A stretch of 64,000 nt of DNA from Octopus sinensis. Taxonomy: Eukaryota. The position numbers were made by a program, and so were the translations under genes. Position 1 is the first letter of the stretch. Each line of letters starts with the position of its first letter. The DNA is taken from NCBI RefSeq assembly GCF_006345805.1, contig NC_043021.1, positions 21,018,001-21,082,000 of the forward strand. Direction: 5' to 3'. The notes below the pieces were generated by a model. It made no database searches and was not told where the DNA came from. It was given only the letters and a program-made list of their open reading frames with translations. This document shows, piece after piece, positions 1 through 64,000 of this stretch.

Positions 1-720
1 ATAACATCAGTACCATGTGGTTTCGGAATCGGTCACACAATGTGGCACCTTGAATATCTTCTAGTATCCATGTGAAAGGATTACACAGCTCTGTCTTATG
101 TATCATTTTTTTCTTTCATTCACAAAGTGTATGATTTGTACAAGGTTTGGCTGCTATTTCTCACTGTATAGAAGCACTCCCTTTCATTTGAATCCCTGCA
201 TTTGCTTTAGTTTGGTGCAAAAATGCAATAAGTAATATCGTCTATAAAAATAAACACAAAGTTCTGTCTGTCTGGGAACCCTGTATCTTAGTCTACATTT
301 GCTCTGTATAGACATACTCTCTTTCACTCTTTCATTTGTTTCAGTCATTTGACTGTGGCCATGCTGGAGCACGGCCTTTAGTTGTGCAAATTGACCCCAG
401 GATTTATTCTTTGTAAGCCTCGTACTTATTCTATCAGACTCTTTTACTGAATCACTGAGTTACAGAGATGTAAACACACCAACAACTGTTTTCAAGTAGT
501 GGTGGTGGGAGACGAACACAGGCACAAAGACATGCATTATATATGTGTGTGTGTGTGTGTGTGTGCATAAATAGATAAATATATAGATATACATTCGTAT
601 AATTAATGTTTTTCCCAAGCTAATGTGTTGTAAAAGAGTTATTTCAGACAGGATTTTACAGCCATATGCACTTCCTGAAGCCAATTTTATCCTACAATCT
701 TTTCCTCATCAGTGATACAG

Positions 721-1039
721 GCACACACACATACATGCATGCATACATACATACATACATACATACATGCATGTATGTATGCATACATGCATGTATGTAT
801 GCATACATGCATGCATGCATGCATACATACATACATATATACATACATGCATACATGCATGCATGCATACATGCATACATACATATATACATACATGCAT
901 GCATACATGCATGCATACATACATGCACACATACATACATACATGCATGCATACATGCACACATACATACATACATGCATGCATACATGCACACATACAT
1001 ACATACATACATGCATACATGCATACATGCATACATACA
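721..1039. repeat. Complex CATA/CATG/CACA microsatellite, strict purine-pyrimidine alternation
   Basis: Read directly; source of the six H/I/M/Y/C-rich ORFs at 666-1141. Confidence 0.95.
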
Positions 1040-1985
1040 GGCGCGGGCATGGCTGTGTGGTTAGGGAGCTTGCTTCCTAGCTACATGGTTTCGGGTTCAG
1101 TCCCACTGCATGGCACTTTGGTTAGGTGTCTTCCGCTATAGCCCCAAGCTGACCAGAGCTTTGTGATTGAATTCGGTAGGCGGAAGTTGCTGCCGTGTGT
1201 GTATGTGTGCGTATAGCTGCTCAGTGCCTCTCCGAAAGAGAGAGAGAGGGATACATGTGTGTGTTAATGGTTAGGGCATTTGGTTCATGGCTGTAAGTTC
1301 AATACCTGGCGGTATGTTGTGTCCTTGAGCAAGTTGGTGAAAATGAGTAGTACCTGTATTTCAAAGGGCCAGCCTTGTCACACTCTGTGTCATGCTAAAT
1401 CTCCCCTGAGAACTACATTAAGGGTATATGTGTTTTTGGACCGCTCAGCCACTTGCACATTAATTTCATGAGCAGGCTGTTCTGTTGATCGGATCAACTG
1501 GAACCCTCGTCCTCGTAACTGACAGAGTGCCAGTTATTTTGATCTGCGTAAAAAGCTCAACAAGAAGAGTACTCCATCTAATGAGAGTCCAATGTTAATG
1601 TATATGTTTCACTCCAGCATATGTATGATATGTATGTATGCATTTGTGTGTTTATGTATATATATATATATATATATATAGCCTCATCTGGCACCTGTGC
1701 TGGTGGCACGTAAAAAACACCCACTACACTCATGGAGTGGTTGGCGTTAGGAAGGGCATCCAGCCATAGAAACATTGCCAGATCAGACGGCCTGGTGCAG
1801 CCTTCTGGCTTCCCAGACCCCAGTTGCACCGTCCAACCCATGCCAGCATGGAAAGTGAATGCTAAACGATGATGATGACGATGAATGAGGAGGCACAATG
1901 GCCTAGTGGTTAGGGCAGCAGACTCACGGTCGTAGCATCACGGTTTCGATTCCCAGCCTGGGCGTTGCGAGTGTTTATCACGGTG

Positions 1986-2016
<31 letters not shown>

Positions 2017-2018
2017 TA

Positions 2019-2195
2019 AGGTTAATCCAAACATGAAAACACAAAGAGAAAACACAACAACGTGAGGACGTGGAACAAATATAGTATTATTGGATGCTCA
2101 GGAAAGAAGGAGGGTTTTACGTTTCTAGCGGAGCTCTTCGTCAGAAACATAGGAAAAGGAAAGATCCAGTGAAGGGAAGACGGAGGAAAAAGCAC
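2019..2195 (-). mobile_element. Penelope-like pseudo-LTR fragment next to (TA)n
   Basis: Carries a minimal hammerhead motif; abuts a (TA)n tract. Confidence 0.5.
2114..2148 (-). ncRNA. Minimal type I hammerhead motif, degenerate
   Basis: Minus strand: GTTT-CTGACGA-A-GAGC-TCC-GCTA-GAAAC-GTA-AAAC; stem II closing pair broken. Confidence 0.55.
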
Positions 2196-2737
2196 ACATG
2201 ACACTTTGGGTAAGTGTCTTCTAATATAGCTCCCGTTTGTCTTAAGAATGGATTTGGTAGACAGAAATTGAAAGGAGCCCATTGTACGTACATATTTATG
2301 TGTGTGTTACACTGTTATAAACACAGTCTCCTAACGGCCAATAATGTTGCCGAATGGTTCCATGCGAAAGAACTTCCAGTTATGGAAAGGTGAAGTAACG
2401 CCTATCAGACAAAGCTGAATGGAAAAGTATAGCTTGGGATTTATTTCTTTTTTATTTTTTACTTGTTTCCTGGAGGTGTAAAAACACTACATCTGATTAA
2501 CGAGATTCTGAAATAAAAAAAAATGCAATAAAATTCATTTGTGGAAAATACTTTCATTGAAAACTGATGCTAGTGCGTTTAAGTCCCCGTAACTTAGCAG
2601 TTCGGCAAAAGAGAACGATAGAATAAGTACTAGGCTTACAAAGAATAAGTCCTGGGGTCGATTTGTTTGACTAAAGGCGGTGCTCCAGCATGGCCACGGT
2701 CAAATGACTAAAACAAGTAAAAGAGTAAAAGAATTAA

Positions 2738-2955
2738 CCCTTTCGTTACTGTATTTATTTTGAGATGCGCTGTGTTACATTCAACTAATTTTAAATATAA
2801 TGAAGAATTTAGTAAAAGAACTTACTTATCATTAAGCTAGTGTTGAGAACATAAATTGTGACTAAGGTTTGGTGGAAGATTTTAATTCAAAACTTATGAA
2901 AGTAAGACATCTGTACTAGCCAGAGCCGGTTTTGGCCGGGTTGGTATCAAAAGGG
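2738..2955. mobile_element. piggyBac-like MITE (family E)
   Basis: TTAA on both sides; TIRs CCCTTTCGTTAC / GTATCAAAAGGG. Confidence 0.8.
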
Positions 2956-3537
2956 TTAAAAAGAGTAATACAAGGCTTACCCCGAAACCCATTAGAGTTA
3001 TGTCCCTTAGATTGGTCCTATTTTACCATTGTCCTGCGTGCTGGCGGCATATGTGTCAACAGTCAAAATATCTGATTCTAGACTGGAGAAAGAGAGGGAT
3101 AAGGGTGAGGTGAGGATGGTAAGAGAGAAAGTGATATATAGATGATAGTTTTTTTAAAGAACATGAATGGGTGCATATATGTATGTCTTTTTTATTTCAA
3201 GATTTCTTGCCAATAGAAAAAGAGCCAGTTTCTAACCTAGATCCAAGGCCTCTTCATTGGAATTTCAATATCAACAACAGAGTATTTTTATTTGTATGTA
3301 TATATGTATGTATGCATGCAGATTTGTATGTTTTGTTTCATGTATGTATACTCATGCATATAATTGCATATCGAAACATGCTCATATATATTTAAATGAT
3401 AAACTTTTGGGAAGTTTTACAGATTTTTACAGTTCCAGTGATGGATTGGATCTGTAGTCTTAGAATTAGCTTTCTCCTTTCTGGTTTTGAGAAGCCTAAT
3501 TTCTCAAGATTGGTATTTAGGCAGTGTGTACATCCTT

Positions 3538-3578
<41 letters not shown>

Positions 3579-3856
3579 ACCTTCGAAACGTGGAGTAGAT
3601 GAAACAAAGGCGACTGAAGAAGGGGAATTTTCCTTGTTCTGTATGTCCTGTACTCTATTTTTTCATTATTTAAGAAAAATGTCCATTTCCTTGGTTTTGT
3701 GTTTATGTTTTCGTTTCTCATTGTGTTTGACGTTTTTTTTTTTGGTGTCCTGTACCCATATATGCATGTATATATACATGTAGAGGTAGGTACATACATA
3801 TATGTATGTATATATGCATATGTTTTATTTATTTATTAATTTATTATATATATATG

Positions 3857-4122
3857 TCCTCCCGAAGAACCTGAGAGACCTGCATGGGGTGGATGCAGAT
3901 GTCTTTAAAATGAAGCTGGATCTCTTCCTGTCAGGTGTCCCAGATGAACCAACTTCACGGCAGGAGGGGCAGATGAGGGCAGCTGCATCGAACTCTCTCA
4001 TGCACCAAATGGCAGTTGCTAGAAAGCTTTCGTGAAGTGAAACCAAGTAGCAACACCAAATGGCGGTGCCCCAGCATGGCCACAGCTCATAAGCTGAAAT
4101 TAGAATCAATCAATCAATCAAT
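3857..4122 (+). mobile_element. LINE 3' fragment (CR1/Jockey-group-like; clade not assignable by eye)
   Basis: ORF C-terminus LPKNLRDL...FKMKLDLFLSGVPDEP...RAAASNSL, short 3'UTR, (ATCA)n tail. Confidence 0.7.
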
Positions 4123-4367
4123 CATATGTACATTTATTTGTTCATTCATTCTCTTCTGTTTATAGCTTTTTAACCTCTTCCTTTGAAGAAGGAACTGGTT
4201 TAACAAAGATACAAAGCTCCATCATTGGAATGTAGATAATGAAAACATTGTCACATTTTAAACTTGAGAAAAGTCTGGCATAGTTTTACTGTTCTGTTTG
4301 TAGATTGTATTTGTAATGTGTGAAGAAGTTTGTGTGTGTGTGTGTGTTTTATTTAAGTTTTTCTTAA

Positions 4368-4780
4368 GGGAGTTCAAGCTGGTTCTTAACAAATTGACAT
4401 GATTTTTTGAGTTAAGAGAGACTCTTCAAACTCCACCTGTCTAACACCCGTGGACATGTTTACAAAGTCAGAAAGCAGCACAGCTCCCATGACTTTCGGA
4501 AACATTTTTTCACGCTGAGAGTTGCTGAAGTATGGAACAAACTGCCGGCATCAGTTGTTAGTTGTCGGAGCACTGCATCCTTCAAAACTTCCATGCTTCC
4601 TGAGATTCGCCAACACTACACCTGATTTTCTCCCCTCCATACACACACAAGCATGTATCTGACTCATACATTGTTCGCTTTCTAGACATTTGTACATTAC
4701 TGCATATGCTTTATATGCACTTTCTGACAAGTTGTGGTGCACCTGAGCACTGTATACAATGATTACATTATTATTATAAT
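4368..4780 (+). mobile_element. CR1-type LINE 3' fragment
   Basis: NTRGH...[14 protein letters not shown]...SFKT, stop 4623-4625, (ATT)n tail; same family at 52677-54040. Confidence 0.85.
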
Positions 4781-4830
4781 ATGTGGTTGAGTTGGTTTGT
4801 TGGTTGAGCTGTTGAGCTATTCACCTAAGG

Positions 4831-5049
4831 CAGTGCTTTTCAAACTTTTTGCTGGAGCGGAACCCCAAGGAAGCATTCCACTGGCTCGAGGAACCCCTGT
4901 GCAATAATTTAATAGTCTTATGCACACATATCTGCACAGGAGAATTAAAAATTACTGCCGATTTTAGCAGTTTTGTAACTTCTTGCGGAACCCCTGGACT
5001 GTACTGGTGGAACCCTAAGGTTCCCCGGAACACTGGTTGAAAACCACTG
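4831..5049. mobile_element. hAT (Charlie-like) MITE
   Basis: TIRs CAGTGCTTTTCAA / TTGAAAACCACTG; perfect 8-bp TSD ACCTAAGG (4823-4830, 5050-5057). Confidence 0.9.
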
Positions 5050-7028
5050 ACCTAAGGTATCTGAGATGGTGAATCTTCACTGTAACACTAAAAGATTGGG
5101 TTTCGAGAAATGTATGTCTGCATATATACATGTGCATAAGTATGTAATGTATGAATGAGTGCATGCAAGTTGATCAGAGATGTTCCAACTTTGACCAAAT
5201 AATAGTCTTTATTGAAATATCTCATATCTTGGTGTACATAATCTAGTGTGATTTGATGGATATTTAGCTGCGTTCTTCAGCAGCTTGAAAGACCATGTGG
5301 AAGCTTCCTTGTATGCTTGCCTGATGTGCATGAAAGACATGGCAGAAATGGGCTGAGACATTGGCAGCTGACAGATTTCAAGAAGGCTTAACAATAGATA
5401 GACAGTGGACGCAAAAGAGGTGATCCCCTTTGGTCATGACACTGACCATGGGATTGCACCTAGAAAGTTACCCTCCCAGGCACAAGTCCAGGCAAGATTG
5501 TTTATAGAAGACCAGCAGTCACCCATGCATACCAGCCTCCCCTCTCCACACCACTGATGTTATCCAAGGGAAAGGCAAAGGGGCTGATACAGCTTGGCAC
5601 CGGTGATATCACAACTCATTTCTACAGCTGAGTGAACTGGAGCAACGTGAAATAGAGTGTCTTGCTCAAGCACACAACACACAGCCTGGTCCAGGAATCA
5701 AACTCACAAGGCCAACAGTTTTGGCAGAGGTGTCAAGTTGATTAAATCAACACCACTGCTCAGCTGCGTGGAAGCACGTAGTTTAGTGGTGAAGGTGTTG
5801 GTCTTATGATCGTAAGATTGTGGTTTTGACTCCTGGACTGGGCGACGGTGTTGTGCCTTTGAGTAAAACACTTCATTTCACATAGCTCCAGTCCACTCAG
5901 CTGGCCAAAATGAGTGATCCTGTGACTGACCAAGTGGGTAACTTATATGCCATAGAAACTGGGAAACTAGCCCTTATGAGTTGGCATGACTCGATAAGGT
6001 AACATTACCTTTTTTTTACTTCTCAGTTGGTATTTATTTTATCAACCCTAAAAGGATGAAAGGCAAAGACTGCCTCAGCAGAATTTGAACTCGGAATGCA
6101 TTTTGCCTAGTGTGCTAATGATTCTGCCAGCTCATTGCCTTTTAAACATAACTGATATTAAAAGAGCAATGATGAGAGTGTCTGTGTGTCTGTGGATCTG
6201 TGAATTTTTGTACAAGTGTTTGTGTGTGTTTATATATTCATGTATATCTATGTGTATGCATATGCACTGTCTGTCAGGGAAATTGTAGCTGTGATACCAG
6301 TGCCGGTGGCATGTAAGCGAACCATCCGAAAGAGGCCGTTGCCAGCCTCGCCTGGCCCCTGTGCCAGTGGCACGTAAAAAGCACCATACGATCGTGGCCG
6401 TTGCCAGCCTCGCCTGGCGCCTGTGCCAGTTGCATGTAAAAAGCACCATCCGATCATGGCCGTTTGCCAGCCCCGTCTGGCATCTGTGCCGGTGGCACGT
6501 GAAAAGCACCCACTACACTCATGGAGTGGTTGGCATTAGGAAGGGCATCCAGCTGTAGAAACATTGCCAGATCAGACTGGGCCTGGTGCAGCCTTCTGGC
6601 CTCCCAGACCCCAGTTGAACCGTCCAACCCATGCTAGCATGGAAAGCAGACGCTAAATGATGATGATGATGATATATACATACACAAGTGTCTTCTGCTA
6701 ATAGCCCCGGGCCAACCAATGCCTTGTGAATGGATTTGGTAGACAGAAACTGAAAGAAGTCTGTCGTATATATGTATATATATATATATATATGCGTGTG
6801 TGTGTTTGTGTGTCTGTGTTTGTCTCACTAGCATTGCTTGACAACCGATGCTGGTGTGTTTACGTCCCCGTCACTTAGCGGTTCGGCAAAAAGAGACCGA
6901 TAGAATAAGTACTGGGCTTACAAAAAGAATAAGTCCCGGGGTCGATTTGCTCGACTAAAGGTGGTGCTCCAGCATGGCCGCAGTCAAATGACCGAAACAA
7001 GTAAAAGAGTAAAAAGAGTATTATTATA

Positions 7029-7065
<37 letters not shown>

Positions 7066-7092
7066 CATTATTATTATAATATTGTTATTAAA

Positions 7093-7410
7093 GCGCATGG
7101 CTCAGTGGTTAGAGCGTCGAGCTTACGATCGTGAGGTTGTGAGTTCGAACCCCAGACCAGGCTGCTTGTTGTGTTCTTGAGCAAGACACTTTATTTCTCG
7201 CTGCTCTGGTTCACTCAGTTGTAGAAATGAGCTGCAACATCACTGGTGCCAAACTGTATCGGCCCCTTTGCCTTTTTCTCTTGGATAACACTGGTGGCGT
7301 GAAGAGAAGAGGCCGGTATGCATGGGCGACTGCTGGTCTTCCATAAACAAACTTGCCCGGATTTGTGCCTGGGATTGAACCTTCTAGGTTCAATCCCACG
7401 GTCAGTCATG
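7093..7410 (+). mobile_element. tRNA-derived SINE family D (related pieces ~5400-6000, 27393-27640, 57700-57830, 58707-58940)
   Basis: A box TGGCTCAGTGG, B box GAGTTCGAACC, central GTGTTCTTGAGCAAGACACT. Confidence 0.75.
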
Positions 7411-7729
7411 ACTGAAGTGGGTCTCAGCTCAGCATTATTATTATTATTATTAATTTTTAAAATTATTATTCATATTACAAGTGTGTGTGTATTCATTATT
7501 ATCTTATTTAGTTCATTCAGTTTTTAAAAAATTGATGCATGTCCTTAACAGTAATGGAGCATATTGAACTTAACCTTGTGCACAACTTTTGGCCCAACCT
7601 GGATATACATCTGTCTGTCTGTCTACACAGACAGATAGACACACATATACATATGTGTGTGTGTGTGTGTGTTTTTGCGTTTGTGTCTGTACCCCTACTG
7701 TATGGCAGCCGGTATTAGTTTGTTTACAT

Positions 7730-8512
7730 GGCAGCGAGCTGTCAGAAGTGTTAGCATGCTGGGCGAAATGCGTAGCCGTATTTCGTCTGCCGCTACATTC
7801 TGAGTTCAAATTCCGCCGAGGTCGACTTTGCCTTTCATCCTTTCGGGGTAGATAAATTAAGTACCAGTTACACACTGAGGTCGATATAATTGACTTAATC
7901 CATTTGTCTGTCCTTGTTTGTCCTCTCTGTGTTTAGCCCCTTGTGGGTAGTAAAGAAATAGGTATTTGGTCAGCTGTTACGTTCTGAGTTCAAATTCCGC
8001 CGAGGTCGACTTTGCCTTTCATCGTTTCGGGGTAGATAAATTAAGTACCAGTTACGCACTGGGGTCGATATAATCGACTAAATCCCTTTGTCTGTCCTTG
8101 TTTGTCCTCTCTGTGTTTAGCCCCTTGTGGGTAGTAAAGAAATAGGTATTTGGTCAGATGTTATGTTCTGAGTTCAAATTCCACCGAGGTCGACTTTGCC
8201 TTTCATCCTTTTGGGGTCAATAAATTAAGTACCAGTTACGCACTGGGGTCGATGTAATCGACTTAATCCCTTTGTCTGTCCTTGTTTGTCCCCTCTGTGT
8301 TTAGCCCCTTGTGTGTAGTAAAGAAATAGGTATTTGGTCAGCTGTTACGTTCTGAGTTCAAATTCCGCCGAGATTGAATTTGCCTTTCATCCTTTCGGCG
8401 TCGATAAATTAAGTACCAGTTACGCACTGGGGTCGATGTAATCGACTTAATATCTATGTCTGTCCTTGTTTGTCCCCTTTGTGTTGAACCCTTTGTGGGT
8501 TGTAAAGAAATA
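7730..8512 (+). mobile_element. SINE-B tetramer (one head plus 184-bp units), nested in a SINE-A copy
   Basis: 19-bp TSD GGTATTAGTTTGTTTACAT (7711-7729, 8513-8531); junctions at 7961, 8145, 8329. Confidence 0.85.
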
Positions 8513-9119
8513 GGTATTAGTTTGTTTACATCCCTGTAACTTAATGCTTCAGCAAAACAAGAGGCCAATAGAATAAATACCAGACTCTAAAAAAAAAAAA
8601 ATTTGGTTTTCTTTTTTCTTCTTTTTATTCGACTCATCGCTTCAAGACTGTGCACCAGTATGGCCACGTTAGTTCAATGACTGAAACAAATGAAAGATAA
8701 TAAGACACAAACACCGTGACCGAGCGATGGGTTGGCGCCGACATATCAATAGTTCCACATATAACTTGCTGGCAGAGCGACAATTTCTGAAGTTGCAGCT
8801 ACACTGAGCAACACCACAACATGCGGCAGCGTCTTGCAGTGTCTGTGTTTGTTGCTCTGTATGTTGTCTAATGATGCGACTACTGCAGTTCTCTCCTCTC
8901 TCATCCTCCCCTTCCCATCTTGTGCAGCTGCAAAGATTTTTCTGCTATCACCATTGCTTAGTTAGTTAGTCTGTAGAAAGTACTGCATCTTTACCGCTTT
9001 GCTTATAATAACAATGAGCCAACATGTGTGGGTGGGGTTTCACGCCATGCTCGTGTCATTCAGATTATTAGAAATAGCAACTGAATTTCGCCCCCAAAAC
9101 ACATTCATGTTGTCTTTAA

Positions 9120-9594
9120 CCCTTTCGTTACTATATTTATTTTGAGATGCTCTGTGTTTCTTTCAAATAATTTTAAATATAACAAAGAATTTAGTAAAAT
9201 TACTTGGTTATCATTCAGCTAGTGTTAGGAACATAAATTGTGACTAAGGTTTGGTAGAAGATTTTAATTCAAAACTTAAGAAAACAAGACATTTGTACGA
9301 CAGAGCCAGAGGCACTTTCAGCTCGGTTGGTATCAAAAGGGTTAAGGATTGTTTCTCTATTATATATTTTAACCCTTTTCTTACCATATTTCTGTTGAGA
9401 TGCTCTGTGTTTCTTTCAATTGATTTTAAATATAACAAAGAATTTAGTAAAATAACTTGGTTATCATTAAGCTAGTGTTAGGAACATAAATTGTGACTAA
9501 GGTTTGGTGGAAGATTTTAATTCAAAACTTAAAGAAACAAGACATTTGTACGACAGAGCCAGAGCCAGTTTCAGCCGGGTTGGTAACAAAAGGG
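9120..9594. mobile_element. Dimer of family E piggyBac-like MITEs (9120-9341 and 9373-9594)
   Basis: Each unit TTAA-flanked; 23-nt spacer. Confidence 0.8.
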
Positions 9595-10520
9595 TTAACC
9601 CATTAACTGCCAAATTTTTTTTATTCATATTTTTTAGCTTTGCCAGGTGTCTTAGGAGTTAAAATAATATAATATTTAAATTTTCTTCAGGAGTGGCTGT
9701 GTGGTAAGTAGCTTGCTTACCAACCATATGGTCCCATGTTCAGTCCTACTGCATGGCATCTTGGGCAAGTGTCTTCTACTAAAGCCTTGGGCCAACCAAA
9801 GCCTTGTGAGGAGATTTGGTAGATGGAAACTGGAAGAAGCCCATCGTATATGTATATATATATGTGTGTGTGTATGTGTGTTTGTGTTTGTCCCCCCCCC
9901 CCAACAATGCTTGACAACCGATGCTGGTGTATTTATGTCCCCGTAACTTAGTAGTTTGGCATAAGAGACCGATAAAATAAGTACTAGGCTTACAAAGAAT
10001 AAGCTCTGGGGTTGATTTGCTTGCAGCATGGAAGGTGATTATAAGCCATTTAAAAACACACGAGATGCAGCACGGAATTTTGTCAGTGAACAGGTCGCGG
10101 ACTCAAAGTGACGAAAATATTTTGGCAAATTAAATTCAAATGTTGAAGTGAATCTAACGGTTTTTGTGTATTTCTTAAATGGCTTATAAACACCTTCCAC
10201 GCTGCAGTTGTTTTCATTCCGGCACACAATCTCAGATCAGGTCACTTGCTATGCAAGTACATCTCCATAATATATATTATATATACATACATAATACACA
10301 CACAAAACATTTTCTCACATCTCAAGAAATCTGGGGTTCCAGAGGATAGGCTATAATGTACTCCTCTTCTTTTCCCCCCATGGGGCCTGGGGTTAATACT
10401 CAACTGTGCTGGCTGTAGCATCAGCTTTCTTTGGCTACAGATTACACTCACATTTGTACCTTAATTTATTAAATACTTGATTCCACACTGTGACCTGAAT
10501 AATAATTATTATAATAGTGT

Positions 10521-10976
10521 TTATTAATTGACATGAGTATTCCCTGTGATCACAATATAGCAGCGAAAGAATTTGACAAGATTAGTAAATATAAAGACTT
10601 GCTAATAGAAATTGAAAAAATGTGGCATCTCAAGGCGACTACAGTACCAGTGATTGTAGGATTTCTAGGAATGATAAAAAAAGGTACTGAAACCTATTTG
10701 AAAATGATTCCAGGCTTACCATCCCTACAGGAAGTGCAAAAAATCGTATTAACTGGAACGTCTCATGTACTGAGAAGAGTGTTATCGCTGTGAAAATAAC
10801 ATCCATCCATGAATTTATTTATTAATTTTTAAATACATATTTTACCTGTGAATTTACGTGTGTAATCTGGGAATGCATACAATGAGCTTCTCTGCCCTAG
10901 GTGTATGGAAAACACTCGGCGAGAAACGGAAGAAAATTTGAGGAAAGAAGGAATAATAATAATAACATTGAAAAAT
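10521..10976 (+). mobile_element. 5'-truncated R4/Dong-like (RLE-type) non-LTR retrotransposon
   Basis: ORF 10533-10793: IDMSIPCDHNIAAKEFDKISKYKDL..EIEKMW..VPVIVGFLG restriction-like endonuclease motif; AAT-rich sequence at both ends. Confidence 0.75.
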
Positions 10977-11015
10977 ACCTTAGGAATGAGAACCCAGGTT
11001 CGAAATTTCCCCACT

Positions 11016-11059
11016 ACACCTGATGAAGGCTGGAGGGTATATCAGCCGAAACGTTGTGT
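11016..11059 (+). ncRNA. Minimal type I hammerhead ribozyme motif with intact core, in a Penelope-like LTR fragment (10977-11108)
   Basis: ACAC-CTGATGA-A-GGCTG-(10 nt)-CAGCC-GAAAC-GTT-GTGT. Confidence 0.7.
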
Positions 11060-11990
11060 TAATAACAAACAAGATGAGGACAAATATCTGTCAAATGTAA
11101 ATAATGTATATGTCATATTTCAGGAGTTTTTGTCCCTTTATCAGTACCCCTCAAACACCAGGATTAAACCCTTATTTATTTGTAAGATGGTCCCAAAATT
11201 TTTTGTTGCTTGAAGCTGCAACCTGTTCACTAACAGAAATTTTGTACTGCATCTCAAAATACTTGCTATGCAAGCACATCTCCTTAACACACACAAACAC
11301 ACACACACACATATTTTTATTCTTTTTTTTCATTTACTTGTTTCAGTCATTTGATTGCAGCCATGCTGGGGCACTACCTTTAGTCGAGCAAAACGACCCC
11401 CGGGACTTATTCTTTGTAAGCCTAGTACTTATTCTATTGGTCTCTTTTGCCGGACTGCTAAGTTATGTAGACGTAAACACACCAGCATCCATTGTCAAGT
11501 GATGTTGGAGGGACAAACACACACACACATATATGACAGGCTTCTTTTCAGTTTCCATCTACCAAATCCACTCACAAGGCTTTGGTCGGCCTGAGGCTAT
11601 AGTAGAAGACACTTGCCCAAGGTGCCACACAGTGGGACTGAACCCAGAACCATGCAGTTGGAAGCAAGCTACTAGGCTTACAAAAACTAAGTCCTGGGGT
11701 TGATTTGCTCGACTAAAGGCAGTGCTCCAGCATGGCCACAGTCAAATGACTGAAACAAGTAAAAGAGTAAGAGTAAAACAGTATATGTATGCATTTCTTT
11801 CCTTCCTTTATTTCTTTCTTTCCCACTAATCGATTTGATTTGGAGAATCTGTGGCAGTTTCTTTTGTTCTTTCTATGGAAGACCAAGTATTTCTAGGTGT
11901 TTGTGTGAATTCTTTGGTATATGGCATAATGCACCGATGATGAAAGGAACAAACGAGAATTTGTAGTCAAAGTACAAGAGCTGTAATTTC

Positions 11991-12021
<31 letters not shown>

Positions 12022-12569
12022 TGAAAGGATGGGCTTCCGCATAGTCTCTCTATACCAAATTCCATGCACAAAACCAAAATTGTTCAACCCTGAGTCTGTA
12101 CAGAAGACACAACTTCAAGGTTGCTTCACAGAGGGAGATTGAACCCAGAATCTCTTGATTTGTAAACTTCTTAAGCACACAGCCATTGCCATGAAACACG
12201 GTATGATAGGGTGATGTTAATGACGTATAAAACTAAATAATACCATATCAAATAGTCCCAGTTTTTTTTCTTCTTAATGATGTTGATAATGCTTCTTAAT
12301 ATGTAGATAAAGTATATATTTTTATATACACAGAAATATACACTCACGCATACACACATAAACGTATGCATGCACATACACAGGCCCATATGCATGTTTG
12401 GTTTTGATAAATATACTTTGAGTACCCTTTTGAAAAGCTATTTATATTCAAAAGTGTAACGGGTCAAAAATTGGATCTGTGAGCTTAACAGCTTAGGTAA
12501 ACAAATATAAAGTCAAACATAACAGGTAAAAATAAAATAAAGAACAACAGAAAGAAGAATGATAAAAAT

Positions 12570-14880
12570 AGTAATCTCTTCTACTATAGGCACAAGGCCT
12601 GGATGTTGTGGGGAGTGGGGTTAAGTCGATCATATCAACCCCAGTACTTCAACTGATACTTAACTTAATTTATTGGCCCCAAAAGGAGGAAAGGCAAAGG
12701 AGTTCTCGGTGGAATTAGAATTCAGAAAGTAAAGACAGATGACATACCTCTAAACCAACCCTTTTTCCCACCCCCCAGGCCCCACTGTAACTTTTCAGAA
12801 AAAGGTATGCCCCACTGTAACTTTCCAGAAAAATGTATGCCCCACTGATGGCTGCAAAAAAAAAATATGTTTGCTGTGAAAAAGAGATTTTCACAATTCC
12901 ATGTCCCAATTAAAAAAAAAAATGTTGGATCCCATGTCCCACCAGTAGGGTGTATACCCCGTGTTGGGAATCACTGCTCTAAACACTTTGCCCAGTATGC
13001 TAATGATTTTGCCAGCCTTAATAATAATGAAACTCTTTCTACTGTAAACGCAATGCCTGAAATTTCAGGAAGGGGACTAGTTGATTACATCAACCCCAGA
13101 ACTCAACTGGTACTTATTTTATCGGCCCCAAAAGGAAGAAAGGCAAAGGAGTTCTCAGTGGAATTAGAATTCAGAAAGTAAAGATGGATACCATCCCTCT
13201 AAACCAGTGTTTCCCCAGCCCTTTTTCTCCCCAGGCCCCACTGTAACTTTCCAGAAAAATGTATGCCCCACTGATGGCTGCAAAAAATATGTTTGGTGTG
13301 AAAAAAAGATTTTCACAATTCCATGTCCCACTTAAAAAAAAAAAAAGAAAAAATGTTGGATCCCATGCCCCACCACAATTTTCCCATGTCCCACCAGTAG
13401 GGTGTATACCCCATGTTGGGAATCACTGCTCTAACACTTTGCCCAGCGTGCCAATGATTTTGCCAGCCTTAATAATAATGATAATCCTCTCTACTATAAG
13501 CACAATGCCTGAAATTTCAGGAAGGGGACTAGTTGATTACATCAACCCTAGAACCCAGCTGATACTTATTCTATTGACCCCAAAAGGATTAAAGACAGAG
13601 TCAATCTCAGCAGAATTTGAACTCAGAACGTGAAAATGAATGAAACACCGCCAAGCACTTTACCTGGCGTGCTAATGATTCTTATTTCTTTATTACCCAC
13701 AAGGGGCTAAACATAGAGGTGGCAAACAAGGTCATACAAAGGGATTAAATCGATTACATCGACCCCAGTGCGTAACTGGTGCTTAATTTATCGACCCTGA
13801 AAGGATGAAAGGCAAAGTCGACCTCAGCAGAATTTGAACTCAGAACATAGCGACGGGCGAAATACCACTAATTATTTTGCCCAGTGTGCTAATGATTCTG
13901 CCATCTCACCGCCTTAATGATTCTGTCAGTTTTCTCCCTTAATAATAATAAACCTTTCTATTATAGGCCAAAGGCCTGAAACTTAGGGGACGGGGCCAGT
14001 TGATTACATTGGCCCTAGTGTTCAACTGATGCTATTTTATTAACCCTTGAAAGAATGAAATGCAAAGTTAACTTTGGCAGAATTTGAACTCAGAACATAA
14101 AGAAGGACAAAATGCCACTAAGCACTTTGTCCAGTCTCCTAACAATTCTGCCAGCTTGCTGCCTGAATAGAAATATTAATTCTTTCTACTATAGGCTCAA
14201 AACCTGAAATTTTGGGAGAGGAGATAGTAGACTACATCGCCCCTCCCCCCAGTGTTCAGGTGGTACTTATTTCATAAGGCAGCGAGCTGGCAGAATCGTT
14301 AGCATGCCAGGCGAAATGCTTAGCGGTATTTCGTCTGCCGTTATGTTGTGAGTTCAAATTCCGCCGAGGTCGACTTTACCTTTCATCCTTTCGGGGTTGA
14401 TAAATTAAATACCAGTTATGCACTGGGGTCGATGTAATCGACTTAATACCTATGTCTGTCCTTGTTTGTCCCCTCTATGTTTAGCCCCTTGTGGGTAATA
14501 AAGAAATAGGTACTTATTTCATAGACCCCGAAAGGATGAAAGCCAAGGTCAACATTGATGAAATTTGAACTAAGAACATAAAGACGGATTAAATTCTGAT
14601 AAGCCTTTTTGTCTGGCGTGCTAACAGTTCAGCTGGCTCACCCCTTTAATGATAATTAAAATAATCCTTTCTACTAAAGGCTCAGAGCCTGAAATTTTGC
14701 GGGAGGGGACCAGTTGATTACATTGACTCCAGTGTTTCATTGGTACTTAATTTATTGGCCCTGAAAGGATGGCAGGCAAAGTCGACCTCGGTAGGATTTG
14801 AACCCAGGATGTAAAAACGGATGAAATGCCACTAAATATTTTGCCTGGTATACTAATGATTCTGCCAGCTCACCACCTTA
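12570..14880 (-). repeat. Stack of about six head-to-tail SINE-B2 copies with nested insertions
   Basis: Repeated CTACTATAG(G)CACAAGGCCTGAAATT...GAATTTGAACTCAGAAC...GCCAGC units separated by (AAT)n. Confidence 0.75.
13205..13428. mobile_element. hAT MITE (duplicate at 12756-12976)
   Basis: TIRs CAGTGTTTCCCCA / TTGGGAATCACTG; 8-bp TSD CTCTAAAC. Confidence 0.8.
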
Positions 14881-14896
14881 ATAATAATAATAATAA

Positions 14897-16493
14897 CAAT
14901 TGATTTGAAGTGTTATCATGTACATTGTTTTGTCTTGGTATAAAAGATGGGCCACAGCAAATATTCTGCTCAATACCACAGATTTGCTTGTCAGTTGTTT
15001 GACCTTAACCAGTTGAGCATGTCCCTTCGTGGCTGACGATATGTGCATCTCTGATCACGAGTTGAAGTAGTGGCAGAGCATCATAGCCATGTGTTGAGAG
15101 GGATTCTTTGGGGTTTGGATAATTCACCTCTGGAAACATGGGTGGTTCTTTCAACATCCTTAAACAACCCTTATTCAGGGACCGTTTGAGCGGGATGGGC
15201 TACTCAACCTGAAGAAAATTCTAACTGGGCCCTACCTGCAAGGTCATGCGCTGTTTACCTTGATATGAGATCACCATGTCGCACACATATGGTTGTGATG
15301 CATGTGCCTGGTGTACCTTTATCAGACGGGTAGTCATGATGGGTATATTGGGCTTCGTATATTTTAACCCAGTGTCACTTTGATGGCATGAACTGCTCTC
15401 TCACTCAATAATAATAATAATATAATAATAATAATAATAACAATTGATTTGAAGTGTTATCATGTACATTGTTTTGTCTTGGTATAAAAGATGGGCCACA
15501 GCAAATATTCTGCTCAATACCACAGATTTGCTTGTCAGTTGTTTGACCATAACCAGTTGAGCATGTCCCTTCGTGGCTGACGATATGTGCATCTCTGATC
15601 ACGAGTTGAAGTAGTGGCAGAGCATCATAGCCATGTGTTGAGAGGGATTCTTTGGGGTTTGGATAATTCACCTCTGGAAACATGGGTGGTTCTTTCAACA
15701 TCCTTAAACACCCTTATTCAGGGACCGTTTGAGCGGGATGGGCTACTCAACCTGAAGAAAATTCTAACTGGGCCCTACCTGCAAGGTCATGCGCTGTTTA
15801 CCTTGATATGAGATCACCATGTCGCACACATATGGTTGTGATGCATGTGCCTGGTGTACCTTTATCAGACGGGTAGTCATGATGGGTATATTGGGCTTCG
15901 TATATTTTAACCCAGTGTCACTTTGATGGCATGAACTGCTCTCTCACTCAATAATAATAATAATATAATAATAATAATAATAACAATTGATTTGAAGTGT
16001 TATCATGTACATTGTTTTGTCTTGGTATAAAAGATGGGCCACAGCAAATATTCTGCTCAATACCACAGATTTGCTTGTCAGTTGTTTGACCATAACCAGT
16101 TGAGCATGTCCCTTCGTGGCTGACGATATGTGCATCTCTGATCACGAGTTGAAGTAGTGGCAGAGCATCATAGCCATGTGTTGAGAGGGATTCTTTGGGG
16201 TTTGGATAATTCACCTCTGGAAACATGGGTGGTTCTTTCAACATCCTTAAACAACCCTTATTCAGGGACCGTTTGAGCGGGATGGGCTACTCAACCTGAA
16301 GAAAATTCTAACTGGGCCCTACCTGCAAGGTCATGCGCTGTTTACCTTGATATGAGATCACCATGTCGCACACATATGGTTGTGATGCATGTGCCTGGTG
16401 TACCTTTATCAGACGGGTAGTCATGATGGGTATATTGGGCTTCGTATATTTTAACCCAGTGTCACTTTGATGGCATGAACTGCTCTCTCACTC
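14897..16493. repeat. Three near-identical tandem copies (543-544 bp period) of unclassified (AAT)n-embedded family H; dispersed opposite-orientation copies at ~18635-19180, 37322-37710, 38333-38830, 59270-59895
   Basis: Unit starts at 14897, 15441, 15984; only two differences seen among the copies. Confidence 0.92.
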
Positions 16494-16530
<37 letters not shown>

Positions 16531-17353
16531 TTTCAAATTTTAGCACAAGGCCAGCGGTTTTGAGAGGAGGGGGAGGTCAGTTACATCAACACCAGTGCTT
16601 AACTAGTACTTTATTTTATTGACCCTGAAAGGCTAAAAAGCAAAGTTGGCCTCAGCAGTATTTGAACTCAGAATTTACAGGTGCAGGAGTGGCTGAGTGG
16701 TAACAAGCTTGCTTCCCAACCACATCGTTCCAGGTTCAGTCCCACTGTGTGTGCACCTTGGGCAAGTGTCTTCTACTATAGCCTCGGGCCGACCAAAGCC
16801 TTGTGAGTGGATTTGGTAGACGGAAACTGAAAGAAGCCCATCATATACACATACACACACACACACACATACATGCATGTGTGTCTGTGTTTGTCCCCAC
16901 CACCATTTCATGTTGGTGTGTTTACGTCCCCGTAAATTAGCAGTTTGGTAGAAGAGACCGATAGAGTAAGTACTAGGCTTACAGAGAATAAGTCTTGGGG
17001 TCGTTTTGTTCGACTAAAAGGTAGTGCTCCAGCATGGCCGCAGCCAGATGACGGAGCCAACTAAAAGAATAACAGATCTGGCACTAATACTACAAGGCAA
17101 TTTATCTGATGTTCAATAATTATAATAAATAAATAATTAAAGAAACTGTTCTAATTTATGTCCTCGCTTTCTGTTCTTGATATCTGTTGATCTCCTTGAA
17201 GTGTGCCAAAATGAAGTTGACTTGCCCAGGTTTTGGTTTCCAAATCATCTTATCTCTTCTTGTTCTGTGTGGGTCAAGGTTATAAACGAACAGAGATAAA
17301 ATAACCATTCTGACGATGTGTGACGATGTGAGCGTTGGAGTTGTTTGTGTTTC

Positions 17354-17394
<41 letters not shown>

Positions 17395-18878
17395 ATGAAT
17401 GAAATGAGAAATAAGGTAGGCTTCTAACAATGAAGACAATTTAAAAAAAAAAACCATAGCGGCTGTCACATGGTTCCGGGTTCAGTCCCACTGCGTGGCA
17501 CCCTGTGCAAGTGTCTTCTACTATAGCCTTGGGCCGACCAAAGCCTTGTGAGTGGATTTGGTAGATGGAAACTGAAAGAAGCCTGTCGTATATATATATA
17601 CACACACATATATGTGTATATGTTTGTGTGTCTGTGTTTGTCCCAACATCGCTTGACAACCGATGGTGATGTGTTTGCGTCCCCGTAACTTAGCAGTTCA
17701 GTAAAAGAGATGGATAGAATAGTACTAGGCTTACAAAGAATAAGTCCTGGGGTCGATTTGCTCGACTAAAGGCAGTGCTCCAGCATGACCACAGTCAAAT
17801 GACTGAAACGAGTAAAAGAGTAAAAGAGGGTTGACTTTCAGAGACAATAAAATAAGCACCATTTGAGCACTGGGCTTGATGTAATCGACTTACCACCTCC
17901 CCGAAAATTGCTGGCCTTGTGCCAGAATTTGAAACCATTACTATTATTACTATTATTATTGTTATTATTATTATTATTATTATTATTAAGGTGGCAAGCT
18001 GGCAGAATTAGCAGTATTTTGTCTGTCTTTATGTTCTGAGATTAAATTCTTTCGGGGTCGATAAATTAAGTACCTATTTCTTTTATTACCCACAAGGGGC
18101 TAAACATAGAGGGGACAAACAAGGACAGACATAGGTATTAAGTCGATTACATCGACCCCAGTGCGTAACTGGTACTTAATTTATCGACCCCGAAAGGATG
18201 AAAGGCAAAGTCGACCTCGGCGGAATTTGAACTCAGAACGTAACAACAGACGAAATACCACGAAGCATTTCGCCCAGCGTGTTAACGTTTCCGCCAGCTC
18301 GATAAATTAAGTACCAGTGAAACACTGGGTTTGATGTAATTGACTAGCCTCTTCCCCCAAAATTTCAGGCCTTGTGCCTATAGTAGAAAGGATTGTTATT
18401 ATTATTATTATTATTATTATTGTGGTAAGCTAGCAGAATTGTTAGTGTGCTGGGCAAAATGCTTGGTGGCATGCTGTCTCTCTCAACTTTGCCTTTATCC
18501 TTTCAGGGTTGATAAAATAAGTACCAGTTGAATATTGGGGTCGATGTAATCGACTTACTCCCTCCCTTGAAACTCCTGGCCTTGTGCCAAATTTTGAAAT
18601 TGTTGTTGTTGTTGATTATTATTATTATTATTAGCATCTCTTCAGTGTATGCCATCAAAGTGACACTAGGTAGACTACATCAAGTATACCCATTATGACT
18701 ACCCTAGTGTACTCTTATCAGATGATAAGGGTACACCAGGCACATACATCACAACCATATGTGTGTGACACTGATATCATATCAAGTTGCATAGTCTTGT
18801 AGGTGGGGCCCAGTTAGAATTTCCTTCTGGTAAAGTAGCCCATCTCACTCAAAATGTCCTTGAATAAAGGTTGTTTCA

Positions 18879-19097
18879 CCCTTTCATTACTGTATTTCTG
18901 TTGAGATGCTGTGTTTCTTTCAGTTACTTTAAATATAACAAAGAATTTAGTAAAATTACTTGGTTATCATTCAGCTGGTGTTAGGAACATAAATTGTGAC
19001 TAATGTTTGGTGGAAGATTTTAATTAGAAACTTATGGAAACAAGACATTTGTACTACAGAGCCAGAGCCGGTTTTGGCCGGGTTGGTATTGAAAGGG
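18879..19097. mobile_element. Family E piggyBac-like MITE inserted in family H
   Basis: CCCTTT...AAAGGG-TTAA at the host GTTTAAGG site. Confidence 0.75.
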
Positions 19098-19277
19098 TTA
19101 AGGACGTTCAATAAAACATTCCTGTTTCTTGAGGTGAATTATTCAAACCCCTAAGAATTCCTCTCAACATATGGTTTTAAACCTTTGTATACTATGCATG
19201 TCCCTTCTTTTTCAGTGTATACCATGTATACTTACTTTAATTCTTTCATTTTTAAATGAACCCCCCACACTTTATGT

Positions 19278-19705
19278 CTCATCAACTTTTTCAAATTTCA
19301 CTTGAAAAGGAAGATGAGGTTAGAGAGGAGAGTGCTGTCTGAGAGCAAGTTTTCTGAAAGGTGGGTGAATTGTGCAAGAATGGCCAGTGTAAATGGACCA
19401 ATTCTCAGGTTTCGCCTGTGATTGAAAAAGGTTTTATAAAAGGAGACAGGGGCTCTCTACCCCCCTTTTGACCAGGCTCCCGTTGGCTTTTATGGGTTTT
19501 TCCACCAGGAACCTTTCGTAACGCCTCCCCCTATTGGGGGAGTTTTTCGTCGTTATAGTATTTCATTGTTACACTGTTTTTTAGACGGATTTTTACAAAC
19601 GGACAAAACCCTTTGTAACCTCGCATCCTGTTTTGTCCCTTTATGTTTTCTAATCATGTGTGTCAGCCCTTGTGGCCAATAAAAAGAATTAATTATCATT
19701 ATTAT
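19278..19705 (+). mobile_element. Tx1/L1-type LINE 3' fragment
   Basis: LINFFKFHLKRKMRLERRVLSESKFSERW...* (19278-19421), 3'UTR, AATAAA 19678-19683, (ATT)n tail. Confidence 0.7.
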
Positions 19706-19752
19706 TATTTGTTGCCTTCAGATTCCTGTGGAGGTGAGGTGAGACCATAACA

Positions 19753-19930
19753 ATGCTTCGACTCCAGCGTCACGTAGCTCAGCTACGGGGTTTGGCCGAG
19801 GACCATCTTGCCACCTTAACGACCCGCTCACGATGCCATCCTGGTTATCGCCTGCCAGCATCGCTGAGGCAGGCGTCTTCATCTGCAGCCGATGGGAAAC
19901 CCATCCAGAAACTCCTTGTTGCTAACCGAG
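19753..19930 (+). CDS. PC: PC coding exon 1 (presequence to LLVANR)
   Basis: ATG 19753; acceptor TTCAG ends 19721, so 31 nt of 5'UTR; donor G|GTAAGA, phase 1. Confidence 0.92.
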
Positions 19931-22900
19931 GTAAGAGAAAAAATAACCAGACTATGAGTACGAGTGTGTGTGTGTGTATGTACATGTACATGTGTGTGTG
20001 TGTGTGTACATGTGTGTGTGTGTGTGTACATGTGTGTGTGTGTGTGTACATGTGTGTGTGTGTGTACATGTGTGTGGTGTGTGTGTACATGTGTGTGTGT
20101 GTGTGTGTGTACTCTTTTACTCTTTTACTTGTTTCAGTCATTTAACTGCGGCCATGGTGGGGCACCGCCTTTAGTCGAGCAAATCAACCCCAGGACTTAT
20201 TCTTTGTAAGCCCAGTACTTATTCTATCGGTCTCTTTTGCCGAACCGCTAAGTTACGGGGACGTAAACACACCAGCATCATTGGGGCGACAAACACAGAC
20301 ACACAAACATACACACATATATACATACATATACATATATATACATATATACGACGGGCTTCTTTCAATTTCCGTCTACCAAATCCACTCACAAAGCTTT
20401 GGTCGCCCCGAGGCTATAGTAGAAGACACTTGCCCAAGGTGCCACGCAGTGGGACTGAACCCTGAACCCTGAACCATGTGGTTGGTAAGCAAGCAACTTA
20501 CCACACAACCACTCGTGTGTATCCTCGTCTTTCTTTAATGTTCCTTTTTGCTTGCTGGTGTCTGTTGGATGATTTGACAAAAACTGGGGAGACCAGAGAA
20601 TTGTGTTGAACCTTGGCACCTGCTTTGGCATGATTTATACTGCTTGTTCCCATTTTTAATGCTAATAACTTTCCACAGAGTCTACAGGGTTCTTCTGGTA
20701 TAGCTTTGAGCTGACCAAAGCCTTGTGAGTGGATTTGAGAAATGGAAAAGAAGCTGATTGTATGTGTGTGTGTTTGTTTCGCTTTACTATTTTGACTTTG
20801 TGTGATAGTACTCTTTTACTTGTTTCAGTCATTTGACTGCGGCCATGCTGGAGCACCGCCTTTAGTCGAGCAAATCGACCCCAGGACTTATTCTTTGTAA
20901 GCCCAGTACTTATTCTATCAGACTCTTTTGCCGAACTGCTAAGTTACGGGGATGTAAACACACCAGCATCGGTTGTCAACCAATGTTGGGGGGACAAACA
21001 CAGACACACACACACACACACACACACATACATACATATATATACAATGGGCTTCTTTCAGTTTCCGTCTACCAACTCCACTCACAAGGCTTTGGTTGAC
21101 CCAAGGCTATAGTAGAAGACACTTGCCCAAGGTGTCACACAGTGGGACTGAACCCAGAACCATGCAATTGGAAGCAAGCTACTAGGCTTCATAAGCAAGC
21201 TACTCTACTACACAGCCACTCCTATGCCTACATGTGTATATCATTAACTGATGTATATTAAAGAAGAGATAAACGTTGGTGTGAAACAAAATAAAAAGGT
21301 ACTTTATGAATGAGGTCCCTTGAGATATTTGTTCTGCAGTGAGTAAGCAATTCAATTTTCATGTTACACTAACTGTCAGAAATGCAATGAACTTAACCTC
21401 TCACATCTACCTTACAATGTCATTCCCAAAAATATACAATCGGCGCAGGAGTGGCTGTGTGGTAAGTAGCTTGCTTACCAACCACATGGTTCCGAGTTCA
21501 GTCCCACTGTGTGGCACCTTGGGCAAGTGTCTTCTACTATAGCCTCGGGCCGACCAAAGCCTTGTGAGTAGATTTGAAAGAAGCCCATCGTATATATGTA
21601 TATATATATACATGTGTGTGCGTGTATGTTTGTGTGTCTGTGTTTGTCCCCTTAGTATTGCTTGACAACCGATGCTGGTGTGTTTATGTCCCCGTCACTT
21701 AGTGGTTCGGCAAAAGAGACCGATAGAATAAAATAAGTATTGGGCTTACAAAGAATAAGTCCCGGGGTCGAGTTGCTCGACTAAAGGCGGTGCTCCAGCA
21801 TGGCCGCAGTCAACTGACTGAAACAAGTAAAAGAGTAAAAGAATCACATCATTGAAATCTTGTGGGTACAAGATAGTGAATGATTAATTAAAAAGCAATT
21901 TGTATAAATAAGCTTTACATTTGACACAGTAATCCGAATGCTTAAAGGGTCTCAAACAATAATTACTACATCTTCCAAGTTATCTTCATTTATTCATATT
22001 TGCTTGTCCTCAAAAGTTCAGTGATTTCTTTTTTTCTTTTTTCATCTCTGTCTCTGAAGAAATATTTGTGACCCTATTAGATAATACCAAAATTATCTTA
22101 AACATTATCTTAGCAGTCACAGATGTAGCCATGAAGTAATAAAGTTTGCCTCTCAACTACGTGGTTCGGGGTTCCAGCCCACCGTGTGCTACTTTGGGAA
22201 AGTGACTTCTGCTATTGCCAAAGGGTTTACTAATGCCTTGGGAGTGAAATTTGGTAGCATCTCTTTGACTAAGGTGTCCCTAGCCAAGTCCATAATCTTT
22301 TGTGGGTTTTTTTTCCTTTTTTGGACAACATGTACTAAGAATCACCATTAGCCAGTTTGCTTCCTCATTTGTTTATTTTTAAACAGTAGCTCATGATTTT
22401 ACAGAGGTTTTGCTGCTCTTTCTAGCATATTAAACAATTGAGTAGAAGTACCAAATTCCTTCTGTGACTTTAAAGACAACAGTGTTGTTGCTGCTGCTGC
22501 TCTTTCCTCCTCCACCTCCTCTTCATCTGCCTCCTCCCCCTCCTCTTCATCTTCATCCTCCTTTTCCTCCTCCTCCTTCTCCCCCTCCCCTCCCCCTGTT
22601 CATCTTCCTCCTTTCCTCCTCCGCCTCTTCCTCCTCCTCCTCTTTCTCATACATGCTATTATTTATAGCTTTATCTACTTCAAGTTTCACCATCCCCAAA
22701 AAAGCACCATCCGACCGTTGCCAGCTTCGTCTGGACCTGTGCCGGTGGCACGTAAAAAGCACCATCCGGTCGTGGCCGTTTGCCAGCCACGTCTGGCACC
22801 TGTGCCGGTGGCACATAAAAAGCACCCACTACACTCGCGGAGTGGTTGGCATTAGGAAGGGCATCCAGCTGTAGAAACACTGCCAGATCAGACTGGGCCT

Positions 22901-23847
22901 GGTGCAGCCTTCTGGCTTCCCAGACCCCAGTTGAACCGTCCAACCCATGCTAGCATGGAAAGCGGACGTTAAATGATGATGATATTTATTTTAATACATA
23001 GGCGCAGGAGTGGCTGTGTGGTAACTAGCTTGCTAACCAACCACCTGGTTCCAGGTTCAGTCCCACTGCATGGCACCTTGGGCAAGTGTCTTCTGCTATA
23101 GCCCCGGGCCGACCAATGCCTTGTGAGTGGATTTGGTAGACGGAAACTGAAAGAAGCCTGTCGTATATATGTATATATATATATATATGTGTATGTATGT
23201 GTGTTTGTGTGTGTGTGTTTGTCCCCCTAGCATTGCTTGACAACTGATCCTTGTGTGTTTACGTCCCCGTAACTTAGCGGTTCGGCAAAAGAGACCGATA
23301 GAATAAGTACTGGGCTTACAAAAAGAATAAGTCCCGGGGTCGATTTCCTCGAGTAAAGGCAGTGCTCCAGCATGGCCGCAGTCGAATGACTGAAACAAGT
23401 AAAAGAGTAAAAAGAGAGTATACCTTTTTCATGTATTTATTTCCATTTCCTTTTCCAGGAGAAATTGCCATCCGAGTGTTTCGGGCTTGCACCGAAATGA
23501 ATATCCGTACCGTTGCAATTTATTCAGAACAGGATATGATGCACATGCACAGACAGAAAGCTGATGAGTCGTATTTGATAGGCAAAGGCCTAGAACCAGT
23601 GGCTGCGTATCTGAATATTCCAGGAATAATACAAGTTGCTCAAGTAAGTATTATTATTTTTTTATCCATTCTATAGGCGCAGGAGTGGCTGTGTGGTAAG
23701 TAGCTAACTTACCAACCGCATGGTTCCAGGTTCAGTCCCACTGCGTGGCACCTTGGGCAAGTGTCTTCTACTATAGCCTCACGCAGACCAAAGCCTTGTG
23801 AGTGGATTGGGTAGATGGAAATTGAAAGAAGCCCGTCGTATATATGC

Positions 23848-23889
<42 letters not shown>

Positions 23890-25548
23890 ATGTTTGTGTG
23901 TTGTGTTTGTCCCCCCCCCCATCGCTTGACAACCGATGCTGGTGTGTTTACCTCCCCTAACTTAGCAGTTCGGCAAAAAGAGACCGATAGAATAAGTACT
24001 AGGCTTACAAAGAGCAAGTGCTGGCGTCGATTTGCTCGACTAAAGGCGGTGCTCCAGCATGGCCACAGTCAAATGACTGAAACAGGTAAGAGAGAGAGTA
24101 AAGAGAGTCTATGGATTCTCCTGTCATTAATGAAAGATGATGGTTCTGCATCTTTTTGATCTTTTATCATTAATCTTTAATCTCTTACTTGTTTCAGTCA
24201 TTAGACTGCAGCCATGCTGGGGCATCACCTTGCAGAATTTTTAGTTGAATGAATTGCCCTGGTACTTTTTTCCTCTTTTGCTGAACTGCTAACTTAAAGG
24301 GATGTAAACACACCAACACTGGTTCTCAAGTGGTGGTGGGGAACAAATGCAAACACAAAACACACACCTACCCATACTCTTTTACTTGTTTCAGTCATTT
24401 GACTGTGGCCATGCTGGAGCACCGCCTTTAGTCGAATCAAATCGACCCTAGGACTTATTCTTTGTAAGCCTAGTACTTATTCTATTGGTCTATTTTGCCG
24501 AACCACTAAGTTTCAGGGACGTAAACACACCAGCATCGGTTGTCAAGTGATGTTGGGAGGCCAAACAGACACACAAACATACATATATATATATACATAT
24601 ATACGATGGGCTTCTTTCAGTTTCCATCTACCAAATCCACTCACAGGGCCTTGGTCGGCCCAAGGCTATAGCAGAAGACACTTGCCAAAGATGCCATGCA
24701 GTGGGACTGAACCCAGAACCATGTGGTTCATAAGCTAGCTACTTACCACTAAATGGTGATGATGATGTTTATTATTACCCAAATATATTGAAAGAAAGGC
24801 AGCAATCTGGCAGAAACGTTAGCGTGCCGGACAAAATGCTTAGCAGTATTTCATCTGCCGTTACATTCTGAGTTCAAATTCCGCCGAGGTTGACTTTGCC
24901 TTTCATCCTTTCAGGGTCAATAAATTAAATACCAGTTACGCACTGGGGTCGATGTAATCAACTTATTCCCTTTGTCTGTCTTCGTTTGTCCCCTCTATGT
25001 TTAGCCCCTTGTGGGCAACAAAGAAATAAGATTGAAAGAAAGACAGTGTATTTTAACAGATGTATGGTAAAAAATGGGTTAATAGTAATCAGTTATTTTA
25101 TTAAATTCTTCATTATCTTCAAAATTAAATGAAACACAATCAGTGCATCTCATTAGAAATATGGCAACAAAAGGATTAATTGACTATACCCAGCTCGTAT
25201 GCTTCTGGCCCTGTTCCTAAATTAGATATCATTATTCTTTCCTTTATCATAAAACCGGATATTTGTGGCTTTCTGGAATAAATTACATTAAGTAATCTTT
25301 GAATCCGATACGTTCTATATTAGTTTCAGTTGGCATCTACTCCAAGATCTATACCAACTTTTCCTGAATTTTATATCATGATATTTGAGGTGCAGCCGTA
25401 GCTGTATAGTTAAGAAGCTTATGGAGCCATATAATTTCTGGTTGAGTTCCATTGCATGGCGCTGTTGGGCAAGTGCCTTGTATTATGATCCAAAGCCTTG
25501 TTGCAAATTTGGCCGACAGAAACTAACAAAAAGTGTGTGTGTGTGTAT

Positions 25549-25590
<42 letters not shown>

Positions 25591-25750
25591 TTCAGCAAAC
25601 AATTTAGATTCAAATGAATATGGCACTTAATTTAGATGCACCAGAATTTTTTATGGTCTTACCCATAAAAATATGCGGGGCGATTATAATCAAAAATAAG
25701 CAACAAGAATGAATCCGGATTCATTCTTGTTGCTTATTTTTTTATTTTTG

Positions 25751-25787
<37 letters not shown>

Positions 25788-28700
25788 GCCATGATAGACC
25801 GTTAGCTCCTACACGCATTTTTTTCTCTCCTTGTTTTCTTCTGTGTATCTTTCTGTCGAAGAGTGTAGGCTCGAAACGTAAAAGACTTGTTTTATTTCTA
25901 TTTCTGAGTGCCATACTAATACATTTGTTTGTTTGTACTCCACCTGCCTTCGTCTTTTGTTTATTTTCGTAAATCTTCCCTTTATATATATATATATATA
26001 TATATGTATATAAATTAGAGAAGAACGACCATGTAGCAATTCAACAATGATATAATTAAATCATATCATATAGAAAAAAATTAAAGATATGATAAAACAT
26101 TTACCTAGAACTAAATAAAGTACAAAATAATAAATGATAAATAATAAATAGATAGTATATATGCTATTTATTTATTATTTCGTACCTTATTCAGTTCTAG
26201 GTAAATGTTTTATCGTATCTTTAATTTTTTCTATAAGTATATCATTGTTGAATTGCTACATGGTGGTTCTTCTCTAATTTATATACATGTATTATATATT
26301 GTGAAATTTGATTTAGTATTACTAAATTGAATTTTTCCCTATAAGTTTGGAATCATATTCCCTAATATTATTATTATTATCATATATAGCGCCGCCCCGA
26401 CTAGCCTCGTGCCGATGGCACGTAAAAAGCACCATCCATTCGTGGCCGTTGCCAGCCTCGCCTGGCCCCCGTGCCGGTGGCACATAAAAAGCACCATCCG
26501 ATCGTGGCCATTTGCCAGACTCGTCTGGCACCTGTGCTGGTGGCACGTAAAAAGCACCCACTACACTCATGGAGTGGTTGGCGTTAGGAAGGGCATCCAG
26601 CCGTAGAAACATTGCCAGATCACACTGGGCCTGGTGCAGCCTTCTGGCTTCCCAGACCCCAGCTGAACCGTCCAACCCATGCTAGCATGGAAAGCGGACG
26701 CTAAACGATGATGATGATGATATATACACATACATACATACATACATAGGTACGTTGATGCAAATGGGAAAAGTAGAACTCAAAATATGACAATGTTCTT
26801 TTATTCTTTTATATATTTCAGCCCTGAGGCTGCGGCCATGCTAGGGCAGTGATATGTATATTTTTATTAATATTTACAGAAATAACAGAATGACTTACGG
26901 TTCGAGAGTCTTGTGCATTGGTAATCGCCAGCGCACGAAACTCTCAGACCTTGAGTCACTCTGCTGCTTCTGCTAAGTGCTTCTAAATATATCTATATTA
27001 GGCACGTGCCGTCAGTAATCACCCAGGGTAAGCAGTTGGTGACGTTTATGTAGTAAAACATGCAAAAAAATAAGCGAAACACAGGCGTGCGACTGAGTTG
27101 GAGACAGAATTACTTATGCCTTTATAGTGAGTAAAGAAAACGTTGTTGTAGGAATGTACGCAGCATGTGTTCTACGGCAGTACTATGTGTAGTTTTAATA
27201 CTGAGATTGAAATACTGACAGTCTACAAGTGAATCTAACAGTTTTTGTGTTTCTTAAATGGCTTATAAACATCTTCCACGCTGCAATAGTTTTCGTCCCA
27301 GCACACTATCTCAGATCAGGTCACTTGCTATGCAAGTACATCTCCGTATCTATTTTTCGTTTTCCATTTAACCCCCCCCCCCACCAATAAAGAAGGCGCG
27401 TGGCCTAGTGGTTAGGCTGTTGCACTCATGATTGCGAGATCATTAGTTTGATTCCCTGACTTGGCGATGCTTTCTGTTCTTGAGCAAAAGACTTCATATC
27501 CCGCTACTCTAGTCCCCCCACCTTCGATCAGGGGTGAATGTTGGCCTGCTTGCCGAGCCAGCAGGGTGGTGGCATTCGAAGGCTAAAACAATGTAGAATG
27601 CATTGTGACCAGTGATGTGTAACAACACATGAACTAATCTTTATTCAGTTCTCATTTGACATTTCTTCAATTTTGCTTTTCTTATTTTAAAACTTTTCAT
27701 TTGATCTGACCAGGAATATGCTTTCGTCTTTGCAGGAAAACAATGTTGATGCCATTCATCCTGGTTATGGCTTCCTCTCAGAACGTTCAGATTTTGCTCA
27801 AGCCTGTATAGATGCTGGTATTAACTTTATTGGTCCAAGCCCTCATGTTGTTCAACAGATGGGTGACAAAATTGAAGCCCGTCAAGCTGCCATTAATGCA
27901 GGTAGGTACGTTGCAAGTCTTCAACTCTTTATATTTCGTTTTTAAAAAAAGAGATCTTGTAGAGGCTGTGTGGTAAGAAGTTTGCTTCCCAAGCACATGG
28001 TTCTGGTTTCAGTCCCACTGCAAGGCACCTCGGGCAAATGTCTTCTGACTGTACCTTGTGGGTGAGGTTGAAGTTTCGTGGGAATATGCGGATTTCACAA
28101 GCGGTCCCCAACAATCCCGCATGTAGAGACATCCTGTTTGCTGCAGATTGTCCGCAGACGCAGGGACAGAGCGACCGAGGAGCCGCTGGTTGCCGAAACA
28201 GACACTCTGTTGGGTTGTGGCCTTAATACCACTCGGTGTCAGACCAATCCGCCTTGGGTGGCCCTACCAGGAACCGAAGTTCCTGACGGCATAGCTCTGA
28301 CACTACCCATTGCCAGCGTCCCCACCACGGTGAGGAGGGGATGGACTTTGAGAATTCCATACAATGGCAACATCGGCCTGCACCGATGGAACCGTGACTG
28401 GCTCGCTATCTCCAATGAACTGACGCAGGACCGTCGTGCGTGGGCTGCCATGGTTCGAGATGCCTCGAGGGTAGTAGAAGAAGCCGACTCAACCCGCCCA
28501 GGGTGAATGCCGCCACAAGTACAAGTAAGTAAGTACCTCGTGGGTGAATTTGGAATCTGATAGATGGAAACTGTGGAAGCCTGTTTTGTGTGTGTGTGTG
28601 TGTGTATGCATGTGTATTCTTTTATTTTTTTCCTTGTTTCAGTCATTTGATTGTGGCCATGCTGGAGCACCACTTTGAAGTGTTTTAGTCAAACAAATTG

Positions 28701-30682
28701 ACCTCAAGATTTATTTTTTTAAGCTTAGTACTTATTCTATTGATCTTTTTTGCCAAACCACTAAGTTATGGGAATGTAAGCACACCAGAATCTGCTATCA
28801 AGCGATGTTGGGGGACAGACACAAAGACACACACACACACACACATATGGAAGACGGATGTTAAATGATGATGATGACAGGCTTCTTTCAGTTTCTGTCT
28901 CCCAAATACACTTAGAAGGCTTTGGTTGGCTCGAGGCTATAGTAGATGACACTTGGCCAAGGCTCCACATAGTGAAATTGAACCTGGAACCATGAGGTTG
29001 AGATGTGTTTGTCCTCACATTGCTTGATAACTGATGTTGGTTTGTTTATATCCTCTGTAACTTACCAGTTTGAGAAAAGAGACCAATAGAATAAGTACCA
29101 GATTTAAAAAAAAAAACAAAATACAAATCATAAGTATTGAGTTCAATATATTTAGCTAAATCCCGTCAAGGGAGTGCCCCAGTATGGCCACATCCTAATG
29201 ACTGAAACAATTTAAAAGTATAGATAAATCTGTGTGAGATTATTATTATTATACATACATACATACATACATACATACATACATACATAGGTACGTTGAT
29301 GCAAATGGGAAAAGTAGAACTCAAAATATGACAATGTTCTTTTATTCTTTTATATATTTCAGCCCCGAGGCTGCGGCCATGCTGGGGCACTGATATGTAT
29401 ATTTTTATTAATATTTAGCAGAAATAACAGAGTGACTTACGGTTCGAGAGTCTTGTGCATTGGTAATCGCCAGCGCACGAAACTCTCAGACCTTGAGTCA
29501 CTCTGCTGTGTTTACTACCTTTATCATTGACAACTTCACCTTTAATTTCTCATCAGGTGTTACAGTGGTTCCGGGTACAGATACGCCCGTCAAAGAAGCA
29601 GAAGAAGCTGCTGCCTTTTGTCAGAAGTTTGGCTTACCCGTGATTTTCAAAGCTGCTTTTGGAGGTGGTGGTCGTGGAATGAGAGTAGTAAGAAAACTTG
29701 AGGTAAGTTCCTATGTCAGCTTGGAAGAGTGTTGAAACCCCTAACATTTCATCTCTCTTTCTCTTTTCTTTCTTTTACTTGTTTCAGTCATTTGACTGCG
29801 GCCATGCTGGAGCACCGCCTTTAGTCGAGCAAATCGACCCCGGGACTTATTCTTTGTAAGCCCAGTACTTATTCTATCGGTCTCTTTTGCCGAACCGCTA
29901 AGTGACGGGGACATAAACACACCAGCATCGGTTGTCAAGCAATGCTAGGGGGACAAACACAGACACACAAACATACACACAAATACATATATATATACAT
30001 ATATACGACAGGCTTCTTTCAGTTTCCGTCTACCAAATCCACTCACAAGGCATTGGTCGGCCTGAGGCTATAGCAGAAGACACTTGCCCAAGATGCCACG
30101 CAGTGGGACTGAACCCGGAACCATGTGGTTGGTAAGCAAGCTACTTACCACACAGCCACTCCTGCGCTTCTGATGCAGAATCGTTATCATCATTTAAAGT
30201 CTTGGCTCTGTACTGCTGTTGGTTAGACAGTTTGATTGTGTCCGATGAGTGCAAGATCTGTATTGTGCACCAGCATCTACTTTGAGATAGTTTCTATGGT
30301 TGGATGCCCTTCCTAATGCCAACAATAATTATATGTATGGATACTCTTATATCGGTTAGTGCTTTTTATGTGCCACTGGCACAGGGGCCAGCGGAGGCTT
30401 GCAATGGCCAAGATCGGTTGGTGCCTTTTATGTGGCTTCCGTTCCAGTGGCACGTAAAAAGCACCAACTGATTGTGGGCATTGCCTGCCTCTTCTGGCCC
30501 CTGTGCCAGTGGCACATAATAAAGCACCAACCCATCGTGGTTGGCAGTAGGAAGGGCATCCAGCTGTAGAAACACTGCCAGATCAGACTGGAGCCTGGTG
30601 CAGCCATCTGGCTTCCGAGACCCCAGTCGAACCATCCAACCCATGTTAGCATGGAAAACGGACGTTAAACAATGATGATGAT

Positions 30683-30742
<60 letters not shown>

Positions 30743-31616
30743 TTTGTATGCATACAAATACACATATACATACATATAGACATATAATAGGCTCTGGAGT
30801 GAGTGTATGATAAGTAGCTTGCCTACCACATGGTTCCAGGTTCAGTCCCACTGCATGGCACCTTGGGCAAGTATCTTCTACTGTAGCCTCGGGCCAACCA
30901 AAGCCTTGTGAGTGGCTTTGATAGATGGAAACTAAAAGAATCCCATCATGTGTATGTGTGTGTGTGTGTTTGTGTGTCTGTGTTTGCTCGCTCAACATCG
31001 CTTGACATCTGATGCTGGTGTGTTTACATCCTCATAACTTAGTGGTTTGGCATAAGAGACCAATAGAATAAGTACTGCTCGACTGAAGGTGATTCTCCAG
31101 CATGGCTGCAGTCAAATGACTGAAACAAATAAAAGAATAAAAGAATATATATACATATATATGTATCCACACGCATACACATATGTGTATGGGTCCAACC
31201 CATGCCAGCATGAAAAATAGGATGATGATGATGTATACACACACATATATATGTACATATATGCATAGATACATAAAATTTATATATATACACACACACG
31301 TACATAATATATATATATTTATACATACATAATATAGATATTTATACATACAGATATAATGTTTGCGTGTATATATACATATATATGCAAATATGTATAA
31401 ATCATCATCATTTAACGTCCATTTTCCATGCTAGCATGGGTTGACGATTTGACTGAGGATTGGCGAACCAGATGGCTGCACCAGACTCCAGTCTGATCTG
31501 GCAGTGTTTCTACAGCTGGATGCCCTTCCTATCGCCAACCATTCTGTGAGTGTAGTGGGTGCTTTTTACATGCCACCGGCACAGGGGCCAGAGGTGGCTG
31601 GCAAATGGCCACAATC

Positions 31617-31653
<37 letters not shown>

Positions 31654-34159
31654 AACACATACACACATATACAAGCAGCAGCATCCATGTTTAATGCTGG
31701 TAAGGGTCAAAGACTTTGACATAATCCAATGGTTTGTAACACTAACTACTCTACTCCATGTACTTGGTGGCATTTTGTTTTGGTGCCACTGGCATTAGTG
31801 AAACTGTCACACAGGTTCAACTCAAACTCCATTCCATATGCTTGCTGACCTGTTAGCAATTGCAACCAAGTACATCTCAAATTCTACTTCATCAACAGTG
31901 AGTTCGGGTCACCATCCCACATTGAGGGCAAACGTGTTTACATGTGTTTCGTTGTTTTCTCTTTGCAGGATGTAAAAGAGAGTTTTGAACGAGCGTCTTC
32001 TGAGGCTCTGGCTGCATTTGGTGATGGTTCTTTATTCTTGGAGAAATTTATTGAGAGACCCCGTCATATTGAAGTTCAAATTCTTGGTTGGTAACATCAA
32101 TATCTTTTCCCACTTATATTGATATTTTTGAATTTTTTTTGTATATTGTTATGTTGGAAATATTTTGTTTATTTTTTTTGTGCAACTTGGCAAAAAAAAA
32201 ATTAGGTGCCACTGTTTTGTCTTGTTTTGTTTTCTTGATTGATAATCCAAGGGGCCACCTTGGTATTTCATAAACAACTCCGGTTAGGAAGATCCAAATT
32301 TTACATCAATAATTATTAAACAATATTAGCTAAAGGGCAAAAATTTTGAAAAACTAAATATATGAATGTTTCTTTGACTGTGTGGTAAGAAATTTGTTTC
32401 CTAAACACATGGTTGTTCCAGTCCACTTATGCATACCTTTCCTTCTGGGGACACAAAACTCTACTTGTGAAGACATGTTGAGGCAAGTGAGAATCGAAAT
32501 CGATCAACATCAATGGAAACTGCAGCTGTGATACCAGTGCTGGTAGCACGTAAGAGAACCATCCGAACGTGGCCGTTGCCAGCGCCGCCCCGACTGGCCT
32601 CGTGCCGGTGGCACGTAAAAAGCACCATCCGATTGTGGCCATTTGCTAGCCTCGCCTGGCCCCTGTGCCAGTGGCACGTAAAAAGCACCATCCGATTGTG
32701 GCCATTTGCTAGCCTCGCCTGGCCCCTGTGCCAGTGGCACGTAAAAAGCACCATCCGATTGTGGCCATTTGCCAGCCTTGCCTGGCCCCCGTGCTGGTGG
32801 CACGTAAAAAGCACCATCCGACTGTGGCCATTTGCTAGCCTCGCCTGGCCCCTGTGCCAGTGGCACGTAAAAAGCACCATCCGATTGTGGCCATTTGCCA
32901 GCCTTGCCTGGCCCCCGTGCTGGTGGCATGTAAAAAGCACCAACCGATCGTGGCCGTTTGCCAGCCTCGTCTGGCACGTAAAAAGCACCCACTACACTCA
33001 CGGAGTGGTTGGCGTTAGGAAGGGCATCCAGCTGTAGAAACATTGCCAGATCAGACTGGAGCCTGGTGCAGCCTTCTGGCTTCCCAGACCCCAGTTGAAC
33101 CATCCGACCCATGCTAGCATGGAAAGCGGACCCTAAACGATGATGATGATGATGATGGTTCTAGCCTCACTTCACGGAACCTTAAATAATGTCTTCTACT
33201 AAAGCCTCAGACCGACCAAAGCCTTGTGAATGAATTTGACAGAAACTGAAAGAAGACTGTCGTAAATGTCTGTGTGTTTGTGCCTGTGTTTGACCCAACC
33301 ACAGCTGGACAACCAATGTTGGTGTGTTTATGTCTCTGTACTCACTACATCAATTTAGTGGAGGCGCAATGGCCCAGTGGTTAGGGCAGCGGACTCGCGG
33401 TCATAGGATCGCGGTTTCGATTCCCAGACCGGGCGTTGTGAGTGTTTATTGAGCGAAAACACCTAAAAGCTCCACGAGGCTCCGGCAGGGGATGGTGGTG
33501 ATCCCTGCTGTACTCTTTCACCACAACTTTCTCTCACTCTTACTTTGCTATTTCAAGGGGCCTTGTCACTCTCTGTGTCACGCTGAATATCCCCGAGAAC
33601 TACGTTAAGGGTACACATGTCTGTGGAGTGCTCAGCCACTTACACGTTAACTTCACGAGCAGGCTGTTCCGTTGATTCGGATCAACCGGAACCCTCGTCG
33701 TCGTCACCGACGGAGTGCTTCCCCACATCAATTTAAATGCAGGGCTATCATTAGCTGCACAAATAAATAGAATTTTAATCAGACTGATTAAAATTTATTC
33801 ATTTACTTTCTTGTATGTGTGTGTGTGTGTTGTTTTTACGCATGTTATCGTAATGTTTCTAACATTTTTCCAGGTGATAAATATGGCAACGTCGTGCATT
33901 TATACGAGCGTGACTGCTCAGTGCAGCGACGTCATCAGAAGGTCGTAGAAATCGCACCAGCTCCCCAGCTGGATGAGGGATTGCGGCAAGCAATGGCCAA
34001 AAGTGCACTTAAGCTTGCTGATCATGTTGGCTACCAAAATGCTGGCACCGTTGAATTTCTCTTGGACAACGATGGACGTTTTTACTTCATTGAGGTCAAC
34101 GCACGGCTCCAAGTCGAACACACAGTTACTGAAGAGGTCACCGGGTCAGTTAAGTTTGA

Positions 34160-34199
<40 letters not shown>

Positions 34200-36560
34200 A
34201 TTGTTTATCCCAGGTGAGTTGGTAGAATCATTAGTGTGCAGGACAAAATGCTTGGTAGCATTATTTCCTGCTCTTTACATTCTGAGTTCAAATTCCATCA
34301 AGGTCATCTTTGCCTTTAACCCTTTAGGGTTCAGATTATTCTGTCAAATGTGATGTTTGTTTATTTAAAATGGTTTGAATTAATCATGCATTATCTTGTA
34401 GTTTAGAGATTTCAGTGATGTGATTTTTTAGTTTTAGAACGACATGGTAGGGCTGAGGTGAGAGGCGAGATCTGGTCAGTTTCAATATAAAACAGGTTAA
34501 ATATTTTGGCCGAATATGGCCGATTTGAATTCTAAAGGGTTAATCCTTTCAGGGTTGTTATATTAAGTACCAGTCGAGCACTGGGGTTAGCGGTTTTTCG
34601 TCTGTCTTCACGTTCTGAGTTCAAATTCTTCCAAGTTCAACTTTGTCTATCATCCTTTTGGGGTTGATAAAATAAGAACTAGTGGAACACAGGAGTCAAT
34701 GTAATTTACTAGTCCCCCTCCCCTCAAATTTCAGGCCTTGTGCCTTTAGCAGAAAGAATTATTATCATTGTTATTAAGCTGGTGTAAGGCATTGAGCTGA
34801 CAAAAATCGTTAGCATGCCGGATGAAATGCTTAGCGGTATTTTGTCTGCCACTACGTTCTGAGTTCAAATTCCACTGAGGTCGACTTTGCCTTTCATCCT
34901 TTCACAGTCGATTGAATAAGTACCAGTTACGCACTGGGGTCGATATAATCGACTTAATCCGTTTGTCTGTCCTTGTTTGTCCTCTCTGTGTTTAGCCCCT
35001 TCTGGGTAGTAAAGAAATAGGTATTTCGCCGATTGCTACATTCTGAGATCAAATCCGCTGAGGTCGACTTTGCCTTTTGTCCTTTTGGCTTCGATAAAGT
35101 AAGTACCAGTTACGCACTGGGGTCGATGTAAACGACTGGCCCCTTCCCCCAAAATTTCAGGCCTTGTGCCTATAGTAGAAAACACTTATTATTAAGGTGA
35201 TGAGATGGGAGAACCATCAGCAAGTCAAACAGAATCCTTAGTGGCATTTTTTTCCTGCTCTTAACGTTTTGAGTTCAAATCCCATCAAGGTAAACGTTGC
35301 CTTCAATCTTTTCGGGGTCAATAAAATAAGTAGCAATCAAGTAGTGGGACTGATGTAATCAACATGCCCCACCCTTCAGAATTGCTAGCCTTGTTCCAAA
35401 TTTGAAAGAATTATAAGTAGACGCAGGAGTAGCTGTGTGGTAAGTAGCTTGCTTATGAACTACATGGTTCCGGGTTCAGTCCCACTGCATGGCACTTTGG
35501 GCAAGTGTCTTCTACTATAGTTTCGGGCTGACCAAAGCCTTGTGAGTGGATTTGGTAGACGGAAACTGAAAGAAGCCCATCCTATATATGTATATTTATA
35601 TATGTGTATATGTGTGTGTGTATATGTTTGTGTGTCTGTGTTTGTTCCCCCAGCATTGCTTGACAACCGATGCTGGCGTGTTTACGTCCCCGTAACTTAA
35701 CCTCGGGCCAACCGAAGCCTTGTGAGTGGATTTGGTAGACGGAAACTGAAAGAAGCCTGTCGTATATATGTATATATATATAACGGGAAAGTTTACGAAA
35801 ATAAACAAAAGACGAAGGCAGGTGGAGTACAAACAAACAAATGTATTAGTATAGCACTCAGGAATAGAAATAGAAAAAAGTCTTTTATGTTTCGAGCCTA
35901 CGCTCTTCGACAGAAAGATACACAGAAAAAAAACAAGGAGAGAAAAAAAAGCATGTAGGAGCTAACGATCTATCATGGCGTCCTGACTTCGGACATATAT
36001 ATATGTTTGCGTGTGTGTTTGTGTTTGTCCCCCCAACATTTACTTGACAACCGATGCTGATGTGTTGACGTCCCCGTAACTTAGCGGTTTGACAAAAGAG
36101 ACCAATAGAATAAGTACTAGGCTTAGAAGGAATAAGTCCTTGGGTCGATTTGCTCAGCTAAAGGCGGTGCTCCAGCATGGCCACAGTCAAATGACTGAAA
36201 CAAGTAAAAGAGAGTAAAAGAGTCCCATTTGGGTACAACAATTAACCTTAGATGCCACAAACCCTCCCAAATATCCTAGCTGCCCCTAATAACAATGTTT
36301 TCTGGGGCTGCACTAAACTAGGTTTTATACCTATTTCATCCATCCATTTACTCTCCTTACTTGTTTCAGTCATTTTGACTGTGGCCATGTTGGAGCACCG
36401 CCGTTAGTCGAGCAAATCGACCCCGGGACTTATTCTTTGTAAGCCTAGTACTTATTCTATCGGTCGCTTTTGCTGAACCGCTAAGTTACGGGGACGTAAA
36501 CACACCAGCATCGGTTATCAAGTGATGTGGGGGGGGGGGACAAACACAAAAACACATGCA

Positions 36561-36608
<48 letters not shown>

Positions 36609-39241
36609 TATACAACAGGCTTCTTTCAGTTTCCGTCTACCAAATCCACTCAGAAGGCTTTGGTCGGCCCGAGGCTAAGTTACGGGGACATAAACACACC
36701 AGCATCGGTTGTCAAGCGATGTTGGGGGGAACAAACCCAGACACACAAACACATACACACACACACATACATATATAATAATAATAATAATGATGATGAT
36801 AATAAAACAGTGTTCTTTTCTGTTTCACAGAGTTGACTTGGTTCAATCCCAGATCAAAGTAGCTGAAGGCAAAAGTCTGTCAGAGATTGGTTTAACTCAA
36901 GACAACATCAAATTACATGGTTGTTCCATCCAATGCCGAATGACTACTGAAGATCCTGCAAAAAATTTCCAACCTGATACTGGCAGAATTGAGGTAAGGC
37001 AATTCTTATTTCCACCACACACAGCTGTGTTTATATTATGAATGGCAGAATCGTTAGCATGCTGGACAAAATGCATAGTGACATTTCTTCTGGATCTTTA
37101 TGTTAGGGGTTCAAATTCTGCTGGGGTCAACTTATCCTTTTGGCATCGACAAAATGAGTATCACTTTAGTACTGGGATCAATACAATCAACTAACACATT
37201 TCCCATAAAATTTCAGGCCTTATGCCTATAATAGAAAGAATTATTATTATTATTATTATCTATTATTATTATTATTTTTATTATCATCATCATCATAATC
37301 ATCATCATCATTATTATTATTGAGTGAGAGAGAAATGCATACCATCAAAGTGACACTGGGGTACAAATATAGGAAGCCCAATGTGCCCATCATGACTGCC
37401 CATCATGACTACCCATCTGATAAGGGTACACTAGGCACATGCATCACAGTCATATGTGTGCAACTCATATCAAGATAAATAGTGCATGACTTCGCAGGTG
37501 AAGCCCAGTTAGAATTTTCTTCAGGTTGAGTAGCCCATCCCACTCAAAATGTCACTGAATAAGGGTTGTTTAAGCATGTTAAATGCAACACCCATGTTTC
37601 CAGAGGTGAATTATTCAAACCCCAAAGAATTTTTCTCTACACATGGCTATAATGCTCCCTCACTACTTCTGCTCGTGATCAGAGATGCACATATCATCAA
37701 CCCCCAAGAGACATGCTTCAGGGTCTTCTTTTTCTTCTTCTTCTTCTTCTTCTTCTTCTTCTTCCACCTCCTCCTCTTCCTCCTCCTCCTCTTCTTCTTC
37801 TTCTTCTTCTTCTTCTTCTTCCTCAACATCATAATCATCATCATCATCATCTTCATTATTATACTAAGGTGGTGAGCTGGCTGAATCGTTAGCAGGCTGA
37901 ACGGAATACATAGTGGTATTTCACCCGTTGCTATGTTCTGAGTTCAAATTCTGCTGAGGTCGACTTTGCCTTTCATCTTTTTCGGGGTCAATAAATTAAG
38001 TACCAGCGAAACTTAGTGGTCAATGTAATCGACTTAATCCCCTCTCCCAAGCTGTCCTTGTGGCAAAAAATTTGAGATCATCATTATCATTATTATTATC
38101 CCTATAGGAAGTGGGCTGGCAGAATCGTTAGCACATGGGGGAAAATGCTTAGCAGTGTTTCACCTGTCTTTACGTTCTGAGTTCAAATTCCATCGGGGTC
38201 AACTTTGCCTTTCGTCCTTTTAGGGGTTGATAAAATAAGTACCAGTTGAGTACTGGTGTTGATGTAATCAACTAACCCCCTCCCCAAAATTTCTGGCCTT
38301 GTGCCTATAGTAGGAAGGATTATTATTATTATTGAGTGAGAGAGCAGTGCATGCCATCAATGTGACACTGGGGTAAAATATACAAAGCCCAGTATACCCA
38401 TCATGACTACCTGTCTGATAAGGGTACACTGGGCACATGCATCACAACCATATGTATGCAACATGGCGATCTCATATCAAGATAAACAGCACATGACCTT
38501 GCAGGTGGGGCCCAGTTAGAATTTTCTTCTGGTCGAGTAACCCATCCTGCTCAAAAGGTCCATGAATAAGGGTTGTTTAAGGACGTTGAATGAAACACCC
38601 ATGTTTCCAGAGGTGAATTATTCAAACCCCAAAGAATCCCTCTCAACACATGGCTATGATGCTCCCCCACTACTTCTGCTCGTGATCAGAAATGCACATA
38701 TCGTCAGCCACTAAGGGACATGCGCAACTGGTTAAGGTCAAACAACTGACAAGCAAATCTGTAGTATTGAGCAGAATATTTGCTGTAGCCCATCTTTTAT
38801 GCCAAGACAAAATAATGTACATGATAACACTTATTATTATTATTATTATTATTAATATATAAAGGATTGAGATAACTCCTCCAGAAGATATAGAGTGAAA
38901 ATTAAAAGAAGAGTGCCACTGCCATCGAGTGAACGATATTTTGACATCTTGTGTCTCTTCAACTGGTTCAAAAAATAATTTTGTCAATCTACTTCATTTT
39001 GGTTAATATATTAAAATTTAATATATATTAAAATTGATATATATAATTTCAAATCATTCAACCCATGCTAGCATGGAAAGCGGACGTTAAACAATGATTA
39101 TTATTATTATTATTATTATTATTCTATGTTTGACTTTTGCTTTATGTTTGTACAAGTTGGCTCCAAGTCTCACCCAGAGACCTCAAGAGACAACAGGTTG
39201 GAAGTTCACGTTGTTGTTATGCCTAGTGTGCCATATATTTG

Positions 39242-39282
<41 letters not shown>

Positions 39283-41300
39283 AACAGCATGGCAAACTGG
39301 CAGAAACATTAGCCTGTTGGACAAAATGCTTAGTTGCATTTTACTTCTGGGTCTTTATGTTTCTGAGTTCAAATGCTGCTGTGGTCAACTTTGCCTTTCA
39401 TCCTGTCAGGATTAAGAAGCAATGATGATGATGATGGTGATGATAATGGTGACTATGACGATGACACAAAGAATGGAGATGATGAAAAATTATGATTTTG
39501 CTGACAATAACAATGATCCTCATTTTGTTCATGTTGTAATTAATCAATTCTTCTCAATCTTATGTATTATTCTTGTTGTTGTTGTTGTAGGTGTTTCGGA
39601 GTGGCGAAGGTATGGGCATACGTCTTGACGGCGCTTCAGCTTTTGCTGGTGCCATTATCTCGCCCTATTACGATTCCCTCCTGGTGAAAGTCATTGCTTC
39701 AGCTCGCGACCATCCCTCTGCTTGCGCCAAGATGCTTCGAGCCCTCATGGAATTCCGAATTCGTGGAGTGAAGGTAGGTAGAAGAGTCCCAGAAGCCAAA
39801 GCAGTGTTCATGTTCTTAGTGTTGTGCTGTTGTAATTGTTGTCAGTGTTGTTGTCGTTAGGTTTATTGTTGTTGCATCATTATTAAGGTGGCAAGCTGCC
39901 AGGAATGTTAGCACGCCGGGCGAAATTCTTAGCGGTATTTCGTCTGCCATTACGTTCTGAGTTCAAATTCCGCCGAGGTCGACTTTGCCTTTCATCCTTT
40001 CGGGGTCGATAAATTAAGTACCAGTTACGCACTGGGGTTGATGTAATCGACTTAATACCTATGTCTGCCCTTGTTTGTCCCCTCTGTGTTTAGCCCCTTG
40101 TGGGTAATAAACAAATAGGTATTTCGTCTGCCGCTACGTTCTGAGTTCAAATTCCACCAAGGTCGACTTTGCCTTTCATCCTTTCGGGGTCGATTAAATA
40201 AGTACCAGTTATGCACTGGGGTTGATGCAATCGACTTAATCTGTTTGTCTGTCATTGTTTGTCCTCTCTGTGTTTAGCCCCTTGTTGGTAGTAAAGAAAT
40301 AGGTATTTCATCTTTCTTTACGTCCTGGGTTCAAATTCGGCTGAAGTTGACTTTGCCTTTCATCCTTTCAGGGTCAATAAATTAAGTACCAGTTGCATAC
40401 TGGAGGTCAGTTTAAACAACTGGTCCCCTACCCAAAGATTTCAGGCCTTGTGCCTAGAGTAGAAAAGATTATTGTTGTTGTTATTGTTAGTATTGTTAGT
40501 TTTAGTTGTTGTGGCAGGATCCTGACCACCCCCATGTGACCAAAAGTGGACTCTAATCAACTGGCCTCCTACCCAAAGATTTCAGGCCTTGTGCCTAGAG
40601 TAGAAAAGATTGTTGTTGTTAGTGTTATTGTTAGTGTTGATGTTAGTTTTAGTTGTTGTAGAAGGATCCTGACCACCCCTATGTGACCAAAAGTGGACTG
40701 ACACATCTCAGTAAAATAAGGAAGCTGTGGGAACTGACGCTAGTTGACAAATAGTTGACAGCAGAGCTGACAGCCTTGATTGTTTGCATTAGATTATTAC
40801 TGTATTAGTTTAATGTCTACCTACACATGGGGTAGTATGGAGCATGTTCTGTGTGAACGGATTCATTCTGCAAAAGGTTATTCTAGATAACAATAACCAT
40901 ATATTTATTTGGATATTACTATTCCTACACCCTTGTGCACACCCCAACGTTGTCATAACATTGGTGATGAGATACTCAAACCTCTGAAGACATAACATTA
41001 GTGTTGTTGTTTGTGTTGTTGTTACTATTATTCTTGTCAGTGCTGTTGCTGTTATAGCCAGTGTTGTTGACCAAGGCATTGGCCAGCTCAGGTCTGCTCT
41101 ATTACTTGTTTTAGTCATTTGACTGTGGCCATGCTGGAGCACCACCTTTAGTCGAGGAAATCGACCCCCAGGACTTATTCTTTGTAAGCCTAGTACTTAT
41201 TCTATCGGTCTCTTTTGCCGAACCGCTAAGTGACAGGGGCATAAACACACCAGCATCGGTTGTCAAGTGATGTTGTGGGGACAAACAGAAACACATAAAC

Positions 41301-41369
<69 letters not shown>

Positions 41370-41852
41370 TATGACGGGCTTCTTTCAGTTTCCGTCTACC
41401 AAATCCACTCACAAGGCTTTGGTCGGACCGAGGCTATAGTAGAAGACACTTGCCCAAGGTGCCACACAGTGGGACTGAACCCGGAACCATGTGGTTCGTA
41501 AGCAAGCTACTTACCACACAGCCACTCCTGTGCCTTCTATAGGTCTCTAGAAGATGCTTGTCCAAGGTGCCATGCAGTGGGACTAAACTCAAAACCACTT
41601 GGTTGTAAAGTAATTCTTCAACTTACAGCCATACCTGCACCTATTTTTTGTTAATTATTTTGTAAAAAAATAACTTAAATGTCAAAAATAGGTGCAGGAG
41701 TGGCTGTGTGGTAAGTAGCTTGCTTACCAACCACATGGTTCTGGATTCAGTCTCACTGCATGGCACCTTGGGCAAGTGTCTTCTGCTATAGCCTCGGGCC
41801 AACCAAATCCTGGTGAGTGGATCTTGTAGATGGAAACTGAAAGAAGCTCGTC

Positions 41853-41884
<32 letters not shown>

Positions 41885-44800
41885 TTGTGTGTCTGTGTTT
41901 CTCCCTCCACCATTGCTTGACTACTGATGTTGGTGTGTTCACGTCCCCGTATCTTAGTGGTTCGGCAAAAGAGACTGATAAAATAAGTATTAGGTTTACA
42001 AGGAATAAATCCTGGGGTCGATTTCTGTGACTAAAAGTGGTGCTCCAGCATGGCCGCAGTCAAATGACTGAAACAAATAAAAGAATAAATAGTTGTCCAG
42101 TGGCTGAAACAACTAAAAGATAAATAAAAATACATAGTTGTTTGTTCCTGGTGTATATTGAACTCAGTTCCCTTGTCTTTGCATCTTACTATTTCTGATT
42201 TTACATTTTCCCTTACCCCATATGTGCTATGTCATACTTAAGGAGGCGCAATGGCCCAGTGGTTAGGGAAGTGGACTCGCGGTTTCGATTCCCAGACCGG
42301 GCGTTGTGAGTGTTTATTGAGCGAAAACACCTAAAAGCTCCACGAGGCTCCGGCAGGGGATGGTGGTGATCCCTGCCATTCTCTTTCACCATAACTTTCT
42401 CTCACTCTTACTTCCTGTTTCTGTTGTACCTGTATTTCAAGGGGCCGGCCTTGTCACTCTCTGTGTCACGCTGAATATCCCTGAGAACTATGTTAAGGGT
42501 ACACGTGTCTGTGGAGTGCTCAGCCACTTACACGTTAATTTCACGAGCAGGCTGTTCCGTTGATTCAGATCAACCGGAACCCTCGTCGTCGTAACCGACG
42601 GAGTGCTTCTGTCCATGTCATACTTAATATTTAATTTGATGTTCTTGTTACTTTTTTGCAGACCAACATTCCATTCCTGTTGAATGTGCTCCAGAATGAA
42701 CGGTTCCTCTCCGGCATCGTCGACACAAACTTCATTGACGAACACTCTGAGCTGTTTCAGTTTGAACCATCGCAGAACCGAGCGCAGAAACTCCTCCACT
42801 ACATGGGCCAAGTCATGGTCAACGGACCACAAACACCACTTGCTACCAAACTCCAGCCTTCAGACACTGAGCCAACAGTTCCTGAAATTCCTGTCGGTGA
42901 GTAAAGAACAGTAATTCATGATTCCTTAACTCTTTAGTATTTAAACCGGCCATATCCGGCCAAAATATTTAATCTGTTTTATATTCAAACTGACCAGATC
43001 CAGGCTCTCACACCTACCCTACAATGTTATTCTACATTAAGTGATTACACCATCAAGATCTTAAAGTAATGAGATAATGCATGATTAATTCAAATCAATG
43101 GGAATCAATAAGCATTATACTTGATAGAATAATCTGAACACTAAAAGGTTAAACTCTTACCCGTTGACAAAAAATTTTTCCCCCCGAATTTAATTTTGAA
43201 AATTTCCACTGATGAAATCTCTTGAAATCCATGTATTAGACACTCTGAAAAATATCTTTTTACTCAAAGATTCCACACAAAGGCCACTTGACTAATTGCC
43301 ATAAAATTATTCACAGGCCTTTTCCAACCTCTGTCCCACCAGTATGCAGTTTCTTTGTCTGTATTTGCACCAGGCACCAGTCTGATCTGGCAGTGTTTCT
43401 ATAGCTGGATGCCCTTCCTAATGCCAACCACTCCGTGAGTGTAGTGGGTGCTTTTTACGTGCCACCGGCACAGAGGCCAGTCGAGGCGGCACTAGCAACG
43501 GCCACATTCGGATGAATTTTTTTACGTGCCACCAGCACTGGTATCACAATTTCCATTGATTTTTGATCGATTTCGATTTCGCTTGCCTCAACAGGTCTTC
43601 GCAAGCAGAGTTTTGTGTCCCAAGGAGGAAAGGTATGTATAAGTGGACTGGCTACATCCCAGGTAAAGATCACGGATTATGGTCTCACTTGTCCTGCCGG
43701 GTCTTCTCATGCACAGCGTATTTCCAAAGGTCTCGGTCACTAGTCATTGCCTCGGTGAGACCTAATACAATTTCATGTATGTTTTAAAGGCTACAATGAC
43801 TATTGCTATTACATTTCATTTGCCTGACATAAAGTCACTCACAAGCATGTTCCAATCTCTGATCCACTAGCGTGTTCCAGCCTATGGCTCATAGGTATGC
43901 TCTCTCCTTTGTCCATCGTTACTATAAATGCCTCTTTTTTTCTGAGAGCTGGCTGATGCAGTCCACTGCCATCTTTTTTGATCCTGTTTTTAACTGTGTA
44001 TATGTGTATCTTTAATGGACTGGCCACATTGACTCTACTGCTATCATGCTGAAATTGTATTAGACTCAAACATGTGATCTCAGATCAAATTAATTAGTAA
44101 ATATGAATGGGCGTGGGTGTGTGGTTAAGATGTTTGCTTCTCAAACATATAGTTTCAGGTTCAGTCCTACTGCATGGCATCTCAGGCAAGTGTCTATAGA
44201 CTCAGGTTAACCAAGGCTTTTGTGAGTGGATTTGCCAGATGGAGACTTAAAGAAGTCTGTCATGTGTGTGTGTTTGAGAGTGTGTGTGTGTGTGTGTGTG
44301 TGTGTGCACCTCCTTGTCTTGATCATCATCATTATCATTGTTTAACGTCCGTTTTCCATGCTAGCATGGGTTGGACGGTTCAACCAGGGATCTGGAAAGC
44401 CAGAAGGCTGCACCAGGCTCCAGTCTGATCTGGCAATGTCTCTACTACTGGATGCCCTTCCTAACGCCAACCACTCCGTGGGTGTAGTGGGTGCTTTTTA
44501 CGTGCCACCTGCACAGGTGCCAAGCGAGGCTGGCAACGGCCACGATCGGTTGGTGCATTTTACGTGCCAGTCAAGGCGGCACTGGCATCGGCCACGATTC
44601 GGATGGTGCTTTTTATGTGCCACCGGCACAGAAGCCAGTCAAGGCGGCACTGGCATCGGCCACGATTCGGATGGTGCTTTTTACGTGCCACCGGCACGGA
44701 AGCCAGTCTAGGCGGCCATAGTTGTAAATAAGTGTTGCTGTCACACAAGCAGTGTCATTCATTTCTAATATCCTGTGAGAACATGTCTGGCCATGGAGAG

Positions 44801-46861
44801 ACATTACCATGCTTGGAAATAGGTGAGGGTTGGCAACAGGAAGAGCATTCAGCCATAGAAAATCTTCCCCATTGAAACCCTGCTCTTCCCATGTAATTAT
44901 GGAAAAGTGGACATCATAGTGATGATACTAAAGTGACGATGATAAACAAACCAAAAATATTTTGGGGTTTATTTTTTTCAGACAAAAGCCGTCCAAATGG
45001 TTGACAAAGAAAATGTTTGTGTTTCTCCTTGTCTTGACATTGCATGATTGCTGTAAATGAGAGCCACTGCCATACAAGCAGTGTCGTTCATTCCCAATAC
45101 CCAGTGAGAACATGTGTAGTCATGCTCGGAAACAGGTGAGGGTTTTGCAACAGGAACGGCATCCAGCCATAGAAAATATTCCCCACTGAAGCCCCGCTCC
45201 TCCCATGATACTAAAGTGATGATACTAAGGTGAGGCGGTGACCTGGCAGAAATGTTAGCACGCCGGGCGAAATGCTTAGTCGTATTTCGTCTGCCGCTAC
45301 ATTCTGAGTTCAAATTCCCCCGAGGTCGACTTTGCCATTCATCCTTTCGGGGTCAATAAATTAAGTACCAGCTGCGTCAATGGGATCAATGTAATCGACT
45401 TAATCCCTTTGTCTGTCCTTGCTTGCCCCCTCTATGTTTAACCCCTTGTGGGCAATAAAGAAATAAGACACGTTAGCATGCCAGGTAAAATGCTTAGCGG
45501 TATTTTGTCTGCCACTACGTTCTGAGTTCAAATTCCGCCGAGGTCGACTTTGCCTTTCATCCTTTCGGGGTCGATTAAATAAGTACCAGTTACGCACTGG
45601 GGTCGATGTAATCGACTTAATCCGTTTGTCTGTCCTTGTTTGTCCTCTCTACTTGTGGGTAGTAAAGAAATAGATACTAAAGTGATGATAAACAAATCAG
45701 AAATATTTCTCTTTTTTTTTTTTTTCAGACAAAAGCCGTCCAAATGGTTGGCGAACAGTTCTGCTTCAAGAAGGGCCAGAGGGTTTCGCCAAGAAGGTCC
45801 GTCAACACAAAGGCCTGCTACTGATGGATACCACATTCCGAGATGCTCACCAATCTTTACTTGCCACCCGAGTACGCACCAGGGACCTCTTAAACATCTC
45901 ACCGTTTGTGGCACACAATTTTAACCAATTCTACAGTTTAGAGAACTGGGGAGGTATGAGGTTTTTGTTATTGGATTTTTTTCATTCTTTTTTTCTAGAT
46001 TTCTTTCTGTGTGTATGTGTGTCTATGAGTGTGTGTGTGTATATATACACGTACACACCCAGATACACACGTGTATATATATATATATATCAGGTGCAGG
46101 AGTGGCTGTGTGGTAAGTAGCTTGTTTACCAACCACATGTTCCCAGGTTCAGTCCCACTGCATGGCACCTTGGGCAAGTGTCTTCTACTATAGCCTCGGG
46201 CAGACCAAAGCCTTGTGAGTGGATTTGGTAGACGGAAACTGAAAGAAGCCCGTCGTATATATGTATATATATGTATGTGCATGTATGTTTGTGTGTCTGT
46301 GTTTGTCCCCCTAGCATTGCTTGACAACTGATGCTGGTGTGTTTATGTCCCCGTCACTAAGAGAGTTGCTTATTTGTAAAGAAATATAACGTGACTTCAT
46401 TGACCGAGATTAGCGTGGTCTTTTCCGTAGGCTTTTCTTTCCACAGGTAAACCTCACCTGTCCTCCCCTTTACACTTTATATTGACATTTCTGTGATAAC
46501 GATCCCTATTGATCGATTATTCTTTTTCCTATTTTTACCCCCCTTTTTCTTTTTTTCTTTTCTTTTTTTTTTGCTTCCCTCTTTCTTTCCTTTTACGATC
46601 CCTTTTGATCGAAAACCAAACCCCTTTTTTATCCCCAAAAGAAAAGCTCTGCCTTGTAATTTGTCCCGTCTTTGTGCAGCCCTGTGTGGCTAATAAAGAA
46701 ACATTATCTATCTATATATCTATTTACTACCTACCTACCTACCTACCGACTGACCTATCTATGTCTGTCTGTCTGTCCATTTATCTGCATCTATTTGTCT
46801 GTCTGTCTGTTTATCTGTTTGTCTCTATTTATCTATATCTAACTGACTCTCTGCTTGTCTA

Positions 46862-46894
<33 letters not shown>

Positions 46895-49853
46895 TTGTTC
46901 ATTCACTTATTGAAATCTCATTCCTCTCCTTTCTCTCCAACTCAGGCGCCACATTTGATGTTGCTCTTCGGTTCCTTCATGAATGTCCCTGGCAACGTCT
47001 CCAAGAAATGAGGAAACTGATACCAAACATACCATTCCAGATGCTCTTGCGTGGTGCCAATGCTGTCGGCTATACCAACTACCCTGACAATGTGGTCTAC
47101 AAGTAAGTAGTTGACTCTGTTACCTTGAAGGTTTCCAGTTCAAACTCAAGTGGTGGTGGTGGTGGTGGTGGTGGTGGTGGTGGTGACAGTGACGGTAGCA
47201 GAAGTATCAGTGATAGTAGCTGTTGTAGTTGAAGTAGCAGGGTCCATGGTAGTAGTAGCTGTGGAGGTGATGGTGGTGGTAGTTGAGAAGGTGGTGAGCT
47301 GGCAGAAACGTTAGCACGCTGTGCGAAATGCTTAGTACTATTTCGTCTGTCGTTACGTTCTGAGTTCAAATTCCGCCGAGGTCGACTTTGCCTTTCATCC
47401 TTTTGGGGTCGATAAATTAAGTACCAGTTATGCACTGGGGTCGATGTAATCGACTTAATCTCTTTGTCTGTCCTTGTTTGTCCACTCTATGTTTAGCCCC
47501 TTGTGGGTAATAAAGAAATATGTATTTTGTCTGCCGTTACGTTCTGAGTTCAAATTCCGTCGAGGTCGACTTTGCCTTTCATCCTTTCGGGGTCGATAAA
47601 TTAAGTACCAGTTACGCACTGGGGTCGATATAATCGACTTAATCCGTCTGTCTGTCCTAGTTTGTCTCCTGTGTTTAGCCCCTTGTGGGTAGTAAAGAAA
47701 TAGGTATTTCGTCTGTCGTTACGTTCTGAGTTCAAATTCCGCCGAGGTCGACTTTGCCTTTCGTCCTTTCGGGGTCGATAAATTAAGTACCAGTTACGCA
47801 CTGGGGTCGATATAATCGACTTAATCTCTTTGTCTGTCCTTGTTTGTCCCCTCTATGTTTAGTCCCTTGTGGGCAGTAAGGAAATAGGTGGTGGTAGTTG
47901 TGGTAATAGTAGTGGTGGTGGTTGCAGGAGTAGTTTTATTGTAGTAGCTTTAGTACCTGCGGCTTGTCAATAAATAACTACTATAGGGCCCAGAGGATTG
48001 ACTTGCCTTGGTTTGTCTTGGGACCAATTTCTGATCTATGAATGCTGTGACTTGCTATCAATAAATACCGACTATAGTGCCCAGTGCATTGATTTGCCTA
48101 GCGGCTTCACAGGTCTAGGGGACCGATTCTCATCTTTGAATGATGTGGCTTGCTGTTGATAGATATATATTAAAGGGCCCAGTGCCCTGATTTTCTCTTG
48201 GTCCCTATGTAACTGGCACCCATGCCAGTGGCACATAAAAACGTTCATTACATTCTTGGATTGCTTGGTGATAGTTAAGGGCATCCAGGCATAGAAACCA
48301 TTCCAAATCAGACTGGAACTTGATGCAGCTCTCCAGCGTACCAGTTCCAGTCAAACCTATTTCTTTACTACCCACAAGGGGCTAAACACAGAGAGAACAA
48401 ACAAGGAAAGACAAACGGATTAAGTCGATAATATCGACCCCAGTGCGTAACTGGTACTTATATAATCGACCCCGAAAGGATAAAAGGCAAAGTCGACCTC
48501 GGCGGAATTTGAACTCAGAATGAAACGGCAGACTAAATACCTATTTCTTTACTACCCACAAGGGGCTAAACACAGAGAGGACAAACAAGGACAGACAAAC
48601 GGATTAAGTCGATAATATCGACCCAATCGACCCCGAAAGGATGAAAGGCAAAGTCGACCTCGGCGGAATTTGAACTCAGAAAGTAGCGGCAGACGAAATA
48701 CTGCTAAGCATTTCACCCAGCATGCTAACGTTTCTACCAGCTCACCATTTAACCCATACCATCATGGAAAGCAGACACTAAATGATTATGATGATGATGA
48801 TGTTGTGACTCTTTATTAAATATTATTTATTTTAATTCTTTTACCTTACAGATTCTGTGAACTGGCTGTTTCCCACGGAATGGACGTCTTCCGAGTGTTT
48901 GATTCTTTGAACTATGTTCCAAACTTGGTGGTTGGAATAGATGCTGTTGGCAAAGCAGGTAAATCTTGCCCTTTTTATTTCTTTTTTTTTTACAAGAAAG
49001 TGAGGGCTTTATGTTGGTTTACCCGCTATTTCTTACTCTCTCTCCTCATCTGTTAGAAATATTAACTAAATTTCCCCCAAATCAAATACCACCTTTGGTG
49101 ATATATTTTTAGCTCATGAGCTAATAATGACACCGATACCTGCTCTGGCGCTGCTCTTCTATATTTTACCAGCAGGGAGATGAGTTAGTTAGTTAGTTAA
49201 TTTTTTGGCTCAAAAAGCAAAAAGCAAGGCCATGTAGGGGGACATTGAGTTATGTACAGGGAGGGTGTTCATGCAAAGAGTTCAGGCCATTTCTGGTCAA
49301 GGGAGACTTTGAACCGAGCGGTCGTCGGCATCTTCACCATCTCGTCCGGCAGCTTATTCCATAGATCCGCAACCTGGACGGAGAAAGTCCCTCTCCTTCG
49401 ATTGAGATGAAATCGTCACAGATAGAGCTTTTCGGAATGACCCCGCAGCCGACGCTCTGGAGCAGGAGTGAAGAACAGCTCTTTCGAGAGGTTACACTTT
49501 CCGAAGCTCTAGCAATTGGGCATCCATCATTGATGAGACTAAGGAAGGTTGAAATCAGGTGATTTTGTGATCTTGGTGCTGGAGATGGTGGGGATTTCTC
49601 TCTCAGTTGGCGATATAAACAAGAGTGCGTTTTGCACCAAGGGCCAATATGAGAGTTTCTTTCAAGGTACCATTTCTTCTGTCTCTTTATATTACGAGTT
49701 CAAATTCTGCCTAAGTTGGCTTTGCCTTTCATCCTTTCAGGGTCAATAAAATAAGTACCAGTTAAGTACTGGGGTTGTTGTAATCAACCCCTCCTGCTTA
49801 TACTAGAAAGAGTCATCGTCGTTGTCGTCATCGCCACGGCTGCCACCACCACC

Positions 49854-49885
<32 letters not shown>

Positions 49886-52050
49886 GATTATTATTATTAT
49901 TATTATTGCAATCAGCTGGCAGAGATGTTAGCACACCAGGCAAAATGCTTAGCAACATTTCTTAACTCTTTACTCCCTGAGTTTATATTCTGTTGCGGTC
50001 AACTTTGGTCTTTCATCCCTTTAGGGCCAAGCACTGAAATCAATGTAATTGATTTAGCCCTCTCCCCATAATTTTAGGTTTTGTACCTGTTGAAGAAAGG
50101 ATTATTGTTGTTATTATTATTATTATTGCCTCGCCTGGCCCCCGTGCCGGTGGCACGTAAAAAGCACCATCTGACTGTGGCTGTTTGCCAGCCCCGTCTG
50201 GCACCTGTACCGGTGGCATGTAAAAAGCACCCACTACACTCACGGAGTGGTTGGCGTTAGGAAGGGCATCCAGCCATAGAAACACTGCCAGATCAGACTG
50301 GGCCTGGTGCAGCCTTCTGGCTTCCCTGACCACAGCTGAACCGTCCAACCCATGCTAGCATGGAAAGCGGACGCTAAATGATGATGATGATGATGGTTAT
50401 TATTATTATTATTATTATTAAGGCAGTAAGCTGGCAGAATCGTTAGCATGCTGGACGAAATGCTTAGCAGTATTTCACCTGTCGTTATGTTCTGAGTTCA
50501 AATTCTGCCAAGGTCGACTTTGCCTTTCATACTTTCAGGGTTGATAAAATAAGTAGCAGTCACACACTGGGGTTGATGTAATTGACTTGTTCCCTCCTCT
50601 GGCATGAACTGTTTAAATTTTAGGATCAATCCGATACCGGACAAGGATTCTGGATTATTTTTCCTGTTGTTTTTTACTTAATTTTTGAGAGCGGACAGGT
50701 TCATTTTTAATGTTCTTATTTGTGAGAGCAGTCGAGTTTATTTCAGATATTCTCATTTTAAAAATCCTCTCTGGCTAATCGTTGAGAGGACGTTGGTGTT
50801 GCTTTGGCAGAGGTTTGCACTCTCCCCGGGTGCTCTTGTAATTATATTCTCTATTGGGCATATTAATTCACGTTTTCTGTGTCTGTATTCACTTTAAGGT
50901 GGAGTTATTGAAGCTGCTATTTCTTACACTGGAGATGTGGCTGATCCAACCAAGACAAAATATGATATGAATTATTATATGAACCTTTCTGAAGAACTTA
51001 TCAAGGCAGGAACTCATATCCTATGTATAAAAGTAAGACTTTACTTTCATTCCATTTTGGGGCAAAATTTTCTTTATTTTCATCATTTTTAGCCATTTTG
51101 TTGAAAGGTGGATGAGAGTGGCAAGAATGGTACAAGTGACTAGGCCTGCCCTAAGTATACCACCTGTAATCAGAGAAGAGGAAATGAGAAAAGGCACCGG
51201 TCCCAAAGATCAGGGCACCCACACTTTTATGGGGTTTCCATGAGCACCCTCAAACATCTCCTTCCTATTCAGAATTATACATTAAAAATTTTTTTTTTAG
51301 GTTAACCCTTTCGTTACTGTATATATTTTGAGATGCTCTGTGTTTCTTTCAATTATTTTAAATATAACAAAGAATTTAGTAAAATAACTTAGTCATCATT
51401 AAACAAGTGTTAGGAACATAAATTGCGACTAAGGTGGTATATTTTGATGCAAAACTTATGAAAACAAGACATTTGTACTCAGAGCCAGAGCCAATTTCAG
51501 CCGGGTTGGTATTGAAAGGGTTAAGAATTGTTTCTCTATTATATATTTTAACCCTTAGTTATCATTAAACAAGTGTTAGGAACATAAATTGCGACTAAGG
51601 TTTGGTGGAAGATTTTAATTCAAAACTTATGGAAACAAGACATTTGCATGACAGAGCCAGTTTTAGCCGGGTTGGTAATGAAAGGTTTTAACCTGTTTAG
51701 ACATGAAACAACAATATACACTCACACACATTCTTTATTTTGTCCTGTGCCATCCATGCTGTTTTTTTAAAATTTTCTTTATGTAAACCTTTCATGGTCA
51801 ATAAAGAAATTATTATTATTAATCTTAAGGCGGCAAGCTAGCAGAATCGTTAGCAAGCTGGGTGAAATGCCTAGCAGTGATTTATCTGGTGCTTCATTCT
51901 GAGTTTAAATTCCTGTGAAGTCAACTTTGTCTTTCATCCTTTCAGGGTCGATAAATTAAGCACCAGTTGCGTACTGGAGTCGATATAATCGATTGGCCCC
52001 CTTCCCAGAAAATTCAGGCCTTGTGCCTATAATAGAAAGGATTATTATTA

Positions 52051-52083
<33 letters not shown>

Positions 52084-52317
52084 CATCAAAGGCGGCTAGC
52101 TGGCAGAAACGTTAGCCCGCCGAGCGAAATGCGTAGCCGTATTTCGTCTGCCGCAACGGTCTGAGTTCAAATTCCGCCGAGGTCGACTTTGCCTTTCATC
52201 CTTTCAGGGTCGATTAAATAAGTACCAGTTACACACTGGAGTCGATATAATCGACTTAATCCGTCTGTCTGTCCATTTTGTCCCCTCTGTGTTTAGCCCC
52301 ATGTGGATAGTAAAGAA

Positions 52318-52356
<39 letters not shown>

Positions 52357-54778
52357 GTAGTAGTAGTTAGTAGTAGTATTGCTAAAGTGACAAGGTGGCA
52401 GAATTGTTTGCATGCCAGTGCTATTTCATGTCTTTACGTTCTGAGTTCAAATTCTGCTGAGGTCAAACCACACACACACACACACGCACGCACACACTCA
52501 CTCTCTCACACACACACGCGCGTGCACTCACTCACACACACACAAAACACACTGTCCCTGTCTGTCAATCTCCCTCTGTCTCCCACGCGCACACACACAC
52601 ACACACACACACTCTCTCTCTCTCTCACCCCTCACCACTGCCCACACATCTACCCACATGCTCCACCAGACTTTATCATTTTTTCACGCTGAGAGTTGCT
52701 GAAGTATGGAACAAACTGCCGGCATCAGTTGTTAGTTGTCAGAGCACTGCATCCTTCAAAACTTCCATGCTTCTGAGATTCGCCAACACTACACCTGATT
52801 TTCTCCCCTCCATGCACACACAAGCATGTATCTGACTCATACACTGTTCGCTTTCCAGACATCTGTACATTACTGCATATACTCTATACGCACTTTCTGA
52901 CAAGTTGTGGTGCACCTGAGCACTGTATACAATAATTTCATTAGATAATGAAATTATTGTATAGTGCTCAGGTGCACCACAACTTGTCAGAGTATATGCA
53001 GTAATGTACAAATGTCTGGAAAGCGAACAATGCAGGAGTCAGATACATGCTTGTGTGTGTTTGGAGGGGAGAAAATCAGGTGTAGTGTTGGCGAATCTCA
53101 GAAAGCATGGAAGTTTTGAAGGATGCAGTGCTCTGACAACTAACAACTGATGCTGGCAGTTTGTTCCATGCTTCAGCAACTCTCAGTGTGAAAAAATGTT
53201 TCCTGAAGTCATGGGAGCTGTGCTGTTTTCTGACTTTGTAAATATGTCCACGGGTGTTATATATATTATATCCGCCAATTCAGTTTCTTACTTAATTTTT
53301 TTTTTTTTTTTCAGGACATGGCTGGACTTCTTCGTCCGAAAGCCGCCAAAATGCTCATCGGTAATTTGAGGGACAAGTACCCAGACATGCCGATCCACGT
53401 TCACACACACGACACGTCAGGCGCCGGGGTAGCTGCAATGCTTGCCTGCGCCGAGGCTGGTGCCGACGTTGTCGATGTCGCTGTAGACTCCATGTCGGGA
53501 ATGACGTCACAGCCAAGTATGGGTGCAGTAGTTGCCTCCCTTGAAGGAACAGACAATGACACAGGTGAGACACGTTCAATGCTTGAGTTGTGCCGTGTGG
53601 TTTTGTAGTCGTTCATGCATTCATTAATGTGCGTATGCATACTACACATACAGACACACCAACACACACACACTCGCACGAATCCCCATCCCATCCGACG
53701 TTGTTTCTTAACTTTCAGAGAAATACGCATTTTCTAATGAAATTTTCTTCAAATATCTTTCTGGTGGTGTAGATTCTGATGGTACTATTTAAGAAGGCGG
53801 CGAGCTGGCAACGTTAGCACGCCGGGCGAAATGCGTAGCCGTATTTCGTCTGCCGTTACGTTCTGAGTTCAAATTCCGCCGAGGTCGACTTTGCTTTTCA
53901 TACAGATACACGCACAAGCATGTATCTGACTCATACATTATTCGCTTTCCAGACACTTGTACATTACTGCATATACTCTATACGCACTTTCTGACAAGTT
54001 GTGGTGCACCTGAGCACTGTATACAATAATTTCATTATTATATTATATCATTATATTAAATGTCATATTGACTGTGTCAACTTTTAATTATTGCCAGGTA
54101 TCGATCTTGACAAGGTTTCCACATATTCTGCCTACTGGGAGCAAGCCCGTAACCTGTATGGACCATTTGAATGTTGCGTCACAATGAAAAGTGGCAACTC
54201 TGACATTTACAAAAATGAGATTCCAGGTAAGTTCTAAATATTTTAATCATAACGAATGAAGAACACATGCATGTATGTGCACATACACACACACACACGT
54301 CTACATTTGATGCACCAGTTCCTGAACACCTTTGCAACCCTTTCAGCCTGCCGTTGTGTATCCCTTTCTCTATTATTTCTGTGTCTGTGTTTGCAGGGGG
54401 CCAATATACCAATTTACAATTCCAAGCTTTCAGCCTTGGTCTGGCCGACCAATTTGAAGAAGTCAAAAAGAAATACGTGGAAGCTAACATGTTGATGGGA
54501 GACTTGCCCAAGGTAAGAAGGCAATATGTTGCTGTTAATGTTGTTGTTGTTGTTGTTTAGCTCCATGTCAGTTATACTCTTTTACTTGTTTCAGTCATGT
54601 GACTGTAGCCATGCTAGAGCACCGCCTTTACTTGAGCACATCGACCCCCAGGACTTATTCTTTGTAAGCCTAGTACTTATTCTATCGGTCTCTTTTGCCG
54701 AACTGCTAAGTGACGGGGACGTAAACACACCAGCATCAGTTGACAAACGATGTTGGGGGGACAAACATATACACACAC

Positions 54779-54813
<35 letters not shown>

Positions 54814-56313
54814 TGCTAGAGTAAGAATAGCCTGCTAGAGTAAGAATAGCCTGGGCAAAGTTTCGAGAGCTCTTACCCCTGCTGGTGACAAAAGGCCTCT
54901 CGCTCAGAGTAAAAGGCAGACTGTAATAAGCCCAGTACTTATTCTATCGGTCTCTTTTGCCGAACCGCTAAGTGACGGGGATGTAAATACACCAGAATCG
55001 GTTGTCAAGCAATGCTAGGGGGACAAACACACAAACATATATATATATATATATACATATATACGACAGGCTTCTTTCAGTTTCCATCTACCAAATCCAC
55101 TCACAAGGCATTGGTCAGCCCGAGGCTTTAGTAGAAGATACTTGCCCAAGATGCCACGCAGTGGTACTGAACCCGCAACCATGTGGTTGGTTAGCAAGCT
55201 ACTTACCACACAGCCACTCCTGCGCCTATACAATAAGTATACACTGTATACAATAAGTTCGTTATTATCTATTATAATAATGAGCTTGTTATTTCTTTAT
55301 TACCCACAAGGGGCTAAGCATAGAGGGGACAAACAAAGATAGACAAAGGGATTAAGTTGATTAGATTGGCTTCAGTGCATAACTGGTACTTAATTTATCA
55401 ACCCCAAAAGGATGAAAGGCAAAGTCGACCTCGGTGGAATTTGAACTCAGAACGTAAAGGCAGCTAAGCATTTCGCCCGGCATGCTAACGATTCTGCCAT
55501 CTTGCCACCTTACTTAATGAGCTTGTATTATATAAAGAGGCTATGCATCAGGAGGTGTGAGCCCTGGAAAGGGCAGTGCTTGTAGGGATTAGTGTTAACT
55601 GGAATCAAGCTGGGGCTTGATTAGTCTTTGCTGGGTCACCTGGATGAGTGTCTGATCCTGAAAATCCTCAAATACTTAATATGTCCAGGTGTATGACAGG
55701 ATGATGTATAGGAAAAAAATAGTGATGATGCTTGTGCTGATGGTGATGATGATAACTGATAATGATTTTTTAAAATTATCTAATTAAATTTTTATTTTCC
55801 ATGTCCTGTTTCTTTGGTTTACTTCAACAGGTCACCCCATCGTCCAAAGTGGTCGGGGATATGGCCCAGTTCATGGTACAGAATAAGCTGTCTCCCGACG
55901 ACGTCCACAACAGAGCTGAAGAATTGTCGTTCCCTGTCTCAGTGGTGGAGTATTTCCAGGGGCTTCTTGGAGAGCCTCCGGGTGGATACCCAGAGCCGCT
56001 CAGAACAAAGGTAAGAGAACTTAAACAAGCAAGAGTTATGTCCCTTTAATTAAAGGCTGTTCAGGCAGCGGCTTTTCCTTGACAATTCTGTTGATTCTTT
56101 TACTTGTTTCCGTCGTTTGACTGCGGCCATACTGGAGTACTGCCTTAAAGGGTATTTTTTTAGTCGAAGAAATCGACCTCAGGACTTATTCTTTGTAAGC
56201 TTAGTACTTATTCTATCGGTCTCTTTTGCCGAATTGCTAAACATAAACATACCAACATCGGTTGTCAGGTGATGGTAGTGGGGCCAAACACAGACATAAA
56301 GATACGCTGAAGA

Positions 56314-56345
<32 letters not shown>

Positions 56346-59300
56346 ATATTTACGACGGGCTTCTTTCAGTTTCTTGCTACCAAATCCACTCACAAGGCTT
56401 TGGTCGGCCCGAGGCTATAGTGGAAGACACTTATTCAAGGTGCTGTGCAGAAGAACTGAACCCAGAACCATGTGCTTGGGAGGCAAGCTTCTTACCAGAC
56501 AACCATTCTGAAGGAAAAGAAAAAAAAGAAGAGAAAGAGAATTAAGCTATGAAATTTCTACATTCCCTTGATTTCCTGTAATTCATTTCACCTCATGGTC
56601 TCAGCATCCCAGCAAAGAAAACGGAAAAGGCATTGGCCTGGAGGATGGCGAGGGAAATGCGCTGGAACAGCCACTCTAGTTTGGGGTTTGCACTTGCAGA
56701 TAGCGACCTCCACCCCAATATCAGTGAGCAGGGATATGGTCAGTGGGCTGAGAATGCCAGAGGTTTCCATTGCCAGAGGTTTGACCAGCAGCTTAGCTGA
56801 TGATACTTTTCTTGCAGCGAAGACAGTGAGATGGCAAAATCAGTGAGATGCCAGAGAGAAAAATGCTTAAATCCTTAAAAATGTTTTAGCCCGAAGGCCG
56901 CGGCCATGCTGGGGCACCACCACTGAAGAATAAGATATGGAACGCTTCACGAATTTGCTTAGCAGCATTTCTTCCGGTTTTATGTTCCAAGTTCAAATTT
57001 TGCTGAGGTCGACTTTGCCTTTCATTCTTTCAGGGTTCGATAAAACAAGTACTGGTTGAGCACTGGGGTTGCTGGCTTTGTGCCAAAATTTGAAATCAGT
57101 ATGTATATTGTGAAGGCTTGTGGCATAATGGCTTGGGTGTTTCACTCACAATTGCTATATTCATCATCATCATCGTTGTTTAACGTCCGCTTTCCATGCT
57201 AGCATGGGTTGGACGATTTGACTGAGGACTGGCGAACCAGATGGCTGCGCCAGGCTCCAATCTGATCTGGCAGAGTTTCTACAACTGGATGCCTTTCCTA
57301 ACGCCAACCACTCCGAGAGTGTAGTGGGTGCTTTTATGTGCCACCGGCACGAGGGCCAGTCAGGCGGTACTAGCAACGGCCACGCTCAAGTGGTGTTTTT
57401 TACATACCACCTGCACAGGAGCCTGTCCAGTGGCACTGGCAACGACCTCGCTTGAATGTTTTTCATGTGCCACTGTGCCACTGGCGCAAGTGCCAGTAAG
57501 GCGACGCTGGTAACGATTACGTTTGAATGGTGCCTTTTACATGCCACCGGCATGGGAGCCAGTCAGCTGCTCTGGCAGCGATCATGCTTGGATGGTGCTC
57601 TTAGCGCTCCACTGGCATAGGTGCCAGTCATCAAATTTGCGAATTTGATTAAGCGCTCCACTGGCACGAGTGCCACTCATTGAATTTGCGGATGTTATGG
57701 TTTCAATTCCAGAGCTGACAGTGCATTGTGTTCTTGAGCAAGACACTTCATTTCATGTTGCTCCAGTTCACTCAGCTGTAAATGAGTAACCTTGTGAAGG
57801 ACTAGCATCTCATCCAGGGTGAGTACTGTGATCTCGATCATTTATACACCAAATCTGTTGGCCTTATGAGTTCTAGGACTTGAGATAATACTTACTTTAT
57901 TCAATATATATATTATACATGTTCATATATTTTTCATTTTTTTAGATCTTGAAAGGATTGCCGAAGATCGACGGTCGTCCTGGGGCCTCTATGGAACCAT
58001 TTGACTTTGAGAAACTGCGTGAAGAACTGAAAGTGAAGCATAAGACAAACGTTCATGAAGTCGATCTGATGAGTGCTGCTCTCTACCCAAAAGTCTTCTC
58101 TGACTATTTTGAATTCCGACAGAAATATGGACCTGTTGAATGTCTGGACACAAAACTGTTCTTGGTTGGTCCGCAGATGGCACAGGAATGTGAGGTAAGA
58201 ACAGATTACACTAATCCTTTTGATACTAACCCATCTGAGACTGACCTTAGATTTGTGATACAAATTTCCTGTTTCAAATTCATTCATCATCATCATCATC
58301 GTTTAACGTCTGCTTTCCATGCTAGCATGGGTTGGACGATTTGACTGAGGGCTGGCGAACCAGATGGCTGCACCAGGCTCTAATCTTGATCTGGCAGATC
58401 AAGGGTGGGTATGGAAGCGATACCATGTTTTTGGTGAGGAACTCATAAGTGAGGAGAACTCAGTGAAAGGATGCGTTGTTATGGTGAAGAATCTAATTCT
58501 TCATGCTCCACAGATCCAGTCACTTTTACTGAATGTCCTCACTAAAATGATTCAAAACATTGCAGTAGAACTCTTGATTGATGGTTTCACCCTGGGGCAT
58601 GAATTCTCGATGTGCAATGCCACATTTCTGCAGGTGACACCCATGCCAGATCTTCCAGATTGCTCATCATGTTCCAAGGATAAAGTGATAGCATGTTGTC
58701 AACTTGTGGAGGCGCATGGCTTAGTGGTTAGGGTGTCAGCATCATGATCGTAAGATTGTGGTTTTGATTCCTGGACTGGGCAATGTGTTGTGTTCTTGAG
58801 CAAAACACTTCATTTCACGTTGCTCCAGTCCACTCCACTGGCAAATATGAGTAACGCTGCAATGGACTGGCATCCCGTCCAGCTGGGGAACACATATGCC
58901 ATTGAAACCGGGCCCATGAACCTGGCTAGGCTTTAAAAGGGTGCATTTTTTATTATACTATGTTGTCCACTTAATGTGACAGTCCCATGAAGGGGAAGAA
59001 AGCTACTGTTGTTTAGCCCTAGGAAACACCATTTCCTGTTGGACTTTACACATTTCCTGTGTCCTTATGTTTTCAAAGTTAAGGGATGTCCTGCTTTTGA
59101 AGCACCCATGCCACTCAAAACATTGTCTGTGACCCATTGCCTCATCACCGTAAGCTTACTGAAGCATGCTCAATGTCTCTGTAGCAGACTTCCAAAGTTT
59201 AACACTAAATTTCATGTTAGCTTTTAGTTCCTGTCCATAACAAAATTACATGGGTATATTGGGTACAAATACATGAAGCCCGATATACCCATCATGACTT

Positions 59301-61570
59301 CTTGCAGAAAAAGGTATACTAGGCATATGCATCACAACCATAAGGCGGTGAGCTGGCAGACTCGTTAGCACGCTGGGCGAAATGCGTAGCCGTATTTCAT
59401 CTGCCGTTACGTTCTGAGTTCAAATTCTGCCGAGGTCGACTTTGCCTTTCATCCTTTCGGGGTCGATAAATTAAGTACCAGTTACGCCCTGGGGTCAATG
59501 TAATCGACATAATCCATTTGTCCCCTCTGTGTTTAGCCCCTTGTGGGCAGTAGTGAAATACATATGTGTGTGACATGGTGATGTCATATCAAGATAAATA
59601 GCGCATGACCTTGCAGGTGGGGCCCAGTTAGAATTTTCTTCATTTCAAGTAGCTCACCTCACTCAAAAGGTCTCTGAAGAAGGGCGGTTTAAGGATGATG
59701 AACAAAACACCCATGTTTCCAGTGGTGAATTACTCAAACTCCAAAAATCCCTCTCAACACATGGCTATGATGCTCCCACCCACACACACTACTCTTGCTC
59801 ACAATCAGAGATGCACATATTGTCAGCCACTAAGGGATATGCTCAACTGATTAAGGTCAAGCAACTGACAAGCAAATCTGCAATATTGAGCAGAATGTAT
59901 GTGTGTGTGTGTGTATGTCTTATAAACCTATTTATACACACGCACACATCATCATCATCATCATTTTGCGTCCGTTTTCCATGCTAGCATGGGTTGGACG
60001 GTTTAACTTGAGTCTGTGAAGCCGGAAGGCTTCATCAGGCCCAGTCAGATTTGGCAGTGTTTCTACGGCTGGAGGCCCTTCCTAATGCCAACCACTCCGT
60101 GAGTGTAGTGGGTGCTTTTTACGTGCCACCTGCACAGGTGCCAGACAGAGCTGACATATTTATCGTTTGTTATTATTTATTCTCAGGTAGAAATCGAGCG
60201 AGGAAAGACCCTCCATATCAAAACTCTGGCCGTTGGTGACATTGGAGATGATGGCCGACGAGAAGTTTTCTTTGAACTCAATGGGCAGCTGAGGTCTGTG
60301 AGAATCATTGATGAATTAGCAATGAAGGTAAGTTTACATTCATTTATCATGACATCATTGACCAAATAGACCCATGATAATGATCAATGGTGTGGTATAG
60401 TATTTTGTTCATTGCACCCCAGACACTAAAATATACACATACATGTATGTTAAGTATATATATGTGTGTGTGTGTTGCTAAGAAATTTACTTAACAGTCA
60501 CATAAAACCGGAAGCTGTCTGCCTTACATAGGTATGTACGTACATATGTATGGAGGTATGTATGTGTGTATATATATATATATTATATTAAATTAGAGAT
60601 AAAACCACTATTAGGCAAATCAAACAGTGAAAATCATAAGCCAATACATAGTAATAAAATTAATTAAAAAATATAAAAAATATAAAATATAAAAATCCAA
60701 TTAAAATATTTAAATTAAAGTTAAAATTTTTAAAAATAATAATTTTTTAAAATTTTAACTTTAATTTAAATATTTTAATTGGATTTTTATATTTTATATT
60801 TTTTATATTTTTTAATTAATTTTATTACTATGTATTGGCTTATGATTTTCACTGTTTGATTTGCCTAATCGTGGTTTTATCTCTAATTTAATATAACATA
60901 TATTTATACTATAAAATTAGATTTAATCTTAAATCTAATTTTTCCCTGTATGTTTGGATTTACTCCCTAATATTATTATTAATATTATATATATATATTA
61001 TATATATATATATACACACACATATAATATACTTATAATAATAATATTAGGGAGCACAGCTCCAAACTTACAGGGAAAAATTCAATTTAGTATTAAATCA
61101 AATTTCACAGTATAAATATATAAAATATGAATTAGAGATGAAACCACTATTAGGCAAATCAAACAGTGATAGACATAAACCAATACATAAATAACAAATA
61201 ATATATATATAATTAATATAATATATTATGTTTATATATTTGTTGTGCAAGATTTTTTATGTGAAGTCATGTGTTGAAACAGACATTGTTGTATTTCGGA
61301 ATGGTCATTTTGCCAGTTTAGCCAATAAAAACACACGCACTATATATTTGGTGTTACTTTGCTTCAGTGTTATTTATTTTTTACATTAATCTTAATCTTA
61401 TTTCATCCAGAGTTCTTTCGTCACACTCCTGTGACCGCATCAGTGGTCCTTTGCTTTCTTCTTTCTTATTTGAGTGTCTCTCCTTACTAACCATCAGTCA
61501 TTTTGTATTTCTCTTGTATGTGTCTTCATTTGCCCCACAAATTTCAGACTTTGTGCCTATAGTAGAAAGG

Positions 61571-61621
<51 letters not shown>

Positions 61622-61905
61622 GCTATTATTCATTATATTTCATTATTTTCTAGGATTTGGTAATACATCCAAAAGCAACAAGTGATCCTGGTTCTATTGG
61701 AGCACCAATGCCTGGCACTGTTGTCGATATAAGAGTGAAGAAAGGTGACACTGTTGAGAAGGGCCAGCCAGTCTTGATTTTGAGTGCCATGAAAATGGAG
61801 ATGATTGTCACCGCCCCATTATCAGGAACAGTTTCTAGTGTAGCAGCGACAAAAGATATGAAGCTTGAAGGGGACGATCTCTTGATGGAAATTCAACCAA
61901 ATTAG
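19753..61905 (+). CDS. PC: Pyruvate carboxylase, mitochondrial; 20 coding exons, 3585 nt, 1194 aa
   Basis: Exons join in frame across GT-AG introns. Motifs: [43 protein letters not shown] (BC domain); RDAHQS, K|DMAG, HVHTHD, VTPSSK (CT domain); AMKM biotin site (Lys codon 61792-61794); Arg-rich N-terminal presequence. Confidence 0.97.
21442..21843 (+). mobile_element. tRNA-derived SINE-A, full-length example. More than 20 copies in the window, e.g. + 6690-7020, 9690-10025, 16682-17070, 17450-17830, 23001-23418, 23676-24103, 30790-31145, 35420-36224, 41692-42090, 46092-46358; - 20110-20520, 24378-24750, 29765-30167, 36355-36780, 41100-41532, 54565-55225, 56095-56500
   Basis: A box TGGCTGTGTGG, B box GGTTCAGTCCC, CORE-like CCTTGGGCAAGT, internal (TA)n(TG)n, 3' stem-loop, (GTAAAAGA)n tail. 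Confidence 0.9.
22490..22650. repeat. (CCT)n/(CTT)n polypyrimidine tract (similar tracts 37725-37825, 63945-64000)
   Basis: Read directly. Confidence 0.9.
23459..23643 (+). CDS. PC: PC coding exon 2 ([11 protein letters not shown]...IQVAQ)
   Basis: TTTTCCAG| acceptor, CAA|GTAAGT donor, 185 nt. Confidence 0.96.
25848..25885 (+). ncRNA. Minimal hammerhead-like motif (CUGUCGA core variant) in a ~200-bp (TA)n-embedded Penelope-like LTR (25785-25982)
   Basis: TCTTT-CTGTCGA-A-GAGT-GTAG-GCTC-GAAAC-GTA-AAAGA. Confidence 0.6.
26004..26288. repeat. AT-rich foldback element flanked by (TA)n
   Basis: Arms reverse-complementary, with two insertions in the left arm; ends TATAAATTAGAGA / TCTCTAATTTATA. 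Confidence 0.85.
26886..26963 (+). ncRNA. Pre-miRNA-like hairpin, copy 1 (PC intron 2)
   Basis: ~78-nt stem-loop with only 1x1 mismatches and G-U pairs; near-identical to 29428-29505. Confidence 0.45.
27736..27901 (+). CDS. PC: PC coding exon 3 ([16 protein letters not shown]...AINA)
   Basis: TTTGCAG|, G|GTAGGT, 166 nt. Confidence 0.96.
28066..28532 (+). mobile_element. Internally deleted RTE-clade element inserted in SINE-A
   Basis: C-terminus [12 protein letters not shown]...STRPG* (stop 28504-28506), (CAAGTA/TAAG)n tail, 15-bp TSD with 1 mismatch (28051-28065, 28533-28547). Confidence 0.75.
29428..29505 (+). ncRNA. Pre-miRNA-like hairpin, copy 2 (PC intron 3, ~50 nt before the exon 4 acceptor)
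   Basis: CAGAGTGACTTA/TGAGTCACTCTG, GGTT/GACC, GAGAGT/ACTCTC, TTGTGC/GCACGA, TTGGT/GCCAG, AATC loop. Confidence 0.45.
29557..29702 (+). CDS. PC: PC coding exon 4 (GVTVVPGTD...[14 protein letters not shown])
   Basis: CATCAG|, GAG|GTAAGT, 146 nt. Confidence 0.96.
31969..32086 (+). CDS. PC: PC coding exon 5 ([13 protein letters not shown]...PRHIEVQIL); not in the ORF track
   Basis: TTTGCAG|, G|GTTGGT, 118 nt. Confidence 0.95.
32427..33155 (+). mobile_element. RTE-clade LINE 3'UTR (family C) with 63-bp minisatellite and (GAT)n tail. Other copies e.g. + 1680-1880, 6290-6672, 22705-22985, 26390-26720, 30370-30685, 50128-50395; - 31400-31610, 44325-44720, 57165-57690, 59945-60150
   Basis: Overlaps in sequence with the 43375-43765 copy, which carries the RTE ORF end. 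Confidence 0.8.
33363..33720 (+). mobile_element. tRNA-Arg(TCG)-like-headed SINE (second copy 42245-42609; pieces 1260-1530, 1893-1980)
   Basis: A box TGGCCCAGTGG, anticodon-like loop with TCG, B box GTTTCGATTCC; no acceptor stem. Confidence 0.75.
33874..34144 (+). CDS. PC: PC coding exon 6 ([23 protein letters not shown]...TEEVTG)
   Basis: TTTCCAG|, GG|GTCAGT, 271 nt. Confidence 0.96.
34320..34539. mobile_element. piggyBac-like MITE family F inserted in SINE-B (opposite-orientation copy 42930-43148)
   Basis: TTAA TSDs; TIRs CCCTTTAG / CTAAAGGG. Confidence 0.8.
35881..35918 (-). ncRNA. Second copy of the CUGUCGA hammerhead-like motif, in element 35783-35995
   Basis: TCTTT-CTGTCGA-A-GAGC-GTAG-GCTC-GAAAC-ATA-AAAGA; stem III G>A lesion. 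Confidence 0.5.
36831..36993 (+). CDS. PC: PC coding exon 7 (VDLVQSQI...PDTGRIE)
   Basis: TTTCACAG|, GAG|GTAAGG, 163 nt. Confidence 0.96.
39591..39773 (+). CDS. PC: PC coding exon 8 ([13 protein letters not shown]...FRIRGVK)
   Basis: (GTT)n-TAG| acceptor, AAG|GTAGGT, 183 nt. Confidence 0.96.
42662..42896 (+). CDS. PC: PC coding exon 9 ([10 protein letters not shown]...PEIPV)
   Basis: TTTTTGCAG|, G|GTGAGT, 235 nt. Confidence 0.96.
43375..43765 (-). mobile_element. RTE LINE 3' fragment (family C) retaining the ORF end
   Basis: 43765-43685 translates [26 protein letters not shown]. Confidence 0.8.
44982..45135 (+). other. Candidate cryptic poison exon derived from duplication of the exon-10 acceptor
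   Basis: T7CAG| acceptor, 22 nt identical to the exon-10 start, in-frame TGA 45002-45004, donor CAG|GTGAGG. Confidence 0.45.
45225..45672 (+). mobile_element. SINE-B dimer
   Basis: 18-bp TSD GATACTAAAGTGATGATA (45207-45224, 45673-45690). Confidence 0.85.
45729..45953 (+). CDS. PC: PC coding exon 10 (DKSRPNGWR...[15 protein letters not shown]...ENWG)
   Basis: poly-T CAG|, G|GTATGA, 225 nt. Confidence 0.96.
46380..46715 (+). mobile_element. Probable LINE 3'UTR with a Tx1/SINE-B-like tail
   Basis: Ends TTTGTCCCGTC...CAGCCCTGTGTGGCTAATAAAGAAAC. Confidence 0.4.
46946..47102 (+). CDS. PC: PC coding exon 11 ([11 protein letters not shown]...YPDNVVYK)
   Basis: CTCAG|, AA|GTAAGT, 157 nt. Confidence 0.96.
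47286..47886 (+). mobile_element. SINE-B trimer (other multimers 34790-35185, 39885-40470, and 48357-48745 on -)
   Basis: 14-bp TSD GGTGGTGGTAGTTG (47272-47285, 47887-47900); 182-184 bp units. Confidence 0.85.
48852..48958 (+). CDS. PC: PC coding exon 12 ([20 protein letters not shown]...GKA); not in the ORF track
   Basis: TTACAG|, G|GTAAAT, 107 nt. Confidence 0.95.
49183..49500 (-). mobile_element. CR1-type LINE 3' fragment (second family)
   Basis: RLRGHSEKL...[17 protein letters not shown]...[14 protein letters not shown], (AACT)n tail. Confidence 0.85.
50899..51032 (+). CDS. PC: PC coding exon 13 ([13 protein letters not shown]...THILCIK); not in the ORF track
   Basis: Weak TTTAAG| acceptor, AAA|GTAAGA, 134 nt. 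Confidence 0.94.
51306..51686. mobile_element. Family E MITE dimer (51306-51520 plus internally deleted 51552-51686)
   Basis: TTAA sites; same spacer as at 9346-9368. Confidence 0.8.
52677..53258. mobile_element. Tail-to-tail inverted pair of CR1 3' fragments (52677-52943 +, 52946-53258 -); third copy 53899-54040 +
   Basis: AATAATTTCATTA-GA-TAATGAAATTATT centre; arms complementary over ~260 bp. Confidence 0.9.
53315..53564 (+). CDS. PC: PC coding exon 14 (DMAGLL...HVHTHD...DNDT)
   Basis: poly-T CAG|, G|GTGAGA, 250 nt; HxH metal ligands. Confidence 0.96.
54098..54226 (+). CDS. PC: PC coding exon 15 (GIDLDKV...YWEQARNLY...NEIP); not in the ORF track
   Basis: TTGCCAG|, G|GTAAGT, 129 nt. Confidence 0.95.
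54397..54512 (+). CDS. PC: PC coding exon 16 ([10 protein letters not shown]...GDLPK)
   Basis: TTTGCAG|, AAG|GTAAGA, 116 nt; the preceding intron is only 170 nt. Confidence 0.96.
55831..56010 (+). CDS. PC: PC coding exon 17 ([14 protein letters not shown]...EPLRTK)
   Basis: CAACAG|, AAG|GTAAGA, 180 nt. Confidence 0.96.
56600..56820 (-). mobile_element. Frameshifted CRE-like RLE retrotransposon fragment
   Basis: EKYHQL../[15 protein letters not shown]../[15 protein letters not shown] resembles the CRE-clade endonuclease motif PxAxETxG...FQRxSxAxQxxNA. Confidence 0.55.
57946..58194 (+). CDS. PC: PC coding exon 18 ([13 protein letters not shown]...AQECE)
   Basis: TTTTAG|, GAG|GTAAGA, 249 nt. 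Confidence 0.96.
60187..60327 (+). CDS. PC: PC coding exon 19 ([12 protein letters not shown]...FELNGQLR...AMK)
   Basis: TCTCAG|, AAG|GTAAGT, 141 nt. Confidence 0.96.
60583..60896. repeat. Near-perfect 314-bp AT-rich palindrome; a second foldback follows at ~60905-61110
   Basis: ~155-bp arms, 2 mismatches seen, 4-nt centre at 60738-60741. Confidence 0.92.
61407..61446 (-). ncRNA. Degenerate hammerhead-like motif
   Basis: CCA-CTGATGC-G-GTCACA-GGAG-TGTGAC-GAAAG-AA-CTC-TGG; A9 replaced by C. Confidence 0.35.
61654..61905 (+). CDS. PC: PC coding exon 20 (BCCP domain, GAPMPG...AMKM...EIQPN*)
   Basis: TTTCTAG|, TAG stop 61903-61905. Confidence 0.96.
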
Positions 61906-62087
61906 ATAGAAAACTGGTGATGATGATGTCGATGATGGTGATATTGATGAATAAGTGTGATAATGATGATGATGGTTATGATTCACAACTGAGGACATGA
62001 TTTTCTTTTTGAATTTATAAAATATACATCGACTTCATCAAGAAACAGGCTCCATCTTCCATGAAGAATAATACACACACACATATA

Positions 62088-62140
<53 letters not shown>

Positions 62141-62585
62141 ACTTACACATATTTATATACTACATAGATATACAGTAGCCCCCTTTTCCCCTCCATCATA
62201 AATTACATCTCTCCCTTATTTGTGGGTGTTGGGAAAAAAAAGCAAAAAAATAACTGTCTTTCTTTGATTCAACAATTAAATTAATTACAACATATGCATT
62301 AACACACACACACACACACAAAAAAAGACATTTTTTTTTTGAAATCTTCATACATTGTAAAAGGAATATTTTCTGTTATTTCCATATATTTGAGAGTCAT
62401 TTTAGGGGTTTCTGACAAACTGTGTTTAAGCACGTTAACATGTGTTTTTTTTTTACTTTTTGAAATATATATTTTTTTAATTTGTTTCTTTTATGTTCTT
62501 TATTTTTTTTTAATTTTAAAATATTTTTATAATTTTTTAATTATTATTATTACTATTATTTTTATATATTTATTATTTTCATTTT

Positions 62586-62591
62586 ATTAAA
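62586..62591 (+). promoter_or_regulatory. Candidate PC polyadenylation signal (ATTAAA)
   Basis: No AATAAA seen between the stop and the next SINE. ATTAAA here is followed by a U/GU-rich tract at ~62641-62675. A second ATTAAA lies at 62275. Confidence 0.3.
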
Positions 62592-62957
62592 ATTATTTTG
62601 AAAAAATAACAAAACAAAGAAATTCACAAAATTTGCAATGCTTTTATTTTATTTTGTTTTTTTTTGGTTGTTAGTATATTTTAAGTAACATTTTCTATTT
62701 ATTATTATTATGTTTATTATTATTATTATTATTAATAATAAGTAAGTCAGTGAGCTGGTAGGATTGTTAACATGATGGGCAAAATACTTAACGGCATTTT
62801 GTCCAGCTTTACATTCTGAGTTCAAATTCTGCTGAGGTCAACTTTGCCTTTCATCCTTTTGGGGTCGATAAATTAAGTACCAGTGAAACACTGGGGTCAA
62901 TATAATCAACTTGTACCCTCCCTGAAAACTTCACGCCTTGTGCTTTTAGTAGAAAGG

Positions 62958-62992
<35 letters not shown>

Positions 62993-64000
62993 CATCATTG
63001 CTTAGTTATTATTGTCATGATAAATGATAGCAAGCTGGCAGAATCATTAGCTTGCCGGGCAAAATGCTAACAGCATTTTGTCAGCCCTATGTCCTGAGTT
63101 CAAATTCCACCAAGGTAGATTTTTTTTCCTTTCATTCTTTCCGGGTCAATAAAATAAGTACCAGTGGCGCACTGGGATAAATATAATTGACTAGCTCCCC
63201 TCCCTCAAAATTACAGGCCTTGTGCCTATAATAGAAAGTATTTTTATTATTATTGTTATTATTATTATTATTATTTCATTTCACGGGTTTCTTACATAAC
63301 TTCTCCCATTGCTCTGCCGTGTGCACATCTACATTTCTTTAGATGTGTTAGTGTTGCTGTTGTTGGTTTGTTGCTGTTGTAACCCCTACCTGTTGATTTT
63401 GAAATCATTATTGTGCTTAGAATGGCAGAACTGGTATAGCGACAACCAGCAAATGCTGCTTGCCGTATGTTAGTTACATTCATTCCTTTGCATTCTGAGT
63501 TCAAATCCCACCAAGAATTTAAAAAAAAAAAATTTTTTTATATATATATATATATAATCATTTCAGAATAAGTAAATTAAGTACCACTTCTGTTCTGGAG
63601 CCAGTTCTGCTAGAAGTGGCTGATAGAATTGTTTCACTGTTGGAAAAGACACTCTTTAGTATTAATTTCAGCTCTTCAGGTTCTGAGTTCAAATCAAGCC
63701 TGGAAAATAAAAGAGCTTTGCTCTTTTATTTTCCAGGCTTGATAAAATGAAGTACCAGTCAAGCACTGGGGTAGATAGAATTGACTAATTCTCTCCCTTC
63801 GAAATTACTGGCTTTGTGCTAAAATTAGGTTAGGTTCATTTTTAGTATTCTTGTTTGTGAGAGCAGTTGAGTTTAATTAAGATATTCTCATTTTAAAAAT
63901 CATGTCTGGCTAATCTTTGAGAAGACATTGATGTTGCCTTGACATAGCTTCTTCTTCTTCTGTTTCTTCTTCTTCTTCTTCTTCTTCTTCTTCCTTCTTC

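Follow-up and report, generated by a model that had tools for sequence, protein, structure and literature searches.

Intron 9 of the PC gene of Octopus sinensis carries, upstream of the working acceptor of exon 10, a second copy of that acceptor together with an in-frame stop and a consensus donor. An earlier note on this DNA, made from the letters alone, regarded the arrangement as a candidate poison exon and proposed that it could be a new splicing-based switch on PC. The question raised by this locus is whether the exon-like unit regulates PC output or is a leftover of the event that produced it. The comparison of octopod genomes presented here suggested that the element is probably a neutral remnant, left behind by an old tandem duplication, and at most a low-level cryptic exon. 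This reading was preferred over that of a regulatory switch because the element evolves as introns do and because its splice site has been lost in a sister species.

The PC gene is complete in the window (the whole stretch of 64,000 nt of O. sinensis DNA analysed here), where tblastn combined with splice-site reconstruction located 20 coding exons on the + strand, from 19753 to 61905, encoding 1194 aa. The tblastn query was an approximate human PC probe used for exon location only, and the exons were then verified from the window itself. The reconstructed 1194-aa protein matched the annotated Octopus PC at 100%, and the 90% cluster of this protein has members from O. vulgaris, O. sinensis, O. 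bimaculoides and Argonauta hians. The O. sinensis chromosome sequence (GCA_006345805.1, CM016883.1) was identical to the window base for base over the 44,153 nt fetched. The two exons that enclose the intron of interest are the following.

42662 to 42896, + strand: PC coding exon 9, 235 nt, ending in phase 1 with the donor CTGTCG|gtgagt.
45729 to 45953, + strand: PC coding exon 10, 225 nt, where the carboxyltransferase part begins.

In O. sinensis, intron 9 is 2832 nt long, and its real boundary with exon 10 reads TTTTTTTTTTTCAG|ACAAAAGCCGTCCAAATGGTTGGC. The exon-like unit within it comprises the features listed here, with donor strength given by the rough metazoan position weight matrix (PWM) described below.

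44926 to 44932, + strand: TACTAAA, a branch-point-like motif of putative function, about 50 nt upstream of the pseudo-acceptor.
44968 to 44981, + strand: pseudo-acceptor TTTATTTTTTTCAG, with 11 of 12 pyrimidines ahead of CAG and 15 of 20 in a longer count.
44982 to 45135, + strand: candidate pseudo-exon, 154 nt, with its first 27 nt derived from exon 10 and the remainder formed by the left part of duplication unit B.
45002 to 45004, + strand: in-frame TGA at the position of a TGG in exon 10; O. vulgaris has the TGA as well, and O. bimaculoides does not.
45133 to 45141, + strand: pseudo-donor CAG|GTGAGG, junction 45135|45136, scoring 11.0 bits vs a median of 10.1 for the real donors.

The upstream copy keeps TTTTTTTCAG followed by 22 exon nt identical to the start of exon 10, ACAAAAGCCGTCCAAATGGTTG. 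At its boundary, which is TTTATTTTTTTCAG|ACAAAAGCCGTCCAAATGGTTGAC, the AG occupies 44980-44981 and the junction AG|A lies at 44981|44982. When exon 9 is joined to the pseudo-exon, the frame reads D-K-S-R-P-N-G-stop, the TGA ends 131 nt before the pseudo-donor, and the 154-nt length shifts the frame as well. The product of inclusion would be a protein of 555 aa that, according to Pfam, keeps the Biotin_carb_N, CPSase_L_D2 and Biotin_carb_C domains and is without HMGL-like, PYC_OADA and Biotin_lipoyl. The earlier note had described the copied acceptor with its 22 exon nt, the change of TGG to TGA, the D-K-S-R-P-N-G-stop reading, the CAG|GTGAGG donor 154 nt past the acceptor and the stop 131 nt before the junction, all of which were confirmed in the sequence, and Pfam likewise bore out its description of a 555-aa product with the BC domain but no CT or BCCP. 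The TGG-to-TGA change that it described is not what makes the exon poisonous, as an in-frame stop persists 11 codons further on when TGG is restored in silico; stops are present in all three frames. Because of this second in-frame stop, any inclusion would have been unproductive since the duplication. The GC content of the pseudo-exon (0.43) lies between those of the introns (0.41) and the exons (0.47). Judged by its sequence, the pseudo-exon is a competent PTC-carrying cassette in O. sinensis, because its 3' splice site is intact, its donor is strong and a stop lies in frame.

Splice-site strength was estimated with a rough PWM built from approximate metazoan frequencies (in place of MaxEntScan or a cephalopod model), and pyrimidines were counted in addition. 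On this rough scale the pseudo-acceptor scored 5.5 bits vs 13.8 bits for the acceptor of exon 10, and the 19 real PC acceptors had a median of 7.7 bits and a range of 1.2-14.2 bits. The pyrimidine counts likewise showed an acceptor that is typical for the gene but much weaker than that of exon 10 with its 21-nt run. Two real acceptors and one real donor of the gene scored below the corresponding decoy sites with the same rough PWM, and the pair was the sole one, among acceptors and donors spaced 50-300 nt apart in 38.6 kb of PC introns, to score this well on both sides. The real acceptor, too, has a TACTAAA motif about 50 nt upstream, and the motif ahead of the pseudo-acceptor is the duplicate of that one. 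From these sequence features, low-level inclusion of the pseudo-exon is plausible in O. sinensis and O. vulgaris. Appreciable inclusion in the same two species is possible, because no other decoy pair of such quality was found in the 38.6 kb of introns.

A rival explanation is that of a regulated, functional poison exon. According to that explanation, splicing factors in O. sinensis and O. vulgaris would tune the inclusion of 44982-45135 and thereby set PC output, by diverting PC pre-mRNA to a degraded PTC transcript or to a protein with only the biotin carboxylase part. The branch-point-like motif, the U-tract and the CAG are all intact and a consensus donor follows after 154 nt, the two sites are the best decoy pair among the introns of the gene, and the in-frame stop lies 131 nt ahead of a junction; all of this would be in keeping with such a function.

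With regard to origin, a segment of about 300 nt that takes in the last part of intron 9 together with ~27 nt from the start of exon 10 is duplicated head to tail. This duplicated exon-10 acceptor region of ~300 bp had been named as the source of the candidate exon in the earlier note, and that proposal was borne out by blastn and by the comparison of three species. In blastn, the match of unit A (44719-45012) to the two pieces of unit B (45013-45224 and 45673-45760) had an E value of 9e-31 in the body and of 5.5e-21 in the part next to the acceptor, so that the likeness of the two units is far above chance. An alignment of six sequences, namely units A and B from each of three Octopus species, showed homology from end to end. 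The duplicated units and the repeats around them are laid out as follows.

44100 to 44322, + strand: SINE-like repeat ending in a (TG)n tract plus CCTTGTCTTGA, also present in O. bimaculoides.
44323 to 44717, - strand: interspersed-repeat insertion of 395 nt that splits unit A, with 68-nt internal tandem repeats inside.
44719 to 45012, + strand: duplication unit A, the upstream copy, made up of an old diverged repeat fragment, the tail of intron 9, the acceptor and ~27 nt of exon 10.
45013 to 45224, + strand: duplication unit B, part 1, which extends to the SINE insertion site.
45225 to 45672, + strand: dimer of the SINE-like repeat within unit B, head to tail, in units of ~220-230 nt that are 86-88% identical.
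45673 to 45728, + strand: duplication unit B, part 2, in which the TACTAAA motif and the 21-nt pyrimidine run precede the real acceptor of exon 10.

The upstream copy, which had been placed at ~44715-45005, is real; it is, however, split by the 395-nt insertion, and its true left end is the (TG)n...CCTTGTCTTGA tract formed by the last ~27 nt of the SINE-like repeat, at 44296-44322. O. sinensis and O. vulgaris have the 395-nt insertion and O. bimaculoides lacks it; the insertion is oriented opposite to the old repeat fragment within units A and B. Similarly, the insertion in the second copy that had been described as a SINE flanked by a target-site duplication was found, but it is a dimer and not a single copy. 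The dimer is bordered by a perfect 18-nt target-site duplication, GATACTAAAGTGATGATA, at 45207-45224 and 45673-45690, and the site is empty (uninterrupted) in O. bimaculoides. The SINE-like family has at least 38 copies of at least 100 nt with 82-88% identity in the 64-kb window. Neither a tRNA by ARAGORN nor a match in Rfam was obtained for 42500-46500, although diverged SINE heads are often missed by both. A second strong donor, AAG|GTGAGG, is found at 45229, at the edge of the SINE. Another very common interspersed repeat, in the form of an old and diverged fragment, makes up the body of the duplicated unit, and the GGTGAGGG donor motif is part of that fragment; its paralogue in unit A reads TAG|GTGAGG at 44822|44823.

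Given the density of repeats in this region and the diverged fragment of a very common family in the body of each unit, it could be argued that no duplication took place and that the two units are independent insertions of one repeat family, or that the layout is an assembly artefact. This explanation was rejected and has next to no probability in our estimation. The homology does not end with the repeat fragment but goes on across the unique tail of the intron and the acceptor and takes in 27 nt of coding exon, and the units are far closer to each other than to other copies of the repeat, where matches are limited to ~34 nt. In addition, the same layout is seen in three independent assemblies, with a clean 301-nt spacing in O. 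bimaculoides, and the copies are only ~75-90% identical, which rules out collapsed or duplicated haplotypes. Tandem Repeats Finder did not report the ~300-nt repeat at the O. bimaculoides locus, because the copies are too diverged and contain indels; the duplication was shown there by alignment instead.

The orthologous loci of O. vulgaris, O. bimaculoides and Argonauta hians were compared with that of O. sinensis. The duplication was found in O. sinensis, O. vulgaris and O. bimaculoides, that is, in the three independent assemblies, whereas intron 9 of A. hians is 512 nt long, of unrelated sequence, and has one acceptor and no duplication. This pattern of presence and absence places the duplication after the split from Argonauta and before that between O. 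bimaculoides and O. sinensis. O. bimaculoides has neither of the later repeat insertions, and there the distance between the two acceptor motifs is a clean 301 nt. Its upstream copy, TTTTTTTCAAACACAAGCCATCCAAATGGTTGGC, has CAA in place of CAG and the TGG intact, and the exon-derived 27 nt differ from those of O. sinensis by 4 mismatches; besides the CAA, three further changes were counted in the exon-derived 27 nt. Between O. sinensis and O. bimaculoides, the pseudo-exon had an identity of 92.2% and its exon-derived 27 nt one of 85.2%, compared with 91.4% over all alignable PC introns (9 kb) and 100% over the first 42 nt of the real exon 10. Between O. sinensis and O. vulgaris, identity was 96.8% in the pseudo-exon and 97.45% in the introns. 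An indel of 16 nt makes the pseudo-exon 154 nt long in O. sinensis and 170 nt long in both O. vulgaris and O. bimaculoides. The acceptor AG, the stop and the donor are all kept in O. sinensis and O. vulgaris, two species only ~2.5% diverged.

Poison exons known to be regulated usually stand out from the introns around them by much higher conservation, which counts against such a role here. The orthologue comparison, one of the checks that the earlier note had put forward, returned a CAA in O. bimaculoides and a pseudo-exon at the intron background, not the conservation above that background expected of a poison exon. The proposed switch on PC was not supported, on several grounds. The acceptor AG is missing in O. 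bimaculoides, divergence proceeds at the neutral rate of introns with the exon-derived part changing fastest, and a length change of 16 nt separates the very two species that keep the sites. Additionally, only the 1194-aa product is annotated, and the truncated isoform is neither annotated nor assembled. The presence of acceptor, stop and donor in both O. sinensis and O. vulgaris speaks for the poison exon, but these shared sites are uninformative because the two species are too close (97.5% identity in introns). A young lineage-specific function would also leave no conservation signal, so a regulated poison exon is conceivable only as a young function of the O. vulgaris/O. sinensis lineage, and even in that form the probability that we assign to it is low. 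Altogether, the compared sequences carry no sign of selection for a regulatory role.

Annotation and protein records were consulted for the truncated product. The NCBI annotation for O. sinensis and O. bimaculoides contains the 1194-aa product only. A search of protein collections with the 555-aa isoform gave a best match of 74% identity and no Octopus sequence, and no Octopus protein ending in DKSRPNG was retrieved by either the junction-peptide or the 555-aa searches of these collections. The missing isoform has little weight, however, because the collections contain no transcript-derived Octopus PC. A junction-centred query of 154 aa returned matches that were all 270 aa or shorter, amongst which the sole Octopus-like one was an ORF of 88 aa from Logan contigs; these short contigs cover exon 9 and end ~150 nt into intron 9. 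Exact look-up of the two ORFs that overlap the pseudo-exon returned no record, and a literature search on octopus PC splicing found nothing. Known variation of PC transcripts lies in the 5' UTR, and PC is not known to be under poison-exon control.

The neutral relic accounts for these observations by the following course of events. In the ancestor of the compared Octopus species, after the Argonauta split, a PC segment of ~300 bp, with the (TG)n tract of intron 9 at one end and about 27-30 nt of exon 10 at the other, was duplicated head to tail. The downstream copy remained the working exon-10 acceptor, and the upstream copy became an intronic decoy, in which a branch-point-like motif and a U-rich tract are followed by CAG and by 27 nt taken from the exon. 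Downstream of the decoy, the left part of the next unit supplied, by chance, a consensus donor within the old repeat fragment. As the copied piece of exon runs into non-coding sequence with stops in all frames, inclusion would always have been unproductive. Decay then followed separate routes. The O. sinensis/O. vulgaris lineage acquired the TGG-to-TGA change and separate repeat insertions into both units, with a 16-nt deletion in the cassette of O. sinensis, and O. bimaculoides acquired the CAG-to-CAA change and three more changes in the exon-derived 27 nt.

In O. sinensis and O. vulgaris, the cryptic exon may still be included at a low level, in which case the transcript with the premature stop would probably be degraded; the real acceptor, with its 21-nt pyrimidine run, is expected to dominate. 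The sequences themselves show the duplication, its distribution among the species, the neutral divergence and the disappearance of the AG from one of them; from this we infer low or no inclusion and decay of the transcripts that do include the exon. The 50-55-nt rule for NMD is a vertebrate rule linked to the EJC, and NMD in Drosophila is EJC-independent. The argument that the included transcript would be subject to NMD rests on the vertebrate 50-55-nt rule and may differ in cephalopods. The premature stop also lies more than 1.9 kb of coding sequence ahead of the normal stop, and a junction-independent form of NMD would probably recognise it too.

The element resembles several known systems, and it appears to be an undescribed instance of a kind already known. 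Like intronic cryptic exons (pseudo-exons) and exons that arise by exonisation of repeats, it combines usable 3' and 5' sites with stops in every frame, and, as in repeat-derived cryptic exons, its pseudo-donor sits in an old transposable-element fragment. As with cryptic exons in general, rare inclusion that is cleared as noise would be expected, and low-level splicing of such exons has been reviewed (PMC8801146). It differs from them in that its acceptor was made neither by point mutation nor by a repeat but by direct copying of the constitutive acceptor next to it, along with 27 nt of exon. With the poison exons of SR-protein genes and SCN1A it shares the form of a cassette between constitutive coding exons with a premature stop before a further junction, and it is unlike them in that it is not conserved above the intron background and that its acceptor is lost in a congener.

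Tandem duplication of exons can give rise to mutually exclusive or alternative exons, as Kondrashov and Koonin reportedly set out in 2001. Exons 5a and 5b of the SCN-alpha genes are a case of tandem exon duplication in which unannotated or partial exon copies also occur in the adjacent intron (10.1101/2025.08.16.670673). The PC element, like SCN-alpha exon 5a/5b, is a local head-to-tail copy that includes an exon boundary. Unlike in tandem exon duplication, the copying extended over just the first ~27-30 nt of the exon, and therefore the copy brought no exon-derived donor, no open frame and no alternative protein segment. If it is a relic, as we favour, the locus would be a clean and datable case of a partial exon duplication that seeds a decoy splice site. 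It would also show how such a site is disposed of by lineage, through loss of the AG in one and through a nonsense change, an indel and repeat insertions in another. The relic would be useful as a natural test of how splice sites compete in cephalopods, where splicing rules are little studied, and would add no new principle. Only if regulated inclusion were seen in RNA would the locus point to post-transcriptional control of an anaplerotic enzyme by a route not known before.

A further explanation considers the unit as a decoy exon, whose sites would engage the real ones non-productively, so that intron 9 is spliced slowly or retained and transcripts are held in the nucleus. Decoy exons have been proposed to drive intron retention in human erythroblasts (PMC6097662, PMC7373989). 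The PC element is like these in being a non-productive exon-like unit with splice sites of real quality in a long intron. The model covers introns of more than 1 kb that contain cryptic exons with good sites (PMC6097662, PMC7373989), and intron 9, with 2832 nt, carries both splice sites of such an element. The PC element differs in its lack of conservation, with a CAA in O. bimaculoides and divergence at the level of introns, and the model comes from, and has been demonstrated in, mammals only. Additionally, in the predicted fold of 44400-45200 an inverted-repeat arm at 44432-44480 pairs with 45133-45183 (-41.5 kcal/mol) and covers the pseudo-donor, and such a duplex could mask it. A decoy role is very unlikely on this evidence. 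A competing predicted duplex with the unit A paralogue is equally good (-42.4 kcal/mol), and dozens of copies of the family lie nearby. The duplicated acceptor might also be imagined as a young valve for unproductive splicing of PC in O. vulgaris and O. sinensis, perhaps modulated by the duplex between 44432-44480 and 45133-45183, with O. bimaculoides, which is without the inverted repeat, having silenced its decoy by mutation of the AG; we consider this quite unlikely.

The similarity of the two units was also used to judge the age of the duplication, which the favoured reading places in a common ancestor. The raw O. sinensis copies are 93% identical near the acceptor vs 75% elsewhere, a difference that could have pointed to gene conversion or constraint. 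This excess is explained by coding and splice-site constraint acting on copy B alone. After ancestral reconstruction from three species, the excess similarity of A and B near the acceptor was not significant (Fisher p = 0.32 and 0.46), and neither gene conversion nor constraint is therefore indicated. When each copy was represented by three species, the identity of units A and B at the inferred species ancestor came to ~90%. Set against an intron divergence of 8.6% between the species, this ~90% identity at the time of the split suggests, as a rough estimate, that the duplication is roughly twice as old as the split between O. sinensis and O. bimaculoides.

Exon use in the pyruvate carboxylase (PC) gene was considered in relation to the strength of its splice sites, which were scored with a rough metazoan position weight matrix (PWM). 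Two constitutive sites are far weaker on this scale than the corresponding sites of the intron 9 decoy exon.

Weak constitutive splice sites of the PC gene (slash, exon boundary; scores from the rough metazoan PWM)
50899, plus strand: exon 13 acceptor, attcactttAAG/G, 1.2 bits, far weaker than the decoy acceptor
32086, plus strand: exon 5 donor, TTG/gttggt, 2.3 bits, far weaker than the decoy donor

Since both of these sites lie far below the strength of the decoy, exon use in the PC gene is clearly not set by splice-site strength alone.

Fold prediction suggested that the pseudo-donor of the decoy may be covered by an RNA duplex with the inverted repeat 44432-44480, which belongs to the repeat insertion in unit A, the upstream copy of the tandem duplication. 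The predicted pairing of 44432-44480 with 45133-45183 is an imperfect duplex of approximately 50 bp (-41.5 kcal/mol), and it was present in both the MFE and centroid structures when 44400-45200 was folded (z = -3.2). A competing duplex of equal predicted stability could be formed by the same inverted repeat with the unit A paralogue, 44819-44870. The insertion itself is lineage-specific, and O. bimaculoides, which does not carry it, is also the species in which the decoy AG has been lost.

The repeat load of the 64-kb window is extreme. A SINE-like family of approximately 233 nt is present in at least 38 copies (counting those of 100 nt or more), a "ggatgcccttcctaa...gtgccaccggcac" family, whose members contain tandem repeats of 68 nt, in at least 31 copies, and a third, SINE-like family in at least 20 copies. 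The PC gene spans approximately 42 kb in O. sinensis versus approximately 26 kb in O. bimaculoides, and the far longer introns of O. sinensis are due mainly to such repeat insertions.

Simple repeats were also encountered. In intron 10, Rfam matches to mir-297, mir-466, mir-1277 and mir-1003 at 46007-46086 were below threshold (26-44 bits versus gathering scores of 81-90) and coincided with a (TG)n/(TA)n repeat; these are most likely low-complexity artefacts. Almost all of intron 9 of Argonauta hians is repetitive: a tandem repeat of approximately 35 nt (GATCCTAGATCAGTGTAGTTAGGAGATATTT-like) comes first, and a degenerate, telomere-like tract of CCCTAA/CCTAA repeats then extends over approximately 190 nt.

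L004:10652-11163: Argonauta hians PC intron 9, 512 nt

Comparison of the PC gene (19753-61905) with its locus in O. vulgaris, a very close species, revealed strongly uneven identity along its length: 99.3-99.8% in introns 3, 4, 6 and 7, 93.7-94.6% in introns 1, 9, 15 and 16, and 97.4% in exon 9. This unevenness could reflect mis-pairing of repeats in the alignments or, alternatively, mosaic ancestry or haplotype differences.

Exon 9 with adjoining intron was also recovered in Logan contigs of approximately 1.2 kb from three sequencing runs (L005-L007; SRR11869390/91/94), whose source is an Octopus-like species or population. Their exon 9 peptide (P0033) is 95% identical to that of the window, with L for M and I for V.
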